This document shows, piece after piece, positions 1 to 64,000 of a stretch of DNA of 64,000 bases (the first letter of the stretch is position 1; every line of letters starts with the position of its first letter). The position numbers and the translations under genes were made by a program. The notes beneath the pieces are model-generated. The model made no database searches. It was not told the DNA's origin and saw only the letters and a list, made by a program, of their open reading frames with translations. Origin of the DNA: Pelagibacteraceae bacterium AG-325-E08 (lineage in GTDB: Bacteria > Pseudomonadota > Alphaproteobacteria > Pelagibacterales > Pelagibacteraceae); contig QBYE01000003.1 of the NCBI GenBank assembly GCA_003282985.1, positions 1,236 to 65,235 of the forward strand, read 5' to 3'.

Positions 1-12
1 TAGATCCTGAAC

Positions 13-309
13 CTATTCAGTACTAAACCCCTCAATAATTTGCATATGTCTCGTCGTTGTTTCTTTAGCTAAATTCCAACCAGCTAAATATTCTTTTGAC
101 TCATGACATTTTAACGCTTGTTCATAACTTGGAAATTCCCAAACCACTGTTCTAACGAAGTCATCTCCATCGAATGTTTTATGATTTCCCCCTCTTACTA
201 GAGGAACTCCACCAAATCCTTTAATTATAGGTGTTACTGTTTCAGCGTATTTTTTTAAATTTTCTTGATTATCTATTTTTAGATATAAACTTATCCAATA
301 TGCTTTCAT
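13..309 (-). CDS. DUF1330 domain-containing protein
   Basis: 98 aa; GG..LVRGG, VVWEFPSYEQA..C.ES.EY pattern typical of DUF1330; AGGAG-type RBS upstream. Confidence 0.8.
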   Translation of the reverse strand: MKAYWISLYLKIDNQENLKKYAETVTPIIKGFGGVPLVRGGNHKTFDGDDFVRTVVWEFPSYEQALKCHESKEYLAGWNLAKETTTRHMQIIEGFSTE

Positions 310-352
310 GATTTCTCCTTTTTAAATAATTTTAATTATGATAATAGATTTC

Positions 353-874
353 ATGGCAGAGAAATTAATCATCGAATTTGATGAATATACTAAAATTGTT
401 GAGAAATTAGCAATAGAAATTCACAAAAGTTATAAACCCACAGTTCTTGTAGGAATTATGAGAGGTGCTGCACCAATAATTGATATTTTATCTAGAATTT
501 TAAAACTTCCAATTGCTTATATAGTCATCCAAAGTTATTCAGGTGAGGGCATGGAGGACAAGCAAGGTCAATTAATGTTTGCAAGAGAAATAAGTTCTTT
601 AGCAAAAAATGAGGATTTTAATAAGGTACTTTTAATTGATGACTTATCAGACACTGGGCTTACTTTAAACAAAAGTATTGAATGGTTAAAAAATTATGCT
701 CCAATCAAAAGCTACATTAAAGAAGTTAAAACCGCATGTTTATGGAAAAAGAAATCTTCATCTTTTGAGCCTGATTTCTGCTCTGTAAAATTAGACTCAG
801 ATCCTTGGATTGTTCAGCCAACCGAGCACTATGAGGAACTATCTATTCATAAATTAATTGAAAAAAATAAATAG
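353..874 (+). CDS. Type I phosphoribosyltransferase (xanthine/hypoxanthine-guanine PRT-like)
   Basis: LVGIMRG, SY and VLLIDDLSDTGLTL PRPP-binding loop, WIVQP at the C-terminus; start 353 preferred over 338. Confidence 0.85.
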   Translation: MAEKLIIEFDEYTKIVEKLAIEIHKSYKPTVLVGIMRGAAPIIDILSRILKLPIAYIVIQSYSGEGMEDKQGQLMFAREISSLAKNEDFNKVLLIDDLSDTGLTLNKSIEWLKNYAPIKSYIKEVKTACLWKKKSSSFEPDFCSVKLDSDPWIVQPTEHYEELSIHKLIEKNK

Positions 875-897
875 GGCCAGATTTAACTGGCCCTATT
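870..897. terminator. Bidirectional intrinsic terminator
   Basis: AATAGGGCCAG-atttaa-CTGGCCCTATT perfect 11-bp stem between two convergent genes. Confidence 0.85.
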
Positions 898-905
898 AAA
901 TTTGT

Positions 906-2216
906 TTAAGCAACTGCAAAACTCACAACACTTAATACTGCAACAACCCATATCGCAGGTGATGTACTTGAAAATTTTCCAGTAAATATTTTAATTAATG
1001 CATAAGACACAAATGCTAACGCAATACCATTACTTATACTATACGTTAAAGGCATTGCTATCATTGCAAGAATTGCTGGAGCAGACTCTGAAATATCATT
1101 CCACTCTATATCTGTAATATTTCTTATGAAAAGAACAGACACAAATAGCAATGCGGCACCATCAATTTGCTTAGGCAAACTGGTTGCTAAAGGAGCAAAA
1201 AATATACAAGCTAGGAATAATATACCTATTACTAATGAGGTCATTCCAGTTTTTCCTCCAGCTTTTACACCTGCTCCAGACTCTACATAACTCGTAACAG
1301 TAGTAGTTCCCATCATTGCACCGGCAACAGTACCAACACTGTCAGATAACATTGCCTTATTAATGTCTTGAACTTTACCATCTTTCCCAACCTTACCAGC
1401 TACATTAGCAACTGAGGTTAGAGTTCCAGCAGTGTCAAAGAAGTCAATAAATAATAGTGTAAATATTACAGTAGACATCCCTGCAGTCATTGCTGCAGAT
1501 AGATCAAATTCAAACAAGTATGTCATTGGAGGTGGTGCGCTTGCAATACCATTAAATTTAGCTAGTCCCGCAGCCCAAGCAATAATACTAAAAACTAGAA
1601 TACCAATAATTATGTTTCCTTTAACATTCATTTTTTCTAGAACTATGATCGCTATAAACGTTGCACATCCTAGTAAAACTAAAGGATCACTAAGATCACC
1701 CAATTGTACTAAGGTTACTGGATTATCAACTACCACTTCCATAATTTGTAGGCCAATTATTGCTAGGAAAAGACCGATACCCGCGCCGATCCCAAGTTTT
1801 AAACTTTTAGGGATAGAATTTATTAACCAAGCTCTAATCGGCGTTAAAGAAATGATTAAAAATAATACTCCAGCAACCAATACTGCACCTAAAGCTTCTT
1901 GAGGTGTGTATCCCATACCAGCACAAACTCCAAAAGCTACAAATGCATTAATTCCCATTCCTGGAGCAAGTCCTATTGGCCAAGTTTTTCCATAAAAAGC
2001 CATTATAAAACATGCTAAAGCTGTAGCTAAAATAGTAGCTGTATAAACTGCGCCGAAATCAAAGAAACCTTTATCAGGTCCGGCAAATTCCCCCGATAAT
2101 ATAAATGGATTTAAAAACATTATATAAGCCATGGTTAAAAACGTAGTTGTTCCGGCTATTACTTCAGTTTTAAAATCTGTTTTGTGTTTTTTATAATTGA
2201 AATAATTTTCAAGCAT
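906..2216 (-). CDS. NCS2/AzgA-family purine (adenine/guanine/hypoxanthine) permease
   Basis: TEVIAGTTTFLTMAYI, APGMGINAF, DFFDTAGTL, SYVESGAGV..GGKTG, PLTYSISNG motifs; GGAGG RBS. Confidence 0.92.
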   Translation of the reverse strand: MLENYFNYKKHKTDFKTEVIAGTTTFLTMAYIMFLNPFILSGEFAGPDKGFFDFGAVYTATILATALACFIMAFYGKTWPIGLAPGMGINAFVAFGVCAGMGYTPQEALGAVLVAGVLFLIISLTPIRAWLINSIPKSLKLGIGAGIGLFLAIIGLQIMEVVVDNPVTLVQLGDLSDPLVLLGCATFIAIIVLEKMNVKGNIIIGILVFSIIAWAAGLAKFNGIASAPPPMTYLFEFDLSAAMTAGMSTVIFTLLFIDFFDTAGTLTSVANVAGKVGKDGKVQDINKAMLSDSVGTVAGAMMGTTTVTSYVESGAGVKAGGKTGMTSLVIGILFLACIFFAPLATSLPKQIDGAALLFVSVLFIRNITDIEWNDISESAPAILAMIAMPLTYSISNGIALAFVSYALIKIFTGKFSSTSPAIWVVAVLSVVSFAVA

Positions 2217-2343
2217 TTATCCTCCTATTAGAGAAATAATTATTTGATTCTTTTTGAAATTACCTTTTAAAACTAGCCTTTATTCACATATTTCAACTCA
2301 GAAGTTTATATTTATGCCATAATTAGGTTGTTATGATTGAATT

Positions 2344-2649
2344 ATGAAGAAATTAAAAATTATTTTTACAAGCTTTATTGTAATAATGATTCTATCAGGT
2401 TGTCAGACTATTAAACAAAAAACAGATGCTATCGTCGAAAAAGAAAATCAAAAATTAAGTAAATATATTGGCAAATCCTCAAGTGTTTTGCAGATAGATT
2501 TAGGAAAACCAGATGAGGACTTTAAAAACGATAAGGGTAACTTAGTATTTATTTATAATACAAAAAAATATGGAATTCCTTGTGAAAGAAGATTTGAAGT
2601 AGATTCAAACTCTGTTGTTGTTGGTTTTGTATCTAACGGTTGTTTTTAA
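2344..2649 (+). CDS. Small lipoprotein of unknown function
   Basis: Signal peptide with lipobox ILSG-C; LGKPD motif; two further Cys. Confidence 0.7.
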   Translation: MKKLKIIFTSFIVIMILSGCQTIKQKTDAIVEKENQKLSKYIGKSSSVLQIDLGKPDEDFKNDKGNLVFIYNTKKYGIPCERRFEVDSNSVVVGFVSNGCF

Positions 2650-2653
2650 GGAT

Positions 2654-2680
2654 ACCTGTGGGGAATTGCACCCCACAAGC
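2654..2680. terminator. GC-rich hairpin between convergent lipoprotein and ibpA genes
   Basis: TGTGGGG-aattgca-CCCCACA stem; no clear U-tract. Confidence 0.55.
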
Positions 2681-2690
2681 AAGGTTTGAC

Positions 2691-3137
2691 TTATTTTATT
2701 TCTATAAGCTTTTTCTTCTTATGCTCTGGAACAATTCTTTCGCAAGATATTGTTAAAAGACCATCTTTAAGCTCGGCATCATTAACTTTTACGTCATCAG
2801 CAATAGTAAATGATCTTGCGAATTGTCTTTGAGAAATACCTTTATGAATTATTTCTCCATCAGCATTATTATTATCTGATTTATTAACTTGTTTTGTTCT
2901 TACTGTTAATAAATTATCCTCAAACTCAACTTCGACATCTTTTTTATTAAAACCAGCTAAAGCAACTTCTATTGCGTAGTTATCCTTTCCAGTTTTTCTG
3001 ATGTTATAGGGTGGGTAGTTTGACTGCATCGTCAAAGCACCATTCCCTAACATATTTTCGAATTGATCAAACATATCGTCGAATCCAATTGAAAATGGTC
3101 TAAGTGAGTTAAATATAGATAAATCCTTACTTGTCAT
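2691..3137 (-). CDS. ibpA: Small heat shock protein, Hsp20/IbpA family
   Basis: SIGFD, NYPPYNI, IEVALAGF, IHKGISQRQFARSF, A.LKDGLL alpha-crystallin motifs. Confidence 0.92.
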   Translation of the reverse strand: MTSKDLSIFNSLRPFSIGFDDMFDQFENMLGNGALTMQSNYPPYNIRKTGKDNYAIEVALAGFNKKDVEVEFEDNLLTVRTKQVNKSDNNNADGEIIHKGISQRQFARSFTIADDVKVNDAELKDGLLTISCERIVPEHKKKKLIEIK

Positions 3138-3195
3138 ATTATCCTCCTTTGTTAAGCAAGTTTATATTTTATAAGTCCCATTAGGCGACTTACTA
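3138..3195 (-). promoter_or_regulatory. ROSE-like RNA thermometer in the ibpA 5' UTR
   Basis: On the minus strand: hairpin UAAGUC..GACUUA, then CUUGCU-uaaca-AAGGAGG, the ROSE U(U/C)GCU motif positioned to pair with the SD. Confidence 0.65.
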
Positions 3196-3200
3196 GTTTT

Positions 3201-3228
3201 ATTTAGGAACTAATTATTAATTTTCAAG
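3201..3228 (-). promoter_or_regulatory. Sigma32 (RpoH)-type promoter of ibpA
   Basis: CTTGAA-N15-CCTAAAT on the minus strand. Confidence 0.75.
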
Positions 3229-3237
3229 ATATGGAAA

Positions 3238-5313
3238 TTAAATTTTTTTGGATATTTTTAGAGCGAATGCATAATCAAGAGCAATTTCCTCAATTGCCCC
3301 ATCTCTACCTGACTTACCTCCATGTCCAGCATTCATTTCAGTTTTTAGAAGCAATAAATTGTTGTCTGTTTTTAAGTCTCGAAGTTTAGCTGTGAATTTA
3401 GCTGGCTCATCAAATAATACTCGGTTATCACTTAAGCTTGTTGTAATTAACATATGAGGATAATCCATTTTTTTTATATTGTTATAAGGTGCATATGAAA
3501 AAATATAATTAAAATGATCTTTATTATCTTTGGCGTTTCCAAATTCATCAAATTCTCCAACAGTTAATGGTAAAGAATGATCGAGATTAGTAGTTAAAGA
3601 GTCAACAAATGGAACTGCCATTATAATTCCTAGAAACAATTCAGGAGCTTCATTAACTACTACGCCCATTAATAGCCCTCCTGCAGAGCCACCCATTCCT
3701 ATTATCTTGCCTTCAGAAGAATACTTGTTTTCAATTAGATATTTTGCAGCATAAATATAATCTTTAAAAGTATTTTTTTTATTTGTAAGCTTACCTTCCT
3801 TCCACCATTTCATACCTTTTTCCATTCCACCTCTTATATGTGCAGTTACCCAAATTATATCTCTATTAATTAGGCTTAATCTTGTTGATGAAAAACCGGG
3901 ACTCATTGAATTTCCATAAGATCCATAGCCGTACAACAATATATTTGCGGTTCCATCTATTTTAGTTTTTTTATGTCTTGTTATAGTCAGAGGAACTAAT
4001 CTTCCATCGTGAGATTTATATTCTACTCTTTCTACGATATAATCTTCTGAATTATGTCCAGAGGGTATTTCTTGTTCCTTAACTAATTTTTTATTTTTCG
4101 TTGAAAGATTATATAAATAAACTCTTGAGGGAGTTTTTGGTGAAGAATATCCAAGATAAATTTCATCTGTGTTTTTATCCTTTTGTCTCAAAGAAATATT
4201 GGGTACATAAACTTTTTCATCAGAAAAAACTATTTCCTCCTCTAGTCCTGTTGAAACATTTTTTACAAATAGTTTATCTAATGCGTCAGACACTTCAGAA
4301 CGAAGTATCCAGTTTTTTAAAAATACTAAACCTCCTATCAAAACTTCATTTTTGGCTTCGATAAAAGGCTTCCAATTTTGTGTTTCTAAATTATCTGAAA
4401 TATCTACCTTGAAGTCTTCAGCATCTTTATTTGTGTGATTATAAAATTTATTATCCCAAGAGTTTACAGAATATAAAATTCCTTTCTCCCTTTTTTTTAT
4501 TAATTTAGGTTTTGGTTTTTTTTCATCAACTTTGAAATAATATTGTTCTGAGGTATTATGATCTGAGGTTGTAATAAAATAATATTTTTCGTCTGAACTT
4601 ATATTAATCCCTACAGTAAACGCTTCACTTTTTTCCTCAAAAACCAGCTCATCAGAATTATTATGATTCCCAATTTTATGTCTAAAAATCTTTCTAGCTC
4701 GATGGTTTTTATCTAGTTTTGAGTAAAAGATATATTTATCATCTAAACTAAAAGTAATACCTCCTGATGTATTTGAGATTTCTTTTGTAATAATCTTATT
4801 AGAAATAATTTCTCTTACAAAAATTGTGTAATATTCTGACCCTTTTGTATCTAAAGAATAAGCGAGATATTTATCATCGTGACTGACCTCTAAATCACCA
4901 ACCCCAAAATACTCTACTCCTAATTTTTCTTTTTCTTTATCTCCATTCCAAATTTCCTCAATTTTATTTGTTTCAATTTTTCTTCTCAATTTTATTGAAT
5001 AATTTCCTTCAATTGTGGTCTTAGTCCAATATTCATATGTGTGATCTTTGTAGGGAAGGGACTCATCATCGAGTTTAATTCTTGCTTTTACTTCATCAAA
5101 TAATTTTTTTTGTAAATTTTTTGTGTCTTTTAAATGATATTCTGTGTAGTTATTTTCCTGTATCAAATATTCTTTTACTTCGGGTTCTAATTTATTTTTA
5201 TCTGTTAAAACTTCCAAAATATTTTTTTGATGTATCCAGCTATAATTGTCTTCCCAAGTGATATTGTGACAAGATTTTATTTCAGGTTTTTTCCTAAGTT
5301 GTGGTACTTTCAT
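3238..5313 (-). CDS. ptrB: Oligopeptidase B (peptidase S9A)
   Basis: EDNYSWI, LLYGYGSYG, AHIRGG, GGSAGG nucleophile, DNRV, MNAGHGG. Confidence 0.93.
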   Translation of the reverse strand: MKVPQLRKKPEIKSCHNITWEDNYSWIHQKNILEVLTDKNKLEPEVKEYLIQENNYTEYHLKDTKNLQKKLFDEVKARIKLDDESLPYKDHTYEYWTKTTIEGNYSIKLRRKIETNKIEEIWNGDKEKEKLGVEYFGVGDLEVSHDDKYLAYSLDTKGSEYYTIFVREIISNKIITKEISNTSGGITFSLDDKYIFYSKLDKNHRARKIFRHKIGNHNNSDELVFEEKSEAFTVGINISSDEKYYFITTSDHNTSEQYYFKVDEKKPKPKLIKKREKGILYSVNSWDNKFYNHTNKDAEDFKVDISDNLETQNWKPFIEAKNEVLIGGLVFLKNWILRSEVSDALDKLFVKNVSTGLEEEIVFSDEKVYVPNISLRQKDKNTDEIYLGYSSPKTPSRVYLYNLSTKNKKLVKEQEIPSGHNSEDYIVERVEYKSHDGRLVPLTITRHKKTKIDGTANILLYGYGSYGNSMSPGFSSTRLSLINRDIIWVTAHIRGGMEKGMKWWKEGKLTNKKNTFKDYIYAAKYLIENKYSSEGKIIGMGGSAGGLLMGVVVNEAPELFLGIIMAVPFVDSLTTNLDHSLPLTVGEFDEFGNAKDNKDHFNYIFSYAPYNNIKKMDYPHMLITTSLSDNRVLFDEPAKFTAKLRDLKTDNNLLLLKTEMNAGHGGKSGRDGAIEEIALDYAFALKISKKI

Positions 5314-5328
5314 AGCATAGAAAAATAT

Positions 5329-5832
5329 ATGAATATTATAATTTATACATTAGTTATATTGACAGCTTTTTACTTTTTGATGAAGTTTATTAGTAATATT
5401 TCATCAAAAAAGATATCTAAAAGTTTAAGATTCTTAATTATCTTAGGATTAATTGTTTTAGCAATTTTATTTGCTATAGGAGGAAAATATTTATTAACTT
5501 TGCCTCTAACCTTGGCTAGCCTTGCATTATTAAAGTTAAAAGGATTATCTCTTTTTCAATTAATATCGCTCTATAGATTGATTCAAACTTTGAGACAATC
5601 AGGACGATTTTCATTTAACCAACCTAGTACCAGAAACTCTTCTTCGATATCTATCCCAGAAGCATATAAGATTTTAAATTTAGATATAAGTAAAAAAATC
5701 ACCAAAGAAGAAGTAAATAAAGCTTATGTAAAAATACAAAAAAAAATACATCCAGATATTTCTCCTGAAACCTCAAGACTATCATCCATAGTTAACGAGG
5801 CAAAAGATATAGTTTTAAATGATATTTCTTAA
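5329..5832 (+). CDS. Membrane-anchored J-domain protein (Tim14/Pam18/TimB-like)
   Basis: N-terminal TM helices plus C-terminal EAYKILNL...IHPD...VNEAKD short J domain; start 5329 avoids overlap with ptrB. Confidence 0.75.
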   Translation: MNIIIYTLVILTAFYFLMKFISNISSKKISKSLRFLIILGLIVLAILFAIGGKYLLTLPLTLASLALLKLKGLSLFQLISLYRLIQTLRQSGRFSFNQPSTRNSSSISIPEAYKILNLDISKKITKEEVNKAYVKIQKKIHPDISPETSRLSSIVNEAKDIVLNDIS

Positions 5833-6788
5833 TTAAGAATTTCTATAACTTTCTTGTATACTTTCTCAGGATTAATTTTTTCTTTTCCATCAGTATGGTG
5901 ATTTACTGTTTCTACTCCCTCAGGAATTATTGGAAACATTCTTGAATTATAGTTTCCATAGATTATAGGAGTATCTACCATCAAAGTAATTGTTTTTATA
6001 CCTAGGGCTGCTGATAAATGACTAAAGCTACTATCGTTACAAATAGATAAATTACAATTTTTTATAATTGGCAAGGTTTCTTTAATAGAAAAATTATCCA
6101 AAGAGAAACAAATATTTTTAAATTTAGAGTTTAATATTTCATTCAATATGATTTGCTCTTCATTATTTTTACCAGTAGCAAGAAAAAATTTACAATTTTT
6201 AGTTTTGGATATTTTTTCGATAACAGATAAAAATATTTTTGATGGGACTCTTTTAGTTGGGCCAGAACCTCCAATACCTAAAAGTATATTTGTTTCATTT
6301 TTATTAATGTTAAATTTTTTAATTGAGTCTAATATTATCGAATTATCTATTTGAATTTCAGGATCTCCTGTAACCTTTAAATTTATTTTATCTATAAAAA
6401 ATTTTTTTGGGGTATCAATGATATGTTGATCAGTTTTTTGAAATAGTGGATATTGATAAATTTTAGAGATACCAGACAATCTAGCAATTAAATTAAATCT
6501 TAAAGATGAATTAAAAATGAAAATTTTTTCAAAATTTTCCTTTTTCAAATCTTTAATTAAATTGAGGCTACCTATAAAGCCTTTATGCTTATTATTATTT
6601 TTATCTCTTTCTAAAGTTATAATCTTATCAATATAATTTGTTTGATGTAAATATTGGTCAGCCTTTGAACTTTCTTTCACAAGTAAACTTATAGGTGAAT
6701 TATATTTTTTGAATAAAGCCTTAATAAAGGGAAGAAAGATTATAGTATCCCCAATTCCCATTCTATTTTGAACTGCTAATATTTTCAT
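5829..6788 (-). CDS. Glycosyltransferase family 9 (LPS heptosyltransferase-like)
   Basis: GIGD N-terminal motif, GGSGPTKR, ICNDSSFSHLSAALG. Confidence 0.85.
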   Translation of the reverse strand: MKILAVQNRMGIGDTIIFLPFIKALFKKYNSPISLLVKESSKADQYLHQTNYIDKIITLERDKNNNKHKGFIGSLNLIKDLKKENFEKIFIFNSSLRFNLIARLSGISKIYQYPLFQKTDQHIIDTPKKFFIDKINLKVTGDPEIQIDNSIILDSIKKFNINKNETNILLGIGGSGPTKRVPSKIFLSVIEKISKTKNCKFFLATGKNNEEQIILNEILNSKFKNICFSLDNFSIKETLPIIKNCNLSICNDSSFSHLSAALGIKTITLMVDTPIIYGNYNSRMFPIIPEGVETVNHHTDGKEKINPEKVYKKVIEILN

Positions 6789-6837
6789 ATGGTATTTATA
6801 AACTTTACTAGATATATTTTTTATATAAATTTTTATT

Positions 6838-7722
6838 ATGACAAAAATAAGTGGAATATTTGCAGCTACAATGTCAGTTTTTAATTCTGACTTAAGCCTT
6901 AATATAGAGAAAACAATAGAACATGCTGAAAACCTTATAGATCAGGGTTGTCATGGAACAGCAATATTTGGAAGTACGGGTCAGGCTCAACTAATATCTG
7001 TTTCAGAAAAAATCAAACTTCTAAATAATCTTTCAGCCAGTAAATATAAGGACAGGCATTTAATAGGCACAGGCTTAAACTCGTTGACTGAAACAATAAA
7101 TTTTATGAGAGTAGCTACTTCATTAAGTTTTAAAAAGTTTTTAATTATGCCTCCGGCGTATTACAAGTATGGTGATAAAGAAGTAATACAATTTTACTCA
7201 AAAATAATAGAAGCAGTCCCTTCGTGCAAGATTGTTCTTTATAATTTTGAGAAGCTTTGTGGGTATAAATTTAGCGTAGAATGTGTTGAGGAGCTTGTAA
7301 AAAAATTTCCAGATCAGATAGTAGGTGTTAAAGACAGTTCTTATAATTTATTTGAAAGTTTAAAATTAGAAAATTTTTCTATTTTTCCTGGTTCAGAACT
7401 TAAACTATTAAAAGGCCTACAGCTAGGCTGCTCAGGTATAATAACTGCAACTTGTAATGCAACAGCTGAACTTTCTAGAAAAGTTTATGATGATTTTTTT
7501 TCTGGAAAGAAACAATCTTATAATCAAAAATTGTGTGAAGTAAGAAAAAATTTTGATAAGTATAACCTGATTTCAGGATTACATACCTTTTATTCTAAAG
7601 AGAATAAAATTTATGAAAATATTTTACCTCCATTAAGACTTCTAAATGCGAATGAACAAAAAGATTTAATAGATAATTTGAATAATTTAGACTTTAAACT
7701 TAATTCTAAAATGGCAGCTTGA
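6838..7722 (+). CDS. Dihydrodipicolinate synthase/N-acetylneuraminate lyase family protein
   Basis: GSTGQ (GxxGE variant), PPAYYK, LYN, GVKDSS Schiff-base Lys. Confidence 0.85.
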   Translation: MTKISGIFAATMSVFNSDLSLNIEKTIEHAENLIDQGCHGTAIFGSTGQAQLISVSEKIKLLNNLSASKYKDRHLIGTGLNSLTETINFMRVATSLSFKKFLIMPPAYYKYGDKEVIQFYSKIIEAVPSCKIVLYNFEKLCGYKFSVECVEELVKKFPDQIVGVKDSSYNLFESLKLENFSIFPGSELKLLKGLQLGCSGIITATCNATAELSRKVYDDFFSGKKQSYNQKLCEVRKNFDKYNLISGLHTFYSKENKIYENILPPLRLLNANEQKDLIDNLNNLDFKLNSKMAA

Positions 7723-7723
7723 T

Positions 7724-8911
7724 ATGCAATTAGCTAGATTTTTAAACAAGGTTTTTAAAAAAGGTGGGTTCATTTTGACTGATGCTGATTCAAAAGATTA
7801 TATAATTGGAGAACCTGGAAATAATCCCATGAAATTAAAAATCTTAAAAAAGGATCTTAATTATAAATTATTATTTCACCCAGACTTATATTTTGGTGAG
7901 GCCTATACAAATGGAGAAATAGTTATTGAAAACGGTTCTCTTACTGATTTTTTAGATTTAGCTTTAATGAATTTTGGAAGAGGAGAATTGAATTTTTTTA
8001 GTTATTTAATTAACCGTCTAAGAGGCTCATATAGGTACCTAACAAATTTTAATTTTATAAAAAAATCAAAGATGAATGTATCCCATCACTATGATATCTC
8101 TGATGATTTGTATGATTTATTTTTAGATTCTAAAAGACAGTATTCTTGTGCATATTTTAAAAATGATAATGATACTTTAGAAGTAGCACAAAATAATAAG
8201 ATCCAACATATAATTAAAAAATTAAACATAAAAGATAATCAAAAAGTTTTAGATATAGGTTGTGGCTGGGGTTCATTAGCATTTGATATTGCCAAAGCTG
8301 CAAGTTGTGAAGTCACTGGGATTACTTTATCTGAGAATCAATTTAATTACTGTAATCAAAAAGCTAAAGATTTAAATTTAGAAAATCAGGTAAAGTTTAA
8401 GCTAATAGATTATAGAGAACTTAATGAAAAATTTGATAGAATAGTGAGTGTAGGGATGTTTGAACATGTAGGAAGAAAATTTTACAAAAAATTTTTTAAA
8501 CAAATAGAAAAACTTTTGAATGAAGATGGAGTATCTTTAATACACACAATAGGTTCAGTAAATCCACCAAGAGATCCTCATCCATGGATAACTAAATATA
8601 TTTTTCCAGGAGGGTATACTCCCAGCTTAAGTGAAGTAACAACTCCGATAGAAAAAGCAGGCTTGATTGTGACTGATATAGAGGTCTTAAGACTTCATTA
8701 TTCTCACACTTTGAGACATTGGAAAGAAAATTGCATAAAAAATAAGGAAAAAATTATTAAGATGTTTGATGATAGATTTTTTAGAATGTGGGAATTTTAT
8801 CTTGCTGGATGTGAGATGGCTTTCAAGTGGGGTGATCAAGTTGTATATCAATTTCAACTTTCGAAAAATTATAGCTCAACTCCAATGACAAGAGACTATA
8901 TTTATCAATAA
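7724..8911 (+). CDS. cfa: Cyclopropane-fatty-acyl-phospholipid synthase family methyltransferase
   Basis: HHYD, QYSCAYF, LDIGCGWG, VSVGMFEHVG, YIFPGG, RMWEFYL. Confidence 0.9.
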   Translation: MQLARFLNKVFKKGGFILTDADSKDYIIGEPGNNPMKLKILKKDLNYKLLFHPDLYFGEAYTNGEIVIENGSLTDFLDLALMNFGRGELNFFSYLINRLRGSYRYLTNFNFIKKSKMNVSHHYDISDDLYDLFLDSKRQYSCAYFKNDNDTLEVAQNNKIQHIIKKLNIKDNQKVLDIGCGWGSLAFDIAKAASCEVTGITLSENQFNYCNQKAKDLNLENQVKFKLIDYRELNEKFDRIVSVGMFEHVGRKFYKKFFKQIEKLLNEDGVSLIHTIGSVNPPRDPHPWITKYIFPGGYTPSLSEVTTPIEKAGLIVTDIEVLRLHYSHTLRHWKENCIKNKEKIIKMFDDRFFRMWEFYLAGCEMAFKWGDQVVYQFQLSKNYSSTPMTRDYIYQ

Positions 8912-8940
8912 ATTATTGATAGAATCTGATTTCCTCTAAA

Positions 8941-10125
8941 ATGAAAAAAAAGCGAAAAAAATTAAAACAAAAGAAAAAAATCATTAAGAGAGTTTATAAA
9001 AACAAGTCATCTAAAAAGTTCAAAAAAAAGACTAAAAAGGTACCAAAAATAAAGAGAAAAAAAAATAAAAAATTAAGACCTAAAATTTTAAAAAAAAAAA
9101 CTAATTTCATAACAAAAAAAGTTAAAAAAGAAAGCTTAGCTTTAAAACTAGTTAAATTTCAATTATCTATAAAACCTCAATTTAATTTTAAGATTAATTT
9201 TAATTTAGAGAAATATATCCAGAGTTTCTTCGATAAAATTTCAGAGACAATTTCAGATTATAAAATTTTAAAGATTGATGAAAAAAGACGAATTAAAATA
9301 GAGAAAATTGAGAATGAAAGAAAAGAAAAAATTAGGTTAGAAAATGAAAAAAAACACGAAGAAGTCCTAAAAGTAAAATTGAAAGAACAGGCTTTAAGAG
9401 AAGAAGCAAGATTAGAAAAACAAAGAACAAAAGATATAAAGGTTTTTTTAAGAAAAGAGCAAGCCCTCCTAAGAATTGAACAAGCTGAAAAACAAAAACA
9501 GTTTTTACAGCAATTGAGATTAGATAAACAAATAGAAAAATTTAGAATTAGAGAAGTTAAAGAGTTGGAAAAACTCGAAAAAATTTCATTAAGAGAAAAA
9601 AGAGAAGATTATTCTGCATTACAAGAAAGAATAGATAAATTAAAAGAAAAATACAGAATTATTAGAGATCAAAAAATTAAAGAAAGAGTAGAAGCTTTAG
9701 GCGTTAATCTTCAAGGGAATGAAGATAGAGAAACTTTATTAAAGAAAGAAAAAGAGTATACAATTGCAAGACAAAAAATAGAATTTGCTCTAGAGAGTTT
9801 TTATAGAAGTGCTAGTAGTTTAGTTTTTCAACTCAATAAAAGACACATTACCAGACATATGTCTATTTTTAGATGCATTGATAGAAGATTTGAGACAGGA
9901 GAAATATTTATTAAATGGGATGAATCAGAAGATGAAGATTGGCTGTTATTAATTTATATTAAAAATAATTCACCAGATGAAGGGATCGTAATTGAGGATA
10001 AAACAAATCCAGAAAAAAATTTATCACATGAATTTAAAAATATAGATATTTTTAAAGCATCAGACACAATGGTTGACTCTTTAACGCAGCTTATAGCTAG
10101 AAAAAGAGCACAAAATAATAATTAA
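8941..10125 (+). CDS. Hypothetical protein: Lys-rich N-terminus, long charged coiled coil, C-terminal alpha/beta domain
   Basis: 394-aa ORF filling the gap in the + strand gene run; no family motif recognised. Confidence 0.7.
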   Translation: MKKKRKKLKQKKKIIKRVYKNKSSKKFKKKTKKVPKIKRKKNKKLRPKILKKKTNFITKKVKKESLALKLVKFQLSIKPQFNFKINFNLEKYIQSFFDKISETISDYKILKIDEKRRIKIEKIENERKEKIRLENEKKHEEVLKVKLKEQALREEARLEKQRTKDIKVFLRKEQALLRIEQAEKQKQFLQQLRLDKQIEKFRIREVKELEKLEKISLREKREDYSALQERIDKLKEKYRIIRDQKIKERVEALGVNLQGNEDRETLLKKEKEYTIARQKIEFALESFYRSASSLVFQLNKRHITRHMSIFRCIDRRFETGEIFIKWDESEDEDWLLLIYIKNNSPDEGIVIEDKTNPEKNLSHEFKNIDIFKASDTMVDSLTQLIARKRAQNNN

Positions 10126-10154
10126 ATTTTTATTATAATTGGGTACAATCTAAA

Positions 10155-10448
10155 ATGCTTTTTGGTTCAATCTTTCTGATAATTCTTTATTTAGTTTTGC
10201 AATATATTCTTGCTTGGATTACTTTTTTTAACAATTTGGACTCACGCCTTGGAGATAGCACCTGGAGATTTAGTTACGATTATCCTGTAGTAGGGGATAG
10301 AGATATTTCTGATTTAGATGATAAAGACTTTGTGAGATTAAGAAGAAAAAAAAACAAAATTGTTTTATTGATGTATTCGATTGTTCTTATAATGTTTATA
10401 GCCTCATTATCATTATTGAGTCAGTTCTTATTATTTTTTTTTGATTAA
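10155..10448 (+). CDS. Small hypothetical membrane protein (2 TM)
   Basis: 97 aa, two hydrophobic helices flanking a charged loop. Confidence 0.6.
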   Translation: MLFGSIFLIILYLVLQYILAWITFFNNLDSRLGDSTWRFSYDYPVVGDRDISDLDDKDFVRLRRKKNKIVLLMYSIVLIMFIASLSLLSQFLLFFFD

Positions 10449-10792
10449 TTTTTTAACTGTTTCTTATTTTTTAGGTATAAAAAAAAGGCAACAACTTCAT
10501 AACCAAAAGAAAATAAATTAAAGATGATTGGTAATTTAAAAAAACTATATAAAAACTTATATTTTGGCATTTTTTTCCATAATGCTAAAAATGCCTCTGC
10601 ACCCTCAATAACTTTTTCATTTTCTTTAACATGAAGTCTACGTAAAAGTTCTTTACTATTTCTTGATGTTTCTTTTTTAGCTAATTCGTTATTAGTAATA
10701 TCAATCCATTCAATTTCTTGAATCTTTTCTTTTTTATATAAATCAATTTCAGCCTTACAAATTTTACAAGAATTATTAAAATAAACCTTCAT
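10445..10792 (-). CDS. DCC-family thiol-disulfide oxidoreductase (DUF393)
   Basis: VYFNNSCKIC (DxxCxxC variant), RLHV, GAEAF..LW. Confidence 0.8.
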   Translation of the reverse strand: MKVYFNNSCKICKAEIDLYKKEKIQEIEWIDITNNELAKKETSRNSKELLRRLHVKENEKVIEGAEAFLALWKKMPKYKFLYSFFKLPIIFNLFSFGYEVVAFFLYLKNKKQLKN

Positions 10793-10847
10793 TATTAACA
10801 ATTATTTACTAACTATCTTAGGTTATGTACATGCGTAAAATACTCTA

Positions 10848-10875
10848 GTTGAAAATTATTTTAAACAACCTATGT
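10848..10875 (+). promoter_or_regulatory. Possible sigma32-type promoter of tldD-pmbA
   Basis: GTTGAA-N15-CCTATGT, same spacing as the ibpA promoter. Confidence 0.45.
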
Positions 10876-10885
10876 TTTACTAACT

Positions 10886-12298
10886 ATGAGCAATTTCTTT
10901 GATAAATCTGATTTAAATAGAAACGAGGCCGAAACTATTGTTTCAGATACATTAAAAAAATGTGATGATGGAGAATTATATTTAGAAAATTCTAAGTCTG
11001 AAAGTATTTTATTGGATGACAATAAGATAAAAAAATCTAGTTATAATTCTGATTTAGGTTTTGGCTTTAGAGCAGTTTCAGGTGAAATTGTTGCTTATTC
11101 ACATTCTAACGAAATATCAAAAAATTCGTTAAAACAATCCTCTGAAAATTTAAAATCAACATTAAAATCTGCAAAAGGCAATTATGATTATTCTATTCCT
11201 AAATCAAACAAAAAATATTATACAAACATTAATCCTATAGAAGAAAAAACACTTAACTCAAAAATAGAAATATTAAATAAAGTAAACGAGTACCTAAGAA
11301 AAAAAGATAATAATGTTAAACAAGTGACAGCAAATTTTAGTGGTGAACAAAAGTCTGTAGAAATAATTAGGTCTGGTGGTGAAACTCTAACTGATGTGAG
11401 ACCCTTAGTAAGATTTAATGTTTCAGTAATGCTTGAAAAGAATGGTAGAAAAGAGTCAGGTGTTTATGGAATTGGTGGAAGACAATCGTACGATGATTAT
11501 TTGACAAACGATAATTGGAAAAATGTTTGTGATGAAGCTTTTAGAATAGCTTCTGTGAATTTAGACAGCAAACCTGCTCCTGCAGGAGAAATGAAAGTTG
11601 TACTTGGTCCAGGTTGGCCTGCGATACTAATTCATGAAGCAATAGGTCATGGTTTAGAAGGTGATTTTAACAGAAAAAAAACTTCTGCATTTCATAATTT
11701 GATGGGACAAAAAGTTGCGAGTGAGGGTGTAACCATAATTGACGATGGAACTTTAGATAATAGAAGAGGGAGTCTTACAATTGATGATGAAGGCACACCA
11801 ACAGAAAAAACTGTACTGATTGAAAATGGAATTTTAAAAAACTTTATGCAAGACAGATTAAATGCAAGATTAATGAAGACTAGGTCAACAGGTAGTGGTA
11901 GAAGAGAAAACTATAGACATATCGTATTACCAAGAATGAGAAATACCATGATGCTAAGTGGAAAACAAACTCAAGATGAGATGATAAAATCTGTAGATAG
12001 AGGTATTTTTGCAGTTAGCTTTGGAGGAGGACAAGTTGATATTACTTCAGGAAAATTTGTGTTTAATTGCACAGAAGCTTATGAGATTATTAATGGTAAA
12101 ATTGGTTCACCAATAAAAGGAGCAACTTTAATAGGTGATGGCCCTTCAATTTTGAAAGAAGTTTCAATGGTTGGTAATGATATGATGTTAGATCCAGGAA
12201 TTGGTACTTGTGGTAAAGCAGGACAAGGAGTTCCTGTGGGAGTAGCCCAGCCTTCAATTTTAATAAATAAAATGACTGTTGGTGGCACAAATTTATAA
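10886..12298 (+). CDS. tldD: Metalloprotease TldD
   Basis: HEAIGHGLEGDFNRK zinc motif, PRMRNT, GTCGKAGQGVPVG. Confidence 0.95.
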   Translation: MSNFFDKSDLNRNEAETIVSDTLKKCDDGELYLENSKSESILLDDNKIKKSSYNSDLGFGFRAVSGEIVAYSHSNEISKNSLKQSSENLKSTLKSAKGNYDYSIPKSNKKYYTNINPIEEKTLNSKIEILNKVNEYLRKKDNNVKQVTANFSGEQKSVEIIRSGGETLTDVRPLVRFNVSVMLEKNGRKESGVYGIGGRQSYDDYLTNDNWKNVCDEAFRIASVNLDSKPAPAGEMKVVLGPGWPAILIHEAIGHGLEGDFNRKKTSAFHNLMGQKVASEGVTIIDDGTLDNRRGSLTIDDEGTPTEKTVLIENGILKNFMQDRLNARLMKTRSTGSGRRENYRHIVLPRMRNTMMLSGKQTQDEMIKSVDRGIFAVSFGGGQVDITSGKFVFNCTEAYEIINGKIGSPIKGATLIGDGPSILKEVSMVGNDMMLDPGIGTCGKAGQGVPVGVAQPSILINKMTVGGTNL

Positions 12299-13615
12299 AT
12301 GGTTAAAGATCAGGAATATCTTGAAAAAAAAGCATCATATTGTTTAGATTTAGCAAAAAAATTAGGAGCTACGGATATAAGTGTTAATGTAGGTAATTCT
12401 ATTTCTGAAACAGTAAATTTTAGAAATAAAAATTTAGATGAGTCAAACAGATCTGATAATCTTGGCATAGATATCACAACATTCATTGGCAAGAAAAAGT
12501 CATCAATATCGTCATCAAATTTGCTAGAAGATAATCTAAATATTTTAATTAAAAAATGTATCGAAACTACAAAAAATACTCCAGAAGATGAATTTAACTC
12601 ACTACCTGATAAGGATCTATTGGCTCAAGAAGTTAAAGATTTTAATTTATATGATGACACGCATTTAGAGAATGATAGTAAGGCTGAATATTTAACAAGA
12701 CTAGAGGCTGCTGCCTCAAATGATAAAAAAATAGTAAATACAGAATCCAGCTTTGTAGAAAATAAATCAAATTTTATTTTAGCGAATAGCGATGGTTTTT
12801 GTAAAGGTTTTAAATCTTCATCATTTGTTGCCTATAGTGTAGCTGTTGCAAAAGATGATAAAAGTATGGAGAGGGACTATGAATATACTCACAAATGTCA
12901 TTTAAATGATATAAAGAATGCAGAAGAATTAGGAAAAAAAGCTGCAGAATACACTCTTAGAAAACTCAGTCCAAAAAAAATAGGCAGTGAAAAGATTTCT
13001 ATAATCTTTGATAAAAGAATTGCCAAAGGAATATTAAGTACTTTTGCAAGCGCCATATCTGCTTCGGCTATTTCGAGAGGAACTTCATTTTTAAAAGATA
13101 AAATTAATCAAAAAATTTTTTCAGATACAGTAAATATTTTTGATAAGCCTGATATATTTAAAGGCCAAGGCTCCAGAAGTTTTGATTCAGAAGGTGTTAG
13201 AACAGATACACTAAAATTAGTTGAGCAAGGGGTATTAAAGAATTATTTAATAGATACCTATAATGGCAGAAAGTTAAATCTTAAATCTAATGGAAGATGC
13301 GGAGGGACTAGCAATCTTTACTTTGAAAATGGAAAAATTAGCTATAAAGATTTAATAAATTCTAATCCTAAATGTTTATACATAACAGAAACAATAGGAC
13401 ACGGAAGCAATATTGTTACTGGTGACTACTCTGTGGGTGCAACTGGATTTTTAATTGAAAATGGGGAATTCAAACATCCAATAAACGAGATAACGATTGC
13501 AGGTAATTTTAAGGATATGTTTCAAAATCTAACTTTAGCAAATGACTTAGAATTTGAATACTCAACTAATTCTCCAACAATGATGATTGAGGGAATGGTT
13601 GTTGCTGGTAAATGA
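12299..13615 (+). CDS. pmbA: Metalloprotease PmbA/TldE
   Basis: FDSEG, TGDYSVGATG, EITIAGN; adjacent to tldD. Confidence 0.92.
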   Translation: MVKDQEYLEKKASYCLDLAKKLGATDISVNVGNSISETVNFRNKNLDESNRSDNLGIDITTFIGKKKSSISSSNLLEDNLNILIKKCIETTKNTPEDEFNSLPDKDLLAQEVKDFNLYDDTHLENDSKAEYLTRLEAAASNDKKIVNTESSFVENKSNFILANSDGFCKGFKSSSFVAYSVAVAKDDKSMERDYEYTHKCHLNDIKNAEELGKKAAEYTLRKLSPKKIGSEKISIIFDKRIAKGILSTFASAISASAISRGTSFLKDKINQKIFSDTVNIFDKPDIFKGQGSRSFDSEGVRTDTLKLVEQGVLKNYLIDTYNGRKLNLKSNGRCGGTSNLYFENGKISYKDLINSNPKCLYITETIGHGSNIVTGDYSVGATGFLIENGEFKHPINEITIAGNFKDMFQNLTLANDLEFEYSTNSPTMMIEGMVVAGK

Positions 13616-14580
13616 GTGATTACTGCGTAATCGGATCTGGCATTTCAGGTGCTACTATTGCAAATTTACTTAACAAAAAATTTCAAGTCAATTTATATGA
13701 TAAAGGTAGAGGACCAGGAGGTCGAGCTTCATTTAAAAGAGTAAAAGGTCAGATTGGCTTTGATCATGGAACACAATATTTTTCTCCTAAGACAATAGAA
13801 TTTAAAAAATTTGCAAATAGATTAATTAAAATAAAAATTTTGAAAAAATGGAGTGGTAATCATATTTTCTTAAATTCTAAAAAAAAAGAAAATAAAAAAC
13901 ACATTAAAATAATTGGAAAAAAAGGCAATAATGACATTTGCAAATTTCTTTTAAAAAAAGTTAAATGTTTTTATCAAAGCGAAGTCAAAAAAATTTACTA
14001 CAAAAATAAATTATGGTTTCTACTATTCACAGATGGTAAAATAAGAACTTATAAAGGTGTCATTTTAACATGCCCTTTTCCACAACTTAAAAAACTTTCA
14101 GAAAAATTTATAAATAACACATTTATAAAAAGAAAATTAAAAATGGATGCAAATATTACAGTTATGATTGCAATTAAAAAAAATAAAAAATCACCTAGCA
14201 GCTTTCTTTTTGATGACCCAGTCTTAGGTTGGGCAGGTAATGAAAATACAAAAAAAAGGTTCAAATCAAAATATGATTTATGGACACTTCAAAGTACCTT
14301 TAAATGGGCAAACAAAAATATTGATAAAAATAAAAAAAATTTAAAAAAAAACTCAAAAATTTTAATCGATAAATTTTTTAAACTTACAAAAATTAAAAAA
14401 ACTAAAGTAATTTATAGTATTAATCATGGTTGGAAATATTCATCAAATTCTAAACCCTTAAAAATAAGAAGTTATTGGGATCCTCAAAAAAAAATAGGAG
14501 TATGTGCTGATTGGTTTATTGGACCTAGATTAGAATCAGGATGGTTAAGTGCAAATGACTTATTTAAAAAAATTAATTAA
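13612..14580 (+). CDS. Renalase-like NAD(P)/FAD-dependent oxidoreductase
   Basis: GSGISG, DKGRGPGGR, FDHGTQYF, W.YS, CADW..GPRLESGWLS. Confidence 0.8.
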   Translation: MSDYCVIGSGISGATIANLLNKKFQVNLYDKGRGPGGRASFKRVKGQIGFDHGTQYFSPKTIEFKKFANRLIKIKILKKWSGNHIFLNSKKKENKKHIKIIGKKGNNDICKFLLKKVKCFYQSEVKKIYYKNKLWFLLFTDGKIRTYKGVILTCPFPQLKKLSEKFINNTFIKRKLKMDANITVMIAIKKNKKSPSSFLFDDPVLGWAGNENTKKRFKSKYDLWTLQSTFKWANKNIDKNKKNLKKNSKILIDKFFKLTKIKKTKVIYSINHGWKYSSNSKPLKIRSYWDPQKKIGVCADWFIGPRLESGWLSANDLFKKIN

Positions 14581-14584
14581 ATAA

Positions 14585-15265
14585 TTACTCAATTTTTTTT
14601 AAACGATATTCCCAATCTCCCATTCTTGAGTATGAAACTTTTAAAATTGTAGAGTTTTTTTGATCGTACCAAATATTAAAATCTAGTCTTTTATCTTTAG
14701 GTATAGTCATGTCCTTAGACTTTAATGTAAAATGGTCCGCTTGATAAATCTTGCCGTAGAGATCAATTTTTTTTTTACCAATAAAAGTGACTACCTGTTT
14801 TTTTATACTTCCTGAAATTGGACTAATTTGACTATCTGCCTGTAGAATTTTATGGTTCCACCAATTCCCAACTATACTATCAATAGATGTTTCACCATTG
14901 AATGAAGAGCCTTCTATTTCAAATTTTTTAGTATTGTTGTTAAATAATAGATTCACAAATTTTTCTTTATTATTTTGTATAGTTTTAGAATTGTATGAAA
15001 TTAATTGATCTTTATGATATTTTTCTTCTCCATAACTTTCCACTTGAAAAATGACTGCACCTAAAAGTTTTACACTGAATTTTATTTGATTAGTAACTAA
15101 AGTTTGATCACCTTTTCTGTTAAAAAAATAATAGTTATATCCAATTAACTCACCATTTCTGAATATTTCCATTTCAAGTTTGTTATATTTATTGTAATGA
15201 GCCATATGGGCTATGGATATAGAAGGGTAAAGTATAAGAAACAAAGCAACTATAAATTTTCTCAT
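14585..15265 (-). CDS. Exported hypothetical protein (DUF6134-like)
   Basis: Signal peptide; F/I.RNG..IG, beta-rich, WWN and IWYD motifs. Confidence 0.6.
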   Translation of the reverse strand: MRKFIVALFLILYPSISIAHMAHYNKYNKLEMEIFRNGELIGYNYYFFNRKGDQTLVTNQIKFSVKLLGAVIFQVESYGEEKYHKDQLISYNSKTIQNNKEKFVNLLFNNNTKKFEIEGSSFNGETSIDSIVGNWWNHKILQADSQISPISGSIKKQVVTFIGKKKIDLYGKIYQADHFTLKSKDMTIPKDKRLDFNIWYDQKNSTILKVSYSRMGDWEYRLKKIE

Positions 15266-15318
15266 TTAAGAATTACATTAATAGACTTTTTCAATAATAG
15301 AAATAATTTAATAAAAAA

Positions 15319-15966
15319 ATGTTTTTAAAAATAAAGAAAATACCAAAAGTACATTGGAGTTCAGAGAGGCCATTGAATTTTAAGCCAAAATTTTCAACAT
15401 TCTTTTTTTTATGCTTTGGTCTTACTCTATTTGGGTTAGGTGAGGGACTATTAATAGTTTCCTTCACAGGAGCTTCTCCCTGGAGTGTTTTAGCACAAGG
15501 TATCTCATTAAATGTAAATTTAAGTATTGGAACAATAACTCTTTTAGTAAGTATTGCGGTTTTAATTTTATGGATTCCTTTGGGTCAAAGGCCTGGAATG
15601 GGAACTATATTTAATGCCTTGATAATTGCTTTAATGATTGATCTTTGTATTAAGTTTGTCCCAACTCCATCCAATTACATTTATCAACTAATACTAGCTG
15701 TAGTTTCAGTAATTTTAGTTGGTGTTGGTGGTGGTATATATTTAGTATCAAATCTTGGACCAGGTCCAAGAGATGGTTTAATGATAGGATTACAAAAAGT
15801 TTCAAATTTACCAATAGCAGCTGTAAGAGCAACTTTAGAAATTTCTGTTGTTGGTATTGGGTGGTATTTAGGTGGTACGGTCGGAGTTGGAACTTTATTA
15901 TTTGCTTTTGGAATTGGCCCTTGTGTTGCCTTTGGACTTTATTTAGTAGATAAAATATTTAATTAA
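15319..15966 (+). CDS. YczE/YyaS/YitT-family membrane protein
   Basis: GASPWSVL, G.GT..N, LGPGPRDGLM, GGTVGVGT motifs. Confidence 0.85.
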   Translation: MFLKIKKIPKVHWSSERPLNFKPKFSTFFFLCFGLTLFGLGEGLLIVSFTGASPWSVLAQGISLNVNLSIGTITLLVSIAVLILWIPLGQRPGMGTIFNALIIALMIDLCIKFVPTPSNYIYQLILAVVSVILVGVGGGIYLVSNLGPGPRDGLMIGLQKVSNLPIAAVRATLEISVVGIGWYLGGTVGVGTLLFAFGIGPCVAFGLYLVDKIFN

Positions 15967-17789
15967 GCTGCAGAGTTTGATTTTTCACTTCTTTTTCTTT
16001 CATGTGGGTCAAGAATAGCTTTTCTTAATCTGCATGATTCTGGTGTGATCTCTAAAGCTTCATCAGTGTTTAACATGCTTAACTGTTCAGCTATTGACAT
16101 TTTTCTAACTGGAGTAAGTACAACATTTTCATCTGTACCTTGAGTTCTCATGTTAGTAAGTTTTTTACCCTTCATAACATTAATTATCATATCTCCTGGT
16201 TTTGGTGATAATCCCACTATCATGCCTGGATAAACTGGATCATTATGTGTTACAAACATTTCACCTCTTGCCTGTAAATTAAATATTGCAAAAGCAACTG
16301 CTTTTCCTTGTTCCATTGAAATTAAAGCACCGTTTCTTCTTCCTTCCATTTCTCCCTCAAATTTACCGTAATCATGGAAAATTCTATTAATAACGCCATT
16401 TCCTTTTGTAAGTGTAAGAAATCGACTTGTATAACCCATTAAACCTCTAGTAGGAGCATGGAAAATTAATCGCTTTTTATCTTTACCAGTATCTTTTAAT
16501 TCTACTAACTTTCCTTTTCTTCTATTCATAGAGTCAATAATTTTTGATGAGTATTCTTCATCAAGGTCCATAGTAATTTCTTCAATCGGCTCAAGTTTAT
16601 TTCCATCTTTATCTTTTCTGTATAAAACTTTTGGTGGACTAACTGTCATTTCAAAGCCTTCTCTTCTCATTTGAGTTAGTAATATTTCTAACATTAATTC
16701 TCCTCTACCACTTACTACAAAAGAGTCATTTCCATTATTTTCTGAAAAAGTAATTCCAACATTATTCTGTGCTTCAATGATCAATCTATCTCTAATTTGA
16801 GTACTGGTAAGTTTTTTGCCTTCAGTGCCAGCTAAAGGAGATGTATTAACTGTAATAGTAATGGACATAGTTGGAGGATCAATAGGAGTAGCTGAAATTG
16901 GTTCATTAACCTCTAAATCACAAATCGTATCAGCAACACTAGCTTTCTCTAAACCCGCAACAACTACAATATCTCCTGCTTCTCCAACTTCTATAGGAAC
17001 TTTTTTTGTTCCTTCATATCTAAAAATTTTTGTTAGTCTACCTTCATCAACTTTTTCACCTTTTAGATTAATTGCTTTGATTGATTGGTTAGCCTTAGCA
17101 GTTCCTTGAGTAATTCTTCCTACTAAACTTCTTCCTAAAAAGCTATCTGCATAAAGTAATGTTGATAGCATTGCAAATGGCTTAGAATTATCTAATTCTG
17201 CTGGTTTAACATGTTCAATTATTTGATCTAAAAGAGGATTTAAATTTTCTCTTGGACCCTCTACTTCTTTATCAGCCCATCCAGATCTTCCACTTGCATA
17301 CAGAACTGGAAAATCTAATTGTTCTTCATTTGCATCTAAACTTACAAATAAATCAAATGTTTCATCTAATACTTCATTAGCTCTTTGATCTGCTTTATCA
17401 AGTTTGTTGATTACAACAATAGGTTTTAATCCTTGTTTTAAAGCTTTTGACAATACAAATTTTGTTTGGGGCATAACACCTTCAGCTGAGTCAATTAATA
17501 ATAAGGCACCATCAGCCATACTTAAAACCCTCTCAACTTCTGCAGCAAAATCGCGGTGACCAGGAGTATCAATAATATTTATTCTTGAATTTTTCCAATT
17601 TATTGAAGCAGGTTTTGCTAGAATAGTAATTCCTCTTTCTTTTTCAAGTTCTCCAGAGTCCATTAATCTTTCATCAACAACTTCATTTTCTCTAAATGAA
17701 CCACTTTGTTTCATTAGATTATCAATTAAAGTTGTTTTGCCGTGGTCAACGTGTGCAATGATAGTGATGTTTCTTATATTGTTACTCAT
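15963..17789 (-). CDS. typA: Translational GTPase TypA/BipA
   Basis: IIAHVDHGKTT, ERGITILAK, DTPGH, GRGEL, K.LTNMR, EITP..RLRK. Confidence 0.97.
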   Translation of the reverse strand: MSNNIRNITIIAHVDHGKTTLIDNLMKQSGSFRENEVVDERLMDSGELEKERGITILAKPASINWKNSRINIIDTPGHRDFAAEVERVLSMADGALLLIDSAEGVMPQTKFVLSKALKQGLKPIVVINKLDKADQRANEVLDETFDLFVSLDANEEQLDFPVLYASGRSGWADKEVEGPRENLNPLLDQIIEHVKPAELDNSKPFAMLSTLLYADSFLGRSLVGRITQGTAKANQSIKAINLKGEKVDEGRLTKIFRYEGTKKVPIEVGEAGDIVVVAGLEKASVADTICDLEVNEPISATPIDPPTMSITITVNTSPLAGTEGKKLTSTQIRDRLIIEAQNNVGITFSENNGNDSFVVSGRGELMLEILLTQMRREGFEMTVSPPKVLYRKDKDGNKLEPIEEITMDLDEEYSSKIIDSMNRRKGKLVELKDTGKDKKRLIFHAPTRGLMGYTSRFLTLTKGNGVINRIFHDYGKFEGEMEGRRNGALISMEQGKAVAFAIFNLQARGEMFVTHNDPVYPGMIVGLSPKPGDMIINVMKGKKLTNMRTQGTDENVVLTPVRKMSIAEQLSMLNTDEALEITPESCRLRKAILDPHERKRSEKSNSAA

Positions 17790-17877
17790 AATTTGTGGCT
17801 CTTATACATTAATTTTTTTTTTTGGAAACTTTAAAAAAGCTTAATAAATATTAAAATTTGAAGAAAAATGTGGTTAT

Positions 17878-17994
17878 TTAATTTGTTTTTTTTGTTTTTT
17901 CTCTCTTGAGCTTTCTTTTTTCTTTTAAACTTAATTTTGGTTTTTTGTTGACGCTAGAGTCTTTGAAGGATTTACCACTATATCTTTTTGACAT
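17878..17994 (-). CDS. Small basic protein (38 aa), not in the ORF track
   Basis: MSKRYSGKSFKDSSVNKKPKLSLKEKRKLKREKTKKTN*, filling an otherwise long spacer between the groEL terminator and typA. Confidence 0.55.
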   Translation of the reverse strand: MSKRYSGKSFKDSSVNKKPKLSLKEKRKLKREKTKKTN

Positions 17995-18014
17995 TTTCTT
18001 ATTTTACTAGACCT

Positions 18015-18044
18015 AAAAAAAAAGGCCATCAAAAGATGGCCTTT
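18015..18044 (-). terminator. Intrinsic terminator of groESL
   Basis: AAAGGCCATC-aaaa-GATGGCCTTT stem followed by a T-run on the minus strand. Confidence 0.9.
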
Positions 18045-18067
18045 AAATTTCATTTTAGAATAGGGCT

Positions 18068-19750
<1,683 letters not shown>

Positions 19751-19755
19751 TTAAA

Positions 19756-20046
19756 TTATTTGCTTGAAATACCCATAATGTCTGACTCTTTCATTATGCT
19801 GTATTCTTTACCATCAATTTTGACTTCAGTTCCTGACCATTTGCCAAATAAAACTTTATCACCAACCTTAACATCCATTGGAATTTTTTTTCCATCTTCA
19901 GTTTTTGCACCACCGCCAATAGCAACAACTTTTCCTTCCTGGGGTTTTTCTTGCGCAGTATCTGGTATGATTATTCCTCCTGCAGTTTTTTCACTGCTGT
20001 CTAAAACTTCTATTAAAACTCTATCGTGTAACGGTCTAAATTTCAT
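19756..20046 (-). CDS. groS: Co-chaperonin GroES
   Basis: [33 protein letters not shown]. Confidence 0.99.
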
Positions 20047-20072
20047 AAATTCTCCTTTATAATATGGACTTC

Positions 20073-20100
20073 ATATAGAGATTGGCATTACTATTTCAAG
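20073..20100 (-). promoter_or_regulatory. Sigma32 (RpoH)-type promoter of groESL
   Basis: CTTGAA-N14-CTCTATAT on the minus strand. Confidence 0.75.
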
Positions 20101-20169
20101 ATATAGTTCAAAATAAGTTAGTTAAAAAATATAGGAAATTAGGGATTTTATGGTTTATAGATTATTTTA

Positions 20170-20988
20170 ATGGCTAAAAATTTAGACAAAGAAGGGCTAA
20201 GCTCAATTGCTGACAATTATCAGTTGTTTTATATAGATTTATGGGGCGTGGTTCATAATGGGATTAAACTTCATGATGAAGCTATAAAAGTTTTACAAGA
20301 GATTAATAAAAAAAGTAAAGATTATGTCTTGCTAACAAATGCACCAAGACCAAATAGTACTGTAAAATCCTATTTAGAAAAGTTAGGTATGGAAAAAGAA
20401 TTTAGGGAACATGTTTTTTCATCAGGACAAGCAGCCTTAAATTATTTAAAAAAAAATTTAATAGACAAGTTTTTTTTTCATATTGGTCCACCTAGAGATT
20501 TTGATTTATTCAATGATTTTAAAAAAATGAAATCAGATAATATTAAAAATAGTGAATATTTCTTATGCACAGGTTTATTTGACGAATATAATAAAGATCT
20601 TAAATACTACAAAAAATTATTTGAAGATAATTTGAAAAAAAAAATGATCTGTACGAACCCTGATTTAATTGTAGACAGAGGCAATGTAAGAGAGTTATGT
20701 GCCGGATCTGTGGCAATGGTTTTTGAAAAAATGGGTGGTGAGGTTGTATACTTTGGTAAACCTTACTCAGAAGTTTATCATCAAGCCATTAATAATAAAA
20801 ATAAAAAGGTGTTATCAATAGGTGATAATTTAAACACTGATATAAAAGGGGCAAATCTTTTAAATTTTGATTCCCTAATAATTTCAAATGGAATTCATAA
20901 AAATGAAATTAAAGAAAAAGGAATAGATGAAACTTCGAAGTCTTATGAAACTATATGTAACTATATTCAATCAGAATTAAGATGGTAA
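20170..20988 (+). CDS. HAD-superfamily subfamily IIA hydrolase (TIGR01459-like)
   Basis: DLWGVVHNG, LTNAPR, CTNPD, GKP, IGDNLNTDIKGA; usual position upstream of ribF. Confidence 0.88.
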   Translation: MAKNLDKEGLSSIADNYQLFYIDLWGVVHNGIKLHDEAIKVLQEINKKSKDYVLLTNAPRPNSTVKSYLEKLGMEKEFREHVFSSGQAALNYLKKNLIDKFFFHIGPPRDFDLFNDFKKMKSDNIKNSEYFLCTGLFDEYNKDLKYYKKLFEDNLKKKMICTNPDLIVDRGNVRELCAGSVAMVFEKMGGEVVYFGKPYSEVYHQAINNKNKKVLSIGDNLNTDIKGANLLNFDSLIISNGIHKNEIKEKGIDETSKSYETICNYIQSELRW

Positions 20989-21914
20989 AAAATATTAATT
21001 TTTATAATGATTTCAATATCAAATCACATCATAAAGGCTCAATAATCTTAATTGGCAATTTTGATGGACTTCATTTGGGTCATCGAAAGTTATTTAATTT
21101 AGCAAAGAAATATAAAAAGAAATATTCTTTAAAAATTGGAGTTATGACTTTTGAGCCAATGCCAAAGATGTATTTTAAAAAAGATATTAAAAATTTTAGA
21201 ATTACTACTCAAAAACAAAAAATGAAACTTTTAAGTAAATTTAATGTTGATTTTGTAATTACAAAAAAGTTTAACAGAGCTTTTTCAAAAACAAAATCAA
21301 TTCACTTTATTGAAAAAATATTAGTAAAAAAATTAAACGCAAAATTTATATTTGTTAGTAACAATTTTAGGTTTGGGAATAAAAGAGAAGGAAATGTTTA
21401 TCAACTTATTAAATATGAAAATAAATTTCATTATAAGGTAGTCAATCCAAAACCTTTATTAATAAAAAAAAAAGTAATCTCCTCATCTCTTATTAGAAAT
21501 TACTTACAAAAAGGTAAATTAGATAAAGCCAACAAACTTTTAAATAGAAAATGGTCCGTAGAGGGTAAAGTTCAAAAGGGGAGGCAAATAGGAAAAAAAA
21601 TAGGCTTTCCAACTGCGAATATTGATATCAAAGATTATATTTTAGCTTGCCCTGGAGTTTATGCAGTAAGAGTCAAAGTCAAAAAAAACTCCAAATACGT
21701 TAAAGGTATAGCTAATTTAGGTTACAGACCGACATTCAATGGAAAAAAAATCTTATTAGAAGTTCATTTATTCAATTTCTATCGAAATTTATATAATAAG
21801 TATTTAACTGTTGAATTCTTTAGATTTATCAGAAAAGAAAAAAAATTCAAAAATGTAGAACAATTAAAAAAACAAATTAAAGTAGACATAACAAAAGCAA
21901 AAAAAATAAAATGA
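20982..21914 (+). CDS. ribF: Bifunctional riboflavin kinase/FAD synthetase
   Basis: GNFDGLHLGH, TFEP, ISSS.IR, GFPTAN, G.RPTF, EVH. Confidence 0.95.
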   Translation: MVKNINFYNDFNIKSHHKGSIILIGNFDGLHLGHRKLFNLAKKYKKKYSLKIGVMTFEPMPKMYFKKDIKNFRITTQKQKMKLLSKFNVDFVITKKFNRAFSKTKSIHFIEKILVKKLNAKFIFVSNNFRFGNKREGNVYQLIKYENKFHYKVVNPKPLLIKKKVISSSLIRNYLQKGKLDKANKLLNRKWSVEGKVQKGRQIGKKIGFPTANIDIKDYILACPGVYAVRVKVKKNSKYVKGIANLGYRPTFNGKKILLEVHLFNFYRNLYNKYLTVEFFRFIRKEKKFKNVEQLKKQIKVDITKAKKIK

Positions 21915-24625
21915 GTAAAGCACAAATAAATCTTCCCAAAACAACTTTTTCTATGAAGGCTAATTTGCCTACCAGAGAACCTGAAATTTTGGAATTATGG
22001 AAAAAAATTGATCTTTATAAAGAGTTAAGAAATTCAAGAAAGGGTGCTGAAAAATTTGTTCTTCATGATGGTCCTCCATATGCAAATGGAAATATTCACA
22101 TGGGAACAGCTCTTAATAAAATTCTTAAAGATATCATTGTTAAATTTCATCAAATGGATGGTAAAGACTCTGTTTATGTTCCAGGATGGGATTGTCATGG
22201 ATTACCAATTGAGTGGAAAATAGAAGAACAATATAAAAAAAATAAAAAAAACAAGAACGAGGTTCCTATCGTTGAATTTAGAAAAGAGTGCAGATCATTT
22301 GCTGAAAAGTGGATTGGAGTTCATAAAGAACAATTTAAAAGACTAGGTGTTGTCGGAGATTGGGAAAATTATTATTCGACAATGAGCTATGATGCTGAAG
22401 CACAAATTGTCAGGGAGCTTGGAAAGTTTTTAAAAGAGGGAAGTCTATATCGAGGATTTAAACCTGTTTTATGGTCTACAGTAGAAAAAACTGCTTTAGC
22501 AGATGCTGAGGTAGAATATCAAGATCATAAATCTGATACTATTTATGTAAATTTTCCAGTTAAGTCATCAAATATTAAAGAGCTTGAAAATAGTAATATT
22601 GTTATTTGGACCACTACTCCTTGGACAATACCTGCAAATAAAGCTTTAGCTTATAATGAGAGTTTAGATTATTTATTAATTCAGATTAATGATAATGGTG
22701 AATTTAAAGATAAAAAAATTGTTATTGCAGAATCATTATTAGAGACAGTTATTAAGGATTGTGAAATCCAAAAATATAAAAAGTTAAAAAGTTTTAAAGG
22801 TAAAGATTTTAAAAATACAATTTGTAATCACCCTTTTTTAAATTTGGGCTATGATTATGATATACCTATGCTAGAAGCACGCTTTGTAACTACTGAACAA
22901 GGTACTGGAATTGTTCATTGTGCACCAAGCCATGGACCGGATGATTTTAATCTTTGTATTAATAATGGAATTAAAGCAATTGAAACAGTAGATGGAGATG
23001 GAAAATATACAAAAAATGTTTCTTTATTTGAAGGAATTCATATTTTTAAAGCAAATCCCATTGTAATAGAAAAATTAAAAGAGCAAAAAAAACTATTGAA
23101 AAATGGTGAGCTAGTTCATTCTTATCCTCACTCATGGAGATCTAAAGCACCTTTGGTTCATAGGGCAACTCCACAATGGTTTATTTCAATGGAAAGTCAC
23201 AAACTTAGAAAAAAAGCTTTGAAAGCAATTGATGAAACAATTTTTTACCCAAGCAAAGGCAAAGAAAGATTAAAATCGATGATTGAAACCAGACCTGATT
23301 GGTGTGTATCAAGACAAAGAGTTTGGGGAGTTCCATTACCTATATTTGTAAACAAAAAAAGTAAAGAAATATTAGTAGATGATGATGTTTTTGAGATAAT
23401 TGCTAAAATTTATGAAAAAGAGGGTTCCGACTGTTGGTTTTCTGACGATCCTCAAAAATTTTTAGGAAAAAAATATAAAGCAGAAGATTTTGAAAAACTA
23501 AGCGATATTGTAGAGGTGTGGTTTGATAGTGGCTCAACACATTCTTTTGTTTTGGAAAAAAGAAAAGATTTAAAGTGGCCCGCATCAATGTATCTAGAGG
23601 GCTCTGATCAACATAGAGGATGGTTTCATTCTTCATTATTACAATCATGTGGAACAAGGGGTAAAGCACCGTTTGAATCCATTCTTTCTCACGGTTTTGT
23701 TGTTGATGGAAAAGGTTTAAAAATGTCAAAATCTTTAGGCAATGTAATTGCACCAGAAGATATTTTAAAAAAGTATGGAGCAGACATATTAAGAATATGG
23801 GTTGCTTCATCTAATTATGCTGAGGATCTAAGAATAGATTATTCAATATTAGACCAACATTCCGAGTCTTATAGAAAAATTAGAAATACCTTTAGATATT
23901 TGCTTGGAAATCTAAATGATAATTTTGAGGAAATTAAAATGGAAAATATTGATGTTAATCAATTACCAGAATTAGAGCAATATATGCTTCACAAAATTTA
24001 TTCATTAAATATTAAGTTTAATAAGTATTTTAGAGATTACGATTTTCATAATCTTTATAAGGAATTGTTAAACTTTTGTACTGTAGATTTGTCAGCATTC
24101 TATTTTGATATTAGAAAAGATGTTTTATATTGTGACCCTAAAGACTCTGAAAAAAGAAAATCTACATTGATATTATTAAATATAATTCTAAATTCATTAT
24201 TAAAATGGTTTGCTCCTATACTTTCATTTACTACAGAGGAAATTTATCAATTAATTTCTAAAAAAAATAAAAGTATTCATTTAGAAAATTTCTTAGATTT
24301 CCCAAAAAAATTTGATAACGAAAAAATTGAAAGAAAATGGGATGAGTTAATAAAAATAAGAAATATTTGTAATATTAGCATTGAAGAAAAAAGAGCAAGT
24401 AAAGAAATAGGTTCAAGCTTGGAAGCAGTGCTTCATGTAAAATTGAATAATAGGTTTAAACAGGTTGTAAACGATATAGACTTATCTGAGTTGTGCATAA
24501 CTTCAAAAACTGAAATTAATTTTGATGACCAAACTGATATAGAAGTTGTTACACAAAAGGCATTAGGTAATAAATGTCCAGTTTGTTGGAAGATAAGTCC
24601 AGACCCGTGTGAGAGACATCCTTAG
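21911..24625 (+). CDS. ileS: Isoleucine--tRNA ligase
   Basis: HDGPPYANGNIHMG, GWDCHGLP, EGSDQHRGWF, KMSKS, C-terminal CPVCW. Confidence 0.98.
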   Translation: MSKAQINLPKTTFSMKANLPTREPEILELWKKIDLYKELRNSRKGAEKFVLHDGPPYANGNIHMGTALNKILKDIIVKFHQMDGKDSVYVPGWDCHGLPIEWKIEEQYKKNKKNKNEVPIVEFRKECRSFAEKWIGVHKEQFKRLGVVGDWENYYSTMSYDAEAQIVRELGKFLKEGSLYRGFKPVLWSTVEKTALADAEVEYQDHKSDTIYVNFPVKSSNIKELENSNIVIWTTTPWTIPANKALAYNESLDYLLIQINDNGEFKDKKIVIAESLLETVIKDCEIQKYKKLKSFKGKDFKNTICNHPFLNLGYDYDIPMLEARFVTTEQGTGIVHCAPSHGPDDFNLCINNGIKAIETVDGDGKYTKNVSLFEGIHIFKANPIVIEKLKEQKKLLKNGELVHSYPHSWRSKAPLVHRATPQWFISMESHKLRKKALKAIDETIFYPSKGKERLKSMIETRPDWCVSRQRVWGVPLPIFVNKKSKEILVDDDVFEIIAKIYEKEGSDCWFSDDPQKFLGKKYKAEDFEKLSDIVEVWFDSGSTHSFVLEKRKDLKWPASMYLEGSDQHRGWFHSSLLQSCGTRGKAPFESILSHGFVVDGKGLKMSKSLGNVIAPEDILKKYGADILRIWVASSNYAEDLRIDYSILDQHSESYRKIRNTFRYLLGNLNDNFEEIKMENIDVNQLPELEQYMLHKIYSLNIKFNKYFRDYDFHNLYKELLNFCTVDLSAFYFDIRKDVLYCDPKDSEKRKSTLILLNIILNSLLKWFAPILSFTTEEIYQLISKKNKSIHLENFLDFPKKFDNEKIERKWDELIKIRNICNISIEEKRASKEIGSSLEAVLHVKLNNRFKQVVNDIDLSELCITSKTEINFDDQTDIEVVTQKALGNKCPVCWKISPDPCERHP

Positions 24626-25114
24626 ATGTCAAACTATCTAAATAAAAATTTTCTAATTAATTTACTAACTATAATTATTATTTTTTCTTTAGATAGAATA
24701 TCGAAATTTTATGTAATTTCACAAAGTGAAAAAAATTTATCTTATGATTTATTTGAGTCAAAATTTCTAAATATAAACTTGGTTTGGAATGAGGGAATTG
24801 CTTTTGGTCTACTTTCATTTGATAAAGACTATCTGTATAATTTATTGACAATTTTAATAATAGTTTTGATAATCATAATTTTTTTTATGATTTTAAAAAA
24901 TAAAGGTATTAAAAAATACTCATTATTAATGGTATTAGGCGGCGCATTAGGAAATCTTTATGATCGAATACATTTTAAAGCTGTGCCAGACTTTATAGAC
25001 TTTCATATTGGAAATTTTCATTGGTTTATTTTTAATGTATCAGATATATTCATTTCTTTAGGAGTATTATTTTTGATTTCTTTAGAATTAATTAACAACA
25101 AAAAAGAAAAATAG
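24626..25114 (+). CDS. lspA: Lipoprotein signal peptidase II
   Basis: N.GIAFG, GGALGNLYDR, V.DFID, FNVSD. Confidence 0.95.
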   Translation: MSNYLNKNFLINLLTIIIIFSLDRISKFYVISQSEKNLSYDLFESKFLNINLVWNEGIAFGLLSFDKDYLYNLLTILIIVLIIIIFFMILKNKGIKKYSLLMVLGGALGNLYDRIHFKAVPDFIDFHIGNFHWFIFNVSDIFISLGVLFLISLELINNKKEK

Positions 25115-25115
25115 A

Positions 25116-25442
25116 ATGGAACAAATTACTAAATTATTAATACTTTTGATCTTTATGATAACACTTAATTCTTGTGGAACTATCAAGGAGGGCTTTGTTT
25201 CTCAAAAGAAAAATAGTACTGATGAGTTTTTAGTAAAAAAAAAATCTCCATTAGTAATGCCTCCTGAATTTAATGAATTACCTGTTCCTGGAAATAATAA
25301 TCAAGAACAAAAAAACGATGAAAATTCAGATATAAAATCTTTAATCACCGGCTCAGAAAATGAAACTTCTAAGTCTCAAAATAGTTCAAATCAAGATATT
25401 AATTTTGAGAATTCAATCTTAGAAAAAATCAAAAATAATTAA
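25116..25442 (+). CDS. DUF3035-family lipoprotein
   Basis: Lipobox LNSC, DEFLV.KK.PL.MPPEF..LPVP. Confidence 0.8.
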   Translation: MEQITKLLILLIFMITLNSCGTIKEGFVSQKKNSTDEFLVKKKSPLVMPPEFNELPVPGNNNQEQKNDENSDIKSLITGSENETSKSQNSSNQDINFENSILEKIKNN

Positions 25443-26596
25443 TGATAACATCTGGAATTTTTTTTAAAAATTTTAAATTAAAAAAAAAATCACTTTCAAT
25501 TAAGAAAAAATTAGAAAAATTTGTAGCAGAAAATAATTCTATAGCTCAATCTTTAAAAAGAAATTATCAAGATTTTTTTAAAAAAAAGAAACTTAAAAAA
25601 TATAAAAGTTTTAAAAATATTAGAGTGATAGGAATGGGCGGTTCTTCATTAGGTACTGAAGCAATTTACGATTTTTTAAAATATAAGATTAAAAAGAATT
25701 TTTTGTTTATCAATAATTTGAATCCTATATTAAAAAATGAAAATGATAAAAAAATTTTAAATTTGATTGTCTCAAAATCTGGCAATACAATTGAAACAAT
25801 AGTTAATTCAAATATTCTTGTAAAAAAAAAAGACAAAAATATCTTTATAACTGAAAATAAAAAAAATTACCTTTATTTATTGGGCCAAAAGCTTAAAGCA
25901 GATATTATTCATCACAATAATTATATTGGTGGTAGGTATTCTGTTTTATCAGAAGTAGGAATGTTACCTGCAGAGTTAATGGGACTTGATTCAAAAAAAT
26001 TTAGACAATTTAACAATCTTATAAAAAATAAAAGATATTTAAATGCTTTAATTTCAAATGTTAGCTCCACTCTTTATTTCATTAAAAAAGAAAAATTTAA
26101 TTCGGTAATTATTAATTATGATAAACAATCAGAAAATTTATTTAATTGGTATCAGCAATTAATTGCTGAAAGTCTTGGTAAGAAAAGTAAGGGATTGTTA
26201 CCAATTATATCAAATATGCCAAAGGATAATCATAGTGTAATGCAACTTTATTTAGATGGTTTTAAAAAAAATTTTTTTACTTTCTTTTATGTCGATGAAA
26301 AAAATTCTACGAAAATAATTAATAAGGATATTTTAAGTCCATATAATTTTATCAAAAATAAAAGTGTAAGTAATATCACTTTTGCTCAAAAAAAAGCTAC
26401 TGAAAATATTTTTAAAAAAAAAAAAATACCCTTTAGAAGTTTTGAAATAAAAAAAAGAGATGAAAAAACCTTGGGAGAATTGTTTTGTTTTTTTATGTTA
26501 GAAACAATTTTATTGAGCAAAGCTTTAAAAGTTAACCCTTATGATCAACCAGCTGTTGAGACAATAAAAAAAGAAACAAGAAGTATATTAATCTAA
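25442..26596 (+). CDS. pgi: Glucose-6-phosphate isomerase (short form)
   Basis: GMGGSSLG, SKSGNTIET, IGGRYSVLS, QQLIAESLGK, PYDQPAVE. Confidence 0.85.
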   Translation: MITSGIFFKNFKLKKKSLSIKKKLEKFVAENNSIAQSLKRNYQDFFKKKKLKKYKSFKNIRVIGMGGSSLGTEAIYDFLKYKIKKNFLFINNLNPILKNENDKKILNLIVSKSGNTIETIVNSNILVKKKDKNIFITENKKNYLYLLGQKLKADIIHHNNYIGGRYSVLSEVGMLPAELMGLDSKKFRQFNNLIKNKRYLNALISNVSSTLYFIKKEKFNSVIINYDKQSENLFNWYQQLIAESLGKKSKGLLPIISNMPKDNHSVMQLYLDGFKKNFFTFFYVDEKNSTKIINKDILSPYNFIKNKSVSNITFAQKKATENIFKKKKIPFRSFEIKKRDEKTLGELFCFFMLETILLSKALKVNPYDQPAVETIKKETRSILI

Positions 26597-27151
26597 CTTA
26601 CAAAATAAAATTTTAGATATTCCATATTTTTTTTCAACTACAATTCTCAATTTTTTGGTAAACTGATCTACTTCTTTTTTATGCCTATGTATTATGATAA
26701 TTCCATCACTACTTAGAATTTTGTCTTTAGAAATTTGATCAATAATGATTGGTAATTTTTTTACTCTGTATGGGGGATCTAAAAAGATAATATCACATTT
26801 ATTTATTATCTTTTTAAAATTGATTTTATTTAATATATTGTCATCTATAACTTGGTAATTTCCATCTGTTTCAAGATTTGATAAATTTTTTTTTAATATT
26901 GGCAAAACACCACTATAGTTTTCTACAAAAGTCACATATTTAGCACCTCTTGATAAACACTCTAGACCAAAAGATCCAACACCAGAAAATAGGTCTAAAA
27001 TTATTGCGTTTTCAATATTTATCGAAAATTTATTTGAATGCTTTAATACATTAAAAATTGACTCTTTAGTTAAATCTTTTAAAGGTCTCGTTTTTTTATC
27101 TTGTGGGTCTAAAATTTTTTTACCCTTAAAATTTCCACCTATAATTCTCAT
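26588..27151 (-). CDS. rsmD: 16S rRNA m2G966 methyltransferase
   Basis: MRIIGG..KG, TRP, DLFSGVGSFGLECLSRGA, FLDPPY. Confidence 0.92.
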   Translation of the reverse strand: MRIIGGNFKGKKILDPQDKKTRPLKDLTKESIFNVLKHSNKFSINIENAIILDLFSGVGSFGLECLSRGAKYVTFVENYSGVLPILKKNLSNLETDGNYQVIDDNILNKINFKKIINKCDIIFLDPPYRVKKLPIIIDQISKDKILSSDGIIIIHRHKKEVDQFTKKLRIVVEKKYGISKILFCKLD

Positions 27152-28413
27152 TCATCAATAACTTTGTATCCAATATCTTTTCTATAAAATCCACCTGGCC
27201 AATTTAGATTATTTATTAGTGTGTAAATACTATTTCTAGCATCCAAAAAATTATCAGATAGTGAGACAAAATTAAGTACTCTACCTCCATTTGATAAAAC
27301 TGAATTATTTTTTAATACAGTGCCCGCATGAAATAAAAAATCATTTGGCTGAAGATCAATAAAATCCATATTTTTAATTTCAATGTTTTTTTTGTAGGTA
27401 TCTGGGTAACCTTTTGAACACATTACAATACATAAGCTTTTTTTATTATTCCATTTAATTTCAATTTTACTTAATTCATTTTCACAGCATGAATTTAAAA
27501 TTTCAAATAAATCAGTATCCAGTTTTGGGAGTAAAGTTTGACACTCTGGATCTCCCATTCGAACGTTATATTCAATTAAAAAAGGCTCATTATTTACTAT
27601 CATTAGTCCAGCATATAAAAAACCTTTATAGACGGTTCCAAGATCTTTAATTGCTTTTAAAGTTGGATTTATAATTTTAGCTAAAATTTTTTTTTCTAGC
27701 TCTTTATTAATCAATCTTGATGGGGAATATGCCCCCATACCACCAGTATTCTTTCCTTTATCTCCTTCCATAACTCTCTTGTGATCTTGGGCTGTTCCGA
27801 AGTTTTGATAGGTATAACCATCACTTACGATAAAAAAACTCATTTCTTCACCTTTCAAAAATTCTTCAATAAGAACATTTTTTGCTACACCAAATTTACC
27901 ACCAAATATTTCTTTTATTGCTTCGTATGATTGATCTTTATTTTCACATATGTAAACTCCTTTACCAGAAGCTAAATTATCTGCTTTTATCACAATAGGG
28001 AATTTTGATCTGTCTAAAAATTTATTTGAGTCAGCTTGATTCTTAAACACTCCAAAATTAGCTGTAGGTATATTATATTTTTTACAAATGTTTTTTGTAA
28101 AAATTTTAGAACCTTCTAATTGTGAAGCTATTTTATTAGGACCAAAAACTTTTATCTTAAATTTCTCCAAATAGTCTGTTATGCCGTCAACCAATGGTTG
28201 TTCTGGCCCAACAATAACAAGAGTTATCTCTTTCTCTAAAATAAAATCTTTTAATTTCTGAAAATTATCTAATTCTAAATCCATATTTTCGGCAATCAAT
28301 GAAGTACCTGCGTTTCCTGGAAAACAATATATTTTATTAACTTTTTTTGATTTATTTAAAGCATGACAAATTGCGTGTTCTCGTCCACCACTTCCTATAA
28401 TCCCAACTTTCAT
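27148..28413 (-). CDS. purD: Phosphoribosylamine--glycine ligase
   Basis: GSGGREHA, VGPEQPL, LEGSK, QDHKR, NTGGMGAYSP, RMGDPE, GGRVL. Confidence 0.97.
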   Translation of the reverse strand: MKVGIIGSGGREHAICHALNKSKKVNKIYCFPGNAGTSLIAENMDLELDNFQKLKDFILEKEITLVIVGPEQPLVDGITDYLEKFKIKVFGPNKIASQLEGSKIFTKNICKKYNIPTANFGVFKNQADSNKFLDRSKFPIVIKADNLASGKGVYICENKDQSYEAIKEIFGGKFGVAKNVLIEEFLKGEEMSFFIVSDGYTYQNFGTAQDHKRVMEGDKGKNTGGMGAYSPSRLINKELEKKILAKIINPTLKAIKDLGTVYKGFLYAGLMIVNNEPFLIEYNVRMGDPECQTLLPKLDTDLFEILNSCCENELSKIEIKWNNKKSLCIVMCSKGYPDTYKKNIEIKNMDFIDLQPNDFLFHAGTVLKNNSVLSNGGRVLNFVSLSDNFLDARNSIYTLINNLNWPGGFYRKDIGYKVIDE

Positions 28414-28434
28414 GTATAAATATATAAACTATAA

Positions 28435-28632
28435 ATGACTAAAAAATTAGCAAAAATAAAATATTTACCTAATAATTTTAAAATTATAGAGCAAGGTGAT
28501 TACGTGATATGTGCTGTTTCAAGTAAAAAGATAAGTCTTGAAAATTTAAATTATTGGAATGTAGATCTCCAGGAACCTTACTTTTCATATGTTGAAGCAT
28601 CAAAGAAAAAGGAGGAATTAGAAAAAAATTAA
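28435..28632 (+). CDS. DUF2093-family protein
   Basis: G.YV.CAVS.K.I.LE.L.YWNV.LQEPY. Confidence 0.85.
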   Translation: MTKKLAKIKYLPNNFKIIEQGDYVICAVSSKKISLENLNYWNVDLQEPYFSYVEASKKKEELEKN

Positions 28633-28633
28633 A

Positions 28634-29494
28634 CTATTTCCATCTATTATGTGACCAAATCCAATAATTTGGGCTATCCAATATCATCCTTTCAAGTATC
28701 TTATTTAACTTAACAGTAATATCATCTATGGAACTATTATCTGGAAAATATATCGGCTTCTGTACTTTCATTTTAAACTTTATTCCACCAAATCGTTCAA
28801 TAAAAATTGGTACGACAGGCATGTTAAATTTTTTAACCAGCTTAGCAGGAATTGTAGTAGTAAAAGCTTTTTCATTAAAAAAATCTAACTTTGAGCCTTG
28901 AGATACCCTTTGGTCGATCATAAGAGCTGTAGAGTAACCTTCCTTATTAAGCTTTAATAAATCCTTTAATCCTGAAATCCCTTTTTTAATTTGTTTTTTA
29001 CAAATATGTTTTGTTCTAATATTTTCCATAATAAAATTTAAAAAAATATTATTCAATGGTCTATAAATTGTTGCAATTTTAATTCCAATCTTTTCTATTT
29101 GCATTGCCATTAACTCAAAATTGCTAAAGTGCCCTGAAATAAAAACTGCTTTTATATTCTTTTCTTTTAGATCATTAAGAATTTCTTTACCTTCAATAAT
29201 TATATTATTATTTAATTGATTATTTCTAAATTTTTTTATGAACATATACTCCGCAAATACTCTGCCATAATTGTTCCACATATTTGAAGTAATTTTATCT
29301 ATTTCTTTTTGCTCTAAATTTGGAAATGCTCTTTTGATGTTAAGATGTATTATTTTTTTTGATCGAAAGAAAGGTCCAATAAATTGAAATATTTTGCCTC
29401 CAATAAATGAAGAAATTTTTAAACCTAAAAGTCTAAAAATAAAAAACATAAAAATTACAATTAAAAATTGGAAAAAATATTTTATTTTACCCAT
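28634..29494 (-). CDS. lpxL: Lipid A biosynthesis acyltransferase (LpxL/HtrB family)
   Basis: GHFSNFE, YRP.NN, DQ, W.WSHNRWK. Confidence 0.85.
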   Translation of the reverse strand: MGKIKYFFQFLIVIFMFFIFRLLGLKISSFIGGKIFQFIGPFFRSKKIIHLNIKRAFPNLEQKEIDKITSNMWNNYGRVFAEYMFIKKFRNNQLNNNIIIEGKEILNDLKEKNIKAVFISGHFSNFELMAMQIEKIGIKIATIYRPLNNIFLNFIMENIRTKHICKKQIKKGISGLKDLLKLNKEGYSTALMIDQRVSQGSKLDFFNEKAFTTTIPAKLVKKFNMPVVPIFIERFGGIKFKMKVQKPIYFPDNSSIDDITVKLNKILERMILDSPNYWIWSHNRWK

Positions 29495-30431
29495 AAAGTT
29501 TTAATAAATTATATAAAAAATCTTTTTCATTAATTATTTCTAGCTCAGATTTAATAAATTTAATTTCCTTATTTAAATTTTGACTTAGTCTATTATAATC
29601 CTTTTCTGTTGTAATTATCTTACAATTACATTTTTTTGAAAAAGAAATAATTTTTTCTATATCATTATTAGAATAACTATAATGATCAGGAAATTCTAAT
29701 TCTTTAATAATATTAAATTTGTTAGTTTTTAGCATTGATATAAACGTTTTATGATTACCTATTCCTGAAAAAGCTAAATATTTATCTTTTTTATCAAACT
29801 CATTAATATTCAATACAACATATCTTCCTTCATAAATATTTATAGTTGGATTAATTTTTAAAATATATTCTTTAATATTTTCTAAATTTTCGTTATTTCC
29901 ATTTAAAAATAAATTTTTATATTTTCTTAAATTATTTGGATTTTCTCTAAGAGGGCCAGCTGGAATAGTAAATCCATTTCCAACCCAATTGATGTTATTA
30001 AAACAAACAAAACTTAAATCATAGTTTATGGAAAAATCCTGTAGACCATCATCAAAGATTGCTATTTGATAACTTTGTTTTATCGCTTCATTTAATGCAG
30101 TTTGTCTATTACTGGCTGTAAAAAGCTTGCCATTTTCCTTTAAAATTTTTTGCTCGTCAGATTGATTTGGGTAATATTTTTTAATAAAACATGTTTTAAT
30201 TTTTTTTTCTTCCAAAATTTTTTTAATTTTAAGACTAAGTGAAGTTTTACCAGTTCCCCCTAAGTAAATATTACCAATGCAAATTGTTTTGATTGTTGAA
30301 TATTTTTTTTTATGCTGGATTATGGATCTTAAAAAGTGGATAATTTGTATTATGACTGAAATAGGCCAAAGTATATAAGATATAATATTTGGTTTTTTAT
30401 AATCCCAAAATTTGGGTTTATTTAATTTCAT
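29487..30431 (-). CDS. lpxK: Tetraacyldisaccharide 4'-kinase
   Basis: IGNIYLGGTGKT, DDGLQ, PAGPLRE, FPDH, TTEKD. Confidence 0.93.
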   Translation of the reverse strand: MKLNKPKFWDYKKPNIISYILWPISVIIQIIHFLRSIIQHKKKYSTIKTICIGNIYLGGTGKTSLSLKIKKILEEKKIKTCFIKKYYPNQSDEQKILKENGKLFTASNRQTALNEAIKQSYQIAIFDDGLQDFSINYDLSFVCFNNINWVGNGFTIPAGPLRENPNNLRKYKNLFLNGNNENLENIKEYILKINPTINIYEGRYVVLNINEFDKKDKYLAFSGIGNHKTFISMLKTNKFNIIKELEFPDHYSYSNNDIEKIISFSKKCNCKIITTEKDYNRLSQNLNKEIKFIKSELEIINEKDFLYNLLKLYG

Positions 30432-31665
30432 TGTTTATTGTTTTATCAAGCTCATTTAAGGTTTTTTTAAGAATTTTTTCTCCAAGATATTTCATTTTTC
30501 TCACATTTTTCATATTTTTTTTAAAAACTATAAAATTTGAACATTCAGAAGGGGTTTTTACTTTTTTAGATATTTTTAAATCATTTAAATATCTATAAAC
30601 TTCCCTGAAGTTATCTACATTAGGTCCATGAAGTATTTTTGCACCAAAACGTGCGGGCTCTAAAGGGTTATGCCCACCTATATTAACTATAGATCCACCT
30701 AAAAGCACTGAGGTTGATATTTTGTAAAATTTTTTAGACTCACCAAAAGTATCAACAATATAAATATCTATATCCTTCAGTTTTTTATTTTTTGAACTGT
30801 GAGTTATGACATTAAGATCCAATGATTTTATTTCATTAATTATTTGATCTACTCTATTTATATGTCTTGGAATTATAATTGTGATTAAGTTTTTTTTCTT
30901 CTTTTTTAAAATTTTATGAACTTTTGCTGTAAACAATTCTTCTTTATCATGGGTACTCGCCGCAATAAACGTTTCATGATTTTTGAATTGTGAAAACAAT
31001 TTTTTATCAGTAGGATTATATTTTGATTTATCATTTTCAATAAACTTTAAATTTCCAATAAATTTAATTTTTTTTACCTCCAATTTTTTAAGATATTTTT
31101 TTGTTTCTAAATTTTGTGGATAAGCGTAATCAATCAAATTAAAAATTGATCTTGAAAAATTTTTTAATTGATGCCATCGAAGAAAAGTTTTCTTGGTAAT
31201 TCTGGCATTTAACAGAACTAAAGGAATATTTCTGTTTTTAATTGATTTAAACATACTTGGCCAGATCTCTGACTCTATAAAAATAGCGATATTAGGTCTC
31301 CAATAATTTAAAAAATTATTTGAAAAAAAAAAATGATCTATCGGGTAAAATTGATGAATAGTTTTTTTAAATTTAATTTTCTCTAAAACTTTTGCTGAAC
31401 TTAAAGTGCTAGAAGTAATTAAAATCTTATTTATAGATTTGCTGTTTTCATATTTTTTAATTAATGGAATAAAACTCATTATTTCACCTACACTAGATCC
31501 GTGAAACCAAATAAGTTTACCCTCACCTCTTCTTTTTGATGGAAAACAAAATTTTTCTTTTACTCTCTGTCTATTTTCTTTTTTTTTTATAATCCTTAAA
31601 ATTATAATAAAAGGCGAAAAAATTAATAAAATTGAAATAATAAATTGATAAATAAAAAAAATCAT
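30418..31665 (-). CDS. waaA: 3-deoxy-D-manno-octulosonic acid transferase
   Basis: WFHGSSVGE, ESEIWP, NAR, GNLK, ASTH, PRH, GGHNPLEP. Confidence 0.93.
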   Translation of the reverse strand: MIFFIYQFIISILLIFSPFIIILRIIKKKENRQRVKEKFCFPSKRRGEGKLIWFHGSSVGEIMSFIPLIKKYENSKSINKILITSSTLSSAKVLEKIKFKKTIHQFYPIDHFFFSNNFLNYWRPNIAIFIESEIWPSMFKSIKNRNIPLVLLNARITKKTFLRWHQLKNFSRSIFNLIDYAYPQNLETKKYLKKLEVKKIKFIGNLKFIENDKSKYNPTDKKLFSQFKNHETFIAASTHDKEELFTAKVHKILKKKKKNLITIIIPRHINRVDQIINEIKSLDLNVITHSSKNKKLKDIDIYIVDTFGESKKFYKISTSVLLGGSIVNIGGHNPLEPARFGAKILHGPNVDNFREVYRYLNDLKISKKVKTPSECSNFIVFKKNMKNVRKMKYLGEKILKKTLNELDKTINNEIK

Positions 31666-33401
31666 TATCTCTGAATTTGTTTATCATGAAAATTCTTATA
31701 AATTTTTGATTTAACTAATAATTCTTCATGTTTACCATTATCAATCACCTCACCAGAGTCTATAACATAAATATTATTTGAATTTAAAATCGTAGAGAGT
31801 CTATGAGCAATTACTATTGTAGTTTTATTATTTGTTAAAATCTTTAAAGCATCCTGAATTTTAGTCTCAGTTTCTGAGTCCAAAGATGAAGTTGCTTCAT
31901 CCAGAAGAATAATAGAACTTTTTTTAAGCATTGCCCTAGCGATAGAGATTCTTTGTTTTTCCCCACCTGATAATCTTACTCCATCTTCACCAATTAAAGT
32001 TTCATATCTATTAGGGAGTTTATTAATAAATTCATCACAATGAGATAGTTTTACAGCATCAAAAACCTCTTGATCAGTTGCATCTAAGTTTGCGTATCTA
32101 ATATTATTTTTGATAGTATCATCAAATAATGTTGTTTCTTGGCTCACCAATGAAATACTATTTCTGAGTGAATGGATCGTGACATCATAAATTGATTGAT
32201 CATCTATAGTAATATCTCCACTTATGCTGTCATAAAATCGAGGAATTAAGTTTAATATTGTTGATTTACCTGATCCACTATGTCCAACCAATGAGGTCAT
32301 TTTACCTCCATCAAAATTTAAATCTATCTTTTTTAATACGTCTCCATCAGATTTTTTATAGCTAAAGAGAACATCTTTAAATTTAATATTAGCATTCTTA
32401 ATATTAATTTGCTTTGCGTTTTCTGAGTCCTTTATTAAATTTTTAGTATCTATAACTGGTAAAATTCTGCCTGCTGCAGCAAGTCCTTGATTAACAATAA
32501 TATTTAAAGTCGATAAAGATCTTACAGGTTGATAAGCAAGCATCATGGCTGCAAGAAAGGAGAAGAAGTTATTCACACTAAGTTCATCATTTGCTATTAA
32601 CTTTCCAGAATAAAAGATTAATATTGCAATCATTATACCAGTAAGAACCTCCATAATCGGTGAAATCCTTACTATTACAATACCAATCTTTATACTTTTT
32701 TCTTTTAATTGATTTAAATAATCATTGGCTCTAATTGTTTCATATTTTTCTTTTTGAAAAATTTTTGTTAGTTTATGGTTTTTAAATAATTCAACTAAAT
32801 ATCTTGTTAAAAAAGCAGATTTTTCTTGAGCTTCTGTTGTAACTTTACCCATTCTTTTACCCAAACTTCTTGCTGCGATACTTGCTATTGGTATTAAGAC
32901 TATTGCTATTAAAGAAAGTTTCCAATTTTGTAAAAACATTACTGTAAGTAAACCAATTAACGTTAAGCTGTCTTTAAAAAGGTTTAATATACCATTGCTT
33001 AACAAATTGGTTATATGAAGAACATCGTAAGTAAGGTTTGAAATAAATTTACCTGAGTGTTTTTCATCAATTGATTGAGTGTCTGCACTGATTAGAGTGC
33101 CGAGCATATCATATTGAAGTTTTTTTTTAATATTTTCAGCTACATTAATCATAATAACTTTTGCAATATAAAGGGAAACACCTTTTACAGTAAAAGCAAT
33201 AATTATCATTCCAGGTATTATTAATAAAAGAGATTGATCTTTTTCTATAAATATTTTTTCTATTGCAGGATCCAGAAGCCAAGCAATAGAAGATGTACTT
33301 CCTGCTACCAATAAAGAAAAAAATATAGCTAAAAAAATTTGTTTTATATATTTTTTTGTATAGTCTTGATAAACTCTTTTAAATATTTTTACTTTGTTCA
33401 T
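31665..33401 (-). CDS. msbA: Lipid A export ABC transporter MsbA-like
   Basis: TM domain plus GHSGSGKST, LSGGEKQR, LDEATS, IAHRLST; within the lipid A cluster. Confidence 0.85.
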   Translation of the reverse strand: MNKVKIFKRVYQDYTKKYIKQIFLAIFFSLLVAGSTSSIAWLLDPAIEKIFIEKDQSLLLIIPGMIIIAFTVKGVSLYIAKVIMINVAENIKKKLQYDMLGTLISADTQSIDEKHSGKFISNLTYDVLHITNLLSNGILNLFKDSLTLIGLLTVMFLQNWKLSLIAIVLIPIASIAARSLGKRMGKVTTEAQEKSAFLTRYLVELFKNHKLTKIFQKEKYETIRANDYLNQLKEKSIKIGIVIVRISPIMEVLTGIMIAILIFYSGKLIANDELSVNNFFSFLAAMMLAYQPVRSLSTLNIIVNQGLAAAGRILPVIDTKNLIKDSENAKQINIKNANIKFKDVLFSYKKSDGDVLKKIDLNFDGGKMTSLVGHSGSGKSTILNLIPRFYDSISGDITIDDQSIYDVTIHSLRNSISLVSQETTLFDDTIKNNIRYANLDATDQEVFDAVKLSHCDEFINKLPNRYETLIGEDGVRLSGGEKQRISIARAMLKKSSIILLDEATSSLDSETETKIQDALKILTNNKTTIVIAHRLSTILNSNNIYVIDSGEVIDNGKHEELLVKSKIYKNFHDKQIQR

Positions 33402-34267
33402 AATAGATTTTTACCTAAGATAATATTAATTAATATTATGAAACCAAGATAGTTATTACTCTTGAAAATTTTTAAACATGTATTAGGGTTACTTGGATTA
33501 AATATTCTTATTTGGTAAAAAAACAGATGTGATACTGGCAAAATTAAAAAAAGATAATAATACAAATTAAAACTCATTGTATATCCTCCTATTAACAGTG
33601 AAATTATTAAAATTAAATAAGTTATCATTAAGAAATACTTGGCCGTCCCTTTAAATTTTATTGAAGTTGATTTTAATCCTATAATTTCATCATCTTGTAT
33701 ATCTTGATATCCATAAATAGTGTCGTAACCTAGTGTCCAAAATATGGCTCCCAAATAAAAAATTATTGGAATCATATCTAGTTGACCTGAAATTGATGTC
33801 CAGCCTAATATTAATCCATAATTAAATGTGATACCTAAGAATAATTGTGGCCAATAAGTATATCTTTTCATTAACGGATAGGTAAAAGCTAAAGGCATTG
33901 ATCCTAATGCCATTATAATTGTAAAATAATTAAAATTTATTAAAATTAAAAAAGCAAAAAAACATAAAGTGATCGCATAAAAAATTCCTAAATGAATAGA
34001 AATTTTTCCTGATGCAATAGGTCTATTTTTTGTTCTAGAAACTTTTTTATCGAATTTTCTGTCCAAAATATCATTAATTATACAACCCGCAGATCTCATT
34101 AAGATAGCTCCAAGAAAAAAAAGAATTAAATAAAAAAAATATTTGTCTAGACTTTCAGAAAAATTATAAACTAGTGTTAGACCCCATGCACATGGCCAAA
34201 AAAGTAACATATAACCTATTGGCTTTTTTAACCTTGTTAGTTCAACAAATAAGTTTAATTGGTTCAT
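33398..34267 (-). CDS. ubiA: 4-hydroxybenzoate polyprenyltransferase
   Basis: RSAGC.IND..DR.FD..V.RT..RP.ASG, YP.MKR, YDTIY..QD..DD. Confidence 0.95.
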   Translation of the reverse strand: MNQLNLFVELTRLKKPIGYMLLFWPCAWGLTLVYNFSESLDKYFFYLILFFLGAILMRSAGCIINDILDRKFDKKVSRTKNRPIASGKISIHLGIFYAITLCFFAFLILINFNYFTIIMALGSMPLAFTYPLMKRYTYWPQLFLGITFNYGLILGWTSISGQLDMIPIIFYLGAIFWTLGYDTIYGYQDIQDDEIIGLKSTSIKFKGTAKYFLMITYLILIISLLIGGYTMSFNLYYYLFLILPVSHLFFYQIRIFNPSNPNTCLKIFKSNNYLGFIILINIILGKNLL

Positions 34268-34318
34268 AAATTTTACTTGTAAATAACAAAGGCAGGATTG
34301 ATAATCAAATTGATTCGT

Positions 34319-34723
34319 ATGAATATAGATTACACTGTTACAGCGTTAATGTTTCCAGCCATTCCCTTATTGATGGGTGTCTATAGTAACCGATTTCACT
34401 CACTAAGTATCTTAATTAGGCAGCTGCATGACGAACATGTTTATGAAAAACACATTCCAGCAGAATGGAAAAAACAATTTATTAACTTAAGTACAAGAAT
34501 CACTCTTTTAAGATGGACGATCTTATTCGCTGCTTTTGGCTTTCTGTTTAATATGCTTACAGTATTTGCTCTTTACTTAGCTGAGATTTTTATGGCAAGA
34601 GTAATTTTTGGATCATGTTGTTTGTCTATGATTATTTCAATTATTTTTTTTATTCGAGAAATCCATATTTCTACGAATGCTCTTAAGCTACATATGTCTG
34701 ATATGGATGTTAATGTTGATTAA
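34319..34723 (+). CDS. DUF2721-family membrane protein
   Basis: AL.FPAIPLL...Y.NRF, IR.LH, F.REI.IS..AL pattern; ATG 34319 preferred over TTG 34298. Confidence 0.7.
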   Translation: MNIDYTVTALMFPAIPLLMGVYSNRFHSLSILIRQLHDEHVYEKHIPAEWKKQFINLSTRITLLRWTILFAAFGFLFNMLTVFALYLAEIFMARVIFGSCCLSMIISIIFFIREIHISTNALKLHMSDMDVNVD

Positions 34724-35691
34724 GGAATTATTACAGCGGGTCCAGTCAATAATCTAGCTTCTAGATCTTTATGAGCTTGAGCAGCATCTTCAAGAGAATA
34801 TTTTTTTGAAATTTCAACACTGAATTTTTTTGATAAAATGGCATTAAAAACTTGTTTTGCCGACTCAACAAGTTCTTCTCTTCTAACCGTGTAATGTGCA
34901 ATTGACGGTCTGGTAAAAAATAAACCTTTAGCGTTAATATCTTTTTTAATATCAAGAGTGTCTACATATCCAGATGCATTTCCAAAGGCTACCATCATCC
35001 CTCTTATCCTTAATGTCTCGATTGAACCTTTGAAAGTTTTAATACCAACACCATCGTAGACAACATCAATATGATTTTTTCCAACAATTTTTTCTACTTC
35101 TTCAACAAAATCTTTTTCTGAATAATTAATTACATGATGACAACCATTTTTTTTAGCAACCTCCTCTTTTGCTTTAGATCCAACAGTTCCAATAACTTCA
35201 GCACCTAAAGCATTGGCCCATGGACATAAAATTTGACCTAGAGCACCCGCTGCAGCATGGTACAAAACTTTATCACCTTTTTTTAAAGGATAGGCTCTGT
35301 GTAATAAGTACTCCGCAGTAATTCCTTTTAAAGTAATGCATGATGCTACTTCATCTGAAATACCATCAGGTACAGAAACTAATTTTTCTTCAGGCATAAC
35401 TTGTTTTTCTGAGTAAGCACCAATAGGCATCGATGCATGTGTAACTCTATCACCCACTTTAAATAAACTTACTTCTGAACCAATCTCTTCAATTTGTCCA
35501 CAAGCTTCAAGACCAATACCACTAGGAAGTGGAATAGGGTAAAGTCCAGTTCGATGATAGATATCAATGAAGTTTAATCCAATAGAATTATTTTTTATTA
35601 AAACTTCTTTTGGACCGGGTTTTCCAACCTCTATATCTTGAATTTTAAGAACTTCAGGTCCACCAAATTTTTCTATTTTTATCGATTTCAT
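34720..35691 (-). CDS. qor: NADPH:quinone oxidoreductase (zeta-crystallin family)
   Basis: GGPEVL, IGLNFIDIYHRTGLYP, HAAAG, VYDGVG, FGNASG, TRPS. Confidence 0.88.
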   Translation of the reverse strand: MKSIKIEKFGGPEVLKIQDIEVGKPGPKEVLIKNNSIGLNFIDIYHRTGLYPIPLPSGIGLEACGQIEEIGSEVSLFKVGDRVTHASMPIGAYSEKQVMPEEKLVSVPDGISDEVASCITLKGITAEYLLHRAYPLKKGDKVLYHAAAGALGQILCPWANALGAEVIGTVGSKAKEEVAKKNGCHHVINYSEKDFVEEVEKIVGKNHIDVVYDGVGIKTFKGSIETLRIRGMMVAFGNASGYVDTLDIKKDINAKGLFFTRPSIAHYTVRREELVESAKQVFNAILSKKFSVEISKKYSLEDAAQAHKDLEARLLTGPAVIIP

Positions 35692-35694
35692 TAT

Positions 35695-36528
35695 TTATTT
35701 TACAAAGGTACCATTATGATAATCTTGAACAGCTTGCAAGATTTCAGCTTTGGTATTCATTACAAATGGGCCACCTCTAGCAATTTCTTCATTAATAGGT
35801 TTTCCTGAAATAACTAAGAATTTTGCACTAGTTTGTGCTGTAATTTTTAAAGCCTCACCTTTTGACAGTAAAATTAAGGTACTATCTTTTACTTTATCAT
35901 GTTTTTTTTCACCAATTTTTATCTCACCATTAATTAAGTAGATAAATGTATTATGAGTAGAGGGTAGACGGTAATTAAATTCTTTTTTTTTTTTCAACTC
36001 AACATCAAAATAAGTAGGATCAATATTATGTTCTTTAACAGGACCTTCAGCTTTTTCAAATTTACCAGCGATAACTTTTACCTGCTTATCATCATCTTTA
36101 TGAACACTCATTTTATCTGAATCAATATAAATATATTCTGGTTTACTCATTTTTAATTTAGCTGGCATATTTATCCATAATTGAAATCCATGAAGTTTAC
36201 CTTCTTTCATCGCAGGCATTTCAGAGTGAATTATTCCACTTCCAGTTTTCATCCACTGCACATCACCAGCAGTCATTCTTCCCTCGCCCCCAGTACTGTC
36301 TTTATGTTCAAAGTCACCTGCAAGCATATAAGTAACTGTTTCAATACCTCTATGTGGATGGGGTGGGAAGCCTGCAATATAATCTTCACTATTTTCAGAA
36401 CCAAATTCGTCTAACATTAAAAAAGGATCAAAATAATTAGGTTCAACACCAATACTTCTTTTTAACTTAACTCCCGCTCCGTCAGATGCTGGAATTGGCT
36501 CTATAATTTTATCTACTTCAATTGTCAT
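35695..36528 (-). CDS. Pirin-family protein
   Basis: DPFLMLD, HPHRGIETVTY, VQWM.TGSGIIHSE, FQLWIN, GPFVMN. Confidence 0.93.
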   Translation of the reverse strand: MTIEVDKIIEPIPASDGAGVKLKRSIGVEPNYFDPFLMLDEFGSENSEDYIAGFPPHPHRGIETVTYMLAGDFEHKDSTGGEGRMTAGDVQWMKTGSGIIHSEMPAMKEGKLHGFQLWINMPAKLKMSKPEYIYIDSDKMSVHKDDDKQVKVIAGKFEKAEGPVKEHNIDPTYFDVELKKKKEFNYRLPSTHNTFIYLINGEIKIGEKKHDKVKDSTLILLSKGEALKITAQTSAKFLVISGKPINEEIARGGPFVMNTKAEILQAVQDYHNGTFVK

Positions 36529-36566
36529 ATTTTGTCAGAGTAATTGTTAAATCTGAATTTTCAATG

Positions 36567-36806
36567 TTACTTTTTGTTATGCGAACCATCACAAAAGGGT
36601 TGATTGTTAGTCTGTTTGCAAGCACAAAAAAACATTTTTTTGGTTAATTCAGCTTTATATACCAAAGGATTAAATTCAGTTCCTTTGTGTGAGCCGTCAC
36701 AGAACGGCTGTTTAGAGCTCTTACCACAACTGCACCAATAATAAGACTTTCCTTGCTCAACGTCTATTGCAATTGCTCCTTCTCCCGCTCTTTGTCCTTT
36801 AATCAT
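36567..36806 (-). CDS. CDGSH iron-sulfur protein with two CDGSH motifs (CISD3/MiNT type)
   Basis: WCSCGKS..QPFCDGSH and FCACKQT..QPFCDGSH. Confidence 0.93.
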   Translation of the reverse strand: MIKGQRAGEGAIAIDVEQGKSYYWCSCGKSSKQPFCDGSHKGTEFNPLVYKAELTKKMFFCACKQTNNQPFCDGSHNKK

Positions 36807-36814
36807 GTTTCCCC

Positions 36815-37477
36815 TTAAATTAATTTTGTTAGTTCACTTAAATTTTTAATTTCATTTTGAGGCTTATAGTCCAAATTGTCAAAAATACTATTATTCCTAT
36901 TTACCCAAATCGAGTTAAAGCCATAATTCCCCCCACCTGAGACATCCCATGTATTTGCACTCAAAAAAGCAACTTCATTTTTTTCAATTTTATATTTTTT
37001 AATAGGTAAGTCGTAAACTTTTGAGTCTGGCTTATAAATTCCTACTTCCTCTATAGAAAATAAATCATCAAATAAATCATCTAAATCATTACTCTTAACC
37101 AACTCATTTAAGAGAGATGGAGTCCCGTTTGAAAGTATAGATAATTTAAAATTTTTTTCTTTCAATATTTTTAGAGTTTCTGGAACTTCTTTAAAGGTAG
37201 AGAGAACTTTATATAAATTTAACAATTCATTTTTCATTGAAGTATCAATATTAAAAACTTTCATTGATTTATCTAAACTGTCTTCTGTAATTTGCCAAAA
37301 GTCTTTGTGTCTTTTCATTAAGCTTCTTAACCAAGTATATTCTAATTGAGTAGTTCTCCAATAATTTGCAAAACCTTCCCACTTATCTCCAATTTTATCC
37401 TTACATTTCTCAGCAGCTGAATTGACATCAAACAATGTCCCGTAGGCATCAAAAATTATTGCTTTAATATTTTTCAT
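36815..37477 (-). CDS. (S)-2-haloacid dehalogenase, HAD type II
   Basis: FDAYGTLFD, WR..QLEYTW, LSNG, YKPD..VY, SANTWD. Confidence 0.88.
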   Translation of the reverse strand: MKNIKAIIFDAYGTLFDVNSAAEKCKDKIGDKWEGFANYWRTTQLEYTWLRSLMKRHKDFWQITEDSLDKSMKVFNIDTSMKNELLNLYKVLSTFKEVPETLKILKEKNFKLSILSNGTPSLLNELVKSNDLDDLFDDLFSIEEVGIYKPDSKVYDLPIKKYKIEKNEVAFLSANTWDVSGGGNYGFNSIWVNRNNSIFDNLDYKPQNEIKNLSELTKLI

Positions 37478-37494
37478 AAACTAACTTAACATAA

Positions 37495-38196
37495 ATGAGC
37501 ATTATTAGATTATTTTTTTCAGCGACATTATCTGCTGACATGATTGACAAATTAGATAAGTCTCAATCTCATTATTTAATTAAAGTGATGAGAATAAAAG
37601 AAAATGAGGTTTTTTCTTTATTTAATAAAGATGGAGAATGGGAAGCAAAAGTTTTAGAAATATCAAAAAATATTGTTGAATTTAAAACAACTAAACAATT
37701 AAGACAAAAAGAAAATTTTAAAGAATTATGGTTAGCTTTTTCTCCTATTAAATCAAATTTTCAAAATTTTATGATTCAAAAAGCAACAGAGTTAGGTGTT
37801 ACAAGATTTTTACCAATTATTTTTGATCGGACAGTGGTTAGAAAAATAAATAAAGAACGCTTAGAAAAAATTGTAATTGAAGCAAGTGAACAATCAAACC
37901 GTATTAATGTGCCCATAATTGAAGAGTCTCAAAACTTAAATAATTTTTTAAAAACTTTTTCTATAGATTTAATTTTTACAGATTTAAATTCGAATAATAA
38001 TAAAATTGATAAATCTAAGCTTACAGATAAACCAGTTTGCATTATTGTAGGTCCAGAGGGTGATTTTTCAGAAGCTGAAAGAGAGAAGATTCTTTCATTT
38101 AAAGGTGTTCAGCCAATAAAGATTAATGAAAATATTTTAAGGTCAGAAACAGCAGTCATATCTGCAATTTCGATCATAAATTATATGATTAATTGA
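37495..38196 (+). CDS. rsmE: 16S rRNA m3U1498 methyltransferase
   Basis: HYL.KVMR, QKATELGV, EASEQS.R, VGPEGDFS, ILRSETA. Confidence 0.94.
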   Translation: MSIIRLFFSATLSADMIDKLDKSQSHYLIKVMRIKENEVFSLFNKDGEWEAKVLEISKNIVEFKTTKQLRQKENFKELWLAFSPIKSNFQNFMIQKATELGVTRFLPIIFDRTVVRKINKERLEKIVIEASEQSNRINVPIIEESQNLNNFLKTFSIDLIFTDLNSNNNKIDKSKLTDKPVCIIVGPEGDFSEAEREKILSFKGVQPIKINENILRSETAVISAISIINYMIN

Positions 38197-38207
38197 TAAA
38201 TTGTCGC
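38193..38207 (+). promoter_or_regulatory. Possible RegA/PrrA-type binding site upstream of the cox operon
   Basis: TTGATAAATTGTCGC: one GTCGC half-site and an AT spacer; the other half is degenerate. Confidence 0.3.
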
Positions 38208-38255
38208 GAAAACTAAAGTGTAATTTCTATAAAAGAGCTTTATATAGCTAGGTAA

Positions 38256-40705
<2,450 letters not shown>

Positions 40706-40725
40706 TAGTATAGCTAAGAAAATTA

Positions 40726-41637
40726 ATGAATAATTCAAAGGCTAAAAAAAGAAATTTAAGTCAGGAAGATTTATTTAATCTTTCTGAATTATTTAAATTA
40801 ATGAAGCCAAGAGTAATGTCATTGGTAATTTTTACTTGTGCTGTTGGCTTATTAACTTCACCAAATCTTGTTTCAACTAAAGATGCAATAATTGGTATTT
40901 TATTAGTTTCCTTAGGAGCAGGAGCAGCTGGAGCATTGAACATGTGGTATGAGTCAGACCTAGATGCTTTAATGTCAAGAACTTGTCTAAGACCAATACC
41001 GACTGGTAAGGTTAATAGAAACCAAGCGCTTATTTTAGGTGTTACTTTATCTATAATTTCTGTTGTAGCCCTAGATTATTTTACGAACAGAATCTCAGCG
41101 GGAATATTACTTTTAACAATTTTATTTTATGTTTTCGTTTATACAATTTGGTTAAAAAGAAGAACACCTCAAAATATTGTAATAGGTGGAGCAGCTGGAG
41201 CCTTCCCACCAGTTATTGGATGGACTATTGCAACAGGTTCTTTGTCAATTGAACCATTAACTTTTTTCTTGATAATATTTTTTTGGACTCCATCTCATTT
41301 TTGGGCCTTAAGTTTATATAAATCTGATGATTATAAAAAAGCCAATATACCAATGCTTCCACTGACAAATGGGGTGGAAAGTACAAAAATTAATATTTTT
41401 ATTTATTCTTTGTTAATGCTCCCGGTAATTATTTTCCCTTATTTTATAGACTTTGTAGGATTAGCGTTCTTAATACCTTCAATATTATTAACTCTTTATT
41501 ATAATTTTTTATGTTATGAACTTTATAATTTTAAGAAAAACAAATTTAACCCTAAAAAAGCAAAAGCAATATTTGGATATTCTATTTTATATTTATTTTT
41601 GGTTTTTGTTCTTTTTCTGATAGATAAGATTATATGA
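40726..41637 (+). CDS. ctaB: Protoheme IX farnesyltransferase (heme O synthase)
   Basis: KPRV, D.LM.RT..RP.P.G, LKRRTPQNIVIGG, WTP.HFWAL. Confidence 0.95.
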   Translation: MNNSKAKKRNLSQEDLFNLSELFKLMKPRVMSLVIFTCAVGLLTSPNLVSTKDAIIGILLVSLGAGAAGALNMWYESDLDALMSRTCLRPIPTGKVNRNQALILGVTLSIISVVALDYFTNRISAGILLLTILFYVFVYTIWLKRRTPQNIVIGGAAGAFPPVIGWTIATGSLSIEPLTFFLIIFFWTPSHFWALSLYKSDDYKKANIPMLPLTNGVESTKINIFIYSLLMLPVIIFPYFIDFVGLAFLIPSILLTLYYNFLCYELYNFKKNKFNPKKAKAIFGYSILYLFLVFVLFLIDKII

Positions 41638-41759
41638 TAACTCCAGATAAAAAAACTAAAAGAAAAAATATTTTAACAGCTTTAGGAATTATTGCTTTTA
41701 TGATTTTTCTTTTCTTTTTTACATTGTATAACACTGGTGTATTTGATAGGGCGATATGA
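41634..41759 (+). CDS. Small single-TM protein in the cox operon (CoxF-like position), not in the ORF track
   Basis: 41 aa MITPDKKTKRKNILTALGIIAFMIFLFFFTLYNTGVFDRAI*; ATGA overlaps with both the ctaB stop and the ctaG start. Confidence 0.75.
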   Translation: MITPDKKTKRKNILTALGIIAFMIFLFFFTLYNTGVFDRAI

Positions 41760-42289
41760 TACAAAAAAAAAACTTAACACCTTTAATATTAGCAGGAATT
41801 TTTGTTTTAATGCTGGGATTATCTTATGCGGCAGTACCATTGTATGACTTATTTTGTAGAGTAACAGGATTTGGTGGAACTACCCAAGTATCTAACAGTG
41901 CTCCTAAAATTGTATTAAATAAAATTGTTAGTGTCAGATTTGATACTAATGTTAATAATTTACCTTGGGATTTTAAGGCTAAGTCCAATGTTATGGATGT
42001 GAAAGTTGGTCAGGTGAACAAAATAGAATTTGAAGTAGAAAATTATGGTAACGAGCCTACAGCAGGAGTAGCAACCTTTAATGTTTCACCGTCTAGTTTT
42101 GGAAAGTATTATAGTAAATTAGGCTGTTTTTGTTTTGAGAAACAAGAATTAAAAGCTGGAGAAAAAGCAACATACATAATGACTTTTTATTTAGATCCTG
42201 AAATGGTAAATGATCCAACAACAAAAAATTTACAAGACGTAACTATGTCATATACTTTTTTCTCGACAGATTACTATAAACAATCATAA
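41756..42289 (+). CDS. ctaG: Cytochrome c oxidase assembly protein CtaG/Cox11
   Basis: YAAVPLY.LFC.VTGFGGT, CFCF copper motif. Confidence 0.95.
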   Translation: MIQKKNLTPLILAGIFVLMLGLSYAAVPLYDLFCRVTGFGGTTQVSNSAPKIVLNKIVSVRFDTNVNNLPWDFKAKSNVMDVKVGQVNKIEFEVENYGNEPTAGVATFNVSPSSFGKYYSKLGCFCFEKQELKAGEKATYIMTFYLDPEMVNDPTTKNLQDVTMSYTFFSTDYYKQS

Positions 42290-42297
42290 TTCAAAAA

Positions 42298-43086
42298 ATG
42301 TCAGCTGAAAAAAAACATGATTATCACTTAGTAGACCCAAGTCCTTGGCCTATTTATGTTTCATTTTCATGCTTAGTATTGGCATTAGGATCTGTTTATT
42401 ATCTTCATACAGATGTTTCGTGGGGAATGTATCTTGGTTTTGCACTTTTAATTTATGGAGCCTACATGTGGTTTAGAGATGTTGTTATTGAAGCTGAACA
42501 CCAAGGTCATCACACACCTGTAGTTCAAATTCACCACAGATATGGAATGACATTGTTTATCGCATCTGAAGTAATGTTCTTTGTTGCATGGTTTTGGGCA
42601 TATTTTGATGTAAGTTTATTTCCAAATGAATTTGTTGGAAATGTTTGGCCACCAAAGGATATTGAAACTTTTGATCCTTGGGATATTCCATTGATCAATA
42701 CATTAATTTTATTATTATCAGGCACGACAGTTACATGGTCTCACCATGCCCTTTTAGAAGATGATAGAAAAAGTTTTATTCAAGGTTTGTGGTTAACTGT
42801 TATTTTAGGGTTTTGTTTTACTCTTTTACAAATATATGAGTATCAGCATGCATCATTTTCTTTTTCAGATCATATTTACGGATCAGTATTTTACATGGCA
42901 ACAGGATTTCATGGTTTCCATGTGCTTGTTGGAACTATATTTTTAGCCGTATGCTTGTTTAGAGGTAAGAGAGGTCATTTTAATAAAGATCACCATTTTG
43001 GATTTGAAGCTGCAGCTTGGTATTGGCATTTTGTTGACGTAGTGTGGTTATTTTTGTTCGCTGCAATCTATATTTGGGGAAGTTAA
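42298..43086 (+). CDS. ctaE: Cytochrome c oxidase subunit III
   Basis: YHLVDPSPWP, FIASEVMFF, TGFHG.HV, WYWHFVDVVW. Confidence 0.97.
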   Translation: MSAEKKHDYHLVDPSPWPIYVSFSCLVLALGSVYYLHTDVSWGMYLGFALLIYGAYMWFRDVVIEAEHQGHHTPVVQIHHRYGMTLFIASEVMFFVAWFWAYFDVSLFPNEFVGNVWPPKDIETFDPWDIPLINTLILLLSGTTVTWSHHALLEDDRKSFIQGLWLTVILGFCFTLLQIYEYQHASFSFSDHIYGSVFYMATGFHGFHVLVGTIFLAVCLFRGKRGHFNKDHHFGFEAAAWYWHFVDVVWLFLFAAIYIWGS

Positions 43087-43096
43087 TTTATATTCT

Positions 43097-43750
43097 TTGA
43101 AACATAAGTTTTTATTTTCAGTATTTACAATTTTTTTTGTTTTAGTTTTTGTTGCCTTAGGCTCATGGCAAATCATTCGTTTAAATTGGAAGAATAATTT
43201 AATATTAGAAATTGAAAATTCCTTAAAAAATCCACCTGTTGAATTAACAAACTCTAACTTAGAAAATTACCTTAAAATAAAAACATCAGGGTCAATAGAT
43301 TTAGAGAAACAAATTTATTTATATAATCTAAATGATGCTGGAAAACCAGGCTTTGAAGTTATAAATCCAATTTTAATTAATGATATTAATTATTTGATTA
43401 ATAGAGGTTGGATACCTTTTGAAAAAAAAAACTCTCAAGAGATTAATGTATTTGATGAAAATGATATAATTGGAACTTTAAAATTACAAGGAAGAAAGAA
43501 TATTTTTAAACCAGATAATGATTTAGAGGAAAATTATTGGTTTAGTTTAAATAGAGAGGACATATTAAAATTTACAGGAAAAGAATTCTCCAAATATATA
43601 ATTTATTTAAATGGAAATTATCAAGTTCCTAAACCAAAAAAAATTACTGCTAATATTTCTAATAATCATCAAAAATATGCTCTTACTTGGTTTTCATTAG
43701 CGATTTCAATTCTTTTGTTATATTTATATTTTAGAAAAAAGAATTATTAA
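43097..43750 (+). CDS. SURF1-family protein
   Basis: LG.WQ..RL.WK, INRGWIP, NNH..YALTWF. Confidence 0.92.
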   Translation: MKHKFLFSVFTIFFVLVFVALGSWQIIRLNWKNNLILEIENSLKNPPVELTNSNLENYLKIKTSGSIDLEKQIYLYNLNDAGKPGFEVINPILINDINYLINRGWIPFEKKNSQEINVFDENDIIGTLKLQGRKNIFKPDNDLEENYWFSLNREDILKFTGKEFSKYIIYLNGNYQVPKPKKITANISNNHQKYALTWFSLAISILLLYLYFRKKNY

Positions 43751-45124
43751 ATGAATTATATTAGTACAAGAAATAATCAGAAAAATTTTACTTTTAAAGA
43801 TGTTTTCCTTAAAGGTTTGGCAGATGATGGAGGTCTTTTTGTTCCAAAATTAATTAAACAATTTAAAAAAGATGAATTAAATAATCTAAAAAACCTCAGT
43901 TACAATGATTTAGCTGCTGAAATAATTTATCCGTTTATAGGAGATTTTATGTCTAAAGATGACCTAATCTCGATAATTTCAAAATCGTACTCAAATTTTA
44001 GATCTAATGATGTTGTAAAAATCTCTGACCTAGGAGATCTAAAAGTTTTAGAACTATTTCATGGCCCAACACTTGCTTTTAAAGATATTGCTATGCAACT
44101 AATAGGTAATTTTTATCAATATCATTTAGGACGTGATAAAAAAAAAATTAATATAATAGTAGCAACTTCAGGTGACACTGGAGCAGCTGCGATAGATGCT
44201 TTAAAAGGAAAAAGCAATTTAAATGTTTTTGTATTGCACCCAAATAATAAAATTTCACCAGTACAAAGAAGACTAATGACAATACATGAAGAGAGTAACG
44301 TATTTAATATTGCAGTTGAAGGTAATTTTGATGATTGTCAAAATTTAGTAAAAGCAATGTTCAACGACGAAAAATTTTCTAAAGCAATTAATATGTCAGG
44401 TGTAAATTCAATTAATTGGGCAAGAATTATTGCTCAATCGGTGTATTATTTTTACGCTTATTTCAAAATTGAAAATGGTCAACCTTTATCTTTTTCTGTT
44501 CCAACAGGTAACTTTGGTGACATTTATGCTGGTTACTTAGCAAAAAAACTAGGTCTTCCAATTGATAAACTAATTGTGGCTACAAATAAAAATGACATAC
44601 TTCACAGAGCAATATTGGGTGGCGACTATACTCAAAAAAAAGTGGAGGAAACAAATACTCCAAGCATGGATATACAAATAGCCAGTAATTTCGAAAGACT
44701 TCTATATGACATAAAAGATAGTAATTCGGAAGTTACAAAAGATGTAATGGCTGAAATAAGAAATAATACTTATAAAATTGATAAAAGTGATTTAGATAAA
44801 ATTAAAAAGAATTTTTTATCTGAGATGCTTGATGAAAACGAGACTGTAGAAATGATAAAGACAATTAATGATGAGTATCAGATGGTAGTTGATCCACATA
44901 CTGCTGTGGGCATTGGTGCTGTGAGAAAATTAGGATTGGAAAAAAATTGTATTGTATTATCAACTGCGCACCCCTGCAAATTTCCAAAAGCAATAGAAGA
45001 TGCAATCTCAAAAACTGAAAATTTACCAGATAGTCTTAAATATGTTTATGACAGAAAAGAAAAATTTGAACTTCTTTCAAATGATATTGAAAAAGTTAAA
45101 AAATATGTAATGAATTCAATATGA
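43751..45124 (+). CDS. thrC: Threonine synthase
   Basis: YISTR, GLA.DGGL, ELFHGPTLAFKD, ATSGDTG, NSINWAR, PTGNFG. Confidence 0.96.
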   Translation: MNYISTRNNQKNFTFKDVFLKGLADDGGLFVPKLIKQFKKDELNNLKNLSYNDLAAEIIYPFIGDFMSKDDLISIISKSYSNFRSNDVVKISDLGDLKVLELFHGPTLAFKDIAMQLIGNFYQYHLGRDKKKINIIVATSGDTGAAAIDALKGKSNLNVFVLHPNNKISPVQRRLMTIHEESNVFNIAVEGNFDDCQNLVKAMFNDEKFSKAINMSGVNSINWARIIAQSVYYFYAYFKIENGQPLSFSVPTGNFGDIYAGYLAKKLGLPIDKLIVATNKNDILHRAILGGDYTQKKVEETNTPSMDIQIASNFERLLYDIKDSNSEVTKDVMAEIRNNTYKIDKSDLDKIKKNFLSEMLDENETVEMIKTINDEYQMVVDPHTAVGIGAVRKLGLEKNCIVLSTAHPCKFPKAIEDAISKTENLPDSLKYVYDRKEKFELLSNDIEKVKKYVMNSI

Positions 45125-45609
45125 AGCTTAAAATAAAAGATCAAATACCAGATACAGAGATTTTTCACCTTGTTGATGGAGAACCACAAAAAAGCAAATT
45201 AAGAGAAATAATAGGTGATGGAAAAAATGTTTTGTTTGGTTTGCCAGGAGCATTTACATCAACTTGTTCAAAACTTCACTTACCAGGTTTTGTTGCAAAC
45301 GCAGATAAAATCAAAGCTAAAGGAATAGAAAACATATTTTGTTTATCAGTAAATGATCCTTATGTAATGAATGGTTGGGGAGAGATTAATAATACAGAAA
45401 ATAAAATAAAAATGTTATCCGATCCGTATTTGTTGTTCACAAAAGCAATTGGTGCAGAAGTTGATCGGAATGCAAAAGGAATGGGAATTAGATCAAATCG
45501 TTATTTAATGGTTATTGAAAACTTCACAATTATTAATATTCACGTTGAAAAAGAAACTAAGGAATGTGGCTTAACTTCAGCAGAGAATTTATTAACTAAT
45601 TTAATATAG
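45121..45609 (+). CDS. Peroxiredoxin, Prx5-like (redoxin)
   Basis: GLPGAFTSTCS..HLPGF, SVND..VM..W, RS.RY. Confidence 0.92.
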   Translation: MKLKIKDQIPDTEIFHLVDGEPQKSKLREIIGDGKNVLFGLPGAFTSTCSKLHLPGFVANADKIKAKGIENIFCLSVNDPYVMNGWGEINNTENKIKMLSDPYLLFTKAIGAEVDRNAKGMGIRSNRYLMVIENFTIINIHVEKETKECGLTSAENLLTNLI

Positions 45610-45742
45610 GTAGGGCAGTTCTGATGTCCGTCCCAATTAAATTTACAATAGAACAAAACACTTTTTGAATGTGTGCATATAAGTGTGTAGTCTTTCGGCC
45701 ATTTCTTTGTATTCACTTTTAAATTTTGAGTAGATTTATTCC

Positions 45743-46759
45743 TTACTGTGATACCATGTAAATGAATTTTTTATTATACTTTTCAATTAAAAAATTCTTC
45801 CAAGACACATTTAGTTTATTATCAAAAAAAGCATTTAATTCTTCAGGATCAAATGTTGTTTCAATATCAAAATTTCCATAAGAAATTAAAGATATCTCCT
45901 TAGTGTCAAATTTTCTAATATATTTTAAATAATTTTTTATCACATGCTTAGGCATTTCAACAAAACTTGCAGCATTATGGAAATGATCTATTTCAACCTC
46001 AACTTTCTCTATAAGCCAAGGGGGAATACATAAAATTTCTAAATCATCATTTTTGGTAAAGCAAATTTTATCCAATTTCTTTAATTCAATATAATCTTTA
46101 ACTTTTTCTTTATAAATATTTCTTAAATATTCCGTTCCAATATATATATTTGGGACAGTGTCAAGGTAGAGAATTTTTTTGATATTAGGAAAATTTGTAA
46201 TTAAAAAATGTATATTAGCACCAAATCCACCACCGATTTCAAAAAAACTTTTTATATTTTTAAAATCAAAAGAATTTGAAAGCTTATCAATTCTATCTGC
46301 CATTTTTAAGTAATGACATGAGTAATTTTTATCTAGATAATCAAATTTTTGAATACATCCAAAATTTGTTGTATTTTCAAATTTGTATTTACTTAATAAG
46401 TTCAAAACATTTTTACTTGTTTCATAAGTAAGCGATTGATATTTTAAAAAAGAATGAATGTAATCTTTTGTTATTTTAAGCTGTCCTTCAAAAATTCTTC
46501 TTACTAAAGGTAAAGAAAAAAATTTACCAATAATTCTCCCTTTAATATTAAATTCATTTCTTATATCTAAAACAAGATTATCAGCAAATGAAGTTCCGAT
46601 TCCAGCAGTCAAACCTCTAAAATCATTTAAACCTTTTTTTTTAATTTCTAAAATTGCTCTAGTGTTTTTATAATTCCAATAAGGCCCAGCAGAATAAAGA
46701 TTTTTATTAATCTTACTTTCATCCTTAATAAGTGCATTCAGTAGCATAATTTTATTCAT
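45743..46759 (-). CDS. Putative sugar O-methyltransferase (SAM-dependent)
   Basis: FFEIGGGFG SAM-binding motif, YLD..P, HNAASFVEM (N..SF.EM) motif. Confidence 0.7.
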   Translation of the reverse strand: MNKIMLLNALIKDESKINKNLYSAGPYWNYKNTRAILEIKKKGLNDFRGLTAGIGTSFADNLVLDIRNEFNIKGRIIGKFFSLPLVRRIFEGQLKITKDYIHSFLKYQSLTYETSKNVLNLLSKYKFENTTNFGCIQKFDYLDKNYSCHYLKMADRIDKLSNSFDFKNIKSFFEIGGGFGANIHFLITNFPNIKKILYLDTVPNIYIGTEYLRNIYKEKVKDYIELKKLDKICFTKNDDLEILCIPPWLIEKVEVEIDHFHNAASFVEMPKHVIKNYLKYIRKFDTKEISLISYGNFDIETTFDPEELNAFFDNKLNVSWKNFLIEKYNKKFIYMVSQ

Positions 46760-46905
46760 AATTTTTTGTCCCTTAATTAATAATATACAGAATATTACAC
46801 TTTTTCAAAAACTTCGTATAAAACTTCGCGCTGTTCCCCATTAGATATCTGAATTGAATTTACGGTTCCCGTCAGTTAAAGGGCGTTCTATTGTTAGGTG
46901 CCCAA

Positions 46906-47328
46906 CTAAAAGTTGGCAGCATTTCTAGCAAGTAAATCTACTTCATTATTTAACTCATCAGTTGAATGTGCTTTTACCCAATTCCAACTTACTTCAAATT
47001 CATTATTTAGTAGATCTAATTCTGTCCAAAGTTCTTTATTGCTTACCTCTTTTTTGTTTGCAGTTTTCCATCCATTTTTTTTCCAGTTATGTATCCATTC
47101 TGTTATTCCAGACTTTACATATTTAGAGTCTGTAAAAATTTCAACTTTGTTGCCTTTTGGAATTTTTTTAAGAGCTTGTATAGGTGCTAATAACTCCATT
47201 TGATTATTTGTGGTATTTTTTTCACTTCCTTTTATTTCAGTTTTTTTTCCATCACTTAATATAATTGCCGCCCAACCACCTTTACCAGGATTTCCAATAC
47301 ATGAACCGTCAGTGTATATCTTAATCAT
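46906..47328 (-). CDS. rnhA: Ribonuclease HI
   Basis: YTDGSC.GNPG.GGW, TTNNQMEL, TDS.YV..GIT.W, WVKAH, NE.D. Confidence 0.96.
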   Translation of the reverse strand: MIKIYTDGSCIGNPGKGGWAAIILSDGKKTEIKGSEKNTTNNQMELLAPIQALKKIPKGNKVEIFTDSKYVKSGITEWIHNWKKNGWKTANKKEVSNKELWTELDLLNNEFEVSWNWVKAHSTDELNNEVDLLARNAANF

Positions 47329-48293
47329 TATCTTAAATAATCTTTATAAGTTTTTAAATTATTGTGTATTAAGAGTTTTTGATAATACTCTCTTGGATCC
47401 TTTATTTTAATGAGCGCTGATTTAGGTGTATTTGAATAGTCAAAAAGTCTAGTTAGAAAATATCTCATTGCTGCACCACGACATAAAATATTTAATGATT
47501 TTTTTTCTGCAGTTGAAACTTTTTTTACACTTTCATATCCTTTAATTAAATTTCTTACCTTTTTTTTATTTAAGAAAAATTTAGAGGCTCTTTTGTCAAA
47601 ACATAGTGCATTAACACAAATAGCAATTTCATACATAAAATAGTCGTTTGCAGCAAAGTAAAAATCAATTACTCCTGATAATTTACCTTTTTTAAAAAAA
47701 ATATTATCTATAAATAAATCTCCATGAATTATCCCACTAGGCAATTTTTTCGGCCACTTCATTTTTATATCTTTAAAATTTATCTTTAGAAATTTTTCTA
47801 TATTAGTAAATTTTTTTGATTTAAATTTAATACTGTTAAGTAACGGATTTAGATATTTAATACCCATAGAGTTTTTCCTAGAAAGATTTATTTTTTTTGT
47901 GGATAAATGCATTCCAGCAATCATTTTACCTATTTCGTGACAATTTTTTAAATTAAGTAATTTTTTATCTTTTCCCTCTAAAAAGGAAACAACACAAGCT
48001 GACTTTTTTCTTATTTTGACCAGGTAGTTTCCATTTTTATTTTTTTGAGGTTTTGGGCAATTTATTTTTGAATTATTTAATTGATCCATTAACTTCATAA
48101 AAAAAGGTATTTCATTTTGAGAGACTCTTTTTTCGAAGATTGTAAGTATAAATTTTTTATTTTTTGATTTTAATAAATAGTTAGTATTTTCAATTCCTTG
48201 TTTGATACCTTTAAAGCTTATAATTTTTTCTATCTCAAATTTTTTATTGATATAAGAAATGTCTTTTTTATTTATTTTTGTATAAACAGCCAT
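47328..48293 (-). CDS. thrB: Homoserine kinase (type II, APH-like)
   Basis: MAVYT, GI..GIENTNY, LTIFE, IHGDLF.DN, IDFYFA, RYFLTRL. Confidence 0.93.
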   Translation of the reverse strand: MAVYTKINKKDISYINKKFEIEKIISFKGIKQGIENTNYLLKSKNKKFILTIFEKRVSQNEIPFFMKLMDQLNNSKINCPKPQKNKNGNYLVKIRKKSACVVSFLEGKDKKLLNLKNCHEIGKMIAGMHLSTKKINLSRKNSMGIKYLNPLLNSIKFKSKKFTNIEKFLKINFKDIKMKWPKKLPSGIIHGDLFIDNIFFKKGKLSGVIDFYFAANDYFMYEIAICVNALCFDKRASKFFLNKKKVRNLIKGYESVKKVSTAEKKSLNILCRGAAMRYFLTRLFDYSNTPKSALIKIKDPREYYQKLLIHNNLKTYKDYLR

Positions 48294-48294
48294 T

Positions 48295-49239
48295 TTAATT
48301 TAATTTTTTTGGAGCTTTGAAAACAACGTTTTCTTTAATGATTTCCACTTCATCTATACTGACTATAAATCTATTTTTTAACTCATTGATAAAATTATCG
48401 ACTAGAATTTCAGGAGCAGAAGCGCCAGAAGAAACACCAATTGTATTTGCGTTTTTGATTAAATCAAATGGGATTTCACTTTGTGAATGAATTAATATCG
48501 AATTAGAGCAACCAGATTTTTTAGCAACTTCTACTAATCTTACTGAATTAGATGAATTTCTACTACCTATCACAAAAAATAGATCACATTTTTTGGCAAT
48601 ATTTTTAACCGCCATTTGCCTGTTTGTAGTAGCATAACAAATATCCTCCTTCAAAGGTTCCTTTATATCTGGAAATCTATTTTTCAATATCTGGATTATA
48701 TCTTTTGTATCATCAACTGATAATGTTGTTTGAGTAACATAAGAAATTTTTTTGTTATTTTGAATTTTATATTTTTTAGCTTCTTCTTCGTTTTGAATAA
48801 GATCAATTGATCCTATAGGTAATTGTCCCATAGTACCAATTACTTCAGGGTGATTTTGATGTCCTATTAAAATTAAATGATATCCAGCTTTATTTAGATT
48901 TTCAGCTTCTCTATGTACTTTTGATACCAATGGGCATGTAGCATCAACATAAGTCATATTGTAGTTTTTAGCATCCTCCGGAATTTTTTTTGGAACACCA
49001 TGTGCTGAAAAAATAACTGGTCTAGTTTTATCTTCTATCTCCTCTAGTTCTTCAATAAAGATAGCTCCTTTATTTTTTAAATCATCTACGACATATTTAT
49101 TGTGGACTATTTCATGACGAACATATACTGGAGCACCATATTTCTTAATTGATTTTTCAACAATCTCTATAGCTCTTTCTACACCAGCACAAAAGCCTCT
49201 AGGAGCAGACAATAATATTTTCAATTCTTTATTTTTCAT
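48295..49239 (-). CDS. ispH: 4-hydroxy-3-methylbut-2-enyl diphosphate reductase
   Basis: PRGFCAGV.RA, SAHGV, DATCPLV, HPEV, QTTLS, ICYAT, SSNS, GASAP. Confidence 0.97.
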   Translation of the reverse strand: MKNKELKILLSAPRGFCAGVERAIEIVEKSIKKYGAPVYVRHEIVHNKYVVDDLKNKGAIFIEELEEIEDKTRPVIFSAHGVPKKIPEDAKNYNMTYVDATCPLVSKVHREAENLNKAGYHLILIGHQNHPEVIGTMGQLPIGSIDLIQNEEEAKKYKIQNNKKISYVTQTTLSVDDTKDIIQILKNRFPDIKEPLKEDICYATTNRQMAVKNIAKKCDLFFVIGSRNSSNSVRLVEVAKKSGCSNSILIHSQSEIPFDLIKNANTIGVSSGASAPEILVDNFINELKNRFIVSIDEVEIIKENVVFKAPKKLN

Positions 49240-50164
49240 TTTTTTCTATTAAATACTCAAGCAATATATGTGGAAAGGTTAAAGACGCCAAACCTATAAA
49301 TATAACTTTTAGAATTGAACTATCGAAATTGTATGAATTATTTAATAAATAAAGCCCAAGTAAACAAAAGGTAGCAGTAAGAATGGTTAAGGGCAGAGCT
49401 TTTTTTATGAAAATTTTTAGCCCATTCTTTAAATCATTCTCATCTAATTCATGCATCAAAGTAATACCGTGTCTAGTAGAATGTAAAAAACAAAAATAAA
49501 TTGTAAATGCAATCAGAGGTGACAAATAATAATTTATAATTAAAATTGAAAAATAATCTAAAAAAATAGTAAACTTTTTTAATTCAAATTCTTTGGTAAA
49601 TAATAAAATACTGGATAATGTACTTAAAAAAATACCAAAAAGTATAAGGTTATTCATTTCAATAAAATCTAAAATTCTATAAAAAGACTCGTTATCAATA
49701 AGTAATAATTTGAATATAGATATTGTTTCTTCAAAATGAAAAAACATAGGTGCTAAAATTATGAGCAAACCTTTCAAGAAAAATAATAATTGGTTATAAT
49801 ATGAATTTTCAGCTATTAAAAACTGTGTATCTTCTTTGCCAAAGTGAAATGAAGCAACTATTAGAAAAATTATTAATGAAACTGATGGTATGATTGTCCA
49901 TGAGACTATTACAGTTGAAGCAATAAAAATATATATCAAATAAAAAATATACATATTTTTTATTTCAAAAATTTTCAAAAGTTTCCCCCCTTTTATATGA
50001 TCAAGTGAACCATGAGAGACCCCAATACTTAAAATTAAAAGCAAACAGAATAATGGTGAAAATACTAAATTCTCAAATTTTAAAATTATTAAAGAAAAAA
50101 TATTACAAAATAAAAAAAAAATGAAAGAATGATTAAAATTTATTTTTTTTAATTGATTTTTCAT
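49229..50164 (-). CDS. blh: Beta-carotene 15,15'-dioxygenase, Brp/Blh family
   Basis: GVSHGSLD, FHFG.ED, YFCFLHS, LTFPH His ligands; follows crtY. Confidence 0.93.
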   Translation of the reverse strand: MKNQLKKINFNHSFIFFLFCNIFSLIILKFENLVFSPLFCLLLILSIGVSHGSLDHIKGGKLLKIFEIKNMYIFYLIYIFIASTVIVSWTIIPSVSLIIFLIVASFHFGKEDTQFLIAENSYYNQLLFFLKGLLIILAPMFFHFEETISIFKLLLIDNESFYRILDFIEMNNLILFGIFLSTLSSILLFTKEFELKKFTIFLDYFSILIINYYLSPLIAFTIYFCFLHSTRHGITLMHELDENDLKNGLKIFIKKALPLTILTATFCLLGLYLLNNSYNFDSSILKVIFIGLASLTFPHILLEYLIEKNEK

Positions 50165-50176
50165 TTTTAAACTAAA

Positions 50177-51244
50177 TTAATAAAATAAAGCCTTAATAAA
50201 AGTCAACTTTGGCATTCTAAAAATAATTGATAAATCTTCAAAAAAATTACTTTTATTAGACAAAAATTTTATAACAGTCTTTGGAGAAGCCTTAAACATT
50301 TTAAAAAATATTTCAGGCATTTTTTCTGGGTGTTTTTCAAGAACTCTTAGAAATATCTCATCTAAAAATTGATACTTATTACTGATTTTATATTTTTTAG
50401 CATGAGCAATATTCTCGATATTCTCTCTTATATATCTACTGTGTTCTTGAATATTTAGAAAAGTGTAACCCGTACTTAATCTCGTCATACCTCCTGCAGT
50501 TCCAATATTTATTTTGTTTCTAACTTTTTCATTTGTTGGGTAGAATAGAGGTATTGCACCTTCTTCTTTATAAATTATTTTGTAATCTTTTAAATTTAGG
50601 TGATTTTCAACATAATCTTTAATTTGTGTGTCATAATCTTTTTGAGATTCATCATTCATTTTTGATAACCATGTAGTTTCAATTAAAGCTGTAGTCTTTG
50701 AATAGGGTAGAGTATAAAAAAAATGCACACTCTCTCTTTGATCACAATCAAAATCCATAAGATTAAAAATTTCATCGTCAAAGAAATCATTTTTAGTTTC
50801 AACTTCTACACCACAAAAATGTTGCCAAAGGTTACGATGATCCTTTTTAATTGATGGAACACTATTAAAAACAAAAGAATTTTTTGAACTAATTTCGCTT
50901 ATATCTTTAAAGAAAGAAATATTATTATTTTCTTTTAATTTACTGTTAACTTTTTTATAGAACAGCCCACTATCAATACTTTGGTATGGATAAATGTTAC
51001 ATTCTAAATGATTAGTTTTTTTTGGTATATTAATAGAAAAATTTTTCCAATTTTTTTTAACACAATCATCAAAATTATGCGCTGCTACTTTCCAAAAAGA
51101 CCAGGTTTTGTCTTTTTTATATTCTGCTCTTGGCTCAATAATAGCTAAAGTTTTATTTTTTAATTTTTCATTGATCTCAAGTTCATACGCAAGTGATAAT
51201 CCTGCACAACCACCACCAACAATTATATAATCAAATTCTTTCAT
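50177..51244 (-). CDS. crtY: Lycopene beta-cyclase
   Basis: GGGCAGLSL, DKTWSFW, LMDF, FFY.LP, E.GAIP, GTAGG...STGY. Confidence 0.9.
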   Translation of the reverse strand: MKEFDYIIVGGGCAGLSLAYELEINEKLKNKTLAIIEPRAEYKKDKTWSFWKVAAHNFDDCVKKNWKNFSINIPKKTNHLECNIYPYQSIDSGLFYKKVNSKLKENNNISFFKDISEISSKNSFVFNSVPSIKKDHRNLWQHFCGVEVETKNDFFDDEIFNLMDFDCDQRESVHFFYTLPYSKTTALIETTWLSKMNDESQKDYDTQIKDYVENHLNLKDYKIIYKEEGAIPLFYPTNEKVRNKINIGTAGGMTRLSTGYTFLNIQEHSRYIRENIENIAHAKKYKISNKYQFLDEIFLRVLEKHPEKMPEIFFKMFKASPKTVIKFLSNKSNFFEDLSIIFRMPKLTFIKALFY

Positions 51245-52082
51245 TTAAATTTATTTCCTGATTTATCAAATTATGATCATGTTGTATTTGATCATCTAAT
51301 TTATGACTGAACGATAGTCTAATTAAGTCAAAAATTGATAAAAAAGTCTCAAAGACTTTTTCAACATTCGAAACATATATCTTTCCTGAATTTAGATAAT
51401 TTTCTAAAGTTTTTTTATTTTTTATTTTATATCCTATTTTTCTATAAACTCTTCTAGCTACCAGAATAGAAAAACGGAAACTAATAGGTATATCCTTAAT
51501 TGAATAAAATGAATTTTCATAAAAAGTATCAGCAAGATTAATAGTTGACAAAATTTCTTCAAAGTTTTCATTTATATAAAAACGATTATTTTCAGAATCT
51601 TCAATTACATCTCTCGATATATTAGTAAGTTGCATCGCAATTCCTAGATCGATTGCTGACTTGAGTGAACTTTTTTTATTAACTTTTAAAATTTTTGCCA
51701 TCATCAATCCAACAGTTCCAGCTACTCTGTACGAGTAAACCAACAGATCTTTCTTTGTATCTAATTTAACTTTATCTTTAATGTCTGATTTTATTCCCAT
51801 CAGTAAATCTTGAACAATTTTCAAGGATATATTGAATTCTTCAATGAGATCCCACATATTTTTGATAATAGGATCATTAAAGTTTTTTTGATTAAAATTA
51901 TTTTCAAAATGATTAAATTTTTTTTCTTTATTTTCTATATTTTCATTATCATCTGCAATGTTGTCTGCGACTCTACAAAAATCATACAAAGCAGAACATT
52001 TTTCTAACGTTTTTTTGGGTAAAAAAAAACCAGCCCAACTGAACGATTTGGCATAAACAGATAAGTAACTTTTATAAGACAT
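51231..52082 (-). CDS. crtB: Phytoene synthase
   Basis: KSF.WA, LY.FCR.AD..AD, Y.YRVAGTVG, LG.AMQLTNI.RDV.ED. Confidence 0.93.
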   Translation of the reverse strand: MSYKSYLSVYAKSFSWAGFFLPKKTLEKCSALYDFCRVADNIADDNENIENKEKKFNHFENNFNQKNFNDPIIKNMWDLIEEFNISLKIVQDLLMGIKSDIKDKVKLDTKKDLLVYSYRVAGTVGLMMAKILKVNKKSSLKSAIDLGIAMQLTNISRDVIEDSENNRFYINENFEEILSTINLADTFYENSFYSIKDIPISFRFSILVARRVYRKIGYKIKNKKTLENYLNSGKIYVSNVEKVFETFLSIFDLIRLSFSHKLDDQIQHDHNLINQEINLNERI

Positions 52083-53542
52083 TATAAAATTTTATCTAAT
52101 ACTTTTGCTGAAGAAAGTACCCCAGGTACGCCAGCTCCTGGATGAGTACCTGCTCCTACAAAATAAAGTCCATCATATATCTCTGACTTATTATGAAATC
52201 TAAAATAAGCTGATTGAGAAAATTTTGGCTGGATTGAAAAACCAGAGCCGTATTTTGTATTTAAATCTTTTTCAAAGTAATCAGGCGTTAAATAAAAATC
52301 TTCAATAATATTTTTTCTTAAATTTGGCATTAAATCCTTTTCCATTTTATCAATTACCAAATCTTTCATTTTCTCTCCTTCAATAGACCAATCAATTTTT
52401 GATTGGTTATTTGGAACTGGAACTAGAACATAAAAACAATCTTGCCCTTCTGGAGCCATAGATTTATCAGTAGCAGACGGTCTATGAAGGTAGTAACTAA
52501 TATCATTATTTAATTTTTTATTATTAAATATGTCATCAAGATGTTCTTTGTATTTATTTCCAAACTTAATAGTATGGTGTTCTATATTTTCATACTTTTT
52601 TTTTGTACCGAAATAATAAACAAATAAACCCATTGAATATTCCATTCTATTTTTTTTCCACTTAAACATAAGGGAATTATTAGAATTTCCATTTAACATT
52701 TTTTCATAAACAGCAGGCGGATCTGCGTTACAAATAACATTATTAGTTTCAATATGAGTTTGATTATCTAATTGAATACCAGTTATTTTATTACCATTAG
52801 AAATAATTTTTTTAACTTCATGACCTTTAATTATTTCTATGCCAACTTCATTCATCAACTTTTCAAATCCCTTTATAATATTTCCTGTTCCACCCATTGA
52901 ATAATGGATGCCCCATTTTTTTTCTAAATATAAGATAAGTCCATAGATAGAGGTTGTAGTAAAAGGATTTCCTCCAACTAAAAGTGGATGCATACTTAAC
53001 ATTCTTCTTAATTTTTCATTTTTTATATAAGACGAAACTAACGAATAAACTGATTTATAACTTTTAAGTTTCAATAGAGCTGGTAGTTGTTGCATCATGA
53101 CTAAAGGTTTATCAAATGGAACATCGGCTAGTTCTGTAAACCCTTTGTCAAAAATTTTTTTCGTAAAGTTAACTAATTTTTCATAACCTATAACATCATC
53201 TTTACTCATTTCTGCAATTTGACTTTTCATCTCGTTTTCATTACCTGAATAGTTAAATTTAGAATTATCCTCAAAAACAAATTGATACCAAACCTTAAGC
53301 GGAGATAATTTAATATAATTTTTTGGATCTTTTTCAAATAATTCAAATAATTCATTTATTAGGTATGGTGCTGTAATAACTGTTGGGCCACCATCATAGA
53401 TAAATCCATTTTTTTTAAATACCCTTGCTCTCCCTCCAAGGTCAGGATGTTTTTCAATTAAAGTAACATTGCGGCCTTTAGCTTTTAGACGAAGTGCAGC
53501 AGCTATGCCTCCAAACCCAGAACCTATTACAACGGAATTCAT
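52082..53542 (-). CDS. crtI: Phytoene desaturase
   Basis: GSGFGG, GGRA, DGGPTVIT, PLLVGGNP, VGAGTHPGAGVPGV. Confidence 0.95.
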   Translation of the reverse strand: MNSVVIGSGFGGIAAALRLKAKGRNVTLIEKHPDLGGRARVFKKNGFIYDGGPTVITAPYLINELFELFEKDPKNYIKLSPLKVWYQFVFEDNSKFNYSGNENEMKSQIAEMSKDDVIGYEKLVNFTKKIFDKGFTELADVPFDKPLVMMQQLPALLKLKSYKSVYSLVSSYIKNEKLRRMLSMHPLLVGGNPFTTTSIYGLILYLEKKWGIHYSMGGTGNIIKGFEKLMNEVGIEIIKGHEVKKIISNGNKITGIQLDNQTHIETNNVICNADPPAVYEKMLNGNSNNSLMFKWKKNRMEYSMGLFVYYFGTKKKYENIEHHTIKFGNKYKEHLDDIFNNKKLNNDISYYLHRPSATDKSMAPEGQDCFYVLVPVPNNQSKIDWSIEGEKMKDLVIDKMEKDLMPNLRKNIIEDFYLTPDYFEKDLNTKYGSGFSIQPKFSQSAYFRFHNKSEIYDGLYFVGAGTHPGAGVPGVLSSAKVLDKIL

Positions 53543-53581
53543 TGTTATAATTTATAGTTTTTTTAAAGAATTGTAAGGTTA

Positions 53582-54079
53582 TTATGAGTTAATTTTTTTT
53601 AACTCTTCTTTAGTTTCATCTAAATTTTTTTGGAATAGCGCATCAAGTTTAGACTTATCAACAGAAGTAGTGATAATTTTTTTAACAGAATCCACAGCAA
53701 TTTTAATTGAAGTATCCTTAATTTCTTTAATAGCTGCTTCTTTCATTTGACTTATTTTATTTTCAGCAAGATTTTTTTTGATTTCAGAAGTTTTATGGAA
53801 CTTATCATTAAGCTCAATTACCATTTTATCGCTGTCTCTTTTAGCTTGTTCTAAAATTTCATCACTCACATTTTGAGCAGTATCTAATTTTTTTTGAGCT
53901 TTATCTAATAATGTTTTAGCTTCAGTTCTTAATTTTTCACTTTCATTAATTTCATTTTTTATATCAGATATTAATTTATTTAGAATTTCATTTACTTTTT
54001 GGGGGACCTTTAAATATACAAGTGCTCCAAAAAAAATAACGAAAGAAACTGCTACCCAAAAAGTAGAATCAATTACCAT
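53582..54079 (-). CDS. atpF: ATP synthase F0 subunit b
   Basis: TFWVAVSF.IF single TM followed by a charged helix; start MVID (54079) preferred. Confidence 0.88.
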   Translation of the reverse strand: MVIDSTFWVAVSFVIFFGALVYLKVPQKVNEILNKLISDIKNEINESEKLRTEAKTLLDKAQKKLDTAQNVSDEILEQAKRDSDKMVIELNDKFHKTSEIKKNLAENKISQMKEAAIKEIKDTSIKIAVDSVKKIITTSVDKSKLDALFQKNLDETKEELKKINS

Positions 54080-54659
54080 AATACTTATCTCCATTTTTTT
54101 TTGATAAATCATCTACTATTGCAGAAATACTACTATTATTTATCTCAGCTCCAATCAGTTTTTTCACTAGCTCTGAAGACGCTTCAATTGCAATTTTGTT
54201 AATTTTTTCTGGAGCACTTTTCTTGACTACTTCGATTTCTTTTTCCGCTTTTTTAATTTCCTCGTTAATTTGATTTTCCAGGGTTTCTTTTTTATTATTT
54301 ATATCCTTAATTACTTTTTCTCTTGAGTCTTTAAAAATATTTTTTGCCTCTAACTTACTTTTAAAAATAATATCATCGTATTCTTTAAGTTTAGACTCGC
54401 TATCTTTCCTCTGTTTTTCTGCGGCCTCAATATTATCTTGTATTTGAGATTTTCTTAACTCTAAATTAGCACTTATTTTAGGTAATATAAGTTTTGATAA
54501 AACTATATAAAGAATTCCAAAAGTTAGTGTAAGCCAGAATATTTGTGAAATCCAAAATTCAGGGTTTAATTGAGGCATACCTCCACTTTCAGCAGCAAAA
54601 ACTTCTTTAAAAAAAAAGAAATTAAAAAAAATCGACTGAAAAAAAATTTTTTTAATCAT
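54069..54659 (-). CDS. atpF2: ATP synthase F0 subunit b'
   Basis: GMPQL....SQIFWL...FG.LY....LP.I...L..R pattern. Confidence 0.85.
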   Translation of the reverse strand: MIKKIFFQSIFFNFFFFKEVFAAESGGMPQLNPEFWISQIFWLTLTFGILYIVLSKLILPKISANLELRKSQIQDNIEAAEKQRKDSESKLKEYDDIIFKSKLEAKNIFKDSREKVIKDINNKKETLENQINEEIKKAEKEIEVVKKSAPEKINKIAIEASSELVKKLIGAEINNSSISAIVDDLSKKNGDKYYGN

Positions 54660-54664
54660 TAAAT

Positions 54665-54892
54665 TTAAAATGCAAATAGAATAATTAACGCTACTACCAA
54701 TCCAAATAATCCTGTTGCTTCTGCTAAAGCAAAACCTAAAAGCAAATTAGGAAATTGTTTTTGTGCTGCAGATGGATTTCTCATCGCTCCAGACAAATAA
54801 TTTCCAAAAATTATTCCAATTCCCACTCCGGCACCAGCTAGAGCTATTGCTGCTAAACCTGCTCCGATCATTTTTGCTGCTTCTAATTCCAT
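54665..54892 (-). CDS. atpE: ATP synthase F0 subunit c
   Basis: GAG.GIG, RNP, FALAEATG proton-binding Glu. Confidence 0.98.
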   Translation of the reverse strand: MELEAAKMIGAGLAAIALAGAGVGIGIIFGNYLSGAMRNPSAAQKQFPNLLLGFALAEATGLFGLVVALIILFAF

Positions 54893-54910
54893 TATATCCT
54901 CCTATGTTGT

Positions 54911-55645
54911 TTAATGGTGTAAGTTTAATGCATCATTTAAATAGATGCAGGTTAAGATTGCAAAAACATATGCTTGAAGAAAAGCAACTAAGATCTCCAA
55001 ACCTGTTAAAGCAACCGAAAAACTCAGTGGAAGCCATCCACCGACAATTCCGAGGCTTATTACAAAGCCTCCGAAAACTTTCATCATAGTATGTCCGGCC
55101 ATCATATTTGCAAACAGTCTTACAGATAAACTAATTGGTCGACTTAAATACGATATAATTTCTATAACCACTATTAAAGGGAGCAGTATAACTGGCACTC
55201 CACTAGGAACAAACAATTTTAAGTAACCAAAGCCATGCTTTATAAATCCAATTACTGTTACCCCAATAAAAATAAATGAAGCTAGTACAAAAGTTACTAT
55301 TATATGGCTTGTAACAGTGAAAGTGTATGGGATCATGCCAAACATATTACAGAAAAGTACAAACATAAATAATGAAAAAATAAATGAAAAATATGGTTTT
55401 GCTTTTGAACCCGCGGTGTCACTAATCATTTTAGAAACAAAAGAGTAGCTAAGTTCAGCTAACAGCTGAATTTTATTTGGCAATATCGAATTTTTTTTTG
55501 AACCCAAATTGAAAATTATCAAAATTGCTAAAGAGCTAATAGCCATAAATAAACTTGCATTGGTAAAAGAAATGTCAAATGTACCTATTTTAATTTCTGG
55601 ACCAATTCTATAAACTTCGAATTGTGTCATTGGATTTGCTGCCAT
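54911..55645 (-). CDS. atpB: ATP synthase F0 subunit a
   Basis: SFTNAS, SLSVRLFANM.AGH, LQAYVF. Confidence 0.97.
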   Translation of the reverse strand: MAANPMTQFEVYRIGPEIKIGTFDISFTNASLFMAISSLAILIIFNLGSKKNSILPNKIQLLAELSYSFVSKMISDTAGSKAKPYFSFIFSLFMFVLFCNMFGMIPYTFTVTSHIIVTFVLASFIFIGVTVIGFIKHGFGYLKLFVPSGVPVILLPLIVVIEIISYLSRPISLSVRLFANMMAGHTMMKVFGGFVISLGIVGGWLPLSFSVALTGLEILVAFLQAYVFAILTCIYLNDALNLHH

Positions 55646-55655
55646 AAGTTTTTAT

Positions 55656-55931
55656 CTATTTTTGCATATTTTTAGCAGATTTGACTACATTTGTTATTCC
55701 AGCAATCACACCTACAAAAAAAAATATTAAAATTAACCATGGTTTAGTACCAAAGGTCTTGTCTAAAATAAACCCAATAATTGTCCCTACTGCTACTGCT
55801 GACACTAATTCAGTACTCAGCTTAAAAGCAGTGCCAATTGAAGACGGATTACGTTTCTTGTCCTCTAAATTTCTCCTAGAAACCTTCTTTTTTGCAATCT
55901 CTAAGCGAGTTTTAAACGGATCTTTAGACAT
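55656..55931 (-). CDS. atpI: ATP synthase protein I (AtpZ/AtpI family)
   Basis: ELVS.V.VG..IG..LD..FGT.PW; first gene of the F0 cluster. Confidence 0.88.
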   Translation of the reverse strand: MSKDPFKTRLEIAKKKVSRRNLEDKKRNPSSIGTAFKLSTELVSAVAVGTIIGFILDKTFGTKPWLILIFFFVGVIAGITNVVKSAKNMQK

Positions 55932-55944
55932 TTTGTTTATTTAT

Positions 55945-58341
55945 TTAGGCAACCATACTTTCTGCTTTTTGTAAATCAACAGCAACTAATTGGCTAATAC
56001 CTTTTTCGGGCATTGTAACACCATACAGTCTGTTCATTTTAGACATGGTTAAAGCATGGTGGGTTACAATAATAAATTTTGTATTTGTAATTTTTATAAG
56101 TTCTTCGAGCAAGCTACAGAATCTTGTGACATTGGCATCATCTAGTGGAGCATCTACTTCATCTAGCACACAAATTGGTGAAGGATTTGTTAAAAAAACA
56201 GCAAAAATTAGTGATAGTGCTGTTAGAGCTTGTTCACCACCAGACAACAAAGTTATCGATTGAAGTCTTTTTCCAGGAGGACTTACTAACATTTCTAAAC
56301 CAGCTTCAAGTGGGTCTTCGGAATCAACTAATTCTAACTTAGCATTTCCACCATTAAAGAGTTTTGTATAAACTTCATTGAATTTTCTATTTACTTTTTC
56401 AAAAGCTTCAATTAATCGCTCTCTACCTTTTTGGTTTAATTCTTTAATACTATCTTTAAGTTTAACAATTGCACTCACCAGATCGGCACGATCTTGTTCC
56501 ATCTTTTTAATTTCAGACTCATATTTGTTGGTTTCTTCATCAGCTTTTAAATTAACTGATCCTAATTTCTCTCTTTCCTGTCTTTTTTTATCAAGTAAAT
56601 CCTCTTGATTAACAGCATCAGGAAGATCTTCGGCTCCATACAGATTCGAATTCTCTAAAATATTTTCCTCAGTTAAATTTAGTTCAGAAGTTATTCTATC
56701 AATCAAATCGCTTTTTCTTTTTTGGAGACCTTCAATTGTTGCTCCAGAACTTGCTTTTCTTTCTCGAATTTGAATAGATTGTTCTTGAACCTCATTTAGT
56801 TGTGCTCGTAGAGTATCTATTTTTTCATCTGTAGAATGAATTATAGACTCATTATCTTCTTTTTCTTTTTCAGAAATCCTTAGACCTTCCGAAATTTGAC
56901 CTTTCTTTTCAGCTTGTAATTTTGGTTGATTATCTAATTTTTCCAACTGCAAATTCAATCTATTTTTTCTGTCGGTAAGCTCAGAAACCATTTTTTCAGA
57001 ATTTGATAATAAATTTTTCCAACTCTCAATTTCCTTATCTATAATGCTTATTCTCTCGTTTCTTTTTACAGAATCTTTTTTTATATTTTGGTTTTTACTA
57101 TAACTATCCGCATATTCCTCGATAATTAATTGACAGTTTTCTAAAACAACTATTGCTTCACTATTTTTTTGCAATTTAATTAATTCCTTAACTTTATCAA
57201 TTTCTTTTCTTAATTTATTTTTTGAATTATCTAAATCCTCATTAGATTTTTTTTCAGTATCATAATATTTAGAGTCAATTTCAATAAGTTCACTTTTTTC
57301 CTCTTTAAGTCTTTTTTCATTTGAATTTGCATCAATGACAATTCCCTTTTCTCTATTGATATCTTCATCGAATGTTCTAAGAGACTTTTTTATATTTTCT
57401 ATTTCATCTTGAATTCTTGTATTTTCTTCATCAAGTCCCTGCAATTCCAAATTAAGCCTTTGTATTTTTGAGAGATTTTCTATGTTTTTTTCTCTTAAAG
57501 GATTTACTTTTTCAGTTTGAGTTTTTATAAAGTTTTCAATCTTTGAAATTTTTTCATTAAAACCGCTCACTTCTCCTTCTGCTTCAGTATTAATTTCATT
57601 TTCAATTTTAATTTCTTTGTCAATTTCTAATAATTTTAAATAATATAAACCTGCCTCTATCTTTTTAATCTCATCAGACATATTTTTATATTTAGTAGCC
57701 TCTTCAGCTTGTTTTTGAAGATTAGCTAGTTGTTTTTCTTGTTGTCTTCTAAGCTCATCAGCTCTTTTTAAATTATTTTCAGCAGCACTTAATCTCAGTT
57801 CCGCCTCATGTCTTCTAACATGTAAACCAGATATTCCTGCAGCCTCCTCTAAAATAGCTCTTCTATCTGTTGGTTTTGCAGTTACTAAAGCACCTATACG
57901 TCCTTGGCTGATCATAGAGGGTGAGTGTGCGCCGGTTGATAAATCAGCAAAAAACATCTGTGCATCTCTTGCTCTTACCTCTTTATTATTTATATAGAAT
58001 TTAGACCCTTTATCTTTTTCAATTTTTCTTCTAACACTTATTTCATCTAAGTCTCTAAACTGAACAGGACCTTCATTATTTTCATTTGCCACAGTGACTG
58101 AAACCTCAGCAATGTTTTTTGATGTTTTGTTTGAGGTACCAGAAAATATTACATCTTCCATACCTGAACCTCTCATGCTTTTGGCAGACGTTTCTCCCAT
58201 AACCCATCTTAGAGACTCTACAATATTAGATTTACCACAACCATTGGGGCCAACAATTCCTGTTAAACCGTCTTCAATTAAAAAGTTGGTTTTATCAGCA
58301 AAAGATTTAAACCCATTTAATTGGATTTTTTTAAACTCCAT
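55945..58341 (-). CDS. smc: Chromosome segregation protein SMC (short, apparently hinge-less)
   Basis: GFKSF, GPNGCGKSN, SQG, EEAAGI, LSGGE, LDEVDAPLD, VTH; only 798 aa. Confidence 0.9.
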   Translation of the reverse strand: MEFKKIQLNGFKSFADKTNFLIEDGLTGIVGPNGCGKSNIVESLRWVMGETSAKSMRGSGMEDVIFSGTSNKTSKNIAEVSVTVANENNEGPVQFRDLDEISVRRKIEKDKGSKFYINNKEVRARDAQMFFADLSTGAHSPSMISQGRIGALVTAKPTDRRAILEEAAGISGLHVRRHEAELRLSAAENNLKRADELRRQQEKQLANLQKQAEEATKYKNMSDEIKKIEAGLYYLKLLEIDKEIKIENEINTEAEGEVSGFNEKISKIENFIKTQTEKVNPLREKNIENLSKIQRLNLELQGLDEENTRIQDEIENIKKSLRTFDEDINREKGIVIDANSNEKRLKEEKSELIEIDSKYYDTEKKSNEDLDNSKNKLRKEIDKVKELIKLQKNSEAIVVLENCQLIIEEYADSYSKNQNIKKDSVKRNERISIIDKEIESWKNLLSNSEKMVSELTDRKNRLNLQLEKLDNQPKLQAEKKGQISEGLRISEKEKEDNESIIHSTDEKIDTLRAQLNEVQEQSIQIRERKASSGATIEGLQKRKSDLIDRITSELNLTEENILENSNLYGAEDLPDAVNQEDLLDKKRQEREKLGSVNLKADEETNKYESEIKKMEQDRADLVSAIVKLKDSIKELNQKGRERLIEAFEKVNRKFNEVYTKLFNGGNAKLELVDSEDPLEAGLEMLVSPPGKRLQSITLLSGGEQALTALSLIFAVFLTNPSPICVLDEVDAPLDDANVTRFCSLLEELIKITNTKFIIVTHHALTMSKMNRLYGVTMPEKGISQLVAVDLQKAESMVA

Positions 58342-58349
58342 GAATTAAC

Positions 58350-58925
58350 TTATATCAGTTTTTCTAGAGATTTTTTTAAATTTTTATAATTTAGAGATTT
58401 TTCAAACTTTTTATTGTTGATAATTATCGTAGGAGTAGCATTTACTTTAAATTTTTTTGTTCCTTCGATTCGATCATTTAAAACAAAATCTTCAATTTCT
58501 TGATTATTAATGCATTTTTCAAAGTCAATATTAAAACCTTCTTTTTCAATAAATTTTTTAAGATTATCATTTACTTCCTCTATTGTGCTTCCTTTCACCC
58601 AGACTTGTTGATTAGAATATAAACTCTCTAAAATTTTTAAACTATGACCTTGATTGCATTGAGAAATTTTTGAAGCATTAAAAGCAGCAATATCGAGAGG
58701 AAAATGTCTAAACTCTATTTTAGCTAATCCAGTATCAATATAATCTTTTTTTAGTCGAGGATAAACATCCTTATGAAAATCAGCACAATGACTGCAAGTT
58801 AAAGACTCATATGCAATTATGGTAATTTTTGCATTTATATTTCCTGATACTATCCGTTTAGTTTCTGCACTAGTACTTATTGTAGTTACAAAATATAAAA
58901 TAAGAGTAATTATAATTTTTTTCAT
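58350..58925 (-). CDS. DsbA-family thiol-disulfide oxidoreductase
   Basis: YESLTCSHCADFH, FRHFPLD, V.ATPT; signal peptide. Confidence 0.9.
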   Translation of the reverse strand: MKKIIITLILYFVTTISTSAETKRIVSGNINAKITIIAYESLTCSHCADFHKDVYPRLKKDYIDTGLAKIEFRHFPLDIAAFNASKISQCNQGHSLKILESLYSNQQVWVKGSTIEEVNDNLKKFIEKEGFNIDFEKCINNQEIEDFVLNDRIEGTKKFKVNATPTIIINNKKFEKSLNYKNLKKSLEKLI

Positions 58926-59410
58926 TTTTCTTTAAAAACTTTCGTTAATTCTAGTAAAGATTTTTTAATTTTTTCATTTTTAATATTACTAATTTTGTCC
59001 TTAAATTTATAATTTGTCACATTTAAATTTGAATCACTTTTTTCCATTACAATTTTTCTCTCATCATAAAAACTAGTTAATTTAATATTCTCAACTACTT
59101 GATCTCCAAAAAAAGTGTTCATTCTAGTAATGATCTCTTTTTTTGAATATTCTAAATCAACCTCATTACCCCTTCTTACCATTACTGTTAAAGTGTTAAC
59201 ACCAAACTTATTAAATTTTTTATACGATTTTGGATAGCAGACTTTAAATAAATTTTCTCCTACAATATGCTTCCAATTATTTAAAGTTTCAGAATAAATT
59301 TGACCTTTTTTACTTATAAACTTTTTGATATTTTTTGGCAAAGTGTCTTTGAAGGATCTTAATCCTTGAATGCTTCCGTTTCTCTGCTTAGTATATTTTT
59401 TAAATTGCAT
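58922..59410 (-). CDS. DUF721/DciA-like protein
   Basis: W..IVG..L...C.P, L.V, I..R.N.FFG...V..I pattern; typical mutY/DUF721/dsbA/smc context. Confidence 0.7.
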   Translation of the reverse strand: MQFKKYTKQRNGSIQGLRSFKDTLPKNIKKFISKKGQIYSETLNNWKHIVGENLFKVCYPKSYKKFNKFGVNTLTVMVRRGNEVDLEYSKKEIITRMNTFFGDQVVENIKLTSFYDERKIVMEKSDSNLNVTNYKFKDKISNIKNEKIKKSLLELTKVFKEK

Positions 59411-60391
59411 ATGAAAGATCAATTAGTAACAAAAAAAATTCTTAAATGGTACGATTTAAATAAAAGATCATTACCGTGGCGAAAAAATGTTTCTTTTCAA
59501 AAAAGACAGTATTACACGTTAGTAAGTGAATTTATGTTACAACAAACACAGGTTGCAACAGTTATTCCTTATTTTAATCGATTTATAAAAGATATCCCAA
59601 ATTTAAAAGCTCTTTCAAAGGTCCAGAACAAAAAATTAATAAAATTATGGGAAGGACTTGGATATTATTCTAGAGTTAGAAATCTAAAAAAAACTGCACA
59701 AAAAATTATTAAAAACTTTAATGGAAAGTTGCCTGATAATTTTGAAAATTTGATATCGCTTCCTGGGATAGGAAACTATACTGCAAGTGCAATTTTATCA
59801 ATTGCATTTGATAAACCTTACATTCCATTGGATGGAAATATAGAAAGAGTTCTAAAGCGATATTTGTATTTAAAAAAAGATAGAGATATTCAAAAAGATA
59901 ATCTTATAAAAAAAAAATCAATATTTGGAACGTCATCAAGACCCAGTGATTATGCTCAAGCTTTGATGGAATTAGGAGCATTAATTTGTAAACCAACCAA
60001 TCCTTTATGTCATCGATGTCCTATTTCAAAGAAGTGTAAGTCGTTACTTAAAAAAGATTTTGATTTAACAAAAAAAAATAAAAAAAACATAAACAAGTAC
60101 TTTCTTTTAAAAGTTTATAAAAAAAATCAAAGATATTTACTGATTAAAAATACTAAGTTTAATTTTTTAAAAAATTTGACAATCTTTCCAATGGAAGAGT
60201 TATCAAAACCAAAAAATTTTGATGAAAATTTAAACTTTAAAATGTCAAATATGAACATGAATATAAAAATTAAATATTTGAAAAATACCAGAAAATTTCA
60301 ATCACCTTATTGGATAAATGAAAAAAAATTAGATAATTACATGCTACCATCATTTACAAAAAAAATTGTGAAATATTTAATGAGAAATTAA
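59411..60391 (+). CDS. mutY: A/G-specific adenine glycosylase
   Basis: R.LPWR, SEFMLQQTQV, WEGLGYYSR, LPGIGNYTA, DGN, CKPTNPLCHRCP....C Fe-S motif. Confidence 0.93.
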   Translation: MKDQLVTKKILKWYDLNKRSLPWRKNVSFQKRQYYTLVSEFMLQQTQVATVIPYFNRFIKDIPNLKALSKVQNKKLIKLWEGLGYYSRVRNLKKTAQKIIKNFNGKLPDNFENLISLPGIGNYTASAILSIAFDKPYIPLDGNIERVLKRYLYLKKDRDIQKDNLIKKKSIFGTSSRPSDYAQALMELGALICKPTNPLCHRCPISKKCKSLLKKDFDLTKKNKKNINKYFLLKVYKKNQRYLLIKNTKFNFLKNLTIFPMEELSKPKNFDENLNFKMSNMNMNIKIKYLKNTRKFQSPYWINEKKLDNYMLPSFTKKIVKYLMRN

Positions 60392-61536
60392 TGAAAAAAA
60401 TAGCGATCATAGGTGCTGGAATTTCAGGATTATTCATTACTAATTTATTCAAAAAAAATCCTAATTATCAAATTACAATCTATGAAAAAAATACCTCAAT
60501 TAATTTAGATGAGGGTTTTGGTGTACAATTATCAGTTAACAGTATCAAACTTTTAAATAAAATTGGATTTGAAAAATTAGATAATAATGAAAAATTTACT
60601 CCAGAAAAAATCAATTTTTATTCTGATAAAAGTTTAGATAAAATATGTGAGTTAGATATCACAGAATTTAATTCAGAAGATTGTAAGTATACCACTTTAA
60701 AAAGATCATCTTTAATAAATTTTTTAAAAACAGATTTGGAAGGCTTCATAAGGACTGGCTGTAACATTTCAAAAATAGACCAAAAAGACGAAAAAATTAA
60801 ACTTTCTTTCGAAAATGCTGAAGTAAAAGAATGTGATTATTTAATTATTTCTGACGGAGTTTTTTCAAAAAGTAAAAGTCTTATGTCTAAAGATGAGGCA
60901 AAACCCAAATATAATAATACATTAGCAATTAGAGGTATCTTGAATAAATCCCCTAAAAATATTGATATTAAAAATATTGCTTTATTTTTAGGCTCAGACT
61001 TTCATCATGTAATTTATCCAGTCAATCAAAATGGAGACTTAAATTTTATAGCCATAATGAAATACCAACTCTCAATAGAAGAACAAAAAAATTACTCATT
61101 ATTTAGTGATAATTCATTTATCAAAAAAGTATTAGAAAAATTTCCCTCAAGAAATAAAAACTTTTTAGATGATCTAAAAGAATTAAAAATATTTCCTGTA
61201 TATGTAAGTGAAAATTTCTATAAATTACAAAATAATAATATTCATTTTATTGGTGATGCTTTTTTTGCTTTTCCGCCATCATTTGCTCAGGGCGCGTCAC
61301 AGTCTATAGAAGGTGCCTATGATTTATTTAAAAGTATCGAAAATAGTACAGAAAGTAATTTTTTTAAGAATAGAGTTAACAAAACAAAAATGGTTAATTT
61401 CAGATCAAAATTTAATCAGTTTGCTTTTCATTTATCTAATCCTTTAATAATTTTTTTTAGAAACATCTTTCTTAAAAGATTGGTTAAAAACAAAAAGTTT
61501 TTAGAATCTTACTTGGGAAAAGTGTATAGAAATTAA
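60391..61536 (+). CDS. FAD-dependent monooxygenase (salicylate hydroxylase-like)
   Basis: GAGISG, G.GVQLS.N, SDGVFS (DG motif), GDA....P..AQGA (GD motif). Confidence 0.82.
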   Translation: MKKIAIIGAGISGLFITNLFKKNPNYQITIYEKNTSINLDEGFGVQLSVNSIKLLNKIGFEKLDNNEKFTPEKINFYSDKSLDKICELDITEFNSEDCKYTTLKRSSLINFLKTDLEGFIRTGCNISKIDQKDEKIKLSFENAEVKECDYLIISDGVFSKSKSLMSKDEAKPKYNNTLAIRGILNKSPKNIDIKNIALFLGSDFHHVIYPVNQNGDLNFIAIMKYQLSIEEQKNYSLFSDNSFIKKVLEKFPSRNKNFLDDLKELKIFPVYVSENFYKLQNNNIHFIGDAFFAFPPSFAQGASQSIEGAYDLFKSIENSTESNFFKNRVNKTKMVNFRSKFNQFAFHLSNPLIIFFRNIFLKRLVKNKKFLESYLGKVYRN

Positions 61537-62603
61537 TTTTTAGAAATTAATTTTTGTCTCAAATGATCGATTGGGACTACAGTGCCATCCAAATTATAGT
61601 GCCAAAAAGTCCATCCATTACAGCTTTCAGCACCCAAAATTGTTGCTGCTACTTTATGAATTGAGCCCTCTGTTTGAGCGTGTTTAATGCTTCCATCAGC
61701 CATGATTTTTGCATTTATTTTCTTTTTATTATCAAAAATAGTTGTTCCTGGCTTAATTATTCCTAATTCTACCAATGAACCAAAAGGTATCCTTGGCTTA
61801 GATCTATTATTTTTAATGGTATCTAGGTAATTGTCTTCAATAGGTTCTGTATTTTTTAATCTTTGTTCAGCAGCTTTAAAATAAGTTTTTTCTTTTTCTA
61901 TACCATAATAATTTCTACCTAATTTTTTCGCAACGGTTGCTGTTGTTCCTGAGCCTAAAAAAGGGTCTAAAACCAAATCATTTTTATTTGAAGTTGCTAA
62001 TAAAATTCTATGAAGTAAAGCTTCAGGTTTTTGAGTTGAATGTACTTTTTTCCCATTCTTCTTCAGTCTTTCTGGCCCATTACAAATAGGCAAATCCCAA
62101 TTAGATCTCATTTGAAGATCATCATTTAAGCACTTTAAAGATTGATAGTTAAAAGTATATTTTGATTTCTCTGATTTAGAGGCCCAAATTAAAGTTTCAT
62201 GAGCATTAGTAAAACGAGTTCCTCTAAAATTTGGCATCGGATTTTTTTTATTCCAAATAACATCATTTAAGATCCAAAAGCCTAAATTTTGAATTGTAGC
62301 ACCAACTCTAAAAATGTTGTGATAACTTCCAATTACCCAAATAGCTCCATCTTTTTTTAAAATTCTTTTACATTCACTTAGCCAAGCATAAGTAAAATCA
62401 TCATATTTTTTAAAACTTTCAAATTGATCCCACTTATCGTTTACTGCATTTACTTTAGATCTATCAGGCCTTGTTAATTCACTTTTTAATTGAAGATTGT
62501 AAGGTGGATCTGCAAAAACTAAATCGAAAGATTCATCAGGAATTTTTTTTAATTCCTTTAAGCTGTTACCATTTATTAATTTATTTTTAAAATTAAAATT
62601 CAT
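61533..62603 (-). CDS. ccrM: Cell-cycle-regulated DNA adenine methyltransferase CcrM (beta class, GANTC-type)
   Basis: FADPPYNLQL, PMPNFRG.RFTNAHET, HSTQKPE, DPFLGSGTT, C-terminal GSIHKVAA..LG..SCNGWTFW domain; next to rnhB. Confidence 0.92.
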   Translation of the reverse strand: MNFNFKNKLINGNSLKELKKIPDESFDLVFADPPYNLQLKSELTRPDRSKVNAVNDKWDQFESFKKYDDFTYAWLSECKRILKKDGAIWVIGSYHNIFRVGATIQNLGFWILNDVIWNKKNPMPNFRGTRFTNAHETLIWASKSEKSKYTFNYQSLKCLNDDLQMRSNWDLPICNGPERLKKNGKKVHSTQKPEALLHRILLATSNKNDLVLDPFLGSGTTATVAKKLGRNYYGIEKEKTYFKAAEQRLKNTEPIEDNYLDTIKNNRSKPRIPFGSLVELGIIKPGTTIFDNKKKINAKIMADGSIKHAQTEGSIHKVAATILGAESCNGWTFWHYNLDGTVVPIDHLRQKLISKN

Positions 62604-62619
62604 TTGTAAAAATAAATTA

Positions 62620-62668
62620 GACTCTAAAAAGATTCTTGGGTCAACCTAGGATTGAATTATTTGGATTC
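62620..62668. promoter_or_regulatory. Three GANTC sites directly upstream of ccrM
   Basis: GACTC 62620-62624, GATTC 62631-62635, GATTC 62664-62668. Confidence 0.6.
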
Positions 62669-62721
62669 GACTTGTATCAAAAATTTTTGAGATAACAAGA
62701 TATAGTGTTTCTACGTGAAAC

Positions 62722-63282
62722 CTATTTTATTTTATTAATTGGTGAAAACTTTTTTCTATGATGACTTGTAATTCCTAGATTTTTTATGGCTTTTAAGTGA
62801 TGTTTCGTTCCATATCCATAATTTTGATCCCATTTGTAACCTTTAAATTTTTTTGCTAATTTAGTTATCATTTTATCACGTGTAACTTTAGCGATAATTG
62901 ATGCCGCAGAAATTGAAGGTATTTTTTGATCTCCTTTTATTACTGATTTAAGTTTATAATTTTTTATTTCAGGCAATTTATTTCCATCTATTAAAGTGAG
63001 AGTTGGTTTTTTTTTTAGTTTTTTTATAGCTCTTTTCATTGCTAAAAGACTAGCATTTAAAATATTTAATTTTTCTATTTCTTTTGTTGATGCTTTCCCT
63101 ATAGCCCAAGCAGAATTTTTTTTAATATGGAGTGCTATAATTTCCCTTTTATTTTTAGTTAAACTTTTTGAGTCTTTTAATAATTTTCTATTAATTGATT
63201 TTTTTAGGATTACAGCAGCTGCATAAACTGGTCCAATTAAACTTCCTCGACCCACTTCATCAACTCCCGCAATAATTTTCAT
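62722..63282 (-). CDS. rnhB: Ribonuclease HII
   Basis: GVDEVGRG.L.GPV, DSK, IDGN, KGD, SI.AASIIAKVTRD, GYGT..H, HR.KF. Confidence 0.96.
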   Translation of the reverse strand: MKIIAGVDEVGRGSLIGPVYAAAVILKKSINRKLLKDSKSLTKNKREIIALHIKKNSAWAIGKASTKEIEKLNILNASLLAMKRAIKKLKKKPTLTLIDGNKLPEIKNYKLKSVIKGDQKIPSISAASIIAKVTRDKMITKLAKKFKGYKWDQNYGYGTKHHLKAIKNLGITSHHRKKFSPINKIK

Positions 63283-64000
63283 TAAATCTTAATACTTAAA
63301 TCTTTTATTTTTTGTCTAATTTTTTTTAAATCTTCCCAAGAGTATTTTTTTTTGTCAGGAAATCTAATTAAATATGAAGGGCTAAAAGTTACTATTAAGG
63401 GATATGTTTTATTTTTAAGAATAATTTCTTTCCATTGACCTCTTTCATCTGAAACTTTGTTATTTAATGCCATAACTGCTTCCATAGCAGTTGAACCTAA
63501 TAAAATTATTATTTGAGGATCAATAATCAAAATATGTTCTTTCAAAAATATTGAATAACGTTTTATTTCTTGAGATGTGGGCTTTCTATCATCTGGAGGT
63601 CTAAAGTTAACTGCATACGTAGTATATATTTTTTCTTTTTTAATATTAATTGCCATCAACATTTTATTTAACAAAGTTCCAACGTCTCCCTGAAACGAAG
63701 AGCCTGAGCTATCTTCAGCTGATCCAGGGGCCTCACCAATTAACATTATGGCGCCATTAACATCCCCATCTCCTAAAATAAGATTTTTGGAATTGTCTTT
63801 TAAATTACAATTTTCAATTGAATTAATCTTTTCTTTAAGATCAGATAATTTTTTAATTTTATTGTTGTTACTATTATTCTCATTATTTTTTATTGTTTTA
63901 AGTCTATTTATAGGTTCATTGCTGAAACTAAAATTAGGTTCAATAGTATCTATTAATGTTTGAACAAATTTGGCATTTTGATTTAAGATCTTTTTAGTCA
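63282..64000 (-). CDS. Uracil-DNA glycosylase family 4-like protein (5' end at the window edge)
   Basis: Frame stays open to the window end (..TG ACT AAA AAG, start probably at 64001); GEAPG..ED..G..F.G..G, RPP, LLG. Confidence 0.8.
   Translation of the reverse strand, partial: TKKILNQNAKFVQTLIDTIEPNFSFSNEPINRLKTIKNNENNSNNNKIKKLSDLKEKINSIENCNLKDNSKNLILGDGDVNGAIMLIGEAPGSAEDSSGSSFQGDVGTLLNKMLMAINIKKEKIYTTYAVNFRPPDDRKPTSQEIKRYSIFLKEHILIIDPQIIILLGSTAMEAVMALNNKVSDERGQWKEIILKNKTYPLIVTFSPSYLIRFPDKKKYSWEDLKKIRQKIKDLSIKI

Follow-up and report, generated by a model that had tools for sequence, protein, structure and literature searches.

The hinge is a defining feature of SMC proteins: as their constitutive dimerisation site it closes the ring, and roles in DNA binding and loading have also been ascribed to it. 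RecN, a protein of a different family, has a coiled coil of about a quarter of the SMC length and uses no kleisin or kite partners. Rad50/SbcC carries a long coiled coil with a small apex and no globular hinge, and Rad50 dimerises by a CxxC zinc hook. RecN, which combines an SMC-like head with a hinge-free coiled coil, dimerises through apical helices (PMC4255302).

In Bacillus subtilis, the engineered Mini-Smc and Smc(Zh) proteins show that Smc can work when its arms are shortened to permitted lengths and its own hinge fold is missing, and an Smc in which the Rad50 zinc hook replaces the hinge is functional, so that the hinge fold as such is not required (Burmann et al. 2017, PMC5344682). Such laboratory work had shown only the exchange of the hinge for another dimeriser. 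A marine and abundant "hinge-less" SMC clade has been described from ocean metagenomes, with a head and a coiled coil and with no hinge or CxxC in AlphaFold models (Environ Microbiome 2025, PMC12153180). It was ascribed to Actinobacteria, with whose Smc it branches; SAR11 and Pelagibacter are unmentioned in that study, which likewise asks how a hinge-less SMC works. Our search of the literature on SMC proteins and the hinge in SAR11/Pelagibacter found nothing relevant.

Here we describe a gene in a 64,000-nucleotide stretch of DNA (the window, to which all nucleotide coordinates refer) from the genome of Pelagibacteraceae bacterium AG-325-E08. The protein shares with canonical Smc-ScpAB of the B. 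subtilis and Caulobacter type an orthologous gene in the same genomic context, the head motifs and, in a structural model, the neck, the joint and the antiparallel arm; ScpA, ScpB and ParB are kept in the SAR11 lineage. It differs in having no hinge, arms about 98 residues per strand shorter, a length of 798 aa as against about 1150 aa, and a tip predicted to be a three-residue turn within a 28-aa hairpin. The Smc(Zh) chimera keeps a dimerisation module, the Rad50 CxxC hook, whereas the SAR11 protein has none and is natural, old and, in the genomes searched, order-wide.

The gene encodes an Smc orthologue

The gene (smc) occupies positions 55945..58341 on the minus strand and consists of 798 codons plus a stop. 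The original prediction gave no strand; its length of 798 aa and its full set of head motifs agree with the open reading frame and the motif positions. The N-terminal head half (aa 1-168; 57838..58341), modelled by AlphaFold2 as a beta/alpha head with a pLDDT of about 80-92, contains the Walker A motif GPNGCGKSN (aa 31-39; nt 58225-58251) and the Q-loop SQG (aa 145-147; nt 57898-57909). The C-terminal half (aa 640-798; 55948..56424) contains the signature LSGGEQ (aa 699-704; nt 56230-56247), the Walker B/D-loop ICVLDEVDAPLD (aa 723-734; nt 56140-56175) and the H-loop VTHH (aa 759-762; nt 56056-56067), all likewise on the minus strand. The head motif columns are invariant in an alignment of 61 sequences.

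The 798-aa protein is the true Smc (condensin) orthologue of this Pelagibacter genome. Its score against TIGR02168 (SMC_prok_B) is 672 bits, above the curated cut-off of 567.35, and the matches fall in two stretches of the profile (positions 2-478 and about 694-1181); Pfam reports a split SMC_N domain alone. Foldseek matched the N-terminal head half to the Smc head structures 5h68, 4i99 and 3zgx, with a TM score of 0.91-0.93 for the head fold against 5h68. When the gene tree is rooted on six full-length Smc sequences, those of Pelagibacterales form a separate group with 100% support, together with the Smc of G213, a streamlined alphaproteobacterium of a different order. The likeness to RecN in head and hinge-free coiled coil, and to Rad50/SbcC in the long coiled coil with a small apex, does not extend to family membership. 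At E<=0.001, TIGR00634 (RecN) matches nothing in the whole AG-325-E08 genome; on the Smc of relatives it reaches 30-38 bits (cut-off 407.85). The Rad50 NCBIfam models give 18-47 bits against cut-offs of at least 700. The SAR11 protein is orthologous to Smc and is accompanied by ScpAB, and no recN was found in the AG-325-E08 genome or in five complete relatives.

The surrounding genes point the same way. Upstream of smc lie a dsbA-like gene (58350-58925; Pfam Thioredoxin_4) and dciA (58922-59422; DciA), downstream of it atpI (55656-55931; ATPase_gene1) and atpB, for ATP synthase subunit a (54911-55645; ATP-synt_A), all on the minus strand, and the context also includes mutY on the plus strand (59366-60391; HhH-GPD). 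The order dciA-dsbA-smc-atpI-atpB is common to the full-length smc of other Alphaproteobacteria as searched with tblastn: the dsbA-like gene adjoins smc in all 29 full-length loci with tblastn matches, and atpI and/or atpB follow it in 25 of the 29. The gene is therefore a positional orthologue of alphaproteobacterial smc. Because it groups with Pelagibacterales Smc and sits in an alphaproteobacterial gene context, the AG-325-E08 Smc is unlikely to belong to the published hinge-less clade, from which it is set apart by taxon assignment and description rather than sequence to sequence. Since that clade is assigned to Actinobacteria, the SAR11 loss would be an independent event in Alphaproteobacteria.

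Of the partner genes whose presence the original prediction had proposed to check, scpB was found, cut by the start of contig 9, and scpA was not found in this 88.7% complete genome. ScpA is present in all five complete relatives, and the scpA-scpB pair is adjacent and intact in a complete genome carrying a 798-aa Smc; we infer that the scpA of AG-325-E08 lies in the gap before contig 9. ParB is also encoded in the genome.

The hinge is absent

The AG-325-E08 Smc has no match to SMC_hinge (PF06470) in Pfam, even at E<=10. This negative is weak alone: in two controls, full-length Smc of Alphaproteobacteria, PF06470 barely sees the hinge (23.4 and 17.2 bits), and it overlooks the retained hinge of the G213 protein. 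We therefore built a custom hinge HMM from 30 full-length alphaproteobacterial Smc and ran it with every filter off. This model detected the control hinge with 96 bits and found no match in the AG-325-E08 Smc or in 29 other Pelagibacterales Smc. A hinge split off as a separate gene was also sought and rejected: none of 6210 six-frame ORFs from the 88.7% complete genome matched, the best score being 5.6 bits (E=4).

The G213 protein is informative here. Its Smc, encoded in a 1.41 Mb genome and in the same genomic context, has 865 aa and keeps the hinge (custom HMM 96 bits, aa 368-534), with only the arms shortened; it represents a different route to a small Smc. A hinge is therefore detectable in a small genome's Smc of similar length when there is one. 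The absence of the hinge from the AG-325-E08 Smc, as originally claimed, is thus confirmed by Pfam, by the custom HMM and by an AlphaFold2 model that has no globular domain in the middle of the protein.

The claim that a Rad50-type hook is also missing was borne out, as the arms of 30 Pelagibacterales Smc contain no CxxC. A zinc hook or a conserved cysteine was accordingly rejected as a substitute: the arm of the AG-325-E08 Smc has a single cysteine, residue 403, which is not conserved, relatives having F, L, I or T at this position.

In the second Pelagibacterales family we observed a conserved motif, VEGYDDPxNWTxxFxEKFY, which MAFFT sets on the first ~20 residues of the full-length hinge. 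Because the custom hinge HMM does not detect this motif, its reading as a hinge relic in that family stays only a possibility.

A short hairpin stands in place of the hinge

The AlphaFold2 monomer model, made with the alignment of 61 sequences, has a pLDDT of 82.5. In it a three-residue turn (aa 390-392; nt 57166-57174, minus strand; pLDDT 81-87) joins two long helices. The N-terminal arm strand (aa 169-389; 57175..57837, minus strand) comprises a neck helix (171-209), a break (210-221) and a helix (222-389), and aligns with residues 169-381 of full-length relatives. The C-terminal strand (aa 393-639; 56425..57165, minus strand) comprises helices 393-470 and 472-554, a joint-like interruption (555-599) and the start of a neck helix (600-662). 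The best Foldseek match is 5xei, a structure of the Smc head, coiled coil and joint. The model thus has an arm with a joint, formed as a long antiparallel coiled coil within one molecule, the pairing of its distal part being predicted. Of the continuous coil that had been read from aa 170 to 660, the long helices stand; a single unbroken coil does not, as the breaks at 210-221 and 555-599 correspond to the position of the Smc "joint".

In the hinge's place is a 28-aa apex hairpin cassette, IDKVKELIKLQKNSEAIVVLENCQLIIE (aa 381-408; 57118..57201, minus strand). The short segment ELIKLQKNSEAIVVLENCQ, singled out earlier near the midpoint, is aa 386-404 (nt 57130-57186) and lies where it had been placed. 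Since residues 1-380 and 408-798 of the AG-325-E08 Smc align with residues 1-381 and 762-1154 of full-length alphaproteobacterial Smc, about 380 residues have given way to the 28-aa hairpin, which amounts to a net shortening by about 355 aa. The missing part comprises the hinge plus some 98 residues per strand of the arm, in agreement with the predicted in-frame loss of hinge and distal arms with the head kept.

The arm measures 235.5 residues per strand, compared to 334+-2 in full-length relatives, and spans roughly 33-35 nm as against about 50 nm. The difference amounts to about one coiled-coil superhelical period, and the arm is close to the mode at 238 aa reported for natural prokaryotic Smc arm lengths (PMC5344682). 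The 798-aa and ~810-aa forms have 235-243 residues per strand and the 857-881-aa forms 265-278. Because the arms of most other Pelagibacterales forms have these latter lengths, away from the 238-aa mode, the match to a superhelical period may be coincidence, and arm-length quantisation is suggestive only.

Short Smc proteins throughout Pelagibacterales

We searched 151 Pelagibacterales genomes of at least 85% completeness, from 10 genera and 2 families. A short Smc was found in 147 of them and a Pfam hinge in none. Intact Smc proteins in these ~150 genomes are 798-881 aa long, complete genomes included, compared with 1104-1523 aa (typically ~1150 aa) elsewhere in Alphaproteobacteria. Hundreds of contigs with a Pelagibacter or Pelagibacterales label carry the 798-aa protein. 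All Smc of close relatives are short, also in complete single-contig genomes, and no full-length smc, sought in close relatives as a sign of assembly collapse, was found among them. The short hinge-less Smc is not an assembly artefact. The loss first read as a trait of one gene is therefore real, and its scope is wider, extending across the searched genomes of the order.

Within the order, arms and tips come in several natural lengths, with proteins of 798, about 810, about 860 and about 880 aa; sister genera carry ~858-aa forms. In the 857-aa form, aa 410-437 are homologous to the 28-aa cassette (mean BLOSUM score 48, next-best 11), and the 798-aa and 857-aa forms differ by matched inserts of ~29 and ~30 residues that flank the homologous cassette. 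Matched inserts on both sides are what one would expect of strands that have to pair. In the gene tree the 798-aa forms are paraphyletic, and parsimony requires one change for the 798/857 difference; an AU test of 798 monophyly, chosen post hoc, gave p=0.04. Gain, loss and recombination fit this difference alike.

The smc gene is frameshifted in three complete relatives, at a poly-A run in two of them (G139 and G182) and also in G091. Both halves of the frameshifted copies are 94-98% identical to intact copies, so that a sequencing error or a very recent event is indicated. Among 81 alphaproteobacterial families sampled, 27 had no Smc at all.

The tip is the least constrained part

The smc gene is under strong purifying selection. 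By the Nei-Gojobori method, dN/dS is 0.015-0.03 in the head, 0.05-0.14 in the arms in most pairs and 0.24-0.36 in the apex, figures that are rough because dS is near saturation. The apex is thus the fastest-evolving part, at several times the arm value; it is also the most length-variable one and is hypervariable in sequence between genera, with no apex motif conserved across genera. Some features are shared more narrowly. A cap-like turn motif, K/Q-N-x-D/E-A, is kept in the 798-aa forms, a related N-x-Q-A stands at the aligned position in the 857-aa forms, and the longer forms have Gly/Pro/Asn-rich breaks beside the apex. The hydrophobicity of the cassette is 0.37-0.43 within the genus, compared with an arm average of 0.31, and this excess is missing in other genera. 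These measurements do not favour a specific conserved apex interface.

Two other substitutes for the hinge were considered and rejected. A basic DNA-binding patch at the tip does not fit the net charge near the apex, which is about zero and inconsistent between genera. Arm-arm contacts that replace the hinge would predict more conserved arms, and the opposite trend was seen: at equal head identity, arm identity is 0.255, compared to 0.348 in hinge-bearing relatives. There is therefore no sign of arm-arm contacts taking the hinge's role.

Possible modes of action

Taken as a whole, it is highly probable that the protein is a functional hinge-less Smc orthologue with ScpA, ScpB and ParB as partners. 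A deletion, presumably in an early Pelagibacterales ancestor, would have removed the hinge together with about 98 residues per arm strand. What is left would be a canonical ABC head, its neck and joint, and an antiparallel arm of ~235 residues per strand, which would close on itself via a short alpha-helical hairpin. To judge from the gene content, the protein most likely acts in a chromosome-organising Smc-ScpAB complex, together with the kleisin ScpA, the kite ScpB and ParB. The head ends of two Smc would be joined, as in canonical Smc, by ScpA bridging and ATP-driven head engagement; the far ends, if they are held together, would rely on low-specificity packing in which the two hairpin tips form a small helical bundle, with no dedicated domain. 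We favour such an association of two tips, since arms of ~235 residues under purifying selection would be hard to explain if their ends were free. The hypervariability of the tip, its high dN/dS and the lack of a basic patch and of a CxxC weaken this explanation.

The same properties would be expected if the tips stayed unassociated and two Smc were joined only by ScpA and the ATP-engaged heads, with DNA clamped or bridged at the heads and the kleisin compartment and no closed Smc lumen. Such an open condensin, which we consider possible though unlikely, would fit a tip that is least constrained, most length-variable and without motif, hook, hinge or basic patch, as well as arms not conserved beyond the usual and the retention of ScpA and ScpB, which are able to bridge two heads. 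However, purifying selection on the arms and indels matched on both strands are hard to reconcile with an idle distal end, and B. subtilis Smc tolerated the swap of its hinge for another dimerising module, not its simple removal (PMC5344682). Were the open form true, chromosomes would be organised and segregated without a closed Smc ring, and the tip closure of ring-entrapment and loop-capture models would not be a universal need of a functional Smc.

A specific and rigid dimer of the apical helices, constitutive as in RecN and possibly pointing the heads apart so that they engage between dimers, was the first option of the original prediction and is doubtful. RecN does dimerise in this manner (PMC4255302), recN itself was not found in this genome or the five complete relatives, and within the genus the cassette is more hydrophobic than the arms and conserved between the 798-aa and 857-aa forms; yet neither the conservation nor the excess hydrophobicity extends to other genera, the protein is no RecN relative, as the TIGR00634 searches show, and it keeps the kleisin and kite partners that RecN does not use. 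With no hinge to force fold-back, the N-arm might also pair with the C-arm of another molecule to give a domain-swapped, two-headed rod. The turn has just three residues, and matched indels fit inter- as well as intramolecular antiparallel pairing. We nevertheless consider a domain swap very improbable, given the hairpin turn of the model, the cap-like motif kept in the 798-aa forms and the breaks beside the apex of the longer ones; to our knowledge, all SMC proteins studied fold back intramolecularly.

A decaying relic or an assembly or annotation artefact, to which the three frameshifted copies and the families without Smc might point, is hardly credible and as a general explanation is refuted by the selection and distribution data, with the frame intact in nearly all of ~150 genomes, a dN/dS of 0.015-0.14, catalytic motifs all invariant, a same-length protein on hundreds of independent contigs and in complete genomes, and near-identical halves even in the frameshifted copies.

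A natural test of hinge function

The preferred reading, a working hinge-less Smc, means that an order among the most abundant organisms of the ocean keeps heads, arms and partner genes under strong selection without a hinge or a substitute hook. SAR11 is therefore a natural test of whether tip closure is needed at all and, if it is, of how little structure suffices, and the natural series of arm and tip lengths within the order allows comparison. Other streamlined lineages, such as the published actinobacterial clade, seem to have undergone the same loss, a recurrence that suggests a connection with very small cells or genomes. The ESM Atlas also contains short SMC_N clusters from CPR phyla, Actinomycetota and Spirochaetota, but since it displays no more than three Pfam families for a cluster, it cannot establish hinge absence there.

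Surveys anchored on the hinge, such as the arm-length census of PMC5344682, probably miss these proteins. NCBI labels also differ between near-identical proteins of this group, which are named "SMC" in some cases and "AAA family ATPase" in others.

Results

The smc gene of the window is one ORF of 798 codons (55945-58341, minus strand), and all of the ATPase head motifs quoted in the original prediction were confirmed: Walker A (aa 31-39), the Q-loop SQG (aa 145-147), the signature LSGGEQ (aa 699-704), the Walker B/D-loop (aa 723-734) and the H-loop (aa 759-762). Pfam reported a split SMC_N together with several generic ATPase families, and the bacterial Smc model TIGR02168 scored 672 bits against a cut-off of 567, matching in two stretches with the middle of the profile skipped.

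The gene order in the window is mutY, dciA, a dsbA-like gene, smc, atpI and atpB. By tblastn, the dsbA-like gene adjoins smc in 29/29 full-length loci with matches and is also present at every Pelagibacterales locus fetched, and atpI and/or atpB lie downstream of smc in 25 of the 29 full-length loci. When the tree was rooted on six full-length Smc proteins of Alphaproteobacteria, those of Pelagibacterales and of G213, an alphaproteobacterium of another order, were set apart from the six. The window gene is the resident smc, shortened in place; a RecN, SbcC or Mks-type paralogue was rejected, with the RecN and Rad50 models scoring far under their cut-offs. TIGR00634 revealed no recN gene in the window's own genome, nor in five complete genomes of Pelagibacterales (G013, G064, G067, G071 and G109), where its sole weak matches fall on smc itself. 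The neighbouring dciA (58922-59422, minus) and mutY (59366-60391, plus) are divergent, and their ORFs overlap by 57 nt when read from the first start codons; the true starts probably lie further downstream.

The absence of a hinge domain, as originally claimed, holds by Pfam, by a custom hinge HMM and by structure prediction. Even at E≤10, a Pfam search found no SMC_hinge (PF06470) in the window Smc. Such a negative is by itself weak evidence in Alphaproteobacteria, because two full-length alphaproteobacterial Smc proteins (loci L015 and L023) reached just 23.4 and 17.2 bits with PF06470, whose cut-off is 22.5, and the G213 hinge, plain in alignment, was missed. Domain-based "no hinge" screens will produce false positives in this class. 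Since the Pfam negative was too weak, we built an alphaproteobacterial hinge HMM (185 positions, from 30 full-length Smc; run with all filters off). This model detected the G213 hinge (96 bits, E = 7e-28), so it picks up a hinge even in an Smc about as short as that of the window. It had no match in the window Smc, in 29 other Pelagibacterales Smc, or among 6210 ORFs from all six frames of the 1.02-Mb genome that holds the window, where the best score was 5.6 bits (E = 4).

The AlphaFold2 model of the window Smc (61-sequence alignment; mean pLDDT 82.5) predicts a helix over residues 222-389, a three-residue turn at 390-392 (pLDDT 81-87) and a helix over 393-554, with no globular middle domain. 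Helix breaks at 210-221 and 555-599 coincide with the position of the Smc joint, and Foldseek ranked 5xei first, a Pyrococcus structure of the Smc head carrying its coiled coil and joint, with further Smc heads next. In the predicted 857-aa form found in relatives, helix breaks fall at 394-400, 419-421 and 443-445, where pLDDT is lower (52-76).

Window residues 1-380 and 408-798 align to residues 1-381 and 762-1154 of full-length relatives; by this alignment, 28 residues stand in place of about 380. With fixed boundaries, an arm strand measures 235.5 residues in the window Smc versus 334±2 in 30 full-length relatives, so that the loss comprises the hinge (~155 aa) plus ~98 residues per strand. 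The alignment thus bears out the original prediction that hinge and distal arms were removed and the head kept. The arms of B. subtilis Smc have a functional periodicity of 91-99 residues, and natural arm lengths have modes at 238 and 341 residues (Burmann et al., PMC5344682). The 798-aa form fits these modes well and the ~810-aa forms are near (242-243.5 per strand), but because the 857-881-aa forms deviate (265-278 residues per strand) the fit is suggestive only. That census placed hinges by alignment, and hinge-less proteins therefore probably could not have entered it.

The hinge-less Smc is neither an artefact nor private to the window genome. The 798-aa protein occurs on hundreds of contigs at 92-100% identity (source labels Candidatus Pelagibacter or Pelagibacterales), a single cluster representative being present on 226. 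No Pfam hinge match came from any of 151 Pelagibacterales genomes at least 85% complete, which span 10 genera in 2 families, and 147 of them carry a short Smc; tallies across the order include one unpublished genome, G115, on which no claim rests. All groups are short (798-881 aa). Within the window's genus most Smc proteins have 857 aa and the others 798 aa; two other genera have 809 and 811-814 aa, four further genera 858-859 and 880-881 aa, and the second family 863-864 aa. Other Alphaproteobacteria have 1104-1523 aa, typically ~1150 aa. Full-length smc in close relatives, together with reads showing a collapsed assembly, would have counted against the original prediction; complete single-contig relatives carry the 798- and 857-aa forms.

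The 28-aa apex hairpin (aa 381-408), which stands where the hinge normally is and includes the mid-segment originally quoted (aa 386-404), is clearly homologous within the genus to residues 410-437 of the longer, 857-aa form (mean BLOSUM 48 versus 11 at the next-best offset). The longer form has ~29 extra residues before this cassette and ~30 after it, matched indels of the kind that paired antiparallel strands would require. The two forms occur side by side in one genus, and the Pelagibacter Smc gene tree shows the 798-aa alleles as paraphyletic, which suggests an insertion event or recombination that swapped the tip region.

Between Pelagibacterales genera no common tip motif was found, and tip length differs too. 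There is no CxxC in the arms of 30 Pelagibacterales Smc, in line with the predicted lack of a Rad50-type hook; the lone Cys403 of the window arm is not conserved in relatives, no consistent basic patch was found at the tip, and tip hydrophobic content is slightly raised in the window's genus only. The arms are also less conserved than in hinge-bearing relatives at equal head identity. Given a tip lacking a shared motif, CxxC or basic patch, and these less conserved arms, no measured feature points to a dedicated hinge replacement. The second family (loci L003-L014) has a conserved, family-specific tip motif at Smc aa ~420-445, VEGYDDPxNWTxxFxEKFY. MAFFT places it on the first ~20 residues of the hinge of full-length Smc, so that it may be a hinge relic; the hinge HMM has no match there.

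Pairwise Nei-Gojobori dN/dS among 798-aa alleles, rough in value (dS is near saturation) and consistent in ranking, was 0.015-0.03 in the head, 0.05-0.14 in the arms in most pairs, and 0.24-0.36 in the 28-aa apex where computable, exceeding 1 in one pair; the catalytic motifs are invariant in the alignment. In three complete single-contig relatives smc is frameshifted: in G139 and G182 within a run of ten A in LDEKKK codons (L077 2640-2660 and L078), and in G091 at L079 ~2940-2950. Since the two halves still share 94-98% identity with intact genes, these may be sequencing errors, very recent mutations or slippage.

Of the partner genes, the window's own genome encodes ParB and the kite ScpB, the latter truncated where contig 9 begins. 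In the scpAB check proposed in the original prediction, the kleisin ScpA was not found in this 88.7% complete genome. An assembly gap best explains this, because ScpA occurs in 5/5 complete relatives, and a complete genome that encodes the 798-aa Smc has scpA immediately upstream of scpB.

Discussion

The hinge-less Smc of Pelagibacterales (SAR11) is real, order-wide and under selection, and is a structurally new form of a familiar machine. We found no paper on it in SAR11; a 2025 study (PMC12153180) describes an abundant "hinge-less" SMC clade in ocean metagenomes, which it places in Actinobacteria, with no mention of SAR11. RecN dimerises via apical helices (PMC4255302). Burmann et al. (2017, PMC5344682) obtained a working B. 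subtilis Smc after exchanging the hinge for a Rad50 zinc hook, so that in this protein the hinge fold as such is dispensable.

We favour a reading in which the hairpin tips of two Smc would associate weakly, with low specificity. The main rival, more novel than tip association, is an open complex with the two tips not joined. It would accord with the lack of any measured sign of a dedicated hinge substitute, but the ~235-residue arms remain selected with matched lengths, which is the chief reason for thinking that the distal end is still important.

G213 (1.41 Mb) differs in that its 865-aa Smc (L046, G213:C1:707800-712300) keeps the hinge (aa 368-534), with the arms alone shortened (~160-220 residues). 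It is an independent, different route to a smaller Smc, and small size by itself does not remove the hinge. In 27 of 81 sampled alphaproteobacterial families there was no Smc match at E≤1e-40, about two-thirds of these having genomes of at most 2 Mb; Pelagibacterales keep a shortened one.
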